Origin: Sminthopsis crassicaudata
Lineage: Eukaryota
Direction: 5' to 3'
Assembly: GCF_048593235.1 (NCBI RefSeq)
Contig: NC_133618.1
Span: 578,912,889 to 578,976,888 of the forward strand
DNA: 64,000 bases
Shown here in pieces: positions 1 to 64,000 of this stretch. A program made the position numbers and the translations under genes. The notes under the pieces are model-generated. The model worked only from the letters and a program-made list of their open reading frames with translations. It searched no databases and was not told the origin of the DNA. How positions within the stretch are numbered: position 1 is the stretch's first letter; every line of letters begins with the position of its first letter.

Positions 1-490
1 GTGGCCGGACTCCGACTCCCTCCTGGGGCTCCGACTTTCCCTTCTCCTGCACCAAAGGAAGCCCAGCCTGACCACTCGACACGTGACCCAGGACTCGTTT
101 CTCCCCCTCCCCCCAGAGCCCATTGTTTCTTCTGGGTTACAGATCACTTAGTTCTAGGGTCCCCCTAGTTCTGACATCTGGCAGGACTCTGTCCTCATTC
201 TTTTTTCTTCTTCACTGCTCCAATTCCTAGGGCTTCCCCTCCCCCCGCTTTTCCGGCCCTGTCTCCCCCTTTTTTTGGTTGCTTTAATAAAAAAACCGGG
301 GGTGGGGAAGAAGAGGGGTGCATGTTGCTGTAAACACGGCGGGGAACCAGCTTAACAAGGAGTCCGTCCTTCGTCCTCACTCTCCTCTAAACCTCCTCCC
401 GCCCGCCGGTCTCCGCCTCGGCCGCGCGACGGACTATCAGCCATTAAATCACTCCCGCAGACTTCGCGGTGCAACGGACTCTCGACTCAC

Positions 491-760
491 CGTGTGAAGT
501 GCCCGGAAAAAGAAGTTAGAGGTCCGGGGTCGTCCGCAATTTATTCACCCTACAATGTATTCGGCGCAGCCGCTGCCCTTCACTGTCCGCGGCCACAGCC
601 CCTTCCCCGACCCGGACCCGGAAGAGCTTGCCTCGACGTCCGCTAATAGGACCAGAGGAATGCAATTCTCGTCGTCGATTGGTAGGCGTTAGAACGCCTT
701 TCTCCATCCGTTGTTGATTTCCCGCCCCCTCTTCCCTCGCCCCCTCCCACTTCCGCCGGC
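491..760 (-). other. ATP5MK: Putative non-coding first exon of the divergent minus-strand gene (ATP5MK/USMG5 by synteny); TSS end uncertain
   Basis: Minus-strand donor GTGAGT at 490-485 (+ strand ACTCAC) inside the CpG island. In human ATP5MK is head-to-head with PDCD11. No ATP5MK coding sequence is in the window, so identity rests on synteny. Confidence 0.55.
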
Positions 761-859
761 GCGCTCCCCTTTACCAGAAACGAGCGGAAGAAGTTTCAGA
801 CGGCCAGATTTGCTTCCGGAAGTGCTTTCTTGGCCGCGCTGATCCACGTGGGGCTGAGC

Positions 860-950
860 TGAAAAACCGTAGCTAGGGAGAAGTTCTCCCGGGCTCCCCT
901 TCTGGCCTCTGTTCCCCGGCCCCCCGTTCGGACGCCGGCTCCCGGGACAA
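860..950 (+). other. PDCD11: PDCD11 non-coding exon 1 (5' end approximate)
   Basis: Strong donor CAA|GTAAGT at 951; next exon starts after the acceptor at ~1577 and holds the ATG. Confidence 0.7.
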
Positions 951-1585
951 GTAAGTGAGATCCAGATCCCGGCCCAGCTCCCAGCCTTTAACGCGGCCTT
1001 CCCCGGGCTTCAGCCTTCTCCTTTGCCGACGGAGGGGTTGGTCCCGATCCGGGCATCTTAACGCGCGTCGCCCTGTGGGCTTTCTAAGTAACGCATTTTG
1101 AGCATTACTTCAGCAGAGTTATTTGTGTATTTAAAGCCGTGCCTCGGAGAGCGGCCCCGTGGGGGGTTATTTACCAGCCTGCGGAGAGCGCCCAGGAGAT
1201 AAAAATCCTCCGCGTTGGCTTATTTTTCCGGGGTATCTGAAAGCGCTCGGGTTCCCCCCCTCTCCCGGCACATTGACACCTGGACGTGGTCGGGGGCTGT
1301 CGCTCTGCAGGCTCTGGCCCCGTCCCTGCCCCCATCCCGGCGTGCGGGGGAATGGACCACATGATCTCCGAGTGGCCAGAAAGAGCCGGGGCCGAGAGTC
1401 TGGCCTGAGAATCGGGAGAGAACGGTCCTCTCCGTCACCACGCCCCCTTCCCCGGGACTGCCTTTCTGACTGCGGCTTCTGGTTTAAGTGGCCTGGGCGG
1501 TGCTGGGTTGTTTAGGGGTTGGGCCCTGTGATGCTCATCATATTTCACTGTAATTCACTGTGCTTTTTCTCTTGAAGAGACTGAC

Positions 1586-1687
1586 ATGGCATCCCAGGAA
1601 GACAGCTTCCCGCGAGGGGGCTCGAAAAAGAAAGCGCCCGGGGAAAAAAACCCCCAGCAGCCGGTGGAACATGACAATTTATTCGAT
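1586..1687 (+). CDS. PDCD11: PDCD11 exon 2 (coding part)
   Basis: [12 protein letters not shown]...DNLFD; donor GTAAGT 1688. Confidence 0.93.
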
Positions 1688-3362
1688 GTAAGTGGGGGGC
1701 TTGTGTGGCCAGAGAGGCCCAGGCGGTGACAGTTTGACTCTAGAATTCTTAAGAACACTGGACTTTAGATCCCTTGTAAGATGGGTGTGTGTACGAGAAC
1801 AGCTGAATGGCCAGGCCCAGGGGGTCTCACCCTGGGGTTCTCAGATACTTCCAGATGTAAGCCCTCCCGCTGCTCTCGGGGAAGGGGAGGGATAAAGTGA
1901 AGTGAGACTGTCGGGGAGTTAGGTTCTGGGAAACTGGAGGCCTAGAAGCAGATGTAAAGCTGGTGTCACGCAGTCCAGCCTGGGCCTATTGCACATTCTT
2001 GCCTAAGATTATTCCCTCTTCAGTCCAGTTTACACACAGAGCCGCTCCTTCCTGTTACCTGCAGGATCAAATGGGGGTACTCTGGATACTATGTCCTTCA
2101 CAACCCTACTCTGCTTTCATCCTTACCATACATTGCTCTTTTTCTCTTAATCATCCATCTAAACAGGGCCCTCCCTCCTCTGACTGTGGCTGTTTCCCCC
2201 TCTCCCATACCTACAATTCTCCCCCTAACTCCCAGTTCATAGAATTCTTTCTTTACTTCAAAATTCTCCCCAAATACTACGGGTTATATGATGCCTCCCA
2301 CTGCCCAGTTCCCTTCTTTTTTTGGTGGGGGGGTGTTATATATGTATTTGTGCACACAAATTTGTACACAAAAATTCCCATGTGTAGCAGAGGGCCTGAT
2401 ACACAGCAGTAGTCATGTAAAAAATTTTTTGGAATGATTGATAGTATAACTCTAGATTTTTCCCCATTGCCTGTTGTAGCAAGGCCTTGTGCTTGCAGTA
2501 TAAGAGCTAGGAAATGATCCTGCCATTAAGCACCATAGTCCAATAGGAAATAAAATATATACCAAGTTAGCTGTGGTATGAGGCAGACTAAGGAAAGTGC
2601 CATAAGGATGATAGAAGACAAAACAAGCTCTCTGACAGAAGGGCCAGGTGAGTCTCTAGGCAGAGACATAAGACAAATGTTTGACCTGTAGTTTCCAGGA
2701 CATAAAGGGGGTAGGAGATGGGAAGAAGTAAAGAAGGAATACAGGTTGGAACCAGATGATAAGAGTTTGGACTTAATCTTGGAGGGAATGGAAAACTCCC
2801 TGCGCATTTTTGAACCAGGGAGAGATGTGAGGAGCGCCAAGCTTCAGAAATAGTAGGAAAGACAAGGAGAGCAAGGGCCTAAAGTTCAAGGATTAGGGCA
2901 GCAAGTGAACTGCCATTGGAGCGGGAAGAGTTGGGAATTGCCTTCTGTTCTCTTTTCTTTACTTCTCTGGGTCTTGATGGATTTCTTCTAGGTTCCTACT
3001 GAGGAAGGACCCCGAAAAAGGAAAAGGAGCCAAGAACAAGGTGCTAAAAATAAAAGGTCAAAGATAGAAAAAAAGGAGACCAGCAGACCTGAAGCAGAGC
3101 CCTGTGGAATCCTCAGGATTGAGGTGTGTTGGCAGTGACTGGCAGGCAGGTGGGCTTCCTGAACTCTTAGGTCACTGCCCTTGCCAGTAGTGCCAGTTGT
3201 ATCTGCAGTGGTGCTACCCAAAATTGAGTAATGTTAATCCAGTAAGGTTTATGAAGCAAACGGAATAGTCCTTGACCTGTTTCATGCACCAAAGCACCAG
3301 GGTTTTTTGGTGGAGTCAAGAATGTTAGAGAAGAAAAGGACTTTAGAAGTCATCAAGTCCAG

Positions 3363-3401
<39 letters not shown>

Positions 3402-6400
3402 CAGTGGGGAAACAGATTCAGAGAGGGGAAGTCACTTAACCCAGGGTCACTACTGGGGACTAAGGTCTCCATACTCAGTGTTGTATCATAACCCTACCTC
3501 CTCCCCCAATGAGGTGATTCACTGTTTTTCCAGGCTCTGACTGAGGGAATGCGGCTCCTGGGATGTGTGAAGGAGATAAATAATCTGGAGCTTGTGATCA
3601 GTCTGCCTAATGGCCTTTGGGGATATGTGCAAGCAACCAATATCTCTGATGCCTATACCAAGAAATTGAACGAACAGTTGGATCAGGAGGAGCCCCTGGA
3701 GGTAAAGGGGAAATGAACAGAACTTCCTCTTTCTAGGCCTGGGTTGGTTGGGAGCTGGATAGAGTCCCTGGATGCTGACTGCTCTCCAAGTTGTAATTCA
3801 AAATTCTTCTTTGGGTTAAGGAAGAGAATTCAGGGCAAAGGAATAATAGTAATAGTTTCTCACATTTACTTTCATTGTCTTCAGAACTCACAATTGGTCA
3901 TTTCATTGACCAGAGTTCTGAAGTCTTTAATAATGCTAATTGTGATTATCTTGTAAATTAGTTTTGGGATTCTGATTTAATTTTGTATCAGTTCATATAA
4001 GTCAATTAGTTAGTCAAGAGGCATTTATATAGTGCTTTTTACATGCCATACACCACACTAATAACTAGACCCAGAAGAGGCCAAAAGTCAGTCCCTGCCC
4101 ATCTTCCCTTCGCTGCTCAATATTTGCCAATCTTCTGCTTGTAAGATGAAACCTTACAATTGATTTAATTTGTGTATCTCTTTATTGTTTTCTATTTGGA
4201 GAGTTGTTTCACCATTCAGTGGATAGTTTGCCTTTCTTCGTTTGAAATGTTGCTAGTGAATAAGCACTTTGCATTGCCCTCTTGGAGGACCAGCTAATGT
4301 AACTTATCTGTGACATCTTTACTTGCCCATTTGGTGATGCCATTGGAGAATATGGTACAGATAGGCATCTTGCAAGATGACAACTTACAGGCTTGTCTTG
4401 AGCTCAGGAGAGAAGCAGGCCCAGGGCTTCCCAACTTGGTTCAGAATGTCTCTCTGTCTTTGTTTTGTAGGACCTGGCTCCCTTGTCCGAGTTATTCCCG
4501 CCAGGATTGCTCGTGCGCTGTGTTGTCAGCAACCTTACGTCTGCCTCAAAGAAAAGCATCAAGCTGTCCCTGAACCCCAAGGATGTCAACAGGGTGCTCA
4601 GTCCTGCATCCCTGAAGCCAGGCATGGTAGGTGGTCTGGGACCTTCCCTGTGCCCTGCACGAGTGTAATGAGAGTAGAGGCTGGGGGAAGCAGCCGATCC
4701 TGACTGCACATGGGCTTGTCTTTTCTCGTAGCTGCTCACAGGCACGGTGCACAGTGTGGAAGACCATGGTTACCTGGTGGACATTGGTGTAACGGGGACC
4801 AAAGCTTTCCTGCCTTGGCAGAAAGAGCAGGAGTACGTCAAACAGAAGAACAAAGGTGAGGGGGAGGGAGTCTGGGGTGTGTGCAATTTCTGTGTGTTTA
4901 GCTTCCCTTTATATATATTTTCATATATACATACATGTGCGCGCACACATATCCATGTACTTTATATTTAGCCCCATTTTTAAAGATTACTTGTTTAAAA
5001 TGGGCTGCATAGGAACCCATTGTAGAAATTCTGGAATGTGGATCTTTATTTTTTTTTTTTTTTTATGCATCCATTCATCAGCCCTTTATTAAATACTTAC
5101 TATGGGTAAAGAACTGTCCTAGAGGCTGGACTTTCTTCTACATGTCCAGACCATCCCAGAGGCTGGAGGAGGAAGGAAATGCTAATGGACCTTACAGTCT
5201 AGCAATGGAAGATATATGGTATTGCACAACAGCCAGAGGCAATTGGAATCTGATAAGAGCACTGTGGTAAAGATTTGGTGCCATGTGAGGTCAAGGGAGC
5301 TCATTTGGGACTAGGAGAATTGGGGAATTTGCAGGTGAGATGGCATTTGAACCAGGCCTTGGAGAATGTAAAAGGTCTTAGGTAGAAAGGTGCGCATTGT
5401 TTGGTGTTCCTACTGAAATGTCTTTTATTAGAATTTTTCACTCACCTGGCCTTCTGTGAGGACTCGCAGTTGTGATTTCAGCTTTTGGCCTCATTTTAAT
5501 GGGGCGGTTTTTAATTATAAATTTTATTTCTAGGAAATTCCTAGGTGTAAATGAAATCCATTGTGAATAGGGGTTTTTAAAGGTAGCTGCTGTCCCAGCA
5601 CTGTGCCCAATACAGAAAGTATCCTTAATAAATGTTGCTTAATTGATTGATTGGAAATAAACCTGGGATAGTAACTGGACCCTGGAAACTAGATTTTTCT
5701 GGCAAAGGAATAACTCCTTCAAGAGTTGGGCCCAAGAGAACAGGTTCTTGTCACAGGGAAAATGCTCCTCTTTGAGGATTACTTTTCACTTTCAGATACT
5801 AAGCTGCGTGTGGGCCAGTATCTGAACTGCCTCATTGAAGAAGTAAAAGGCAATGGGGGGAGTGTCCTTCTGTCCACAATACAGTCTGCTGTTTCTGCGG
5901 CCATTGCTACAGAGGAACAAAACTGGACATTGGATAACCTATTACCAGGACTGGTGGTTAAAGCTCAAGTGCAGAAGGTAAGCCACAGGATGCCAGTTAA
6001 ACCAAAGCTGATCAGATCCCCACATGGGATTGTTTAATCAGGCTACTAGTCCTAAATAGTTCACTTTTCTAGGTGAGTAGTGCTGTTCCTAAGCACTTGC
6101 TGTGATTGTATAGCAAAGTTCCCATTAGACTGGGAGCTCTTTTAAAGTGGGACTGAATCCTCCTCATCTGAACAAGAGCATCCTAGAGCATCTTCTCCAT
6201 TGGATCCTGGTAATGGGTGGTGCTTACAGTACAAGGAGAGGATCAGTGTTTGGATGTTGTGCTCACATTGTTACCTCTAGGAGTGAAGGGGCAGCCTAGA
6301 AGGGGCAAATCATTGATCTTGTAGCCTCAGTTTCCTTCTCTATGAAATGAGAGGATTGGACTTGATACTCTTTTAGGGAATTTCTAGCTATTATTATTAT

Positions 6401-9400
6401 TATTATTGTGGCAGAGTGTGATTATTTAGATCTTACAGCAGGGGCTCTAAACCTGTAATCTGTGAACTTGATAGTGTTTTTTAAAAATACTTTGGTAACT
6501 ATTTCAGTATAATTGATTTATTTTCTATTTTCACTTAAAAACATTTCTGAGAAGGGGCTTCTCTGGACTATCCAAAGGGTCAGTGATACAAAAGTTTAAA
6601 AACTTCTTTTTTGGAGGAGAGATTGGCCTCTATCTAGAATGTGGCTTCTTAAACTTTTTCCACTCATGATCCCTTTTTGTCCAAGAAATTTTCATGTGAC
6701 TCTTGAGTATATAGGTTCATAAATTAGGTGTACAAATTAAACATTTACTGATAATAAATCATAACTTCACAACCCCCACATTTAGTTGTGAATTGCTGGG
6801 ATATAGAAGATGTAGTTTATAGCATTTATTTATTTAAAAAAAAAAATCTCAATATCAAGTCTCACCCTTTACTGAACTCTTCCTTTGGGAAGATTCTGAG
6901 CAGATGTCAGTGTATATCAGCAAATTTCAAGCTCTCCAGATTTTCCCTACAAACAGAACAAATTTGTGCCTCAGGGCGAATATAGACTGGTGAAAGATCA
7001 AGATTTGGGGCAGAATAGGGATCTTCCTGATACAGCCCAAGATCTGAAGAAAGATCCCAGACTGGGATTTACCAGAACCCATGTGAAGTGCAAACACCTC
7101 CCTCCAGCTAGTTCTACAGAAACACCAAGTGAAGACCCCTGGGGCTGGAGCCACACCAGGAACCAGAGACTTTGACCTCACAGACAGTTTGAGGAGGGTC
7201 TGAGTTTTGGGAAGACTGAGTGAATCTTGGCTGATCAGGAATGCCAAACTCAGCTGTGCTACTGAGATTGGGCCCTGGGCAAGAAGGAATCGGCACGCCA
7301 GTGTGTGTGCAGAGGCAGTGGGACAGGGATGCTGCTGGCTGCAGGCACTTGTAGGAGGTGGCAGCTCTTGGTTTGAGGTTCTAGGTCAGAAGAGAGAGCT
7401 GAAGGGAAGACAGGAGCAGCACCATCCTTCCAAACCTAGGATTAGAAATGCTTATACTGATACTTCTCATTAAAAAAAAAAAAAAAGAAACAAAGTGAAG
7501 AAAGAACCCAAACATAGAAACTTACTATGCGAATAGGGAAGATGTTCAACTTCAGAGGAGAACACTGAAGTTAAAAAAAAAAAAAAAAAGAATAGCTGCT
7601 TCTACCCTAAAGAATAACTGTAAATGGCTTCCTGCCTAGAGAGAATTTATAGAAGAACTCAAAAGAGAATTTAAAACTCAAATGAGACGGGGGGGGGGGG
7701 GGGGAGGAGGAAACGATGTAAGAAAAACCAACTAGAAAAGGAGACACAGAATTTTAGACAAAAATAACACTTTGAAAATCAGAATTGACCAAGGTGAAGC
7801 CAGTGAAGCTATGAGAGATCCAAGAATTAACAAAATAGAACAGAAAGTGATACGTCTTATAAGAAAGACAACAGATCTGGAGAACATATCAAGAAGAGAA
7901 AATATAAGAATAATTAGACTACCTGAAAGCTGCTTCTAAGAAAAGAACCTTGATATAGTAATGCAAGAAATACTCTAAGAAAATGGTTCTGGAGTGATAG
8001 ATCATGAAGAAAAAGTAGAATTAGAAAAAATTCACCAATCATCACCTCAGTGAGATCCTTTGTGGAAAACATGGGGATATAATTACTAAATTTTGTAACC
8101 TCCAGATAAAAGAAAATTTTGCAAGAAACAAGGAAAAAAGCGAATATGCTGGAGCTACAATTAGAATTTTACAGGACTTAGCAGCCACAGTAAAGAACCT
8201 CACATACTGGAATCATAACTGATGATCAAAAGAATTAGGCCTGGGACCAAAAATATATCCAGTAAGTTTATCCTAAAATATTCAATGGGAAAATGGGCAT
8301 TCAACGAACTTGGAGATTTTCATTTTCTATCAACCAAACCAGAATTCAGTAGAAAATATATAAGCCAACATCCATGATTAATTTTAAGGAATTTTACTTG
8401 TACACATTGCTTTCCAAATAGAAATGTATACCATACATCTGTGATTGACATCAGGAATTGGGTAGCTCAAAAAAATTTATACAAATGAGGTAAAGAGGAA
8501 AAATAGACTCAGGCATTAAAGGAAGGAGGACCTATAGTTCTGAAATTGGGAATGGGTTAAATAGAAAACACTACATATATACCATGAAAGGATATATAGC
8601 ACCTTCAGAATCTATAAAGAAGGAAGGGAAGTCAGAGTTGTACACAAAGAAGATAAGAAAGGGATCATGAGTAGAGGGAGGTTAAGTAATAGCAAGGCAA
8701 GTTAAGGAGCAAGATAAAAATGGTGGAACACCAAGAGGAGATGTGCATAAATATGACAGATCAGGAGTCGAATTTATTAGGAAAAAGTACGACTAGTAAT
8801 TGTTAACTTTAGACAGTCAAGTTTGAAGATTTAATTAAAAGAGAAATTTATATTATATGTCAGCCATACTAATATTGTTTTAGATGCATGTTTATATATG
8901 GGTAAATCTATGTGTGTGTGCACACTGTCTATAAGTATATATGGATATATGTATTTAAGGATCTTGATGAATATGTATGTATGTATGTGTGTGTGTATAT
9001 ATCTATTAAACATATCTGTACTTAACTATAGTCTGTGTTGGGGAGGTGTGGGGGGGAATGAAAAGAAGGAAAAGAACAAAGTTTCAAAAAGTGCACAGCA
9101 GAGAACAAAAGAACCCTATGATGAAATAAAGAAAAAATGAGCAAAAAAAAAAAAATTCTGCCATGCAACAAATTAAATAAATTTGAGTAAAATCCAAAAA
9201 TAAGTCTGATACTACATGCAACATTATGCACTTCTAGTCTTTGCTTCTACTGAGAGAGAGGGGTCTATTTTTTCCACTTTTCCCTAAACAAGATGGGTTA
9301 TTATTCATCTGAGTTTATTGTGGTATTCCAGTTTATGTTTTTATTTCTGTAAATATTTTCCTGTTCATTCTATATCAATTATATATAAATCTTCCCAGGT

Positions 9401-11337
9401 TACTCTGAATTTCTTATTTTCATTATAAAGTTGTATACTTTTCCCTTAAATTTATATAGCATTTCACATTTCCAAATTGATGAATCACTTCTAAGAAAAG
9501 GAAATTTTGTTACCACAAAGAGTATTGCTGTGCAATTTTTAATTGACCACTTTTATATCCAGCTGTGGGATGGTTTGGTATAAACTTATTAGTGACTTTT
9601 TTTGCATAAATTCAAATTGTCTTCTGGAATGGTTGTTGGCTTATTTCCTACCTCCCCTGACTGAATATTGATGTGTCTTAATTCCCCATAGGCCCTCCAA
9701 CATTGATTCTTTTTTTTTTTTTTAATGATTCTGGCTGATTTATGATGTAAAATGTAGGAGCTCTGTCTTTAAACTTGCTGTTACTTCTCTTTGCAGGTGA
9801 CCCCTCATGGTCTCACCCTGAGTTTCTTCTCTTCCTTCACTGGACTGGTTGACTTTATGCACTTGGATTCTAAAAAGGCAGGACATTACTTCCAAACCCA
9901 AATGGTAAGAATTTCTAGGATTTGTCCCCAACTGCCTTCTGCTACCTTTGTTTCTCTTTTAGGGTGAGGTGGCCAATCATAATTACCAGGAGTTTTGGAG
10001 GCCAGAGGTCTCTGACCTGAGTCAACTCCTCTGGAATAATGGATTGAGTAAGAAGACAAAATAGCTGTTACCTTGAGGACTTGATTTTGTGACTCTGATT
10101 TGTGATTATTCTCTCCTTATCTTTATCCTGGTGAATTTTTAAAAGGAAGAACTATTATAAAAATTGATAATTGTGTAATATATATTATGTTTTCTATATA
10201 TCCTCAATAACATACAGGAGGTAGGTGCCATTTTATCCTCGTTAAGAAAACAGGGTAGGTGAGAAAATCTTGCCCAGGTCCAGACAGCTAATGTGTGTGT
10301 CTGAGGGAGGATTGGAACTCTGGTCTTTCCGGTCCCAAATCCTAGCATCTCTCCACTTTGCTCTTTGCCTCAATTTTCTTTGCACTCCTTGTCGTGAATG
10401 ATTTGTTTTTATCTTAGAGGTTTGAATTATATATAGACTTAAGAGTTTTAGCAGAAAGCCAGACTTTCTCAGAATCTTTTTCCATTATGGCAGTCATAAT
10501 TAAGACCAAAACTATAACTTAATATAATATTGCTGCCAGTTATAGTAATAGCTTGAGGGAACCCTTATTAATGAATTGTGGACTTCGGTTCTGAATATGC
10601 TGCCTTTGTAATCACCTGAGGCTTCAGCAGAGATTAACCAATGGCCAGAGTAGGGAATCCTTCCTGTGATTGTGGTGTTCCTCAGCCATAGTTAGTTACA
10701 CCCTGTCACCTGAGCCAGCATCTCATTACTTGGGAATGCCATTTTAGTCAGTTGTAGGCACACAGTACTGTTGTGGACCTATGGGTTAGGGCCATGTGGA
10801 TTGCACAGAGAGTGCATGTGGGGACATTGAGAGTTTGGTTCTTTGGAAGGTCTGGCCTAGGTGGCTTGATTGGCTCTGCTTCCTTTCTTGTTTAATGCAT
10901 TTTTTTTTCCTTGATCCTCCTCACAGGTGAGGGCCTGTATCCTCTCAGTTCATCCACGTACCAAGTGCGTCCGACTAACATTGCGCTCTTCCTTCCTGCA
11001 AGCTGGCCGCCCAATCACTCGCCTCTGCCACCATCTCATTGGAGTTGTGTTGAATGACGTGCCTGTTCAGGGCTTCTATGCAAAGGCTGGTGCCACCTTC
11101 AGACTGAAGGATGGATCTCTGGCCTATGCTAGGGTGAGGAGGGCGGGCATGGGCCCATTCTCACTGGAATGGCAGATGGGACACCTAGGCTCTTGGCTGT
11201 TTCCTCTCATACCTATGTGGAATTGTCTTTGTCTACTTTGGGAAATCCATAGAGGATGTTAGTCAGGTGGTCTTTAAGTCTAGCACTTTTCTAGCAGAGT
11301 ATTAGTTTTCCTTGATAGAATGAGTTGACGTGGGTTT

Positions 11338-11373
<36 letters not shown>

Positions 11374-14300
11374 TAAAAAAAAAGTTACATCTGTTTGTTC
11401 TGTGTTGCTATATTAAGTTATATAGGAAGCTGCCTGTACTTCAGAAGAGTCCTAGGGTCTTAGAAGGTTTTAAACCTTCTGTTGCAATGTGTTCCTGAAG
11501 CACAAAACCATTTCCCAAAACCCCTCTCTAGCCTCTTTTTGAATAATTCTTGTGGTGGGGAATTAACTACTTAATGAGGTAGCTTGTTCTAGTGTTTTTT
11601 TGTTTTGTTTTTTAAGGAAGTTATTAATTGTACATGGATCTGTGAAAAGATATGGCATAATGGCATCCATTAATAATAATAAGTTAATAATAAAATAATA
11701 ATAATAATAAATAAATGGCATCCATGCCGTTTATCTTTGTTTTTTTAAGAGAGCACTTTGCTGGCAAGCATGTACTCTCAGAGAAGGTAAGGGGCCACAT
11801 AAAGACTGCCCATTGCCCCAATCTTTTCTGAGAGGGTAGTCCTGATGACCAAGTATAAAAAGAACCAAGAGGAATGCAGGACTGGTATAGGAGGTTTCTG
11901 TTTTGAGAGAAATGCTTTTTTGTTGGACAACTGGATATGCTTTTATCTTATAAAGAGTGAAACTGGGCCGTGTCATAAGCAGCGACTCAAGTCCTGACCT
12001 GGAGGGGGATCTATCCCATTCACTAGCTTCTCTCTCTGCTTTGGGAAATTCCTGAGTTCTATTGTTTTCTGCCTCTGCATGTGTTGAATGATGATGTCAT
12101 ATTCTCTCTTGGCTCAGGGAGTCTCTATTATGGGCACATGTTAGGAATTCCTTCTCAGAAGCATGATGTTGGGCTGGCATCATGGGAAGCTACTCATCAC
12201 TCATAGTTGTTTCATTTGTCAGCATTGAGGCCCAGCCTGCTCCAATCATCCTAGCTTTCCCTCCTTAGAGTCTGCTGTCCCCTAGTGTCCCTTGTCAGAG
12301 TAGGATCGCAGACAGGCTAGCCAAAAAGTCCCTTGGGGGTTTCCTAAGAGTGCCCCAAGTCTCCCCAGAGCTCTTTGAAATTCACCTACTGTTCCGGGAT
12401 CAGCCGGGTTTCTCTCCTCTCCTCTGATAAATTGCTTTGTGTGCAGATGATGCACCTCTCCGAGACTGAGAAGTCCTTTAAGCCAGAGAAGTTCAAGCCT
12501 GGCAACATGCACAAGTGTCGGGTTATTGACTACAGCCCAATGGATGATCTGGCGTTGTTGTCTCTGAAAACGTGAGTGTGGGGGTGGCTGGGTGTACATG
12601 TGTGGGCACATCTGTGCACAAAAACACAGCATGCACCATCGTGATTGTCAGTGTGGGAGCCCTTTGTTACTCATTGGCCACGTCAGCCTCTGCCACTGTG
12701 TGATTGTTTTTTCCTCTTTATCCCAGGAGCATCATCGAAACTCCATTCCTGAGATATCATGATCTCCACCCAGGGCAGGTAGTCAAGGTGAGGCCCTCTA
12801 GCCTTGCAGTCTATCCAGCAGAGGCAGCCCCCACCACCCCCTGGTCACCTCCATGTGTCTAAGGCAAAAGGACCCTATCCTAAAGAATGCCATTCAAGAG
12901 TGAGGGATAAGCTGGGTCAGAGCATTCTCGTGCTTCAGGTGTTCTGGCTTGGTCATGGAGATGAGGGTGGAAATGTCAGCTAGGGTTCTCCCCAGTCTTG
13001 ATGGCAGAGGGAAGGCCTGTTTGGAGTCACCTGCGGTGACTGTGTCTGTTCTTCCCCCTCAGGCCACAGTGTTTGCACTGAGATCCTATGGGATGATTGT
13101 GAAGGTGACTGAGCAAATCAAAGGTCTTGTGCCGACCTTGCACTTGGCTGATGTCCAGATCCGGAATCCTCAGAAGAAGTATCATCTCCAAGATGAAGTC
13201 AAGTGCCGGGTGAGACTGGGGTGGCTTTCTGGGGTTGGGGTATCTTGGCAGGGCCCAGGCAACCAATGGGCAGGTCCAGCCTTGGAGTGCCCTCTGCTGG
13301 GTAACAGGAAGCAGAACAAGTAAGTCCAGCAGCAAATGTTGCTGCAGGGCTAGTCTGGGATGGCTTCCTGGAATCTGGCAGGTGGGCTGAGAATTTCTCC
13401 ATGGGGAGAATGCAGACACGGTCTAGGGGAATAGCTGGGGCCACTTGGTTGTAATCCTCCCCAGGCTTTCCTGGCCCTCCTTTTGAGCATGGCTGACTAC
13501 CCCACCCTCCCAGGTTCTGACTTGTGACCCTGAGAACAAGAAACTGCTTATGACCCTGAAAAAGACCCTGGTAGAATCCAGCCTTCCTGCTCTCACGAGC
13601 TACAAGCAAGCCAAGCCCGAGCTGCAGACGCACGGCTTTATCAGCAGCATCAAGGACTCAGGCTGTGTTGTCAAGTTCTACAATGACGTGAGGGGATTGG
13701 TACCGAAGAGGGAGCTTGGGGCCCAGCCCATCTCCACTCCGGAGGAAGTGTTTTACGTGGGACAGGTAAGCCCTTGGCAGAGGTGCAGAAGTCCTTGGGT
13801 CCATGGGCTCCTGATAGGCTTAGCTTTAGTTCCTTTAACCCTGTCCCAGGATGGCAGGGAATGATTTACACACCTGGACAATACCCTGTGCGTGAAGGAT
13901 TCCCAGGAGAGCCTGCTGTAAGTACTAAGGCAGGAGTCTGCTCCCACCATCATGGCCACTAGGTCGTAATCAAGGCTAAGGCTTGGCTGGGGTGACGCAA
14001 GAAATAACAAAGGCCCTCTCTGCCCAGGTTCTCCCATCAGGGCCCCTGTACCTCCCCACTATCTTGATGATTACCATGACACTAGAGAAGAGAGAAGGGC
14101 TTGCTGACTATTTTGTGACTCTTCTGAGTCATTTCTACATTCCTCCTTGTTCTCCATCTGATCTAGGATCTTGACGGTTCTGAAGCAGTAGCTTTGGAAG
14201 ATTTGTGGGGTAACAAGGAGCCTGCCCTCCCTTGTGGGCACACACCCGGGGAGAAGGTCAAGTAGCATTTGCCAATCTCTTCCCAGGTAATGAAGGTCAC

Positions 14301-17300
14301 AGTGCTGAACAGTGAGCCGGAGAAGGAGAGGATGCTCTTGTCCTTCAGGCTGTTCAGTGACAAAGAGACAGAAGGCCCATCCCAGAGTCAGAAGAAAGCT
14401 ACGATCAAGGTTGGACAGGTACTTGGATTCGCAAGGTCGCCTTCCTTTGTTTAACTGGGGTAGAGAGATAGAAAAGGACTTGGGCAAGGTCACTACCTTC
14501 CTCAGTGCTAGAATCAACTGCTAATCTGCATTTTCTGATTTCCAATCCAGAGACTTCATAAAGTCATCGAGTTTATCCTCTGCTTCTCCAGGAAATGTCT
14601 TGGCATATTCTGGTTTCCCCCCTCGTCCCCTGGCATTTTAGTTTTCTGTGTGATAGAAGGCTAGATTAAAAACGCTTAACATTTAACCTAGGGAAGAGAA
14701 AGCTTAGGACAAGATTATTTTTTTTGACTCTTGGGGAAGACAATTTTCTCAACGGCATTAAAGGCATCACTATAAACACGGTGAAAATGTTAGGGAGTCA
14801 GGTTATGGCCTTCATTGTAGGAATGAGGAATAATTTCTGAATGGGCCATCCAAGGGTTTCAGAAAAAGCTACAGGGAAAGACCACCAGGCTGGTAGTCAT
14901 CAGATTGGGTCTACATCCAGATTTGCCAGTGATTAGCCATAGGTCATTGGTCCAATCACTAACCCTTACAAAATAGGGGGATTGGGCTGTCTAGATGATT
15001 TCAGAGGTGTCTCTGATCTTTAAAGCTTTGTAATTCTTTCATTCAAAAGCTGGAAAGATATATTTTGTATGATATTGAGGGAATTTGTGCATTGGGAAGG
15101 GGTGTGAACTCAGTTTCTTTTTTTCTTTTTAATTTAGTATTTTATCTTTTTCCAATTACACAGAGACAGTTTTCATCATTTTGTTCTTTGAAAGTTTTTG
15201 AGTTTTTAATTTTTCTCCCTTCTCCAAGATGGCAGGCAGTCTGATGAAGGTTATACATGTGCAAATATGAATGCATATTTTGGATTCTTTTTTTAAAACT
15301 CCTTCTAGCATTGAGATTTGATGAGTGATTTCTCCTTTTCTCCCACTTCATTGGCTCTTAGATCATATTGGCTTACATCCTGAAGTTTCCCCAGGGACTT
15401 CATTGAAGACTGTGGGGAGAGTTGGGTAGACAGCTAAAGATTTCAAGCTGATACCATTAAAGTTCTGGATGTTGGTGCTTTTTAGGGAAGAAGGAGAGAG
15501 ATTTCTTCCCAAGTTAATTATTTTTTATGTTCTTTTTCTTTTTTCTTTGAATTCTAGATTCTCTTCATCCCTCCTTTCACCCTTTGAGAAAACAAGCAAC
15601 ATATCACTTATAATATGAAATCATGCAAAATAAATTTGTATTTTGACTTCATTTTTTTTTTAAAGCAGGAAAGATAAAGAAAGAAAATTATACTTCAGTT
15701 TGCACCCAGAGTCCATCATTTTTAGCTCTCTGAAGATGAATTGTATTTTTTCATCCATGAGTTCCTTTGGAATTGTCTTGGATTATTGTACTGATTATAA
15801 TAGCCAAATCTTTCACAGTTGATCAGTTACAACATTGTTGTTACTGTGCACGATGATCTCCCAGTTATTCTTACTTCACTTTGTATTAATTCATATATAT
15901 CTTGCCATGTTTTTCTGAAACCACACCCTTATCATTTCTTACAGCAATATGCCACAGCTGTTTAGCCATTTCCAAACTGATGAGCATCCCCTTGATTTCC
16001 AATTATTTGCTACCACAAAAAGAACTGCTGAAAATATTTTTGGGCACATAGTCCTTTTCCTTTTTCTTTGATTGGAATACAAACCTAGTAGTGTGATTAT
16101 TGGGTCAAAAGTTATGCACAGCATTATAATTGTTTAGGTCCAGTTTCATACTCCTAAGTGGTAGTTTTAAATTTTCTCAATTGACTCAACTTGGAACCAC
16201 GGAAAGTCTTTGCTCAAGAAAAGTGATAATTTTTTTTCCCTCTCTTTTACTCTTAGTTAGTAGATGTGAAGGTGAAGAAGAAGGTTGAGAAGGGATTGGA
16301 GGTGTCCATCCTACCCAACAACATCCGTGCCTTGCTTCCCACAACACACCTATCAGACAGTGTCACCAACAGTCATCTACTCTACTCCTGGCTCCGGGCA
16401 GGTGACGTCCTCCACAGGGTCTTGTGTTTGAGCCATAGTGATGGTCACATTGTATCCTTTACTATCCTCCATGGAGGGATGAGGGCCCTGAGTCTCAGAG
16501 GGAATTGTTGATCAGATACAATTTCTGGTTTTATTTGGGTCAGCCATGAGTATGATCTCTGGATTCATATACATAGTAACTAAAGAAAGTCAGGCTTAAA
16601 AAAAAATCTGTAGTTTTATATCCTCCTTTCAATCTGAGAGACTTTGAATCTGATGGGAAAAACTAAGGGAGTATTTTAGCCAGAGAGTGGGCCCAATCTT
16701 CTAATGTCCTCTGCCTTCCCTTCTATCGCCTCCCCATCAGAACTCAAATCCAGAGAGCCAAACACCTCTGCAAAATGGCTGCTGGAGTACCCACAAGAAG
16801 CTCCCCTACTGAACTCAGCCTAATCTACTCCATCCTACTATTGCTTCAAATTCTTCCCGGTCCTAAACCATTCAATCATTGTCCTATTCCTCATTTTGTT
16901 TTACTCTGAAAATAAGGTTTCATATTCTTAAGATGAGGCAGATCTCCCAATGACCTGAATGGGGACCAAATTTCCTGGAACCTTTGGCTTTCTGCCCTTG
17001 CTGGTATACTCCTTGATGTGGTGGCTCCAGGTCTTGTGCAGGAAACCAGCCCTGATCTCTGCTGTGGAGAGTGGCCAGGATCCCAAGGTCTTTTCTGAAT
17101 TCCAGCCTGGGATGCTGCTGACTGGTTTTGTGAAAAGTATCAAGGCCTACGGCGTCTTCGTCCAGTTTCCATCAGGCCTTAGTGGACTGGCTCCCAAGTC
17201 TGTGAGTCTGCTTCCCCTGGATTCTCTCTATCTGAGAATTTTTTGGAAAAATGATGTACTGGGTCAGGCAGGAAGGAAGAGGAGGGATGGCCCCTTGGGG

Positions 17301-20300
17301 GACAGACACTGACTTTGAGTTGTGAAGGGCCAGCGGGTTGTGTCACAGGTTGTGTAGTGTGGGCTGCTGCCTACCTAGCGGGTTGTCATAGGGAAACCAT
17401 GGGCAGAGTGAGGGTAGCTCCATGTGAGCTGTGCCGGAAGAGTCCAAAGGGACCTACATCACTGGATATGGAATCACAAAGACCCACCTTCCAATTTCGC
17501 CCCGACACTACTGGACCCATTGCTTCAGCATGCCGGCTCTAAGAGCACCGCACAGGTGTTTCTAGCCTAGCAGGAGGCCCTCTTATGGCAGGGATGTCGG
17601 CCCCTAGCTCGAAGCATGGCTTCCCCTAGGAAGTGTCAGGAAGTGAGTCATGTCTTTGCTGTTTGGGTGCATCTTGTGATGTTCTGGGGGCTCCCCCCAA
17701 AGGAGTGCTGCTCTCTCTCTCTGTGTCCCCTGAAGGCCCAGGTGCCCTGCTTGATGGTAGGGGAAATTCCTGTGGCAGATAGCATGCGGGTAATGAAGGT
17801 AGACTTGGCTTTGTCCCGACTACCAGCACCCTGATAGGAGTGTGATAGCATTAATCCCACGCTGCTGAGAAAAGGATGTTAAACATCGTCACATTTCATC
17901 AATGGGCTTTAAAAAATTTTTACTGACACTTCTCACTTCCTCCTTCCTCATGAAGCTTCCCTTTCCCCCCTCTTCCCCTTTCTCCTCTTAACAAATACCA
18001 GGTCAGTAAGCTGAGTCAAGTACAAAACAATAGTTGATTGGCCATAGTTGAGTACAGGTGCCATCTTCTGAACCTCTGATCTGTCAGGCCAGACTTCTGA
18101 ACTCATGGTGATTCCCTACAGCGGTCAGACTTGGTGAGGGAAGAGGGTGGCCTGGCCTCCACTGGTGCTGACAGACCTCAATGCTCCCTCTCTCCAGGCC
18201 CTGAGCGACAAGTTTGTGACCACAGTCAGCGACCACTTTGTGGAGGGGCAAACGGTGGTTGCAAAGGTGACCAATGTGTATGAGGAGAAAGAGCGGATGC
18301 TGCTTTCCCTGCGCCTGTCTGATGTTTGCCAGGAGGACGCGGCCATCAGCTCTCTGGCCCTCCTGAGCCAGTGGTTGGAGGAGCTGCAGGGAGTCCGAAG
18401 CCTCATGAGCAGCCGAGGTGTGTGGGTGTCTGTGAGGGGCCTCTGTCCATGTGGATTCTCTAATGCGACTTGGGCCCCCCAGTTCCACAGAGGCCTGGAG
18501 GGAGCTGGGATGGGGGAGATAGTGAGAAGGAAGAGGGGTGTCTGTGCCCCCTGGGATTTTTGAGGGCTTGTTCAATTAGGATGAGGGCCTGTCTAACTCC
18601 AGCAAGGATTTTCACCTCTTAGAGTTTGTGATGCTCCAGTACTGCAGCATTCCTCACTCGACAGTAAGCCAAAAGGGAATGTGGTTCCCCCACTCAAGAG
18701 GTTTTCCTTGTCCTCGCTCTGTTTAATGCTGCTTGAGGTGGAGAAACAGGCTGCATGGTGCCATCAGGCTTCTATAAATCCTGCTGTTGCCTTTTAATCT
18801 TGCCCAGATTCTATGCTGACTCAAACGCTGGCTGAAATTACCCCGGGGCTGCTTATGGATCTGGTGGTGCAAGACATGTCAAGTGATGGCTCTCTGATGT
18901 TCAGCAGTGGCTCAGTGCCTGGCCTAGTATTGAAGGCCAGCAGATATCACCAGGGAGGTGAGTACAAAAAGCCTCTTCCATCCAGTGTGATTTTTCTTGC
19001 CCTCTTGGTCTCCGTTTAAAATGATCCACTTCTCTTTATACTTCCTTCATTATCATGACTAACTTGACCTTGAACACCTAGTTTGAATGTACTTCATTAT
19101 ATCCAATTATTGCATAATGTAATTATTCAGTAGGAACCTCTTGCGTGCATAGCCTATGCTCAAAAGTCATTGCATCCAAATCACATTCTTTAAAAGAGAA
19201 TAAGAAAATAGCAGCATGCTATTTATTTAAAAAATAATCCTTTGATGAACCCATTTGCAAGATGAAATCATTTCTTGATTTTTAATAGTTGGGAAAGTGT
19301 GGGATTTACATGTTTGATTTGCATAAATAGGGGCTTGCCACCAAGGCAGTCTTGGTCTTTGCCTGTACAAATTAGAGATTGGCCTCTAGTCCTATAGTAT
19401 CAAGTTCCTGGGCACCAGTCCCCTCTTGGAACATTTGCCTTTCCCTGGCCTAGAAGGTTTGCCAGTTTTGGTGGATTGAGTATCAGGAAGATGAGGGAAA
19501 TTGCTCCTTTGACCTAGGAAAGGAATGAATTCTCTGCTTCTCCTGAATTCTACAGGGAAAGTGATGAATCCTGGGCAAAGAACAAAAGCTGTTGTCCTTC
19601 ATGTTGATACACTGAAGTCTGAGGTTCATGTTTCCCTTCGCCAGGAACTGGTGAACAGAAAATCCAAGCAGGTAGGCTGGCTCATGGTTTCTATTCTCAG
19701 GGATTGCTTCCTCTGGGTTTAGGAGATCATCTTGTGTCTTGTGGAATTCTGAATAGCCAGCAGTATGATCATAAAATGTTAATGGCATTTTCCTTGTGAT
19801 AAGTAGATCATCCTCCCCTCCAACCCAATTTTTTAAAAAAGTCATTGTTGCTTCTTGTCTTTATACCAGTCATTTCTGAATGCAATTACCCTGATGTTGG
19901 ACTCCCAAAACACATGCATTTTGAGCTCTCCTTTATAAGGAAGCCAACTGAAGCAGTGATTGCATTCCACAGCGTATGCACCCTTTTTCACCTGCAGTCT
20001 CATGTTTGACAAGAAAGGTGCATTTCATCATCTTTCCTGGGCTTGAGATTAGTTGCTACTCAGAGTTCAGCTTCCTTTTTAATGATGTGTTCATACATAA
20101 GTCCATATAAGTCTACACTTATGTTGTGGTATTGTCACCCAACATTTACCAAATGCGTAACACTGAGCCAGGTGTTTTACAGAGAATTCACCTACACCCA
20201 GTGGAGCTCTAAAACAGGCACTGGCTCAGATCTGGACACACACATACACACACGCACAGTAGTCACCCACATCAGAGCACAACAGTGAACAATGTAGTGT

Positions 20301-23300
20301 TCAGTAAGCATTTATTAAGCGCCTATTCTTACCTGCCTGGCAGGGAGTTTGCAGCAGTGCCTTGCACATAGGATGTGTTTGGTAAATATTGAATGATGGG
20401 GGGAAGCAAGCTCAAAATTAGAGACTCATCAAATAAGAAAAAGAAGAGAGAGAGATCAGATCCCTCATTTTGAGGAGGAAATTTGAGTTCAGAAAAGGAA
20501 GGGCCCCATCCCAGATTATGAAGCATGAGGTCAGAACTTAGGCTTTCTCATTCCTGCTCCAGGACTCTGAGCACTATAAACTGTGCTGCCTTCTATTGTC
20601 ATTTATGGAAAGAATGGTTATAAAATAGGGACATTTTCAAGGGACCAGGACAAACAGCTCATTTCACTTTCAGGCACCTCTCATTGTTAGAAACCTTACT
20701 GATTTAAAATCTGCCTTTGTAACATCTGTCTACTAGCCTCATCCTGTCACCTGAAGCCTTAAGACATACATCTTAGCCCTGTGGATAATGGAATATAGAG
20801 TATATATGTGTTGTATGGTATGTAATATTGTATAATAAAGTACATATTTTTAAAGTACCTGCTGTGGGCAGAGCATTGTGCTAAACTGAAGGGGAGATGT
20901 AAAGTTAAGTTTCATACAGTTCCTTTCTCGTTGGAAGTGGGGATTATGATGCCTTCTCAGATAGCTATAATGCACAAAAATACACAATAAATATTAAGTA
21001 GTTGCAAAAATAAAGGGGATATGGCACCTACTCAGATAGCTATAATGTACATGATAAATATTAAATAGTTAGAAAAGTAAGGTCCAGTTGTGGAAGGAAA
21101 AAGCATCTCTGATCAGAGGAGTTTGGAAAGGCTTCCTGGAAAAGGTGACATTTAAGTGGGACTTTAAAGGTGGAAATTCAGTAGGCAAAGGAATGCAGGG
21201 TAGGACATTTCAAGCATAGGGAGCAAGCAGGTGAGAAAAGGCACAGAAACATGAATAAATAATTCATGTTTACTATGGGGCAAAAATGAATGTTCAGTGA
21301 GAAAAATTGGGACAATTTTCTTTTTTGTTTTTTTGTTTTTCCCAGCTGAAGAAAAACACTGAGCACCGAGCAGTTATAGAGCACTTGGAAAAGACATTTG
21401 CCATAGGCTCCTTGGTGGAGACTGGACAGCTTGTAGCTTTCCCAGTGACCTCTCACCTAAACGACACCTTCCGTTTTGACTCGGAGAAGCTGCAGGTTGG
21501 TCAGAGGGTCTCCTTGATCATCAAGAGCGCAAAACCCAGTGACATCGGCCTCTTCTTAGCTGTGGAGAGTTCAGTCAAAAAGAGGACACCAGCTCTGCCC
21601 TTGGCAGATCCAGAGCCTGCAGGGGAAGATCCAGGAGTGGTGAGCTCGCTTCTGGAGAAACCCAGCCTGCCCATTGGGGAAATGGTCACCGGAACAGTGA
21701 AGTCTGTCAAGGCCACCCATGTGGTGGTGACCCTCGAGAACGGTTTGGTTGGTTGTATCCACGCCTCCCAGATTCTGGATGATGTGCCTCTTGGCACCCA
21801 GCCCACTGCCAAGCTGAAAGTTGGGAAGCCAGTCACTGCTCGAGTGATTGGTCAGAGAACTTTGTTAACTCACAAGTAAGCAGGCTATGGTGATGGTGTG
21901 GGGCAGGAGGGAAGTCAGACCGAGTTAAGGAGATGTTGACCAAGTTTTGCAGTTAGGAATGGAAAAGCGTGTCCTCCATGGCAAGACACCTTTGTCTCCT
22001 AGTTTCATATTTGATTTAGCATTATTTTGAAGAACTAATGAATGACTTGGCATTCTGTGTGATGCTGATAACAGTAGAGGAGACTCATCTGTGAGTTTGT
22101 ATTTTTCCCATGAATACTCGCCAAATATTTACCCATTTTTACAAAGACATGGTAGAGATGTAGTTAATGGTGTCTTTTGGGTGGCCCCTCTCTGGGTATT
22201 AGTACCATCCAAGATATTTTTCATACTTTCCAAATCTTCCTCTGTTTGAGATATTTTGAAAATTAACCTCTGAGTGCCTTTAAAATTGTGTCATCTTTAG
22301 CACAGATTTAATCAGCTCTTCCTGATCTCCTAGTCTGTTCCTTGTCTATCATTTCTGCTTCTTTATAGAGCTTACATCTTGGGTAGTGATTTCAGCTAAT
22401 GTTGAGTCCAAAAGTCACAATTCTTTTTGTCATCAGGGGTGTGACAAGCTCACTGTAGAAATGTGTTACAGTCTATCATTTCCCTTCTAATAATTGTCCA
22501 GTTTCATCTGTAAATGCTTATGAAACTAATTTTCCATAGTTTTTTCCCCTCATTTTGTTTTTTTGATATTTTGTGAAAGGGTATTACTATTACTTTCTGT
22601 TATTGTCCCAATTAGTTCAAATAACGAATCCCCTACAATAGCTGTATTAATTTCACACTCCATATTTCCACTGGGCTAGAATCAGTTGCCATATTTATGT
22701 AATCATAACTTTGCATAATATGAATTCAGATATATGTGACTACTTCAAGGGGATTTATTGTCTCCACTAATTGGGACCTAGTTGTATTATGCAGCGAGAA
22801 AGCACTAAAGAACAAACACATTTCTAAATCTCATCCAATGGCCCCCTTCTATCTACCATTCAGAATTCTGGTGGACTCAAGGAGTCTTAAGAATTCATCA
22901 TGGCTCAGTTTTTTGAGAATGGTAAAGATCAGGCAGGGGAGATTGGAGAAAGAAAGAAGGAACCAACCCAATATCATGGTGAAAGAGGTAGAAATGAAAG
23001 AAGAGAGTACTAACTTTAAAGTTGTCATTAGTCACTCAGTAAGCATTTTGTTAAGCATTTATAATATCCCAGGTGCTGTGCTGGGTGCTGATGAGATAGC
23101 CCCTGCCTTCAAGAAGCTCTTATGCCTTAGCCAAGAAAAACAACTTTACATGGACAAATTGTATACAAAATAGACAGAGGGTGATTTTTGGGAAGTGGGG
23201 TTGGGTACTAGATGTTGGGGAGATCAAGAACAGCTTCACATGTAAGGCGTCTTTCACTGAGAAGCAAACTAAAGGTTCTGATTTAGAAAGGTGAGGAGGG

Positions 23301-24688
23301 AATATACTTAACTTTGGGGAGAGAAGAGGTGCCTTGGCACAAGGAGAGAAGGGATTTGACTCTTTTCTTTCTCAGGACTCTCCCAATCAGCCATCCAACA
23401 AGTGCACAGACTGTCTCTGATCTGAGTATTCGATCAAGGTAAGAAGGGTTGTGCTTATATGTTGAGTGGGACATTAATAAATTATGCTGTTTATGAGTGA
23501 ATTTTTGAAGATCCATAAACTTATATTTACTTTTGTTTTTTTTTTTTTTCAAACTTAGCACATTCTTGTGTCGCTTTTTTCGCATTCTAGTCCCTACTCC
23601 ATGAACCACTAACGGTTCTACTGGATATGGTAATCTGCTATAGAGAATTTAGATTTTTTTACCAGTCTTGAGGATAGTTTTAGATGCAACACTGGCCTAT
23701 TGTACAAGTTAGAAGGAACTTTAGAAACCTTCACCTGAAGCCAGTATTTGTTTTTATTTATTTAAGTTTAATTGGCTTCTTTATAATGCTGTACATGTTA
23801 TTTTATACATTTAAAGCAATATTAATCCATGGGATTGATTATCTGCCAAAGGGGGATCCATAACACAACAGGCTTAAGTCTTGTAATCCATTTCCTTCTG
23901 CTTCTGGATGAACAAAATGAAGTGACTTATCTAAATCTATCCACTGTATCAATGCCTCCTTCCAGATATTTGCTGCATCCCTGTCTTCCAACACAAGACC
24001 TTTCTTCATCATTTTAAACATGCTAGTTTTCAACTGTTCCTTTTTTGGAAGGTCCTTCACTCCTCTTATTGCCTGCCTCTGATGGTTTTCATTTTATCAT
24101 TGTCTTTTCTAAAATGTGACTTGACTAAATATAGTACCTTAAGATATGGTCTGATCAAGTTAGGAAGTTAGGGATGGTAGGACCCATTACCTCCAGAGAC
24201 ATACATAGTACTTCTCTCTTAATGTAATCCACGTTGCATTTGATTTGGGGGGGAGGTTGGGGGGGAATGATGAGGAGAGGCTTTCTGAGATTAAATCTTT
24301 TAGCTCCCTAGTTCTCCCATCTTTATCAAGTGGTCAAAGTAAACTTCCTGTTTTGAATGTGAAGGCAATTCAAGTTCAAGTTTGTAGAAGGTAGATAATA
24401 AACTGAGAGTAAGAAAACCTCCTAGGAAGGTTGCAGATAAGGACCAAAACTAGATTGGCAGTAGAGGAATGCAGAGAACAGATCTAGACTGTAATGGAGG
24501 TGGAATCAATAGGATTGAATGGCATTTGATTAATCCTTATTTAATCTCATTTTATTAGACAAGGTCCAACTTTCTATCTAGCTCAGTAAAATCTTGATTA
24601 TTATCACCTGATATTAAGTATCCCTCTTAGTTTTTCCCCCACCCCCTAATTTTTTTATTGTGAATTTAGCAGTCATCAGCCATTTTAT

Positions 24689-24731
<43 letters not shown>

Positions 24732-27700
24732 TATATACGTATGCACGCTCTCATGCATATGAAAGTAAACTAGCTTAAGCTTTCCTCTTCTCCTGATTAT
24801 ATTGGAAATACCTTTTAGTATTTTTCCATTACAGATAATTCTTAGGAAATGTTAATGTTTTTGAGAAAAGGTCTTTCCTATATTTTCTAGGTATCATTCT
24901 TTTCTAAACATAAATGAATATTGTATTTGTAGTTTCCTAATACTGAACATTCTTTGCATACCTGAATTAAATCCAACTTGTTCATAAGGACAGTCTTTTG
25001 AATATATATTGCTGTCACCTCTTTGCTAATATTTTATTGGCTATTTTTTGTATAAATATTAGAGATAGTCTATTGTGTTTTTTTTTCTGATTTATCTCTT
25101 ACCTGTTTAGATATCAAAGCCATATTTTATGAAAAAGATCGTGTAGTCCATTCATGACATTTTATAGATGAGGAAACACTTTTTCTTTTTTCTGTGTCAC
25201 ATTCTTCCACTCTATTCTCTTTACAAAGTTTAGGATTTTTCTCAACTCCAAATATTCTTTAAGTCTTCCTTTCATTTTCAGAATGAATACTTCATTCTCT
25301 ATGATGTGTAATCATCTAGTCTTAGTGCCATCATAGTACAAATTTAAGACCATATTTTTCCAAGGGGAGAAAAAGAATTTTGTTTTGTTTTCTTAAATGC
25401 TTTAAAAGAAAATACAGGCTTTTATTTAGCTTGTGTAGAATTATTGACATGAGCTGGAACAAACCATTCTCATTCTAGCATTATGAAGGGGTTCCTTAGG
25501 AGTGAATAGGAGTGGGATGAAGGTACAGTATATGACCTGGTAGTATATTTAAGGGGGCATTCAAACTGGCTTCTCCCATTAATAACTAAGACCATTTTCT
25601 TTGCTTCTCTGCCTATGTGTAAACAGTGAGCTGAAGAAAGACATCAGCAGTGACCCCAGCGCTCATTGCTCTAGCCCCACAGAGAAGCTCAAACAATATC
25701 TTCCTGGCCAGACAGTGGTCTGTTTTATGAGAAAGGTGAGATGAATATCCCTGTACTAGGATACTCTCTTTGGAGGGAGAGAGGAGGGGAATTGGGAGGT
25801 GATTGGGGGGGAAGGGGGGAGAAGACCAAACCAGAAACATAGTCCTAAGACATCTTGGGGGCATCTCGTAAGTGTTGGCATCCAACTTTGCTTAAGAATA
25901 AAAAGGGAGGATAATGTGTTCCGTGCACCTTTTGAGTTTAAAGTCTGAGTAGGGGCATAAACTCAGACATGAAGAATTTCAGTGCTCAGCCATGTAGTGT
26001 ACAGACTATATACCTGCTGGAGAATGTCAGAGGAGGCTATGGAGAGTGGGCAGAAGCACTTGGGGAAAGCTAATAACACTTTTACTGAACTGCTAATGCA
26101 GATCCAGGCAGATCCTTGATGTGCTTCTGGAAATAGATACTTCTATACTTTAGGGTATTCCCACACTATGAATTGCAGTCCGTCTGTGCCTGCTTACGTT
26201 GTATCACTTGAAGCACAGTATTTAAAATGAAATCCCTAAAGGGAGACAGTAAATGGTAGAGAAGATGAGACTGATAGGTCCATGGTATTCCCATTTGAAG
26301 GAATTGGATATAGTTCCAAGAGTTTATGTCATTTACAACACAGCAAAAAGGGAGAAGACTCATGAACTCTTCCTTTTTCTGTTTTTCTCCTCCCTACCCA
26401 CACTTGTCTTCCAGTTCAACATGATCAAAAAATGGCTTGAAGTGGAGATAACTCCTGATATCCGGGGAAGAATCCCTCAGCTGTTGACTTCTCTCAGTTT
26501 CAAGGTCCGTCTGTTACCTGTGGGCTGAAGTCTTGGGGACTCCTAGCCTCCAGGAGCATTTATAATGTATATTATATACAGTACTAGAGAACTCTTATGG
26601 TACTTAGAGAACAGGGAATAATAAGGGGTGTCTATCCTTGCTGGTTTTCTGAATTTCCATTTGGGGAAAGAACAAAAAAGTTTTTCTCTCTCCTTTATTA
26701 GCTTCCATAATATTGCTTCTCTGCCATCTATCTGACCATCCTTCTTAGTCTGCAAGCATGAATTGCCCCCAAGCCCTCTCTTCTTTCTCCTTTTTCTCCC
26801 TTAATGCTTTTAGCCACTCATGGATTCAAGTGACACAAAACTTAACATCTCTCCATTCAGCTTCATTGTCCCCTAAACCCTTTCACCAGTTGGTCATTAG
26901 CACTTAGATGTAGGCCAGCACCTCCCATTCACCAGGTCCAGAGTTTGACTCTTACTTTCAGAATGGTCCCTCTTATCACCTGGGGTCCCACACCATTCCT
27001 ACAACCACATGAATTTGAATACTGAAAAGTTATCTTTGACTTTTTTCTCCTTCAGGCCCACATTCAATCAGCTGCCTGATTCTCCCTCCTCTTTTTGGAT
27101 CTGTCTCCTCTCCAAACACACTGCCCACCCTGCTTGGTGGGTTGCTGTCCTTTGTTCTAGAAGAGGAGGGAACGGACCTCACTGTGTTAGAGTTGAGTCA
27201 CAGTGTGTCCGATTGGCTGATCAGACCAGTATGAGCTCTGAATGCTCAGCCACAGGTTGGCCACAAAAAGTCTCTATGAACATTTGGAGTGGATTCTCTA
27301 GCTTTGTGCATCTCATATTTCTTCTGAGCAAATTCAGGTTCTCATCACCTCTTACCTAGATATTATAAGAGTGTCTTAACTGGTCTTCTTGCTCCCAAGC
27401 CTTTTTCTTTTGCAGTCTATCTGCCCTATCGCTTCCAAAATAATTTTCCTAAGACCAGAGGTCTTACCTTCTCACCAGTCAGAACCTTCTGTGGTTTCCC
27501 ATTCCTGTGAGAGAAAATGCAGGTCTTTTTTTGGGGAGAGTGAGTCACGTAAGACCCTACACAATTGAACTCAAAATATTTTTCCTGATTTATTTCTCAC
27601 TACCTGCTTGCCATGGTCATTGCAAAGATTAGATTATGTTCAAGCATATAGGGCTAGCTACTATTGTCTGAACGTGACATTGTGTCCCAACATTTAGAGT

Positions 27701-30700
27701 GTATTCCTCCCCCTCTTTATCATTCAATGTCCTTTTCTTCTTTAGCTTGGTTCTTTCTTTTTCTCTTCCTACCTTCTCACTCCCCTTCCCTCCTTCATCT
27801 CCTCCCATTGCTCCCTGTCTTGTCTCTTCTGTCATTTGTCTCTTATATGTGTCTTCCTTTTCTCTGGTAAGCTTCACAAATGTAGGGATTATATTTCAAA
27901 TTAAAAAAAAAAAAAAAAAAAAGCACAACAACTTTTAGCACCAAGCATACTGCTTTGCCCAAAGCAAAGCTTTGTTGAATTAAATCAGGGTTCTCTTTCA
28001 TCTAGGTTCTGAAGCATCCAGAGAAGAAATTCAAAATTGGCCAAGCCCTAAGTGCTACAGTAGTTGGCCCAGAATCCTCGAAGGGATTCCTTACTTTGTC
28101 TCTCATAGGTATGGTGATGAAATGACTCCTGACTGGGTCAGGAAGGTGATCTCCAACCCATTTGGGCAGAATGGGGGATAGGGCTTATAGCCCTCTTTGG
28201 GGGAAGAGTTTAATGTGGGCCCCCACTCCTGCTTTTAGCCATTGGTTGCTTTTAATGGTTACTAGACTATGATTCTGGAAACATGAGCCTGGCCTTGAGT
28301 TGGAGGAGAAGCCTAATCTTCACCTGCCCCCTCCTGACCTGACCTCACCTGGTCTGCTTTGCAGCCATTGCCCTTTCTCTCGTCTGAGTCCAGTACTCCC
28401 CTCCCAGGTCCTCACAGGTTGGAAGAAGGAGAAGTAGCCATGGGCCGCGTGGTGAAAGTGATCCCTAAGGAGGGGCTGCAAGTCCTCTTTCCCTTTGGGA
28501 CAATTGGGAAAGTTAGCATCTTTCACCTGAGTGACTCTTACCTTGAAGCGCCCCTGGAAGGCTTCCACCCTGAGAAAATCGTCCGGTGAGTCTGATTCGG
28601 CTTTGCTCTCTGCCTATCTCCTGTTGTGCTCCCTTCTCCAGTGCTTCTTGTGTCTTAGCCCTGTCTCACCAGTGAGAATGCCCAACCCCAGGGCCATGGC
28701 ATGCTGAGGATAGGTAGGCCTCAATCGGAGCCCAGAGCAGTGCCTTAGCCTGAGGAATCAGCATGGTCTAGAGCAGAGTTGGGTGTGGAGGCCACTTTTA
28801 AGTTCCTTTGTTATGCCATGTAAGCAAAATTCTGCAGTCACAAAGAATAGGAAATGACATAAATAACTAACATTGACTGAGAGCACTTTAATGTTGCACA
28901 GTGCTTTAGCCAGAAGGCATTTATTGAGTGCTTATTGTGTGTACAAAGAAAGGCAACATCCCCTTCCTCCCAAAAAACAACCCTCCCCCACTCAAGGTGC
29001 TTACTTTCTGATGGGGAAGACTAGGGGCCAAGCACTATGTATGTCCAAGATATGTACAGTGTAACTGGGAGGTAATCTGGGACGGTCCCCACAGGGAAGG
29101 ATGGGAAAGTCCCTTTGTAAAAGGTGGGGTTTGAGCTGTCTTGGTGAAAGCCATCAGGAGAGGGCTCTTTAGGCTTGAGGGGCCCAGGTGGCAGATGCTC
29201 CTCTGGGTTCAAGGTGCAGTGGGAAGGCTGGCATGGCCAGGTTAGGAGGAGAAAGGAGCAGCTTGTCAGGGGCTGTCAAGCCGAACACAGGACTTTAGAT
29301 CTGATTCTGGGGGTCACAGGGAGCCCCTGGGGGAGGAGGAGGGGTCTAGACCAGGGCAACCCAGACTCTACATGCAAGGCCGTGTTGTGGTTGCCAGCCT
29401 TGTCTAGTGTTTGAGTCCTTCAGAGAAGCATAGGCCTAACTGGGCACCCACCAAACTGTGGGTCTCATTGTTTCCCCCCCTCTCTCGCAGGTGTTGTGTG
29501 CTCTCCACCAAAGACCCCGTGCTGACTCTGTCACTGAGACAGTCCAGGTAGACTCTTTGATGGGGGCAGGGATGGGGGGACAGGATCAGGGGATCACTCT
29601 CTTCTCTTGATCAGTTTTCCAAGTTGGAGAAATCTGATTTCAGCTCCTTGGCTCCTTGTACTTCTTTTTTGGTCCTTCTACTTTTCAAGGCTTTTTTTCC
29701 TCAAAGACAGGGGTAGTCTGAGCTGCTTGGATTCAGGGGGTCAGAAAAACAGGAGAGTACAAGATGAAGATAAAATTAGTCTGCAGTCTGTGGGCAGTTT
29801 TCTTAGTGATTAGAATGTGATGCTGATAACACCAGGGTTAGGGTTCAAGTTTTTTCTGTTCAGTTAATATTAAGTGCCAGGCACTTAGGGATACAGTGAC
29901 AAAAACCAAAATCATCTCTGCCTTCAAGGACATTGTCTGGAGGGATAGGTAAAATAAAGTAAATATAAATGACAAACTGCTCACAGAAGAAGATTCTAGC
30001 AGGGACTGAGCCTTGAAAAAGAGCTGGAAATCAGAGACAGATATGTGTCAGGGGTATGACAGAGGATAGGGATGGAAGGTGGGATGTTCAGTACCAGGGA
30101 CTCTTAAAAGTGGGCCACAGAATGCTGACCTAGAGGAGTAATGGGGATCGGGGTGGGGTGTCAAATAGAGCAGCCTGGGAAGATGGACACAAAGATTGGG
30201 TGGAGTAGTTAAGCCCTCTTCCCTTTCTTCTCTCTGTTCCTCACCCATTTTTTTAGGACAAACCCCAGGATGAAAAACAAAATAGAAGATCCTGAAGTGA
30301 ATTCAATCAAGAACATTAAAGTAGGGCAGTGTTTACGGGGCTACGTGGAGGCCGTCAAGAAGCTGGGGGTGCACTTCCGGTGAGAAGTACAGTGTCTTCT
30401 TGTCTGCCTTTTCTAGGACTATTATCTTTGGTCTCCAGACCTCTTTTTAGGAGTTCCTCATTCATGACAGTTGCTGTATGGCCCTAGTTGGGAGGAAGAC
30501 TGTGTCCTCCCTATAGCTGCCTTTGGCTGTAAAATGAGTCCTTCCTATTTTGAAGGCACTGAAGGGGTCTTTGCCCCATCTTAGGCTTTGCCTGAGTTGT
30601 CCCATTGCTCCAACATGTCCCCCTTGTCTTTGCTTTTTTTATAGCATTGGTCCCACACTTGTGGGTCGGGTCAAGTACCGGCATGTTACCAAGTACTTTT

Positions 30701-33700
30701 TGTCTGACAAAACTTTGTACCAAACTTACCTCCCAGAAGGAAAGCTGCTTTCTGCCAAGGTCTTGAGGTAGGTATGGAAACAGAGGTCCAGGCTGTGCTG
30801 TGCCACAGCCCCAAGGCTGTACACCTTGGTACACACAGCCCTCTTAAAGGCAGGCCCCCTTTCTGGTAAATACCTGAAGAGATGCAGCCCTGGGTGGGGG
30901 GGGTGAGAACAAGGTCTTCCCTCTGCCCAGCGGCCTCTGGCTGGTCTGGACACTTGGCCCCGCTGTCTGCCACAGCCTTCGGGCTCCATGCCAGCCTTGC
31001 TCCCTCCAACAGGAGAAGGCCCACGGGCCATGAACATGAAGGTTCTCAGTCAGGTCTGCTCGAGCTCAGGCCCATGAAAGGTGGTTTTGGTCTTGGTTCC
31101 TGGTCATTCTTCCTCTTTCCTCTCTCATTGGCCTTGTTGTGGTCCCTCTCTGCCCCTCCAGGGTGAAACGGAAGCAGAATCTGGTGTATCTGTCCTTCCT
31201 CCCCAAAGACACGGGCAAGCCCGATGTATTTCCCGACTCTTTGGGCCTGCCACTGCGGGACCAGGGCAAGGACTGGGTCAAGGAGGTGCCCAGCCCCCAG
31301 CCCAAGAAGAAGCAGAGACTGGAGGACAAGGAGGAGGAAGATGAGGGAGACTCCAGCACAAAACAGGAGGAGGAGAAGCAGCAGGAGTCAATGGCAAAGG
31401 CAGCAAACACAAGGAAGCGGAAGATGCCGGAGGTGGAACGAGAACAGGTACTTCCTTGTGTGGAGGAGATCCCTTTAAAAAGGAAACATGGAGAGCAAGA
31501 AGCTCGTGCTGGCCAAGGTGAAGACAAGCCCGGCCCTAGCCCCCGATGCCACGGAGTCTGCCCTGACAGGGCTTGGGGGACTGCCTGACGGCAAACACCA
31601 CGGTTCCTTCCACTCCCCTTCTTTGTGTTTTCCCAGGAGAGAGTGACCAAAAAGAAAAGGCCAAACCTCCCGCCTGAAGAAGATGATAGTGGAGTGGAAG
31701 TTAACTATAAGGAGGAGAAGAGGCTGAAACAGCCCAAGGTGAGAAAGGCTGGCCTCTGATTGGGGGGTGGTTCAGAGACCTGGGCCTTCTCCCAGCCAGG
31801 GCCTCTCAAACTGCCCCCTTCATCTCCTCATCTGTAAAAGGGTGGTAAAATTAGGGCGGCACACAGTTTCTCTGGGGTCTTGGCGTTTAACTAAACCTCT
31901 CAGACCAGAGGGTACAGTAGGAAGAATTCTGTAAATTAGTGAGAGCATCTGGGCATCCCTTGCTTCCCACACAATATTGGGCTCTGAGTCTGCCAGGACC
32001 TGGGCTCTGATCTCACCCCCTCCTTGCTGGGCCTAGTATCCTCACCAGTGTTGTGCCAGCTTAAAGCTCCATTTGTGCGGATTCCAGAGATGAAGCTGAA
32101 GTAGCCTCTATCACCAGTGGGGCCGGCGGGCTCTCTGCACATTGCCACATGCACACCAGGGCTCTGGGAGAGCCGCCATCTTATCTGGGCCTCTGCTCCG
32201 GTAGTCAGCAGACGGAGGGGCTGGGGTGGCCCAGAAGATTGGGGCGGCCTTGGGGCTCGGCCTCACATGCTCTCTGGTTCTCACAGCAGAAGCAGACCAA
32301 GCCCACAGAAATTCCCAGGCTGCAGCTGTCTTCGGGCTTTGTGTGGGATGTGAGTCTGGACATGCTTGCCCCGGCCGCACCGCCCCGAGAGGAGAGTTCG
32401 GACAGTGAAGAGGAGTCGTCGAACCAAGCCACGGTTTGGTCTTTCCCCGGGGCTTTTTTTAGAGGGTCTCTCCAAGGAATGCTTCCTGAAGCCAAGCCTT
32501 GTGGTGGGAGGGCCAGGCCAGTGTCGAGAGGCCTTGTGGCCTCCCCAGGGTGGATGGGAGCCGAGCCTCAGATGCCACTACTTACCCTCACCTGCTTCTC
32601 TGTAGCTGAAGAAGAAAAGCAAGAAGGACAAGGAGCTGGAGAAGCAGCAGGCAGAGAAGGAGCTGGCACGCATCGAAACAGCCTTGATGGACCCCAATTG
32701 GCAGCCCGAGACCGCCGATGACTTTGACCGCCTGGTCCTGAGCTCCCCCAACAGCTCCATCCTGTGGCTGCGGTACATGGCCTTCCACCTGCACGCCACA
32801 GAGATTGAGAAAGCCCGGGCGGTGGCCGAGAGGGCCCTTAAGTCCATCTCTTTCAGGTAAAGTGGCTCCCCGGGGAGAGTTGTAGATAATTCCAATACAT
32901 AGTAGGTTGTGATCAATTGGTAAGAGATTCAGGCTCTGCTGGTTTGGAGGAAGAAGGAGAGTTAGGGTTTATGTTCAAGAGTTGACATCCTGCTTGACTC
33001 TAACTGAATCTCTCTCAATGCCTTCAGGGAAGTCTGTTTTGGGATCCACCAGGGCATAACAGAGCCCCGCCCACAGCCAGGGAATCTAGGAGCTAGGCTT
33101 TTTTGCAGACTTTTGGGGGGGGCAGTGATTACTCAAGCTCGATTCCCTGACATTGAGAAGGCCTGAGGGCCTTAGGAGGGATGGTTGTGATCTGTATTTC
33201 AGCCGTTGAGGTGAAAGAGGCCCTCTGGAACAAAGAGTTTTGATCCTTTTGTTTTCTCCTTCCCCCCCAGAGAAGAGCAGGAGAAGCTAAATGTGTGGGT
33301 GGCCCTGATGAACCTAGAGAATATGTATGGCTCCAAAGAGACGCTGAGCAAGGTCTTTGAGCGGGCTGTGCAGTATTGTGAGCCCCTGAAGGTCTTCTTC
33401 CAGCTGGCTGACATCTACAGCAAGTCAGAGAAGTACCAAGTGTGTTCCCCTTTAAGCCCCAGAAGAGTATCTGCCCCATCCCTGCTCCAGACAGCATCTG
33501 CCCAGAATCTGCAGGCCTTCCCTTCTCACTGTAACAGTTCTGGGTCCCAGCACGCCTGTCTACAGCATGGCAAGAATAGGTCCTTCCTTTTAGAGGTTAA
33601 GTATATTGCTGGATGGGGAAATTATTTGGAGACAAGATTCCAGGCGTCCCTAGTGTACCCCAGATGTCCCTGAGCTTGCGCATTGCAAACTGGTGGTGGT

Positions 33701-35128
33701 ACTGTAGTAGTTGAGAAACACCTCTCAAAAAGTGAGCACTCTCCTGCCCCTTCCCAGCCCCCAACCGTGGGGTAGGCCCCCCTGGTCCTCTGTTCACCTT
33801 CTCGGTTTCCCCAGGCTGCCGAAGAGGTCTACAATCAGATGCTGAAACGTTTCCGACAAGAGAAGGCCGTCTGGGTCAAGTACGGCTCCTTCCTCCTTCA
33901 GAGGGGAAAAGCTGAGGCCTGCCACGACCTGCTGCCGCGGGCCTTCAGTTGTCTGCCACAAAAAGAACGTAAGGCCTCTTGGTCCCTCTTATCCCTCTTT
34001 CCCTTCCCCATGTAACTTCTGGAGGACCTCCCTCCTGCTTGGCATGGGGCAGCCCTTGTCAGGATAATTCTCATGTAGTTCTTGGTTTTACATAGAAGGA
34101 CAGAATGGCAGTGGGCGTTCCCAGACTTCCCATTCCCAGATGAGGATAACAGAATTAAATCTGATTCTGAGCTTCTTTGTTGAGATGGGTTTAGATAAAG
34201 GGGCCCAGTGTTCAATGATGTTGGGACCCTTCCCTGATGCTGCCTTCCCCACCCTTCACACCTTGTAATCCCAAATTGTGCTTGTCCTTCTAGAAAGGAC
34301 TGGGATCTTGGGACCAGAGATGAGGTGTGGACACCCTCCCCATCATCTTGGACTCAGTCTCATAAAGAAAGGGTTCTGGCCAGCAGGATATGTGTCTGAG
34401 CTCCCCTTGCCGTTGCAGATGTGGACGTCATCTCCAAATTTGCCCAGCTTGAGTTTTACCTGGGGGATGCTGAACGAGGCAAGGCCATGTTTGAGAGCAC
34501 TCTGAATAGCTACCCCAAGCGCACAGACGTCTGGTCCATCTACATCGATATGCTCATCAAGTTTGGGAACCAGAAGGAAGTGAGGTAAGTAGAGGGCTAA
34601 GAGGACTCATTCTTTTCCTCAGAAGGCGATTTTGTCCAACAGGGAGGAGGCCCCCTGATAATTATCTGTGCCTCAGCTTTAATTTCTAGCACCTTCATTT
34701 TTCCCTGGCATCCTCCTCATGGATGGGGCATGGTGGGGGCTGCCTTGCATGAAGTCACTTGACTAGTTGGGGCAGAGCTGCGACTGGGATGTAGGGCTGT
34801 CTTTGTCCTAGGACTCCATCCCCCAGACCCAGCAGCTCCCCTCTCAGTTTACTTGGGGTAAGGCCAGGTTTTGCCAGAATTCTCCAAATTTTAACAAATC
34901 ATGGCTGTGGAGGGCCAATCCCCCATTTCCCTGAACTCCCTATTTTTGTGACCCAGGGATGCCTTTGAGCGAGTGGTACACTTGAGTCTGTCCCCCAAGC
35001 GGATGAAATTCTTCTTCAAACGGTACCTGGACTATGAGAAGCAGCATGGCACAGCTGAGACGGTGCAGGCTGTCAAGGAGAAGGCCTTGAGCTACGTGGA
35101 GGCCAGGAGCACTCTTGCTGACAGCTAG
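1586..35128 (+). CDS. PDCD11: PDCD11 / RRP5 homolog (S1-domain array plus C-terminal HAT/TPR repeats; pre-rRNA processing), 35 coding exons, ~1856 aa
   Basis: Hand-spliced at GT-AG sites with consistent phases. Exon lengths sum to 5571 nt with no internal stop. Translation matches human PDCD11 throughout ([12 protein letters not shown]..., [42 protein letters not shown]). TAG at 35126-35128. Confidence 0.97.
2992..3123 (+). CDS. PDCD11: PDCD11 exon 3
   Basis: [14 protein letters not shown]...ILRIE; AG/GT flanks. Confidence 0.9.
3367..3399. repeat. Poly-T tract (33 nt) adjoining a MIR-like SINE remnant
   Basis: Seen directly. Confidence 0.9.
3534..3701 (+). CDS. PDCD11: PDCD11 exon 4
   Basis: [14 protein letters not shown]...EEPLE. 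Confidence 0.93.
4471..4626 (+). CDS. PDCD11: PDCD11 exon 5
   Basis: [20 protein letters not shown]...LKPGM. Confidence 0.93.
4732..4855 (+). CDS. PDCD11: PDCD11 exon 6
   Basis: [19 protein letters not shown]...KQKNK. Confidence 0.93.
5796..5977 (+). CDS. PDCD11: PDCD11 exon 7
   Basis: [11 protein letters not shown]...[13 protein letters not shown]. Confidence 0.93.
6437..6800. mobile_element. Two old hAT-Charlie-type MITE fragments (~6437-6600 and ~6641-6800)
   Basis: CAGGGGCTCTAAACC and GGCTTCTTAAACTTTTTCCACTC termini; the second resembles the element at 51732-52073. Confidence 0.55.
6878..9154 (+). mobile_element. L1-derived, ORF1-only element (HAL1-like), degraded, sense in PDCD11 intron 7
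   Basis: L1-like 5' UTR. ORF1p motifs [23 protein letters not shown] (7862-7930), KEKILQETR and [11 protein letters not shown] with stops. AATAAA 9125-9130 and A-tail. No ORF2 remnant seen. Confidence 0.7.
9797..9904 (+). CDS. PDCD11: PDCD11 exon 8
   Basis: [24 protein letters not shown]... Confidence 0.92.
10215..10370 (-). mobile_element. MIR-family SINE remnant
   Basis: ...TCTTGCCCAGGTCCAGACAGCT...GGATTGGAACTC... reverse MIR core. Confidence 0.55.
10927..11133 (+). CDS. PDCD11: PDCD11 exon 9
   Basis: [13 protein letters not shown]...DGSLAYAR. Confidence 0.93.
11341..11370. repeat. (TA)15 microsatellite
   Basis: Seen directly. Confidence 0.95.
12447..12571 (+). CDS. PDCD11: PDCD11 exon 10
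   Basis: [30 protein letters not shown]... Confidence 0.92.
12727..12787 (+). CDS. PDCD11: PDCD11 exon 11
   Basis: [20 protein letters not shown]. Confidence 0.92.
13063..13209 (+). CDS. PDCD11: PDCD11 exon 12
   Basis: [11 protein letters not shown]...[14 protein letters not shown]...VKCR. Confidence 0.93.
13514..13765 (+). CDS. PDCD11: PDCD11 exon 13
   Basis: [22 protein letters not shown]...FYVGQ. Confidence 0.93.
14287..14418 (+). CDS. PDCD11: PDCD11 exon 14
   Basis: [20 protein letters not shown]...KVGQ. Confidence 0.92.
15120..16150 (-). mobile_element. Two antisense L1 3'-end fragments (~15120-15300 and ~15525-16150)
   Basis: T-rich tails; L1 ORF2 C-terminal remnant translated on - ([11 protein letters not shown]...[24 protein letters not shown]). 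Confidence 0.75.
16257..16451 (+). CDS. PDCD11: PDCD11 exon 15
   Basis: LVDVKVKKK...[13 protein letters not shown]; followed by U12-type donor GTATCCTTT. Confidence 0.92.
16452..17030 (+). other. U12-type (minor spliceosome) GT-AG intron, PDCD11 intron 15
   Basis: 5'ss GTATCCTTT. Branch site TCCTTGAT 17010-17017, 13 nt upstream of the intron end. No real polypyrimidine tract. Confidence 0.9.
17031..17201 (+). CDS. PDCD11: PDCD11 exon 16
   Basis: [13 protein letters not shown]...[12 protein letters not shown]. Confidence 0.93.
18198..18417 (+). CDS. PDCD11: PDCD11 exon 17
   Basis: [20 protein letters not shown]...RSLMSSR. Confidence 0.93.
18808..18957 (+). CDS. PDCD11: PDCD11 exon 18
   Basis: [13 protein letters not shown]...LKASRYHQG. 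Confidence 0.92.
19556..19671 (+). CDS. PDCD11: PDCD11 exon 19
   Basis: [17 protein letters not shown]...LVNRKSKQ. Confidence 0.92.
21346..21875 (+). CDS. PDCD11: PDCD11 exon 20
   Basis: [16 protein letters not shown]...[16 protein letters not shown]...VTARVIG. Confidence 0.94.
23376..23438 (+). CDS. PDCD11: PDCD11 exon 21
   Basis: [20 protein letters not shown]. Confidence 0.88.
24691..24724. repeat. (AC)17 microsatellite
   Basis: Seen directly. Confidence 0.95.
24780..25130 (-). mobile_element. Degraded L1 ORF2 fragment
   Basis: Antisense L1-like stretch (TTTGCATACCTGAATTAAATCCAACTTG...TTGCTAATATTTTATT). Confidence 0.5.
25627..25735 (+). CDS. PDCD11: PDCD11 exon 22
   Basis: ELKKDIS...[18 protein letters not shown]. 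Confidence 0.9.
26415..26504 (+). CDS. PDCD11: PDCD11 exon 23
   Basis: [30 protein letters not shown]. Confidence 0.93.
26780..27970. mobile_element. Old L2 LINE fragments
   Basis: L2-like pyrimidine-rich stretches and 3'-tail-like TTTGTTGAATTAAAT. Confidence 0.45.
28006..28108 (+). CDS. PDCD11: PDCD11 exon 24
   Basis: [22 protein letters not shown]... Confidence 0.93.
28408..28585 (+). CDS. PDCD11: PDCD11 exon 25
   Basis: [17 protein letters not shown]...PEKIV. Confidence 0.93.
29491..29547 (+). CDS. PDCD11: PDCD11 exon 26
   Basis: [18 protein letters not shown]. Confidence 0.9.
30257..30379 (+). CDS. PDCD11: PDCD11 exon 27
   Basis: [30 protein letters not shown]... Confidence 0.92.
30645..30767 (+). 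CDS. PDCD11: PDCD11 exon 28
   Basis: [14 protein letters not shown]...[12 protein letters not shown]. Confidence 0.92.
31162..31447 (+). CDS. PDCD11: PDCD11 exon 29
   Basis: [22 protein letters not shown]...charged linker...VEREQ. Confidence 0.9.
31637..31738 (+). CDS. PDCD11: PDCD11 exon 30
   Basis: [25 protein letters not shown]...QPK. Confidence 0.88.
32287..32433 (+). CDS. PDCD11: PDCD11 exon 31
   Basis: [22 protein letters not shown]...ESSDSEEE. Confidence 0.9.
32606..32856 (+). CDS. PDCD11: PDCD11 exon 32
   Basis: [13 protein letters not shown]...[16 protein letters not shown]...ALKSISF. Confidence 0.94.
33271..33439 (+). CDS. PDCD11: PDCD11 exon 33
   Basis: [20 protein letters not shown]...SEKYQ. 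Confidence 0.94.
33815..33968 (+). CDS. PDCD11: PDCD11 exon 34
   Basis: [24 protein letters not shown]...LPQKE. Confidence 0.93.
34419..34584 (+). CDS. PDCD11: PDCD11 exon 35
   Basis: [12 protein letters not shown]...[14 protein letters not shown]... Confidence 0.94.
34957..35128 (+). CDS. PDCD11: PDCD11 exon 36 (coding part, stop)
   Basis: [31 protein letters not shown]...ADS*. Confidence 0.94.
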
Positions 35129-35382
35129 TGACTAGGCTGAGCCATACAAGGCATCTTCCTAGCCATCAGTCCTGGAGAGTGGACACAAGATGTATTTAAA
35201 ACCCACAGTGGGAGAGAGAGAGTGAGAGGATTTACTTCAGTGTTGTTTGTGTAAAGAACAGGAGTGACCTGCCCTTGTCAGAACTTGTATCTATGTGTGT
35301 CTGTGAGTGTATTGTTTCTCTGAACCTTATTTTTTGTTATAAGGCATGGTTGGGGGGAGGGTTGAGATGTTATATACTGTGA

Positions 35383-35388
35383 AATAAA
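35383..35388 (+). terminator. Likely PDCD11 poly(A) signal AATAAA (second AATAAA at 35451-35456)
   Basis: First AATAAA after the stop, ~255 nt downstream, preceded by UG-rich sequence. Confidence 0.65.
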
Positions 35389-35438
35389 GACGATATAAAA
35401 GCAAGAGATAAAAAAATTTTTTTAAGAGAAATGTTCAC

Positions 35439-35444
35439 TTTATT
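35439..35444 (-). terminator. Candidate CALHM2 poly(A) signal AATAAA (minus strand)
   Basis: TTTATT on +, ~1.95 kb downstream of the CALHM2 stop. Confidence 0.5.
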
Positions 35445-37386
35445 TAAAAAAATAAACAAAAAATGAACCAGCTTGTTTCCTCTACTTCTCTTCCTGGTAA
35501 TGCTGGAGGGCAAATTCCTCTGACCACTTATTCCAGAGTCATGTTCTGACCGACAGACCCAAGAACCCTGTCTGGTTTGCAACATACAATTTAGCCACCC
35601 CAGTCTCTTTGACCTTTCTTGGAACCATGGTCAAAAGGTCAAGAAGACTTGCTAGATTTAGCCTGAGTTTAAATGAACTTGTTCACCTGTGAGAATGCCT
35701 GTGCTATTTCACCAGAGCTTTCTTAAAGTGCTTTGTAAAGTATCATTGTTTCCCTGGGAAGTGCTAATGGTAGGAGGCTGACTTTCTCTCTCATTTAATC
35801 ATGTGTGATCTCTTCAAAATTAGGAATCGCTAGGCTGTGATGGTATCATGGAGATTCCCACAGACCGTGAGCCATGTGCTCGGTCTTGCCTCCTTGCCCA
35901 GAACTTTCCTGGATCCTGCTAGAGGCAGGGGGAGAATTTGTGGAGTCACTGTCTTGAGATCTTCCTCCCTCCCCTGGGGGTTTTGTGAGGACAGAAGCCA
36001 ATAAAGGGAAGGAAGGACAGAAAAAAAGACACAGGCAACATGATCCTTGTTCCCTTGATGAAGGACTTCATCCACATCCTTGTTGCCTTCCCTACTGAAT
36101 GAGTAGCCGCCTTCCCTTGCTTTGCCTCCAGATGTTGAAGGAAGTGTGCTTTCTGCTGTTGTGAAAGCTGATTTTTTGTTCTAATCTTGAGACAGACTGA
36201 AGTTGGTTCTGGTGGAGCCTGAAATACTGTATGAACTAGAGAGCAATTGTAACATAAATAAAGACCTGCATTTGGCAGGATTGGGAGAGAAAGGAAAAGC
36301 TATTTTTCAGAGGTCAAAATTAAGGGGAAAAGATGGAGAAAGCCTTGACCCTTCTCCAGGAATGAGGGATGTTTTAAGTTTTAGGAGCTTCAGATATGGG
36401 GGGGAAAGAGGACAATTGGGTGTGTCTGCAGTACTGTGGGCTCTGGGAGGGATGGAAGCAGGTGTCTGGAGGTAAATCTAGTGGCAGTTAGCTCCCTGGG
36501 TATGGGCTGGGCACATAAGGAGAAGGACTTTAAAGGGCATTATGGCATCAAGTCACCGGCTTGACAGAAGACCAGAGACTTAGATTCTTGTAACCTAGTG
36601 GTCATGAACTGCTTTCTCTAGGCCTCAATTTGTTTTTCTACAAAAAGAGGGGATTTTGTGGGTGCTACCATCCCTAAAATTCTATGATTTCTCCCAAGGG
36701 CCTATCTTGTACCTGTTTTTGTATCTGGGATCTCTTTACTGTAGTCAAAGCAGCAGGGACTACTCACAACACACACACGTCAATGTCATAGCAAAGTATT
36801 TATCAAAAATGTTTAAAAAGAAAGTCAATGGAAGCCCGAGGAAAACTGCTTAGGAGGGATCCCCCAGGTCTTCAAACCTTTTTCTGAAGATGGCCATTCC
36901 TGACCAACACGCAGTTAGACACAAGTTAACTGCATTCAACTTCATTCTCACCAGGCGCCCACCAGTAGGCATGGAGTGACTCAGTTTCTGGTGTCCTGGG
37001 GTTCAGAAGTTTGTGCAAGTAGCTGTTTTTCTTTGGAAAAGACCAAAACATCCTGTAAAGCTGCTGATCCAGCAGGCTGCAGTGGGACCAGCTTGAGTGC
37101 CAGGAGTGTCCTCAGATCGCTGGACTGCCCACCAAAATCTCCCCAAACTTGGGCTGCTTCCACACCTCCCTTTGATGGCCCGTTGGTGATGCTAGTAAAA
37201 GTAGTTTGCCTCTGACCCACCCCAGAATCATCTGGGAATCTGCTAACTCCTGGGTATGGGCACGGGACTGTCACCCAAATAGGAGCAGGGAGCAACAGTA
37301 AGAAGCAGGAAAACTGGATTTAGTGGGGCAGCTGTGGGCCCCAGATTATAGAAGTCTGTGTGTGGGGGTGGTGGGATGCTGCAGGA

Positions 37387-37803
37387 CTAGGAACCCAGGA
37401 AAGCCATCTCTAGGTTGTCCGGCCCAGTCCCGTTGCCCACTATCCCCTGGGCCCACTTGTGTAGCCGGCTGTAGAGCGGGAAGCCCTGGTTTTCACGGTA
37501 CAGCGAGACGCCAGTGATGGCGTTCCACTGGGGCCTCGGCTGGGTCCCCTCCACAACAAACTCCTCAAGCATCTCCTTGTCATCCTTGTTCAGGGCCACA
37601 AAGCCGAAGAAACGGCGCACGTTGTTGGCAGCCAGCACTCGGGAGTGCACCTCCGCCGTTCTCTGGAACAGCTGGGACTCGTTGGCGCGGTACTGGGCCC
37701 AGTAGGCCTCTTGGCGGTAGCCCAGCGGGGAGCAGCAGTGCTTCAGACATTTGGTGAGGAAGACCAGGACAGCCACCACACCGATCAGCAGCCACCCGAA
37801 AAG
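37387..37803 (-). CDS. CALHM2: CALHM2 last coding exon
   Basis: Acceptor ...CTCTCCTGCCCAG|CTT; LFGWLLIG...YSRLHKWAQG...stop. Confidence 0.95.
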   Translation of the reverse strand, partial: LFGWLLIGVVAVLVFLTKCLKHCCSPLGYRQEAYWAQYRANESQLFQRTAEVHSRVLAANNVRRFFGFVALNKDDKEMLEEFVVEGTQPRPQWNAITGVSLYRENQGFPLYSRLHKWAQGIVGNGTGPDNLEMAFLGS

Positions 37804-40800
37804 CTGGGCAGGAGAGAAGAAGCGGGTGAGCTTTCCCTCCTCCCCACAGAGAGCAGCCAACTCCCCTCCCCACTCTGAGCAAGGGCAGGGGAAAGGAGGG
37901 GAGACCAGCCCGGCCAGAGAGAGGGAGTCTAGTCCTGACTTGACAATAAATAATAACTGCACGCCAGCCACTCTGGAGAGCAATTTGGAACTATGCCCAA
38001 AGGGCCATAAAACTGCTGGCCCTTTGATCCAGCCAGTCTCCACTAGCCTGCATGCTAAAGAGATCATAAAAAAGGAAAGGGACCCACATGTGCAGGAGTG
38101 TCTGTGGCAGCCCTTTGTGTAGTGGCCAGGAACTGGAAACTGAGTGGATGCCCATGGGGAATGGCTGAATAAATTGTGGTATATGAATATTATGGAATAT
38201 TATTGTTCTGTAAGAAATGATGAGAAGTTGTTCTAGAAGAAATGATTATGGAGTATTGATGAACTGATTTCAAAAAAGTCTGCTAAGACTTGCATGAACT
38301 GATGCTGAGTGAAATAAACAGAACTAGAACATCGTACACAGTTACAGCAAGACTATGGGATCAGCTGTGGCAGATTTAGCTCTTCTCAGTCACATAGTGA
38401 ACCAAGACAATTGTGATACACTGGGATGGAATCAGCATCCCGAGAAAGAGCTGTGGAGAATGAATGCAGATTGAAGCATACTATTTTCACATTTTCCCCC
38501 CTTCTTATGGTTTTTTCCCTTTTGTTCTGATTTTCCTCTCACAGCATGACTAATACGGATGGATACAGAGTTGACACGATTGTACATGTATAATCTATAT
38601 CAGATTGCTCTCTTGAGGAGAGGGAAGGGAGGAAGAAAAAAATCTTACAAAAATGAATGGTGAAAACTATCTTTACATGTAATTGGAAAAAATAAAACAC
38701 TATAAAAATAAATAGCTGCATTACAATAAAGTCAATTGTCTTCTCTGGATCTATTTGCTCTGTGGAATGAGAATTGGAATAGATGTTCTCTTAAGTCCCT
38801 CACAATTTGTAATATGTCATGCTTTCATTTTCTGTCTTCTGCTCAGTCTGCATTTTCTCCTCATCTCTCCATCTCTGCAAGTGTCTGTCCATTTTTCTCC
38901 TGAACACCCATTCCTTTCTGTCTCCTTGTGTCTGCCCATTTGTTTTGCCTGTCCTCTTCATCACAGTGAAAGGTAAAAAGGATCTTAGAAGGCCTACCCA
39001 TTTTACAGATGATTAAGTTGGTGTCTAGACAGGTTAAGTGACGTTACTTTAGAGCCCCCAGCTAGTAAGTATTGGAGGAAGGATTTGAACTCAGATCTTT
39101 CAGCATTTAGTACAAGTACCTGGTTTGTAATAAGTGTTCCTGACTCCAAGGCCAGTATTAGGCTGCATCTCCAACTGGTGCTTTTAAAGACCTTTAAGAG
39201 AAAATTATGTGCTTCCCACTCCTTGGCTTTGCCAGTTTCCCTTTCTCCTTTCTAATAAGGCTTCTATTTTTTTTTTCCTCATCATCAGTTCATTACCAGA
39301 TAATGCTTTTTGGGATTCTGTAGCCCAATTTGTGGGTAACTAGATGACACAGTGGATAGAGAGTTGAATGCCAGGCTTGGAATGAGAAAGACTCATCTTC
39401 CTGAGTTCAAATCTAGTCAGACACTAACTGGGGGATCCTGGTAAGCCATTTAATCCTGTTTGCCTCAGTTTCCTCATCTATAAAATGAGTGGAAAAGTAA
39501 ATGGCAAATCACAATAGTGTCTTTGTTAAGAAAACCCCAAAGGGATCACAAAGATTCAGACATGACTGAATTTCTTTCCCAATGCAAGAATCCTCCTCTC
39601 TACTGCATCTCTGATTACCTGTGCTCATCAGACCTTTTTGAACACCTCCTGGAATGAGTAGCTCACTACCTAGGAGATAGCCACTTTACACTGTCAGACA
39701 ACTCTTGATTCTTGCAAAGGTCTTATAGGCTAGGCTGCATTAGGCTGATCACACCCACCGGGGTTAGCCCTTCAGCCTAGTTAAGTCTAGGCTAAGGGTC
39801 CATCTGAGCCACAGTCAGAGGTCAGAACATGGACGGAGTCAGAACCAAAAGAGGCATCAAGGAACAGAGATCAGAATGCAGATCTTGGAGTGTGAAAAGG
39901 CCTGGATTTAAATTTTGCCTCTGAGACATACCAGCCTCCCCCCACCCCAAGAACATTTCTAAATTTAAGTGGGGAGAGTTCACTATGCTAATAAAATCAC
40001 AGATCCAATTTTTTATAAAGGAAGATGGACTATGCCCAAAGTGAGTCATGAGATCAAGATGTAATTGAAGAATAGCAATTTTCCATGCTCTTTAAAATTA
40101 TTGGGAACTTCCAATGGTCTTGTGAATGCAGAGAACCATCTGCACCCAGAGAGAGGACTGTGGGAACTGAGTGTGGATCACAACATAGCATTCTCACTCT
40201 TTTTGTCTGTTTGCTGGTGTTCTGTCTTTCTTGTTTTTTTTCCTTTCTGATCTGATTTTTCTTGTGCATCATGATAATTGTGGAAATATGTATAGAATAT
40301 TGTTTAACATATATCAGATTACTTGCTATGTTGGGGAGGAATGGGGGCAAGGGAGGGAAAAAATTTGGAGCATAAGGGTGAATGTTGAAAATCTATGCAT
40401 AAAATTAAAAATAAATAAATAAATAAATAAAATTGGAAAAAAAAAATTATTGGGAACCTGAACCATAAACATGGCTTCATTAGCACTGGGTATTACCCAC
40501 TTCTAACACTGAGAATTCTTATTCTGGGGTTGGAGCAGTCTTTCTGTTCTCTCCTCTTCACCCAAGAGGAGCAAAGCTGGAGCCTTTCCAGTTTTCCTTT
40601 CCTACCTTGAGCTGGGGACGGGGAGAGAGGATGGTTTAGGATGTGATCTTTTCTCTCCCACTGCCCTCCCCTCCTTTCTGGAGATTTAATTAGCCAGTTA
40701 AACAACTGGTTTACTTATTATTATTTAAATTAAAAACAACTGGTTTGATTTTTATTTCATGTAGGGACCATATAATGACCAGGTCTACAGAGTCTCTTTA

Positions 40801-41814
40801 TTTCGGAGTTTATATCAGAAAAGTTAATAAAAGCATCACTGGGCTGCTAGGTGGCTCAGTGGATAGAGTACCAGCCCTGAAGTCAGGAGGACTTGAGGTC
40901 AGACACTTAATACTTAATAGCTGTGTGACCCTGGGCAAGTCACTTAACCCCAATTTCCTCAGCAAAAAATAAATCATATTATCATAGCTCAGAGCCCCCA
41001 ATTAGAAAAACTGATAAGGGGAGCTCCTGGGCTCCTGCTTGTGACTCCTAAGACTCACACCAATGAAGGACCTCCCCAGTAAAAAAGGCAGGGGGGAGGG
41101 GGGGATCAGCAGCCTCTAAGGTTCTTTCTAGCTCTAACCTTGAGCTTTCCTGGGTAAAGACTCTGGTCATCCCTCCAGCAGCATTCCCAAAGGCCGTGAG
41201 AGAAGCCATCCTGGAGCCTTTGCCCGCCCACCTCCACGACCCAGGAGATCTTGGCTTACCTGGGACTCATACTTGAGTCTCCGGCTCACCTCCTCCTGGA
41301 AGCTGGACAGGTTTGCCGGGGCCTCCCTGCAGGGGAACTTGGCCAGCACCTCGATGGCGTGGTCCTGGGGGAAACCCCCCTTCTCATCTGTCAGCGAGGA
41401 GGGGTCCACAAACTCGCTGAGAGCGCAGACGTAGGCCTCTCCTCTGAGCAGAGAGAGGACGGACCAGGTGACGGGGGCCACGGCCGCCCGGCCCAGGATG
41501 GAGCTCAGGAGCAGGAAGTTGGGGGCCGCCGAGCAGTTCTTGGCCCGGCGGAGCTGACACTCGGCCACCAGGTTCCAGGTGTGGGTGTTGAGGATGACGC
41601 CTATGAGGAAGAGAGCCAGGGCGGGAACCCCAATGGCGGTCAGCCCGTAAATGTAGTTCCTGGTGGGGGAGCAAGGGCAGTGGAAGGCCACCACGGAGAA
41701 CAGTTCCTGGCTCCCCACCGTGCCCAGAGCCACCAGCCCGTTGAAGATCATCACGTCCTTACTCTTGAAAAAGAGCGACAGGAAGCGGAAATTCTCCACG
41801 ATCAGGGCGGACAT
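37387..41814 (-). CDS. CALHM2: Calcium homeostasis modulator 2, join(41814..41260, 37803..37387), 323 aa
   Basis: MSALIVENFRFLSLFFKSKDVMIFNGLVALGTVGSQELFS...LKYESQ / LFGWLLIGVVAVLVFLTKC...EMAFLGS matches human CALHM2. 555+417 nt. E37, F39, R124 and the NLS sequon are retained. GT-AG intron 41259-37804. Confidence 0.97.
38131..38715 (+). mobile_element. L1 3' end, marsupial type, antisense to CALHM2
   Basis: GAACTGGAAACTGAGTGGATGCCCA...GGAATGGCTGAATAAATTGTGG... through an A-rich tail. Confidence 0.8.
39334..39570 (+). mobile_element. Mar1/CORE-SINE
   Basis: tRNA-like head, CORE (GCCTCAGTTTCCTCATCTATAAAATGAG), RTE-type tail (AAGAAAACCCCAA...GACATGACTGAA). Confidence 0.8.
40109..40442 (+). mobile_element. 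5'-truncated young L1 with 15-bp TSD
   Basis: AAAATTATTGGGAAC at 40094-40108 and 40443-40457; (AAAT)n/A tail. Confidence 0.9.
40841..40969 (+). mobile_element. WSINE1-type SINE
   Basis: GGGCTGCTAGGTGGCTCAGTGGATAGAGTACCAGCCCTGAAGTCAGG...GGGCAAGTCACTTAACCCCAATT..AAAAAA. Confidence 0.8.
41260..41814 (-). CDS. CALHM2: CALHM2 first coding exon (exon likely extends to an acceptor at 41840)
   Basis: ATG in ATCACCATG context; donor CAG|GTAAG at 41259; acceptor CCCTTCCTTTCTGCAG| at 41841. Confidence 0.95.
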
Positions 41815-43949
41815 GGTGATGACTGGAGGAGACCGTCAGCCTGCAGAAAGGAAGGGTGAATTCAGGGATTGAAATCCTGGTGGGACTGGGGAAAGGGACC
41901 AGATGTACCGGGGCCATGCGATCACCCAGAATGGGTGATCCCGAGCAAGTCACTGCTACTCGACAAGCCTTGATATCACCATCTGTGAAATGGGAGACAA
42001 CGCTTACCCATATACCAATGTCTTCTTTATATAGAGCTTCAAAAATACGCTCCTCTCCTCACAAAGAACCTGAGAGGCAGGGAGCATGGCAATGGACTCA
42101 GAGGTGCTGGGGGTCCTGAGCTCTTGCAGCCTAATAGAGAACACTGCTAATTGAGACCAAGGCCACTTGTGCCTTTCTTTGTATCTCCAGCATTTAGCAC
42201 AGGGCTGGATACAGAAGGCACTTGCATTCAGGCTGGTGACTGGAAAACACTATTTTAGTGATGGGGTCTCCCAGCCCCTGCTCTCCTTGGGGCAGAACCA
42301 GGATGTGAGTTCTCAGAGGCTGAATCCACCGTTCCCTTCTCCTCCCCCCAATATGTGAGCTGGGTAGAATTCTGGAGAGGGAGAAGGAAGGCCACTTCCA
42401 ATGAATTGTAAAATGAAGGGGACCAGAGTTCTCTCTTCCTGGGATGGGGCTCAGATAATTGGCACCTGGGCAGAGCTGACAAGATTTTCAGTTCTATTTT
42501 GAACAAAATGAGCAGCGTCAGTCAGGAGACAGCTTCAGCTTCCTCTCCCCCAGAGGCTGCCTTCCCTGATCCCCATCCAGAACTTGGCCCCATCTCCATC
42601 CCAAAATGGGGGAAACACGGCCTCCTGGCTCAGGACAAAGTATCAATGAGAATCTGCTTAGCTCCAGCCCAGTGCTTTACTTCTTAGAACTCTATCTGTA
42701 AGTTAAGGCCCCCAAATTGGGGTGAGTGAGGGAATAAAGTAAGGTTTGGGGACGTTTTGTCCTCTGTATAAAGGCTCAGCAATGGGTCCTATTCTGGGGG
42801 GATTCCTCGGGCTTTAATGTTTTGTGTGTATGAACATGACAAAAACCAACAAATAAATATCTCAACACACAAAGAACAAGAAGGGACCATAGATTGCACA
42901 AGGAACGAAATTTCTGCAAAAATCTACAGAGCTTTGGTACATATAGCCTTAAATAAATACACCTTTATTTATTGCATTTAATTAGGTAGCATCAAAATTG
43001 CTCTACATTCCTTTTAAAACTTCATTCTGTTTTATTCTATGAATTTAAAAACATTTCGTTGATGATCTTTTGGGAAGTCACATCCATCGGTACCCACTAA
43101 ACTATTCCCCCATAGATGTCAGTGTTTGGAGTAAATATACTGTCTAACAAACTGTAAGCTTTAGGCTCGGGCTGCAGGAACTCCTGAGGCTGTAAGTGTT
43201 CATGACACCTTCCTCCGGTCCGGTGGTCTGGGGGGTAGGAAGAGGCTCTTCCTCAGGTTCTGTAAAGCCCAGGGAGAACGGATTTGTGCTTCCTAGAAGA
43301 CAGAAGTGCCAGGGGCCCGAGGGGAGGCAGTGCTGTGGGTACAAAGCACTCCCACCCACACTCATCCCACTTCTGGACACCCACACCTACCTCCCCGAGG
43401 GAAGCCCTTCAATTTTGGGGACGAGAACAACCATAACAAAAAAAGATGCGGATTCACAGGCTCCTTCGGGGCTCCCTTACATGCCCTCCGCGCTCCCCGT
43501 CCCCAGTGCAGTCCAGCGCCACAGACAAGGCGATCCTGGCCTTCAGAGGCCCTCTCTCTGAAAAGGAGTTTCTGGCTCTGTGAGAGGGGCGGGGGAGGAT
43601 AATGGGCCACAGACATCAGAGGATTCCTACTCCCCTTCCCCCAGCCCCATTTGGCTCCTGCCCCTCTCCAGGCCAGCAGAGCCTCTGGCCCTCTCTCTGG
43701 GGAGGCTCAGTTTCACCCGGACAGGGTGCAGACCATCTGACAAATGGAGCTGGACAAGCGCTAGCCCTCGGGCAGGGAGGGACCGGGACAAGGACCACAT
43801 GCGTCCCCTCGGTGGGGAGGGGCCAGGGAGGTTCTCTCCGGGGTCGAGAAGCGTCTTTTGGGGGTCTGGACCTTTTCTTCATGCCCTGGCCGGCCCACTC
43901 CTCCCCCTTTGTCCCCTCCTGGCCGCCGGTGCCCCAGTCTTTCCCAGTG

Positions 43950-44500
43950 GTCATCAGTCCCCCCACCCTCGCTGGATGGGCTCGGTCACTCACCTGGAGT
44001 CTGGGTGAGTCGGGTACCAGCGGGCAGGGCGCAGACTGGGCAGCGGGCGCGGGTGGGCAGCCACCACGCCCGGCGGCCTGCCCGCGCTCAGCAGTCGCTT
44101 CCTCCGCCTCTTCGCAGGCTCTGTTTAGGAGTTTTGATTTGCAGGGCCGGGGCTGGCTCAGGGTGGAGGAGGAAAGTCGCGGAGACCCTGCAGGACTTTG
44201 GGGAAGTGCCGGCGAGGCTTAGAGAAAGTTTAAACCCGAAAGAAATAAATAAAGAATGAAAAAGCGCGTGTGCGCGTCAGAGTGGAAAAACAGCTTCCCC
44301 AGCGTCTGCAGGGGAGGGGAAGAAGGGGGAGGGGGGAGGGAGAAAAAGGGTGGGAGAAGGGGGAGGAGGCGCCCGCCCGCCGGCCCTCCCGGGTCCGCGG
44401 TGCAGCTCCGCCCTCCGACCCAGCGAGGGCTAACCCGGGCCCGGCGCTCTAAGAGCCGGCTGGTCCGCTCTCAGTAACTCCGATCTTCTTCTGGCTTTGG
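43950..44500 (-). promoter_or_regulatory. CALHM2: CALHM2 CpG-island promoter with non-coding exon 1 (donor CAG|GTGAGT at 43993)
   Basis: CpG-rich patch, GC boxes, and a consensus minus-strand donor 2.2 kb upstream of the coding exon. Confidence 0.7.
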
Positions 44501-44834
44501 GACCGGGGAGAGGAACCGAGATCAGGGAGCCAGGGTCCTCTTGGACAAAGGGTGTGAGCCTGGACACCCACCTAGGGGACTCCAGGGGTCTCCCCAGGAT
44601 TAGGAGTTGGGGAGGTCAAAGAAAGGGAGGCGAGAACCTGAGCCTATTGGGTCTTCGGGGAGATCTGGTCCAGGTGCTTCCAGATCAGTCCCATCAACAT
44701 TTATTAAACTCCTTTTATTTGCAGGGCACCGGGCTAGAAGCTGAAGAAGAAAGGGCGGAACCAATCAGGTCCCTTCCCTTCTGCGGGGAGATAGAATTGG
44801 CGCACTTGTAAGTAAATGCAAAGCACATACCGAC

Positions 44835-45120
44835 TCGTTTCTTTTTTTCTTTTTTCTTTTATTATTAAATTTTTATTGGTGGTTTTTATTTTTACGTCAC
44901 CTAAATTTTCTAATATTTATTTCTTCCAATCTGCTCTTTTTACATATCCATCCCTTATGACCATTTTTTTTTTTTAAAGGAAAAAAGCCCTACAAAAGTA
45001 ACCAACACTTTCAGCCGAGTGATTTTTATATCAGCTTCACACCCATAGTTCTCCCTTCAGGGGAAAAAAAGCGGGGGGAGGGATTTGTATTCTCATAACT
45101 ATTGCTTGGAGACAAATCTG
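44835..45120 (-). mobile_element. Degraded L1 3' tail
   Basis: T-rich start and marsupial L1 3' UTR-like sequence. Confidence 0.45.
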
Positions 45121-47334
45121 TACCCCTGCTACCGGAGCTTTCTGAGGGTTAGAGTAAACTTGGACGTTCCTTTTTTTAACCCTACCTCCCTGGCTGGGCA
45201 GGGGAGGCCCCTAATTTCTCATTTGTTCAGTCTTCTGATGTCTTACTCTGCATTTTAATCTACCATGACCCTCTCCTTGCCAATTCTCCCTTAGGGTCAT
45301 CGAAATCCACCCTTCAAAAAGCCTCAGGCTCCAGGCTACGTCTCCAGTCTTATTTCCTATTGCATGTTTTTCACACTCACTTTTCAGCTAAACGAACCTA
45401 TTTGTTGTTCCCCCAGATTTTCAGTCCATCTCCTGCCACCATGTTTTTGCAACAGTTCCTAATGCACTCCTTCCTAATCTCAATTTAGGAGTGAAGAAGG
45501 ATAGAGACCAGAGCTGGAAACTGTCCGGCTGCCCCTTCCTGCCCAGCTGATCTAACTGACCAACAGCTGCACTTCTCTGGGGGATTGGGCCTTAGGAAGG
45601 CATTTCACCACATTCCCCTTACTTTCAGTTAGCAGTCTGACTATGTGGGGGGGAGGGGGAGAACAGCACAGAGGGGTGAGGAGATTATCCTGTGGATTCT
45701 GCATGGGAAGAACTGCAGTCTCTCAGAGATAAGGGAAATCCAGACCCCCTCCCCAAATAAATAAATAAGCCTCAGAGCCTCAGAGGAAGTCAACTGTTGC
45801 TGAAATGGGAGAAACAGTAGCGAGCTGGGATACAATCCAAGCAAAATAGAAGTGACTTTGGGGTTGTCTGTTCTTTTGGACCCTGGGGCTCTGCTGAAAG
45901 ATTGGTCAGTCCACATCCCTGTTCTCCCCGCACCAAAGGGCCACTTGCTTTTCCATCTTCTGCTTCTTCAGGCTCTTCTCCTTGTGTCTGAAATGTGCTC
46001 CATGTGCCACACCCACCTCTGTTCCAAAAGCTTGGTAAAATCCATCATTTTTGTAAGCCACGGGGTCAAATGCCAGACTCAGGAAGCCTTCCTTTATGTC
46101 CTCTCCTCCAAGTGGGTATGGTTTATTTATCCTCCGAGCTAAAGCAGCTAGTCAGGGATTCATAACATTCAGTTCTGTATCATTTGTGTACAGAAGAGGC
46201 AGCATGGGAGTGGTTAGAAACACTGGGCTTGGAGTCAGGAAACCCTAGGTTTGGACCCTGTGTCCAATATCCACTAAACTGTGTGATTCTAGGCAAGGTA
46301 CTTAACCTCTCTGACCTCTAACCTCCTTAAATATAAGACTCATTGTCTTATGAATCTAAACAGCTCACTGTTTAATCCCTTAATCAGAAGGGAAGCAAAA
46401 AATGTGAAATACAAAATCTCCCCCTAAGGGGATGAATGAAACAGGTCCATAAATCTATGATCTTAGATTTTGTGTTTATTATCAAAACTACACTTGTTGC
46501 TAAGCTTATCAAGTTTATCTAGGACTGTTTTGTTTGCCCATATTCCACAGTGCAAAGCACTTCAATTTACCTGTAGCAGACAGCCAATCATTTTTTACTG
46601 AGGGATCTTGTAGTTAGGAGAAGGTGACAGGGGAAAGAGGAAAGCTGAGGAGATAAAGGGAGGAAAGAAGAATGGAAGAAGGAATCTGGCAGGAAGAATT
46701 TACTCTACCTTTAATGTCCTGACCACACATACACCTCCCAGCTTGGGTTTTTTGGGGGGAACGTAGCAGGGAGAGAATTACCATTTTGTTTCTTGAGGAA
46801 GGATTTTTGGGCCTCTTCTACAGGCCACACCCTGGCAGACCTGATGCTTCCCCCTCCCTCTTCCCCCTGCTTTCCTGTGACTCATTCTTGCCCCTTTGGC
46901 AGCTAGAAGTCAAACTTAGCTCAGCTGGAGTGAGGAGTGAGGGTTTGTTTTGCAGCTGTGGTCAGACACATGTCTAGGCTGGAGGCTGACATCTTACTGT
47001 TCCCAGGCCCTGAGATACCACAGTGCAGCCCCCAGACCCTCAGCCCACCCCCAAGTACCCACATGGGAAGGGAGTGTCTCTCACAGCCAAAGTTCTGGGC
47101 AGAGTCCGCATCAAACTTTCCAGAATTTTAGGACTGAAGGAGACTTGGAGACCATCTACTCCAACTCATTCCAGAACCAGCGTCTTCAGCATCATCCCGG
47201 ATAAAGGATGGTCCAGCTTTGCTCCACTGGCTCCTAGGAGGGGCAGCTCCTTTCACTTTTATTGTTCAATCTCTGTGACCCCACTTGGAGATTTCTTAAC
47301 AAAGATACTAGAGCAGTTTGCCTTTTTCTTCTCT

Positions 47335-47570
47335 ATCTCATTTACATGAGGAAACTGAGGCAGAGTTAAGTAACTTGCCCAGGTCACACAGTATCTGAGG
47401 CCACATGTGAACTCAGGTCTTCCTGTCTCCATGCCCAGGGCTCTATTCCCTGAGCCAGCTGCTCTCCATTCTACTTTGAGAATTCCCTAATTGTAAATGG
47501 GGAAACCACTCTACGATCTTTGCCAAGAAAATCCCAAATGGGGTCACAAAAAGCCACTCAGGACTGAAAC
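47335..47570. mobile_element. MIR/Mar1 SINE remnants
   Basis: GAGGAAACTGAGGCAG..GTAACTTGCCCAGGTCACACAG core on -, Mar1-type tail on +. Confidence 0.6.
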
Positions 47571-48279
47571 ATTTCGACAATTATAAGAAAAACTTTCTTC
47601 AGATCAAGTCTGAATCTGTTATTTTGCCATTTCTGGTTATTGCTTTTAATTCTGTCCTGAGAGCCACAACAAATCTAATCTGTTTTTCATTGAATGGATT
47701 TGATGGCATTTATTAAATAAATGCTTCTTGTATGCAAAGCTCTATGCCAAGTGCTAGGGATTCAGATAGAAAAAGGATTTTACTTTCTAGAGTGAGACCT
47801 AATACCCAGAGGAGGTTTCCTTTTTACAAGTCAGTTGGGAAAGTCCAATGGTCCTTAGGGTTCAGCGACAAGACAAATAATAACGTCTCAGCTTTAGTGT
47901 TATTTCCGGTCATAACATATAGCAGTGTCTGGTGTTGAACTATTCAGTGAGGCCAAGGACTTTGGCATGGACCACAGGTCTTTTGTACTTGAAGCTGCAG
48001 AAGACGCAGGGACTGCATCACCAAGTTATGTCTGACTTCTCCCAATTTCAGGGACTTGGCTGGAGCGGAAAGGGCTTTGCTCTTCTGGGAGATCTTGGAT
48101 TTAACTGCCCGTTAATGGCAGCCCATCAAGCTGCAGAGTCAAAGGAATTACTGAATGAAGGACCTTCAAAATCTTATAGGTATCTTTCCATTTCCTTTCT
48201 AGGATTCTCTGCTCTAGGGTAACCATCTCAGTCCATCCTTCAGTCAGTTCTCATTGGTACAAATTCCTTCCCTATCTTG

Positions 48280-48400
48280 GTGATCCTCATCTGGATGCTT
48301 TCTAGTTTATCAATATCCTCCCTAAAATATGACTTCCAGAACTGAATACTGTAGCACTACAGTTTTGGTTGGATCCACAGCAGAATCTTGTGGCCACTAA
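48280..48400 (-). mobile_element. L3/CR1 remnant
   Basis: Antisense CR1 RT C-terminal-like sequence. Confidence 0.45.
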
Positions 48401-50253
48401 TGGAATTAGTCCTGCGTGTAATGTAAGATCAAATTAGCTTTCTAATCAATAATGTCGATCCATATCAAGCTTGCAGGCCACTAAGACCATCCCCAACTCT
48501 ACACCTTCATTCTTCTGGCCAGGCAAATTCAATTGAAGTGGGGGTGTTGACCAGAGGACAGCCCACTTCAGTTACTTATATCTATGTGCCTTAAGTACTG
48601 GGTTCAAATCTTGCTTCAGATCTGTACTTCACCCTGGGTGAAGCATGTGCCTCATCTTCCTCATCTGTAGAATGGAGTGGGTGGGTGGGTAGGAGTTTGT
48701 ATTCAATGTCCTTAAGTTCTTTTTAGCTCCAACTCTGTGATACAGAACCTATTTCATAGGCTTCCTCCTAGGGGAGATGTTAACTTTAACATTTTTAGCA
48801 CCAGTTTTGATTAAGGGATTAAATACTAAGCCATTTCTACTGGAGAAGGGTCCCAATGGTGTTTGGTTTTTAAATCCTAATCCCTCCTGCTACCTGAATT
48901 TTCCCAGGATTCTAGTTATGACTTTGCCTCTTCCCATTTTCTGCCCTTTTGGGAGGATAGGCTGAAGACTTAAGAAATGACATTGTAGGATCCCAAAGCT
49001 TGGGATGATAAATAAATTCACTCAGAACCTAGTTATTCTGTTCTAGATATAGTTAGTAGGCCTTAGTAAATGTTCGTTTAAATAAACAATTTATTAACTT
49101 TCCTGAAATTTGAGGACTGAATGTGTGCTCTCTCTCTCAGAGATAGTCCCTTCTTAAATTAGGATTATAGAGAAGGCAATTCTCACTCATAAAGGCATTG
49201 TTACACTTTTGATATTTTATAGAAGAAATATTTTATAAGATATATATTTTAAGACGTAGGCTTTTACCTCCCTTTGTACTCCTATATGACTCCCAATAGT
49301 TTCCACTACTAGATAAGTAAAGTAGTATCCTTCTAGATAGGAGGGTTGCCATAAAGATCCCTTACTCTATCTTTCAGTTCCTAAAGGCACAGTCTCACAA
49401 ATAGGTCACTCTTTGAAAGCTGCCATAGTGCTTGTGCTGGCCCATGATGATGGGTGACATCAAGCTAGGTGTTGTCCAATGTTGAGCAGGTGAGGATCAA
49501 AGGAGGTGATATTTCTCTTACTTGAGCTCCTGCAGTCAGAGAATGGAAATAGCCCGGGACTGTAGATCACTTCCAAAACTCAGAGTGACCCAAGCTCAGG
49601 TAGTGGTTATAATTAAATTGAGAGGCCTTATCTCAAAATCCTTAAGCCTGAAGAATTCCAGAGGTTCCCAGAGCTTATGGGGGATATTGCTTCATCATTC
49701 CAAGTCTCAGTTTCCCTGTCTGTAAAACACAGAGGCCTTCCAGATCTTCATCTCCAAAGGTAGGCAGCAAGAAGTGTTGAGAAATATACAACAAACTCCC
49801 TGAACTCGAGAGGAGGAGAAAAGTTTTTCCCCAAAGCCACAAAATTATCATTATGAACATTATCACAGATACTGTGCAGGTCGCCGGGCCTGGAGCAGAA
49901 TTTTCGGTCTTCAGATGCTGCTTTTGATAGCACGACCTCACACAGGAGGCAAGGGCTAGAATGAAAGCTCCTCATTGTATCTTTCTTCAGCTCAAAAGAC
50001 AAATCTCAGTTCTTGTGACTTTTCACTTATAGGCAAGTGATTGATATTCCCAAGAAATGTTCCTGGAATATTAGACCCAGTTACCCAGTTCTAGCTGAGA
50101 AGAGACAAGGGCTAAAGCCCCCTGTTTGGAAAGGGACTTTGGAGAGAGGCTGGGATGAACAAAAGTCTATCCCTATCTTCCCCCAATCACTCACGCTCTG
50201 ATCTATTCTGATTAACACTGCTAGTTGTAGCTCTCTAAGAACAGCAAATTTCT

Positions 50254-50330
50254 GGGGTAGCTAGGTGGTGCAGTGGATAGAGCACCAACCCTGAAAGTCA
50301 CTTAACCCTAGCCTCAGGGAAAAAAGAAAG
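50254..50330 (+). mobile_element. Internally deleted WSINE1-type SINE
   Basis: Head GGGGTAGCTAGGTGG..CAGTGGATAGAGCACC joined directly to AAGTCACTTAACCC plus A-rich tail. Confidence 0.7.
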
Positions 50331-50638
50331 AAAAGAACGGTGATGCCGGCTTCTCTCTCTCAGCTCCCACATCAGAAATTCCTCCTTTTTTGGAGGAGGG
50401 GACCTGGAGCATTCAGACCCCTAGCCGATAGGACTAATCACTTGCACTCTGGGAGCTTATTTTCCCCATCTGCAGGAATCCCCAGCAATGCTTTTCAATC
50501 TTTGCTGCCCTGATCTCAAGAGACCCACTGGCCTCTGGTGGGTAGCATGGGAGGCTGATGGACGTCTGCCCTATTTCATAAAGCCGGCACTGAGCCTGCA
50601 GACCTGTAGCTTATCTCTGGAGCCACGGCCTTGATCCC

Positions 50639-51112
50639 TCACACTTTGCTGAAGTAGGTGGCCACCTCCTTCCTCAGGACAGGGGCCGGCTCAGGCCTGG
50701 GATCCCCGCCAGCCCACCCGTTCCCCAGGAGCAGCTCCTCCTGGTCCAGCCGCAGCGGAGGCTTGCAGTCGTGCCAGCTTTTGAGCAGTTGGTTCATGGT
50801 GCCCTGGTCAGTAATGCCATGGAGCTTTCCTCGCTCCTCCTCGGTGCCCTCGGCAGGGGCCTTGGCCGGTCCTGGGTGGGAGTGACCCAGCGTCAGGTCT
50901 TGGTTCATGGCTTCGAAGAATTGTTGGATGCAAACCTTGGCGAAGGCCTTGGCATGCTCCGTGCAGGTCTCGTCGAAGAGCTTGCGCTCGATGTCGATGT
51001 AGTGGGACCAGTACTTGCTCTTGAGAAAAGCAGCCTGGGTGAAGCAGGGGCGGACTGCCCGCACGAGAAATGCCAGGAGGGTGGTCAGCAGCACAAAGGT
51101 CCAGCCCAGAGC
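50639..51112 (-). CDS. CALHM1: CALHM1 coding exon 2
   Basis: Acceptor CCCCACAG|GCT; [25 protein letters not shown]... Confidence 0.95.
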
Positions 51113-53334
51113 CTGTGGGGACCCAAGGGGAGGAGTGAGTGGGGGCTCCTTCCTACCTGCAGGCCCCTGGCACTGCAGTGCCGGGCAGAGAAAGCAGACT
51201 TGCAATTTCTGCATCTGCAAAATGGGAATAAAACCAGCTTTTGCCCTTTACAGATGAGAAAGACTCAGGCATGCTAGGCTTGGAGTCAGGAAGACCAAAG
51301 TTCAAATCCACATTTTCTAGTTTTCTCAACTGCAAAGGAGAAATAATAATAGAACCTACCTCCCAGGATTGTTATGAGGATCAACTGAAATAAGATGTGT
51401 AAAGTCTTTGACAGTGCCTAGCCCATAATAGGTACCTAATAAATGCCTGTTCCCTTCCTTCCTTCTTATAGATAAAGAATCAGACTATATGAATATATTA
51501 TTATTATTATTGTTATTTCACATTAATAGGATCTTCCCAAACCACCTTCCCTAACTAATCCAGGACTCAAAGTTCCCTCTCCTCCACTCTTAATGTCTCT
51601 ACAGTATGGCTCATTAGAAATTTAAGCAGGCATTGTCCAAGATTGTTAGTGATCTTATACCTCTTTTTAGTCTCCCCAGCTAGACTTTAAGCTCCCAGAA
51701 AACTTAATATTCATACTTGTGTCTCTCATAACAGGGCTTCTTACTTTTTCCACTCGGGACCTCTTTTTGCCCTGGGAAATTTTTCTCAACACTGGGTATA
51801 TAGGTTTAAAAATAGATTTACAAATCAAACATTTACTTATAATAAATTGTAAAGAAATTTATTTTAAGATAATTCTTTGGTATACATATAGTTTTACCAT
51901 TTATTAAAGTTGAAATCAAATTTGCCTACTAATAAGATGGATGTAATTATTTTTATATAAAGTATTAAATCTTGGCAGAATATTTGAAACCTTTTATTGT
52001 CAATTTTTTTGCTACCCTCAATTCAGTGATGCAAGCGCATATCAGGTTGCAACCCACAGTTTAAGAAGCTTTGTCACTTATGTCCTACAATAGGGCTTAA
52101 TATATCATTTTTGATTTGTGATCCTGTTATACCTTTCTAGAGAGAACCATCTTCATTTTCTAAATGGAAAAATTGTAGCTGCATCGGTGACTTGTCTAAA
52201 GGTATTTAAATGTTGGGGGACTCGATTCCATATAGGATCCATTAAGCTCTAAACTCTGGTTTTACAGAGTTTTTCCTTTACTCTTCTCCCCAAATACCAT
52301 CTTACTCTACTCTAAGCAGAAATGAGATCTGATTTCCTTGAAGGGAAATATCGAAGGCTAAAATATATTAAATCCTACTGTTTCTATTCAAGAACCCACA
52401 TCAGCTCCTAGTTCTCACTCAGACTTGCTGGGTTCTATGGGTTCTATTTGCCTGGGAAATGAATCCAAATGGCTCAGAACCATGTTCCGTCTTCCTCAGC
52501 CCTTCCTCCCCCTTTCCAGGTTCCCTAGTTTTAAAGGATGCAAATCTTTCAAAATCACAATAATCCTTCTTCGGACAGACTGGGACACCAGTGGGTGCTG
52601 TAGAGGCCCCACATTATATCCCAGGCCTGTTACTAGCCTAGCCGGGCAGGGTCCTGAATTGGCAGAAGGGGTTTCAGTGTCAGGCCATAGGGAAGGAAGG
52701 ACAATGGATAAATTGTTTTCTTTGAGGAGCTGATGGCCCAGTGGAAGAAGCCGGGAAGTAAGGGGAACACCTGAGAGCTCACCTGGGAGATGCAGCGCAA
52801 ATATCTGACGGCCACTTCTCGGGCAAGCAGCCAGTCCCCATCATAGATCTCCTGGCAGGGGATGCGAGCCAGCAGTCTGACCACCTCCTGCTGGGCCAGG
52901 CCGGGGACGTGGCTGGCGTTTCCCAGGGTGGCCACGGGCACGGCGGTACAGAAGGCACACAGGAAGCACTTGCCATCCAGCAGGGTGACAGCAACCCAGA
53001 CCACAGGCGCAATCAGCGCCCGCTGGGCCATGGAACAGAACATGTAGCGGAGCACGGCGGGGTCCTTATGCCTCTGGCCGGTGGGCCGCTTCCATTCCTC
53101 AGCCAGCATGGAGATGTTATTGTTCATCACCAGTCCCAGGAGGAAGAGCACCAGGGGAGGGGCCAGAAGGATGCCCCCGCTGTAGGCCAGGTTGTACCCA
53201 GGCAGGCAGGGGCAGCTGAAGTCAAAAGCCGAGTACATCTGGGCACTGGCCAGAGCCATGATCCCACAGATGCCATTCATGAAGGACTCCTGGTTAGACT
53301 GCAAAAACTGAAATATCATCCGGAACTTATCCAT
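50639..53334 (-). CDS. CALHM1: Calcium homeostasis modulator 1, join(53334..52783, 51112..50639), 341 aa
   Basis: [39 protein letters not shown]...YLRCISQ / [15 protein letters not shown]...[11 protein letters not shown] matches human CALHM1. 552+474 nt. Equivalents of human N72, D121 and the N140 sequon are retained. Confidence 0.97.
51732..52073. mobile_element. hAT-Charlie-type MITE (old marsupial family)
   Basis: TIR-like CAGGGCTTCTTA(A)CT / AGTTTAAGAAGCTTTG; TSD decayed. Confidence 0.65.
52783..53334 (-). CDS. CALHM1: CALHM1 coding exon 1
   Basis: Donor CAG|GTGAG at 52782. Confidence 0.95.
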
Positions 53335-54040
53335 CGCGCTTGCCTCCTCTAGGGAACCAGGGACCAGCTGCCTAGACTCAGGCCCCGGTCTTCCTACCTT
53401 CAGTCAGCCTCTGCACCCGCCCCTCGGGCCTGGCCCCCAGTTACCAGTGGCTGCCTGGGACAATGGTGGGTACATGCCCACCTCAGATTCTCCACCATAG
53501 GGCACCCCGGCCTCATGTTTCAGGGTCCTGGAGGTCCCAGGGTGGCGGCTGTCTCTCCTTCACTTCCCGTGCCTCCAGTTCTGCCCCCTGCCAACCCCCA
53601 CCCTGGCTCTCCCTGAGCTGGTTTGCAAATCCCCAGGCAGCTGGGAGGCTCTCTCCCCACCCCTTCCAGGCCAGTCACTGCTGCAGCCCTCAGCAAACAG
53701 GGAAACCGCAAAGGGAGGGCCTGACCTTGTCTGTTTTGCTCGCAGAAAGGCCAGGTTCACTGAGGGAGGACGGACAGGAGTCCACGTTCAAGGAGAACTG
53801 AGTCTGGATGAAAAGCATGGGAGGGAACATTGTGTCAGTGTGGATGGGGGTGTGAACAGATACCCAGGAGACCCTGCCCAGGGTTGTTGATGTGCAAACC
53901 AGGCATTTTCTTCTTTTTTCTATTCCATGCTGAACATTGTGACACATTAAGTGTCACAAAGGGCTAGATGTTTAGGGAGACCATGTTAGTGCAAGACTGT
54001 CAGAGCCAGCTCACCCAGGACAGCCACTTGTTAACTTTTT

Positions 54041-54184
54041 CATTTTATTTTATATTTTTAAGCAATTGGGGTTAAGTGACTTGCCCAGGATCACACAGCC
54101 AGGAAGTGTTAAGTGTCAGAGGTCAGATTTGAACTTCCTGACTTCAGGGCTGGTGCTTTATCCACTGCACCACCTAGCTGCCCC
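54041..54184 (-). mobile_element. WSINE1-type SINE with near-perfect 13-bp TSD
   Basis: TTGTTAACTTTTT 54028-54040 / TTGTTAAATTTTT 54188-54200. Confidence 0.85.
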
Positions 54185-54234
54185 AATTTGTTAAATTTTT
54201 AGTATGGGTGTTTATACTTGGTAAACCTGTAAAT

Positions 54235-54413
54235 CAGGGGGTTCTCAAACTATGGCCCTCGGGCCAGATGCGGCCTGCTGAGGACCCCCGAGTTATGGCA
54301 AATGGGCAGAGTGGCCAGGGACAGTGTGAGTTTTTGTTTTTACTATAGTCCAGCCCTCCCACAGTCTGAGGGACAATGAACTGGCCCCTATTTAAAAAGT
54401 TTGAGGACCACTG
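54235..54413. mobile_element. Non-autonomous hAT (OC1/OposCharlie1-like) MITE, 179 bp
   Basis: TIRs CAGGGGGTTCTCAAACT / AGTTTGAGGACCACTG; perfect 8-bp TSD CTGTAAAT (54227-54234, 54414-54421). Confidence 0.85.
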
Positions 54414-56424
54414 CTGTAAATGTTACAAATTGGGATGATTGTTTTGTTCATCATCTAGTCTTAATAAAGTGATGGGGAAAATGTGAATAAAACAGATTAA
54501 ACATTTACTATTACACCCTTAATCCAATCTTTCATCTCACAGATGGGGTAAGTGATAGCTGAAGAAGTAAAGTGACTTAGTCAAAAGGTTACAGAATCAC
54601 CAAAGAGAAGAAGTCTCTTGATGGTGATGTTACTAACTCACAACTTCCTTTTAGGCTTTCAGAGTACATTCCTCACAACACTCATGGAGGGATAGGTATT
54701 CCAGATATCACTGTCCCCATCTAACAAGGGAGGAAACTGAGTTCCTAAATCTTTATGTGTTTTGCCCAGTTACACAAGCAGAAAGTATAGAAGTCAGGAT
54801 TTGAACTCGGGTCTCCCTCTCCTAATTCCAAGGTCCAGGTCTGTCTTTCTATGGTACCACATTGTTTATCTTGATGATGCTGGTTGGTGATGATGGCTGT
54901 TGACCAAAGGTAATGTTGCTTCTCAAAAATGGTCCCAGATATTCATTTACCTGGTTTAGGAAGGAGGATGAAAATGGGAGAGGGAACTGCAAAAGTCTAA
55001 GAAATAGATTCCAGCAAGGATCGTCATATTTTTAAAAGAGACAGAGAGTAAAAAGTAATAGCTAACATTTTTATGGCCGCTTCCAAACTGTTTAACATGG
55101 ATTATCTTGTTTGATACTCACACAAAAAAGATCCTGCTGGGTAGGTGCTGTTATTACTATACTTCGGTCACACAACTAGTGTCTGAGGAAGGATTTGAAC
55201 TTGAGGTCTTCCTGACCAAGCTCATTATTCACAAGCAATGAGACTGATGGTGTGAGGCTGGGCTCGGAGAAAGAGGAAAAGAGTGACAGATCCACGTGAC
55301 AAGAATTCACAAACCTGTGGCAAAAAATAGGGAAAAAAAAAATTTTTTTTCACTAAGAATTCCCTTAGTGGACAAAAACCCCTAATTTGATTAGGAGGTT
55401 TTGTGTAGAGCTTAGTTGATGGTACTTTGTGGCAGACCCTGGCCTAGGGCTAGGGACTGTTTGAGTAGAAATCTTCGATTTCAATAGAGAAATTTTCAAT
55501 TGAATGAGAAGTCCCAGACTAATTATCAACTCAAAAGAGAGTGTATTCCGCAGTGATATCGATGGAGGTGTGCCCGTCTAGTTCTGGATAACAGAAGGAA
55601 GCTACTACTCCGGATTCCCTTGGGCAGGTCTTTTACTGTGGTGAGTTCGAGTAGATTCTCTCCTTCCGGGAGTTTCAGAGAGTTTCGGAGTCCCCCTCTC
55701 AGTTTCAGGGTTCTCATGTCAAGACTGCCCTCTTGTCTTTCCAAAGTATGTGACTAGGTGTGCACTGGGTATGTGTATTTTTGTATGCATCTCCTAGTAC
55801 CTCTCAGAATTCTCTCCCCCATCTTTTAGCTGTTCCAAATAAAACCACAAGAACAACACCCAGAAATCCGGCTTGGGAGGAAAGCTCTGTGGACAGTGCC
55901 CGGAAGGGTTCCCGAAAGGTTGGGAGAGCTTCTGTGGGGTTCCCTTTGAAGCCTGGGAAGCTCCTGGGAAAGTGGGCAAGCCTTGGCCCCACCCTGGCTG
56001 GCCCAGCCCTCTCCCAGTCTTGTCCTGAGGGCCCTTTTTCTATGTGGGAGTTTAGGTGGTTGTGGGTGTGTCTCTGTATGTGTGGGACATAATACTTTGC
56101 ACACTTCATTGGGCTACATAAATGCAAGGTACTATTATTGTAATCTCTGTGAGTCTGGGTGCCATGTAGCTGCATGTCTGTGTAAGGGGGGGGGGAATCA
56201 TTGAACTGGGATTTGGGAACACCTGGTTCCTAATCCTGCAGAGGAAAAGTTGGGATTTGTGTTGGGACACGCATTTATTAAAGACCTGAGGTACCCTATT
56301 ATCAATGAGATCACAGATCCATTATATGCAAAGACTTTGGGACGTTCCCTCCCCGCCTTTGTGCATTCCCATTAATCTCAGTTTGCTGTTGTTTAGTTGT
56401 AGTAGGCTCTTTGTGCCCCATTTT

Positions 56425-56600
56425 TCTTGGCAAAAATTCTGAAGTGGTTTTCCATTTCCTCTCCAGCTCATTTTACAGATGGGGAAACTGAGTCTAACAG
56501 GGTTAGGTGACCTGATCAGGGTCATACAACTAGGTCAGATTTGAACTCAGGGAGATGGGTTTTCTTGACTCCAGGCCTGACACTCCAGCCTCTGTGCCAC
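56425..56600 (-). mobile_element. Mar1/MIR SINE
   Basis: CTCATTTTACAGATGGGGAAACTGAG...GGTTAGGTGAC...GATTTGAACTCAGG. Confidence 0.7.
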
Positions 56601-57379
56601 TCAATTGCTTTAACGGAAGGGATTAACTCTAATAACATCGGCCCCAATCCCCCTTGGTTTAACTTTGGATAAGGCTGGTGTACTAAGTAGGGGCTTAGTA
56701 CATACGTGATGAATTGAATCAAAGGGGGCAGCAAATATCCTCCTGGCTACTCTGAAACTGTTTGCTCGTGTTTTGTAAATTATTTAATTTCTAGGTCTCT
56801 CTAACCAGCCAGTGAACTCCAAGACAAAACTGGATCCTGTCCCTCTGTCTCCCCAACCACGAGGCTCATCTTGGGATTCAGAGATCCACATTACTTACTT
56901 AGTGTTTCGGGAGGGGAAGGAAAAGACTGTCGCCCGCAAGTCAGCCCCTCTGCCTGACAGAATGCCCTAAAGCATCTCAAAGGGATGACTGCCTATCAAG
57001 TACTTCTGAAACACTCCCCACTTAGTGATACTCACCTGCCTCCCTGAGGCACTGAGAGAAACAGCTGCTTTCACTTACCCCTTTCAGGGCTGATGGTCCA
57101 TCCAGTCCCAAAGGAGTTAAAAGCCCAAGACTAGAATGTAAAGCATTATGCAAAGGAGGAAGAGAGGAAGAGTAGGTATGTGCCTAGTTCTGTTGGCCTT
57201 TTAGGAAAATGTGCCATTTGCTTAGCAGAGAAAGGCGGCCCGGTGGGCATTTTGGCCTATTTGGGCAGCTCTGTGTTTGGAACATCCAGCAGGTTCTATA
57301 CCTGAAAGAGAGAGGTCTGAGATTTTCATAGAAACTAAACTAGCCAATGTCATCTAGGACTATATACTCCCCCTCCCCC

Positions 57380-57971
57380 CCCTTAATAGTATTTTAGATT
57401 TTCTAATTACATGTAAAGATAGTTTGCAACATTTACTTTGATAATCTGATGTACAATCATGTTAAATAGATTTCCACATCAATTATATTGTAAAAGAAGA
57501 ATCACAACAGAAGGGAAAAATTATGAGAAAGAAAAAAGCAAGACAAAAAAAGTGAAATTAGTACACTATGATCAGCATTCAGACACTTTAATTCTTTCTT
57601 TGGGTGTGGTTAACCTTTCTATCATGAGTTTTTTGGAATTGTCTTAAATCATTGTATTGCTGAGAAGATCAAAATCTATCAAAGTTAATCATCATACAAT
57701 GTTGCTGTTACTGTGCTCCTGGCTCTGCTCACTTCACTCAGCATCAGTTCATTGTAAGTCTTTCCAGGTTTTTCTGAAATCTATCTACTCATCATTTCTT
57801 ATGGAATAATAATATTCCATTTCATTCATATACTTCAATTTGTTCAGCCATTCCACAATTGATGGGCATCCTCTTGATTTCCAATTCTTTGTCACCACAA
57901 AGAGAGCTGCTATACACATTTTTGTATCTGCAGGTCCTTTTCCACTTTTTAAGATTTCTTGGGGATACAGA
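57380..57971 (-). mobile_element. L1 3' fragment abutting LTR copy A
   Basis: ORF2 C-terminus on - (KMCIAALFVVTKNWKSRGCPSIVEWLNKL..MNEMEYYYSIRND). Confidence 0.85.
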
Positions 57972-58420
57972 TGTGTGGTACGGAAATGGTGAGGGGTCAC
58001 CATTTAATAAAAAAGTTGGAGAGATCTCTAGAGTAAAGCAAAGTTCATAGTACATTCTCGAGAGAAGGGCGTCACACCCTTCGAGCAGACAATGGAAGAG
58101 AGGAAGCACCTCCTGTGGGCAGGACAGCCCCTTTAATCCCTAACGCAAAACACCCCCTCCCACCACTGACCCTCATCCTCATTGGCTGAGAGTCTTACAT
58201 TCTAAACTCGAGATCTGCCCATGAAATTGAACTTGACCAATAAGTACATAGTTGCCCATATTTGGCTGAAATAGGGAGATGATATCATGGGAGGGGAACG
58301 CAATTATGCCCTTGACTCGATCTATGTTCACAGTCCTTCAGGCCTACTCAAACTCTGAAGTAGATGAAGCCTTACTCGATTTTCACAACTGTCTTAACAG
58401 ATCTCACCTCATCTCATTCA
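57972..58420 (-). mobile_element. Solo ERV LTR, copy A (449 bp), 4-bp TSD CAGA
   Basis: TG...CA ends; CAGA at 57968-57971 and 58421-58424; reverse complement of copy B. Confidence 0.9.
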
Positions 58421-58489
58421 CAGAACTCATCTAGGGAATACATATATAATAGAAGTCTGATGTCTAGAATGAAGGTGGTGGTAAGTAAG

Positions 58490-59100
58490 ACTCTGGAACC
58501 CTGGTCAGATCACACCTGCGTTTTGTTCCAGGGGCCACATTTTAGCAGTCACATTGACAAGCTGGAATGTATCCAAAGGAGTGTGATCAGGATATTGGAG
58601 GGATGAAAAACCAGTGCAATATGAGATCTAGATGAAGGTAAAGGGTCATTTAGCTCAAAGAAGAAAAGATTGGAGGGGAGAGGGTCATAAATCCTAAGAT
58701 CTAGTGGAAGCTAGAAAGGACCTTAGAAAACATTTAATTTAATACCCTCATTTTATAGACAAGGGAGATGAAGCCCAGAATGGCTATTACATAATCAGGG
58801 TGATGTAAAGCAGCTAAGGTTCTCTGACTCCAAATAGGATAATTTTATGTTATTGCAAGATGTTATTTTCTCTAGTCTCAAATATTGAAGGAATTGTTAT
58901 ATAGATCAGAAATTAGATCTATTCTTTGTGGCTTTAGAGGGCAGAACTAAGAACATCAGGGAAAAACAATAGGTGAATCAGGTTTTGTTTCAACATAAGG
59001 AAATCGCTTCCTAACATTTAAAATGGCATAGATGTTTTATTAGGGAGTTCTCCATCACTAAGGACATTCAATTGGGAGGTGTTTGGTCATCTATCTATGT
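58490..59100 (+). mobile_element. L3/CR1 LINE remnants in the spacer between the LTRs
   Basis: PHFSSHIDKLECIQRSVIRILEG resembles the CR1 RT C-terminus (PHFKKDIDKLERVQRRAT..). Confidence 0.7.
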
Positions 59101-59129
59101 GATGGAAACTAGAATGCACAGTGAATATA

Positions 59130-59340
59130 GCTCTGGCCATAGACTTGGGACAAACTGAGTTCAAATCTATCCTCAGTTACTTATTAGGATTGTAAAACAC
59201 TTTAACAACATTATGCAACCCTGGGAAAATTATTTAATCCATCATTTTCTTCAAATACAATAAATTAATAGTAAATTAAAATAGGGATAATAATAGCACC
59301 TACCTCTCAGGATTGTTTTAAGGATAAAATTATATATATA
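59130..59340 (+). mobile_element. MIR SINE remnant
   Basis: GAGTTCAAATCT..CCTCAG...ATAATAGCACCTACCTCTCAGGATTGTT. Confidence 0.6.
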
Positions 59341-59456
59341 AAGCATTTTTCAAACTATAAAGTACTATGCAAATTCTATTATTATTTGTTATTATCATTA
59401 TAGTAGATGGAATCTATGTACTGTATGGAAAATTTGACTAACTTCTCAAATACCTT

Positions 59457-59879
59457 TGAATGAGATGAGATCTTTCAAGACAGTTGTGAAAATCGAGTAA
59501 GGCTTCATCTACTTCAGAGTTCGAGTAGGCCTGAAGGACTCTGAAGGGCATTGCCTTCCCCTCCTATGACATCTCCCTATTTCATCCAAATATGGGCAAC
59601 TATGTACTTATTGGTCAAGTTCAATTTCATGGGTAGATCTCGTGTTTAGAATGTAAGACTCTCAGCCAATGAGGATGAGGGTCAGTGGTGGGAGGGGGCG
59701 TTTTGCGTTAGGGATTAAAGGTGCTGTCCTGCCCACAGGAGGCGCTTCCTCTCTTCGATAGTCTACTCGAAGAGTGGGACGCCCTTCTCGCGAGAATGTA
59801 CAATAAACTTTGCTTTTCTCTAGAGCTCTCTCCAGTTTTTTTATTAAATGGTGACCCTTCACCATTTCCGTACCACACA
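59457..59879 (+). mobile_element. Solo ERV LTR, copy B (423 bp), 4-bp TSD CCTT
   Basis: TG...CA ends; CCTT at 59453-59456 and 59880-59883; CCAAT, GC box, TATA-like ATTAAA, AATAAA 59802-59807. Confidence 0.9.
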
Positions 59880-60462
59880 CCTTCCAAATCTGAGATCTGA
59901 TTCCATTAAAATCAAGCTCTGGGCTTCACCCTATGGTCTGGGGTAATGGGGCTTGATTTAAATAGAAATCAGTCTTTGGGAGAAGATGAGAATTAGAATT
60001 GTAATGGTTTTCATCTTCCTGTCACCCAAATCTGGAACTATGAAGAAACTTGGAAAATAAGGTCTAGAAATGCTTTTAATGGACTAGGAAGATTTGAAGA
60101 CAAGAGCTAAATTTTAGCACTTAGAAAGACTGGGTTGACAGCTTTCCCTTCCTCCCCAGCATGATTCTTCATGGGTCTTTTGCTCAGAGGGCAAAGTCCC
60201 TAAATCTATGAACCTCTGCTTCACTTCAATTACTGAACAGCAGCTCAGTATATAGGGTTCAGAACTGGAGTTATGATTTCATTGGCATAAGAAACTTCCA
60301 GAGGAGGATGTCTCCTTATCTAACACAACTGTCACCTTCTCTGAAATGTATAGCCTTAGAGAGTTTGACTGGACAACTGGAAAGTCAATTGACTTGCCTG
60401 GGGTCACCCACATTATGGATGATGGTGAGATTCTTTCAAGGACATTGCCATGCTGAAGAGAA

Positions 60463-60624
60463 TTTTTTTTTTTAAAGTAAAGCTTTTTATTTTCAAACTA
60501 TATACTTGGATAATTTTCGACATTCACCTCTACAAAACCCTGTGTTCTAATTTTTCCCCTCTCTTCCCCTACCCCCTTACCTAGTCAGCAAGTGATCTAA
60601 TATATGTTAAACATGTGCAATTCC
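60463..60624 (-). mobile_element. Short L1 3' tail with GAAGAGAA TSD-like flanks
   Basis: T-tract plus L1 3' UTR; GAAGAGAA at ~60455 and ~60625. Confidence 0.65.
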
Positions 60625-61865
60625 GAAGAGAAATATTTTCACTTGATCTCAAAGCTAGTTTTCTAAGAATTCCATTTTATGAAGAGGAAAACATCCAAAC
60701 TTGTTCATCTCTTGATTCAGTTCTGTGATCCCTCCAGCAAAGGCCTGAGCCTGACTGAGTTATTTGGGACCGTTTGGGATGTGATCATTCAGTTGTTAAG
60801 GCACAGAGATTATAACATTCTCATCTTCCTTTAAGATTCATCAGAAATTTGTCATTCTAAGATTTAGCTTGTAAAAAAAAAAATGCTATAGCTTTCTGTG
60901 AACCATTAAATTACATGCATACATACCTAGATACATAAATGTGTATATATTCTCTACATCTTTCAGTTTAATCATGAAATAGTAAATATATACTTCATCA
61001 CTGAATATCTTTTTAATAATTTTATTTACTTTACTCTGAACTTAAGGAAAAAAGCAATCATTCCATAATATAGGAGAATAGGAAAAAAGAAGATTGTACA
61101 TGAAACTGCAAATCTATTATCCTCTTAAATAAAAAATAAAGTTATCATATAGCTTTCTTTTTTTCTTCCTTCCCACCCTTGCTCTAGAGATGGCTATAAG
61201 ATATATAAATATGTATATATACATATACATGTGTATGTGTGTGTGAAACCATTAATTAAATGAAAGAGAAATCCCTATAATTTTATGGTTGTAGGAGGAT
61301 GGCACAGTTGTATCAGACTTTAACAAGCAGCTTGTCAGTTGTTAAGTGAACCAGGAATTGTAGAATAATCCAGTGAGCTCTGTCTGCCCTGAGCAGGGAT
61401 CCCAAATTGGCAGGAATGTTGGTAGTGGTGATAACTTCAAGAGATGCCATCCTGACTTTGTCCTACAATCAAGGTCAAGGGGGATGTCAGATCCCAGAAG
61501 TCAAATTGTGAGGAGCCAAAGATTCTGCCAGACACTTTAGTTAGCTTAGGCTAGATTACGGAATTGGTTGCCATTCAGGAATCATTATAATAGCATAGTA
61601 CCCTTGAAAGACCCCTGTCTGCAACCAGAGGATCTGGATTCAAATCCTAGCTTTGAAGCTCACTACCTTTGTGACCTTATAAAAATCAATTAACCTCCTT
61701 AGATCTGTTTCTCCATCGGTAATCCCTCTAAGATCCTCTTCAATTTATATTGCATATGTCTTTTTTGAACATAACTTTTTGTATGTTTTTTCCCCATTAG
61801 ATTATGAATTCCTTGAGAACATGGGCTATTTTTACCTTTTTTTTAAATCTCCAGGCTTAGTTTAT

Positions 61866-62110
61866 GTTGTTGTTGAGTCATTTTCAGTAGTGTCCTACTC
61901 TTTGTGACCCCATTTGGGGTCTTCTTGGCAGAGATACCAGAATGGTTTGCCATTTCCTTCTCTAGCTCATTTTACAGATGAGGAAACTGAGGCACACAGG
62001 GTGAAGTGATTTGTCCAGGATCAAACAACTAGTAAGTGTCTTAGGTTTTGATTTGACTTCAGGTCTTCCTGATTTCAGGTCAGGAACTCTATCCACTCTG
62101 TCATCTACCT
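61866..62110 (-). mobile_element. Full-length Mar1 SINE
   Basis: (GTT)n tail, GTGACCCCATTTGGGG, CORE and head. Confidence 0.8.
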
Positions 62111-63621
62111 ATCTGTTAGTAATATATATTGAATCCTTCTTGACTCTGAATTTACCCAGTCATTTCCTACCTCCACCCTGTTGTTTATCCCATTCCCTGG
62201 AATGTGCCTTTCTTATCTCTAACTACTGAAATGCTTGCCAATCCTTTCAAACTTTAATATAACCAGAGTCCATAGTTTCTGAACTTTGTAGGTGAATTGG
62301 GTGACAAAGATGAATAATTCTCACTTTTGAATGATAGGGAATAATTTGGTTGTATGTGAGTTTTTTTTTTTTGTTTGTTTGTTTTCATTATTCCACAGTC
62401 TAATTTGATGAGGAAATGCAAATACCCAGTTAACTAAATAAATGGTCTAGTGGGTGAAGGAAAAAAAAAAAAAAGAATTTGATTAGCCATTTGGAATCAT
62501 ACATAGAGAAGAATGATGGGGACTTCTCAAATCCAAATTTGGAATCACAACATTCAAACAACTATGTACAAATAAATATAGCAGAAATTAAAGATAATCT
62601 TAAAGGATTATCCAGTAGTATCTGTAAAATGGGAATACTAACTAAATGCCATCTCTATTTGTCTCACAACGTCTGGAGGTCATAGAAGAAAGTACTTTGA
62701 AAATTTTAAAATACTACATAATTGTGAGTTATTATTATTATTATCATCATTATTATTCCCAAAATGTGGTATAATGGGAAAAAAAAAAAGAAAAACATGG
62801 AATCTGAAATTAGAGAAATTAGGGTTGAATTCCAGCTCTGCCATTTGGCTTTTGTGTGATTATGGCCAAGATACTTATCCTCTGTGGACATCAGTTTCCT
62901 CATCCATAAAATGAGGGAGCTGGGTCATCAGATGATCTCTGAGCTCCCTTCTAGCCCTAATCTGTGATCCTAAAATCCTAAAAAATCTTCAGTTTGAATC
63001 CCATATCTACTTCTCCCTGTCAATTAACTTTTCTGCATTCGAAATAGATTATTTCTACAGTTTCTACACCACTAAGTCAAAGGATTGTAACTCCATCATA
63101 CCATGATTCCATTCTGAGGCTTCCTTCCTGTACCGGCTCTCTGACTTTGCTTAAATTCCATGGAGGCCCAATGACCCTGTGAACAACCGCAGTCTCTGGC
63201 AGGAGAACTGTGACTGCCTTTGTCAGTCAAGGGAAAGGACCCCTGACTGGAAAGTGCAGGAGTAGTTTTGGGCTTGGGACTACAAGTCCCAGTGGGGACT
63301 ACCAGTGGGGACAGGCTGTACGTGAGAACCCATGGCAATTCAATTCAAAGCACTTATTAGCACTCACTGGGCACTACACTAAGCTCTGGTGGGAGTCCCT
63401 GTCCTGGAGATGATTGCATTTTCTCTCTCTAATATGTTGAATCTAATATGTTAGGGGAAGGTAGAGATCAGGAAAAGCCATTCAGAGAAGGTGGTCTCTC
63501 AAACTGACCCTTAAAGGAGGATACACATTACTTGTATGGTCTTGGATAAGCTATTTCACTCCTTGGGACCTTAGGTGCTTTATCAATAAAAGGATAGGGC
63601 TGAGCTAGATGGTCTCTAGAT

Positions 63622-64000
63622 TCTTTTTTTTTTTTTTTTTTTTTTAATTTTTTTTTTTTAATTTTTTTATTTTATTTTATAATTATAACATTTTTTGACA
63701 GTACATATGCATGGGTAATTTTTTACAACATTATCCCTTGCACTTACTTCTATTCAGATTTTTTTCCCTTCCTCCCCCAACCCCCTCCCCCTGATGGCAA
63801 GCAGTCTTATATATGTTAAATATATTACAGTATAATTTAGATACAATATATGTGTGTAGAACCGAATTTTTTTGTTGCACAGGAAGAATTGGATTCAGAA
63901 GGTAAAAATAACAGTTTACATTCATTTCCCAGTGTTCCTTTTCTGGATGTAGCTGGTTCTGTCCATCATTAATCAATTGGAATTGGATTAGCTGGTCTCT
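63622..64000 (-). mobile_element. Young L1 3' end (runs off window)
   Basis: Long poly-T followed by marsupial L1 3' UTR. Confidence 0.8.

Follow-up and report, generated by a model that had tools for sequence, protein, structure and literature searches.

Here we present an analysis of two solo long terminal repeats (LTRs) belonging to one class I endogenous retrovirus (ERV) family, which lie head-to-head in a 64,000-nucleotide stretch of Sminthopsis crassicaudata DNA (the window), situated on C2, one of the 8 contigs of a 3.24-Gb genome. The pair probably represents two separate insertions, likely brought together by the clustering of this family over distances of up to about 3 kb, and as a pair it is probably unselected. 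Close ERV pairs form a class in which this locus is nothing out of the ordinary, and the clustering across the family, together with a bias in the side on which the younger copy lies, is more notable than the locus itself. All pair counts rest on samples of about 260 loci besides the window, roughly an eighth of the family.

Anatomy and age of the LTR pair

The left solo LTR (449 bp, positions 57972-58420 of the window, minus strand) is an older copy of the class I ERV family and points toward CALHM1; the right one (423 bp, 59457-59879, plus strand) is very young, belongs to a younger subfamily, has its AATAAA intact and points away from that gene. Their 5' ends face each other, i.e. the arrangement is divergent (head-to-head). 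Read on the plus strand, the left copy is bounded by the target site duplication (TSD) CAGA at 57968-57971 (outer) and 58421-58424 (inner), and the right copy by CCTT at 59453-59456 (inner) and 59880-59883 (outer). On re-reading, the coordinates, strands, TG...CA ends, both TSDs and the 1036-bp gap given in the preliminary description proved exact; its figure of about 94% arm identity corresponds to 94.1% without gaps, and its 26 bp of indels to the difference in length (449 vs 423), composed of alignment gaps of 15, 3 and 3 bp and, by subtraction, a remaining 5 bp at the 5' end. The sense strand of both LTRs was fixed from proviral relatives, in which the primer binding site (PBS) follows, and the polypurine tract precedes, the same ends; neither a PBS nor a polypurine tract was found beside either window LTR. 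Both copies have the TG...CA ends, the TSD and the absence of internal sequence alongside by which solo LTRs are recognized. The reading of the pair as two independent integrations, each now a solo LTR, is borne out by the separate unswapped TSDs, the different subfamilies and the non-proviral, single-copy spacer, and the unswapped TSDs likewise agree with the claim that the spacer has not inverted in this haplotype. Recombination between LTRs is the textbook route to solo LTRs, and it would have produced both window copies.

The preliminary description called both LTRs young, which holds for the right one, whose nearest relative in the panel is 99.8% identical, and fails for the left one, which is older (96.0%). 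Columns that tell the young from the older group place each arm with its own subfamily (14/14), and none of nine rare letters of the left arm is found in the right one; on these two grounds there is no gene conversion between the arms. The left LTR would have been inserted first and the right one later. Presence across species, which had been proposed for ordering the insertions, could be read for the left LTR: in a contig of a related species (run X16, record 3) the left flank is joined to the spacer and the left LTR is absent, and from this empty site it follows that flank and spacer are true neighbours and that the left insertion is lineage-specific. That run is, however, rich in LTR-like contigs. 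Run X17 covers the spacer and is uninformative as to the LTR, and run X7, the RNA nature of which is guessed, gave one spacer contig at a depth of 4.6, such contigs giving neither strand nor start; among the runs on record as RNA, none was listed as holding the window stretch. At the 5' end of the right LTR (59457-59475) 5 bp are missing from a short repeat, the same being seen in one of 29 young relatives (L007), and this common deficit reflects either slippage or a shared source.

The spacer (58421-59456, unstranded) is host DNA with old diverged repeat fragments. Its description as ancient L3/MIR DNA rather than proviral sequence stands in its second part, as none of eight proviral internal regions (8/8) matches it; the names L3 and MIR are presumed from inspection by eye. 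The first 576 bases of the spacer have one full-length place in the genome and 34 short matches at 74-90%, the pattern expected of old interspersed repeats, and the orthologous DNA differs by about 7% in two other organisms. To the left, the LTR was inserted at the edge of an old high-copy repeat (57383-57967, plus strand; about 72% identical to other copies), which we take to be a LINE-like 3' end.

The pair is intergenic, between CALHM1 and a CALHM paralogue. The CALHM1 coding region (50639-53334, minus strand; coding stretches 52633-53334 and 50639-51247, with approximate exon edges) was identified by a PDB match (E 6.6e-111), and its ATG at 53334 is 4,638 bp away from the left LTR, in accord with the claimed position upstream of that gene. 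The paralogue toward whose 3' end the right LTR is directed resembles CALHM genes by match, lies about 5.2 kb away and is presumably CALHM3, judging from gene order. The nearest CpG-island-like DNA is likewise about 5.2 kb from the pair. The complete gene order is PDCD11-like exons (5714-33673, plus strand), CALHM2-like (37387-41835, minus strand), CALHM1 and, beyond the window, the paralogue; the names PDCD11 and CALHM2 are presumptive.

Class and proviruses of the ERV family

Assignment to class I, previously suggested by the 4-bp TSDs, is supported both by these and by gamma-type pol and env domains in the proviruses. The right LTR has many relatives at 99%, often paired 5.7-6.9 kb apart. 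All six proviruses fetched whole carry a PBS after the 5' LTR and a polypurine tract before the 3' LTR, with 0-3 differences between the two LTRs, and we take the family PBS to be identical to the proline-type PBS of MLV. LTR lengths in the family range from 423 to 485 nt. Among 156 solo-like copies the TSD is an exact 4-bp repeat in 116, has one mismatch in 25, fits only as 5 bp in 3 and has at least two mismatches in 12; the last group, in which the collapse of direct pairs into hybrid solo LTRs was probed, includes several eroded provirus ends.

In each of three proviruses scanned, RNase H, integrase, MLVIN_C and TLV_coat domains were detected in the open stretches as they stand, and the best PDB matches of the proviral ORFs were to MLV/XMRV RNase H (the RNase H being closest to MLV p80) and to the C-terminal domain of MLV integrase. 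Search for reverse transcriptase (RT) revealed no motif in any of the six proviruses and no RT Pfam match in any of the three. The young proviruses sampled measure 6.2-6.9 kb and have their coding broken into short open stretches, and from these sequences the young copies of the family look non-autonomous. In the youngest proviruses (L064, L065, L067-L070) the LTRs are near-identical, the genes broken, an RT match lacking and the internal regions 2-5% apart, and these represent a recent spread of defective copies.

The family is like MLV-type class I elements in its TG...CA ends, 4-bp TSD, polypurine tract, RNase H near that of MLV p80, and MLVIN_C and TLV_coat domains, and unlike them in that its young proviruses are broken and without RT match and in that its integrase tail has an equivalent of W390 but not the full BET-binding consensus. 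The 17 tails compared follow the pattern W-T/I-V-E-D-R/K-G/E/D-D-L-Q/K-L-H-K/L-R-R, with the tryptophan aligned with MLV W390 kept in them; the motif described for gammaretroviral integrase tails, W-X3-R/K-S/T-X2-PLK-I/L-R-I/L-X-R (PMC4121521), is absent in full from all 17, agreement being confined to the W and a basic-hydrophobic run. Prediction of a complex between the host BRD4 ET domain and the natural integrase tail returned a score of 0.16, which counts neither for nor against binding.

Three clades of dasyurid class I ERVs, MEGrv 1-3, with LTRs of 281-486 nt, have been reported (Harding et al. 2024, PMC11334065). They share with our family the amplification of class I ERVs in dasyurid genomes, and their range of LTR lengths brackets that of the family. 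Eight short words from the window LTR and flanking signals had 0 matches in the MEGrv 1-3 LTRs within the part of that source considered, which is a weak comparison, the text being set in 10-letter blocks. A third LTR family (582 bp; L077:965-1546 and L090:3877-4456) has an end that resembles by eye the MEGrv 1 LTR published in the same part.

Spacing, orientation and age order of family pairs

Depending on the word searched, we obtained 1,280 exact matches of one 23-mer and 2,114 matches of a 5' 22-mer with up to two mismatches, and 76 of 84 carriers of the former also bore the latter. Arithmetic from these counts gives about 2,340 LTRs in about 2,000 loci, or one per 1.62 Mb; as 5 of 31 copies in a sampled interval were missed by the seed words and listed in later searches, the family is somewhat larger than this.

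For the discovery sample the first 100 listed places per pattern on contig C1 were merged into 131 regions, of which 120 (0-211 Mb) were fetched together with five earlier ones. The sample comprises 1,093,110 bases with 139 LTR pieces, which gave 116 loci after 23 merges by hand, each joining provirus mates or the parts of an interrupted LTR. Loci L119 and L120 (C1:88.86 and 89.83 Mb), counted separately, belong to one segmental duplication (97-99% identity over at least 10 kb), in which one solo LTR is carried twice. We found 13 pairs with a gap of up to 3 kb vs 0.21 expected; by distance, 12 neighbours lay at 0-1 kb, followed by 8, 5 and, at 3-4.5 kb (317 kb), 0, and none of 20 fixed-step 10-kb controls contained a full LTR. 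The independent sample of 144 loci was assembled from 58 loci (two window loci excluded, three loci also in the C1 sample), 66 loci (from 76 centred on old copies, after exclusion of 8 already sampled and 2 duplicates) and 20 loci taken in list order, with 2, 1 and 2 neighbours, respectively. These 5 neighbours compare with 0.28 expected (18-fold, P 1e-5); over both samples the excess of close pairs above even spacing is about 18- to 60-fold. The replication is below the discovery, a neighbour within about 1.5 kb being present in 5/144 loci vs 10/108 C1 seeds counted by hand (Fisher P 0.06).

The excess in both samples upholds the earlier suggestion of a local integration hotspot. For the whole genome, pooling gives about 60 pairs (34-96) with a gap within 1.5 kb, about 10 of them head-to-head (about 1-46), and the locus, one among these estimated 34-96, is of little consequence in itself. 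Among 279 positions listed genome-wide, non-proviral neighbours closer than 12 kb were limited to the window pair and to three others, one convergent (4.6 kb), one divergent (9.1 kb) and one on the same strand (10.9 kb). The comparison with family spacing recommended in the preliminary description, made on these samples, finds that the window pair is not unique and that pairs exceed the even-spacing rate; the view that it is rare or selected is not supported, there being 18 other close pairs, two of them head-to-head, in the loci sampled. Its identity is unremarkable as well, since 26% of 300 random draws of family pairs reach 94%.

By orientation, the 18 pairs outside the window are 11 convergent, 5 direct and 2 head-to-head, the last being the rarer class. 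One of the two head-to-head pairs (L147, C1:118718831-118720059) has a gap of 360 bp, 90.7% identity and both members solo with TSDs, and the other (L291, C4:326.25 Mb) a gap of 1309 bp and 92.3% identity. The former lies about 1 kb from CpG-island-like DNA. Inverted and direct pairs stand at 13:5 (P 0.10), and at 10:2 within 1.5 kb (P 0.04), and this sample does not bear out the premise of a normal depletion of close inverted repeats. Among the inverted pairs, seven equal or surpass that of the window in closeness and three in likeness, L306 (962-2445; C5:237.74 Mb) doing both. It consists of the 3' LTR of a provirus and a solo LTR, convergent, 609 bp apart and 97.2% identical, and would, by its sequence, be a better hairpin or dsRNA candidate than the window pair. 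For Alu elements the inverted:direct ratio was given as 0.076 at gaps of up to 24 bp, 0.898 at 51-205 bp and 0.955 overall after correction (Cook et al. 2011, PMC3215922), which leaves a depletion of only about 5-10% beyond 50 bp. Alu pairs are comparable with ours as one repeat family closely spaced in four orientations, and differ in that inverted Alus are fewer than direct ones, as far as the part of that source considered goes, while our LTR family has 13 inverted vs 5 direct pairs.

Of the orderable pairs, 15 of 17 have the younger copy downstream of the older one (P 0.001), or 15 of 18 with a tie counted against (P 0.004), where convergent pairs are downstream and divergent ones upstream by construction and age order is informative only in four direct pairs. 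In all four of these the younger copy is downstream. It was from the C1 sample that the idea of a downstream bias arose post hoc; taken by itself, the independent sample has 4/5. Two same-direction proviruses 2.3 kb apart (L072/L073, C1:4223018-4239486) both have the TSD CTAT, with unrelated flanks and LTRs at 97.9%. In the literature searched, chiefly open-access texts, no description of kb-scale or directional clustering of ERV LTRs was found, and the parts of PMC10924933 and PMC3558390 considered contain nothing on pair spacing.

Origin of the pair and causes of the clustering

Pure chance would require nothing more than about 2,000 evenly placed loci, among which one close head-to-head pair in 3.24 Gb is not unlikely: uniform spacing predicts 0.32 head-to-head and 0.64 inverted pairs per genome with a gap of up to 1036 bp. 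Against this, the seven other inverted pairs at least as close were met in roughly an eighth of the family, and even spacing is rejected by both samples for the family, though not for the single pair, and we regard chance as an improbable explanation. The same comparison implies that the apparent rarity of close inverted LTR pairs under even spacing is no ground for inferring selection. It is also quite unlikely that the pair is a selected module, in which CALHM1 would have the left LTR as its upstream promoter or enhancer and antisense RNA toward the next CALHM gene would come from the right LTR. In its favour, the left LTR is directed toward CALHM1 from 4.6 kb and retains CCAAT and TATA-like words, with its AATAAA, kept in 24 of 29 older relatives, altered to TATGAA, and the right LTR is directed at the 3' end of the paralogue. 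However, the right LTR is too young and the left one lineage-specific, nothing in the sequence ties the two together, and the same anatomy occurs at other loci, all of which speaks against the selected cassette once proposed. The left LTR alone might possibly act as a CALHM1 promoter or enhancer, but such an effect of a single LTR would not turn the pair into a unit.

The further roles put forward for the pair, i.e. a divergent double promoter, an invertible segment, a cruciform or a source of dsRNA for ADAR or siRNA, found no support either. An inverted-repeat search returned the LTR pair as the longest inverted repeat of the window, with arms of 313 and 86 nt at 94%, and in yeast widely spaced, diverged inverted Alus rearrange when single-stranded (PMC10164571, in the part considered). 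Nevertheless, the longest perfect arm measures 55 bp across a 1,036-bp loop, which would be poor cruciform material, and neither homogenised arms nor swapped TSDs, the marks of a palindrome or invertible cassette, were observed, a conversion tract being absent at 14/14 columns. The promoters moreover point apart; as transcription from divergent LTRs runs outward on both sides, dsRNA formation would call for a third transcript that reads through. Inverted family pairs also persist (13/18), one of them at 97% and 609 bp, and an active rearrangement or hairpin substrate is very unlikely. Hardly credible at all is an assembly artefact or a single aberrant integration with fused or inverted provirus ends. 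No listed contig extends over the whole left junction region, the one same-species contig (X2, record 23) taking in the spacer and reaching 30 letters into the left LTR, a single letter below the bridging threshold, but two different perfect TSDs, two subfamilies, a single-copy spacer and the lack of PBS and polypurine tract alongside stand against such an origin, as does the related species' contig across the empty site. Fusion at primer sites in particular is ruled out by the separate TSDs and the absence of a PBS.

According to the explanation we prefer, two separate insertions drawn together by clustering, the family would have a tendency to land no more than about 3 kb from its earlier copies, and the window pair would be a by-product. 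Most likely, germ-line integration would be directed into promoter-like open chromatin, made by the older LTR and/or a nearby host CpG-island promoter. A shared target sequence was rejected as the cause, as 15 spacers compared have only short matches among them and none with the window spacer, and so was a general junk-yard effect, SINE and L1 ends being flat with distance from the LTRs. CpG-island-like DNA is present in the fetched flank of 5/13 pairs vs 5/103 single regions (P 0.0015) vs 1/20 controls, and 8/13 pairs are without it; neither mean GC nor mean CpG distinguishes pair regions from single ones (P 0.47 and 0.26, respectively). MLV places 19% of its integrations within 2 kb of a transcription start site and 19% within 2 kb of a CpG island (PMC4121521). 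Kb-scale concentration of insertions and the enrichment of CpG-island-like DNA near family pairs are reminiscent of BET-tethered integration of MLV as treated in the part of that source considered, while the differences are that the pattern of our family comes from germ-line copies that are fixed and differ in age, that it has a downstream bias and an inverted excess, and that its tethering motif is non-canonical.

Host-promoter or other local open chromatin may be the cause of clustering, a reading to which we give slightly less than an even chance. That the older LTR attracts later insertions is a more tentative option, which would explain the downstream bias and the 8 island-free pairs; the 66 loci centred on old copies, with a single neighbour within 1.5 kb, are not what it predicts. 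Other causes, e.g. preferential fixation beside an already silenced LTR, are somewhat doubtful still. Under either the host-promoter or the older-LTR reading the window pair is a by-product. It is conceivable, if rather unlikely, that old LTRs of the family seed their own hotspots in a directional and self-reinforcing manner: a germ-line-active LTR would open the chromatin just downstream, and later viruses of the family would land 0.2-3 kb behind it over millions of years. Same-direction pairs would then be lost by LTR-LTR recombination or selection, leaving an excess of convergent pairs; the members of such pairs would send antisense transcripts into one another, from which silencing RNA could be nucleated. 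Under such self-seeding the window pair would, with the same reservation, be the uncommon upstream case. If real, this directional rule would mean that a resident LTR shapes the landing sites of later germ-line retroviruses, and would account for the origin of compound ERV loci and antisense arrangements.

ERV hotspots of the deer mouse are similar in that neighbouring ERVs of different ages arose by independent insertion, and dissimilar in that, in the part of the report considered, they are 100-kb windows rich in KZNF genes, while the excess in our LTR family is gone by about 3 kb (PMC10089650). Near family loci lie seven full copies of a second LTR family, about 515-585 bp long (L075, L081, L111, L113, L148, L149, L151), two of them within 20 bp of a family LTR, and the controls contain no full copy, a difference which is not significant alone. 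The arrangement at L148/L149 suggests that the ERV family is nested there inside this second family.
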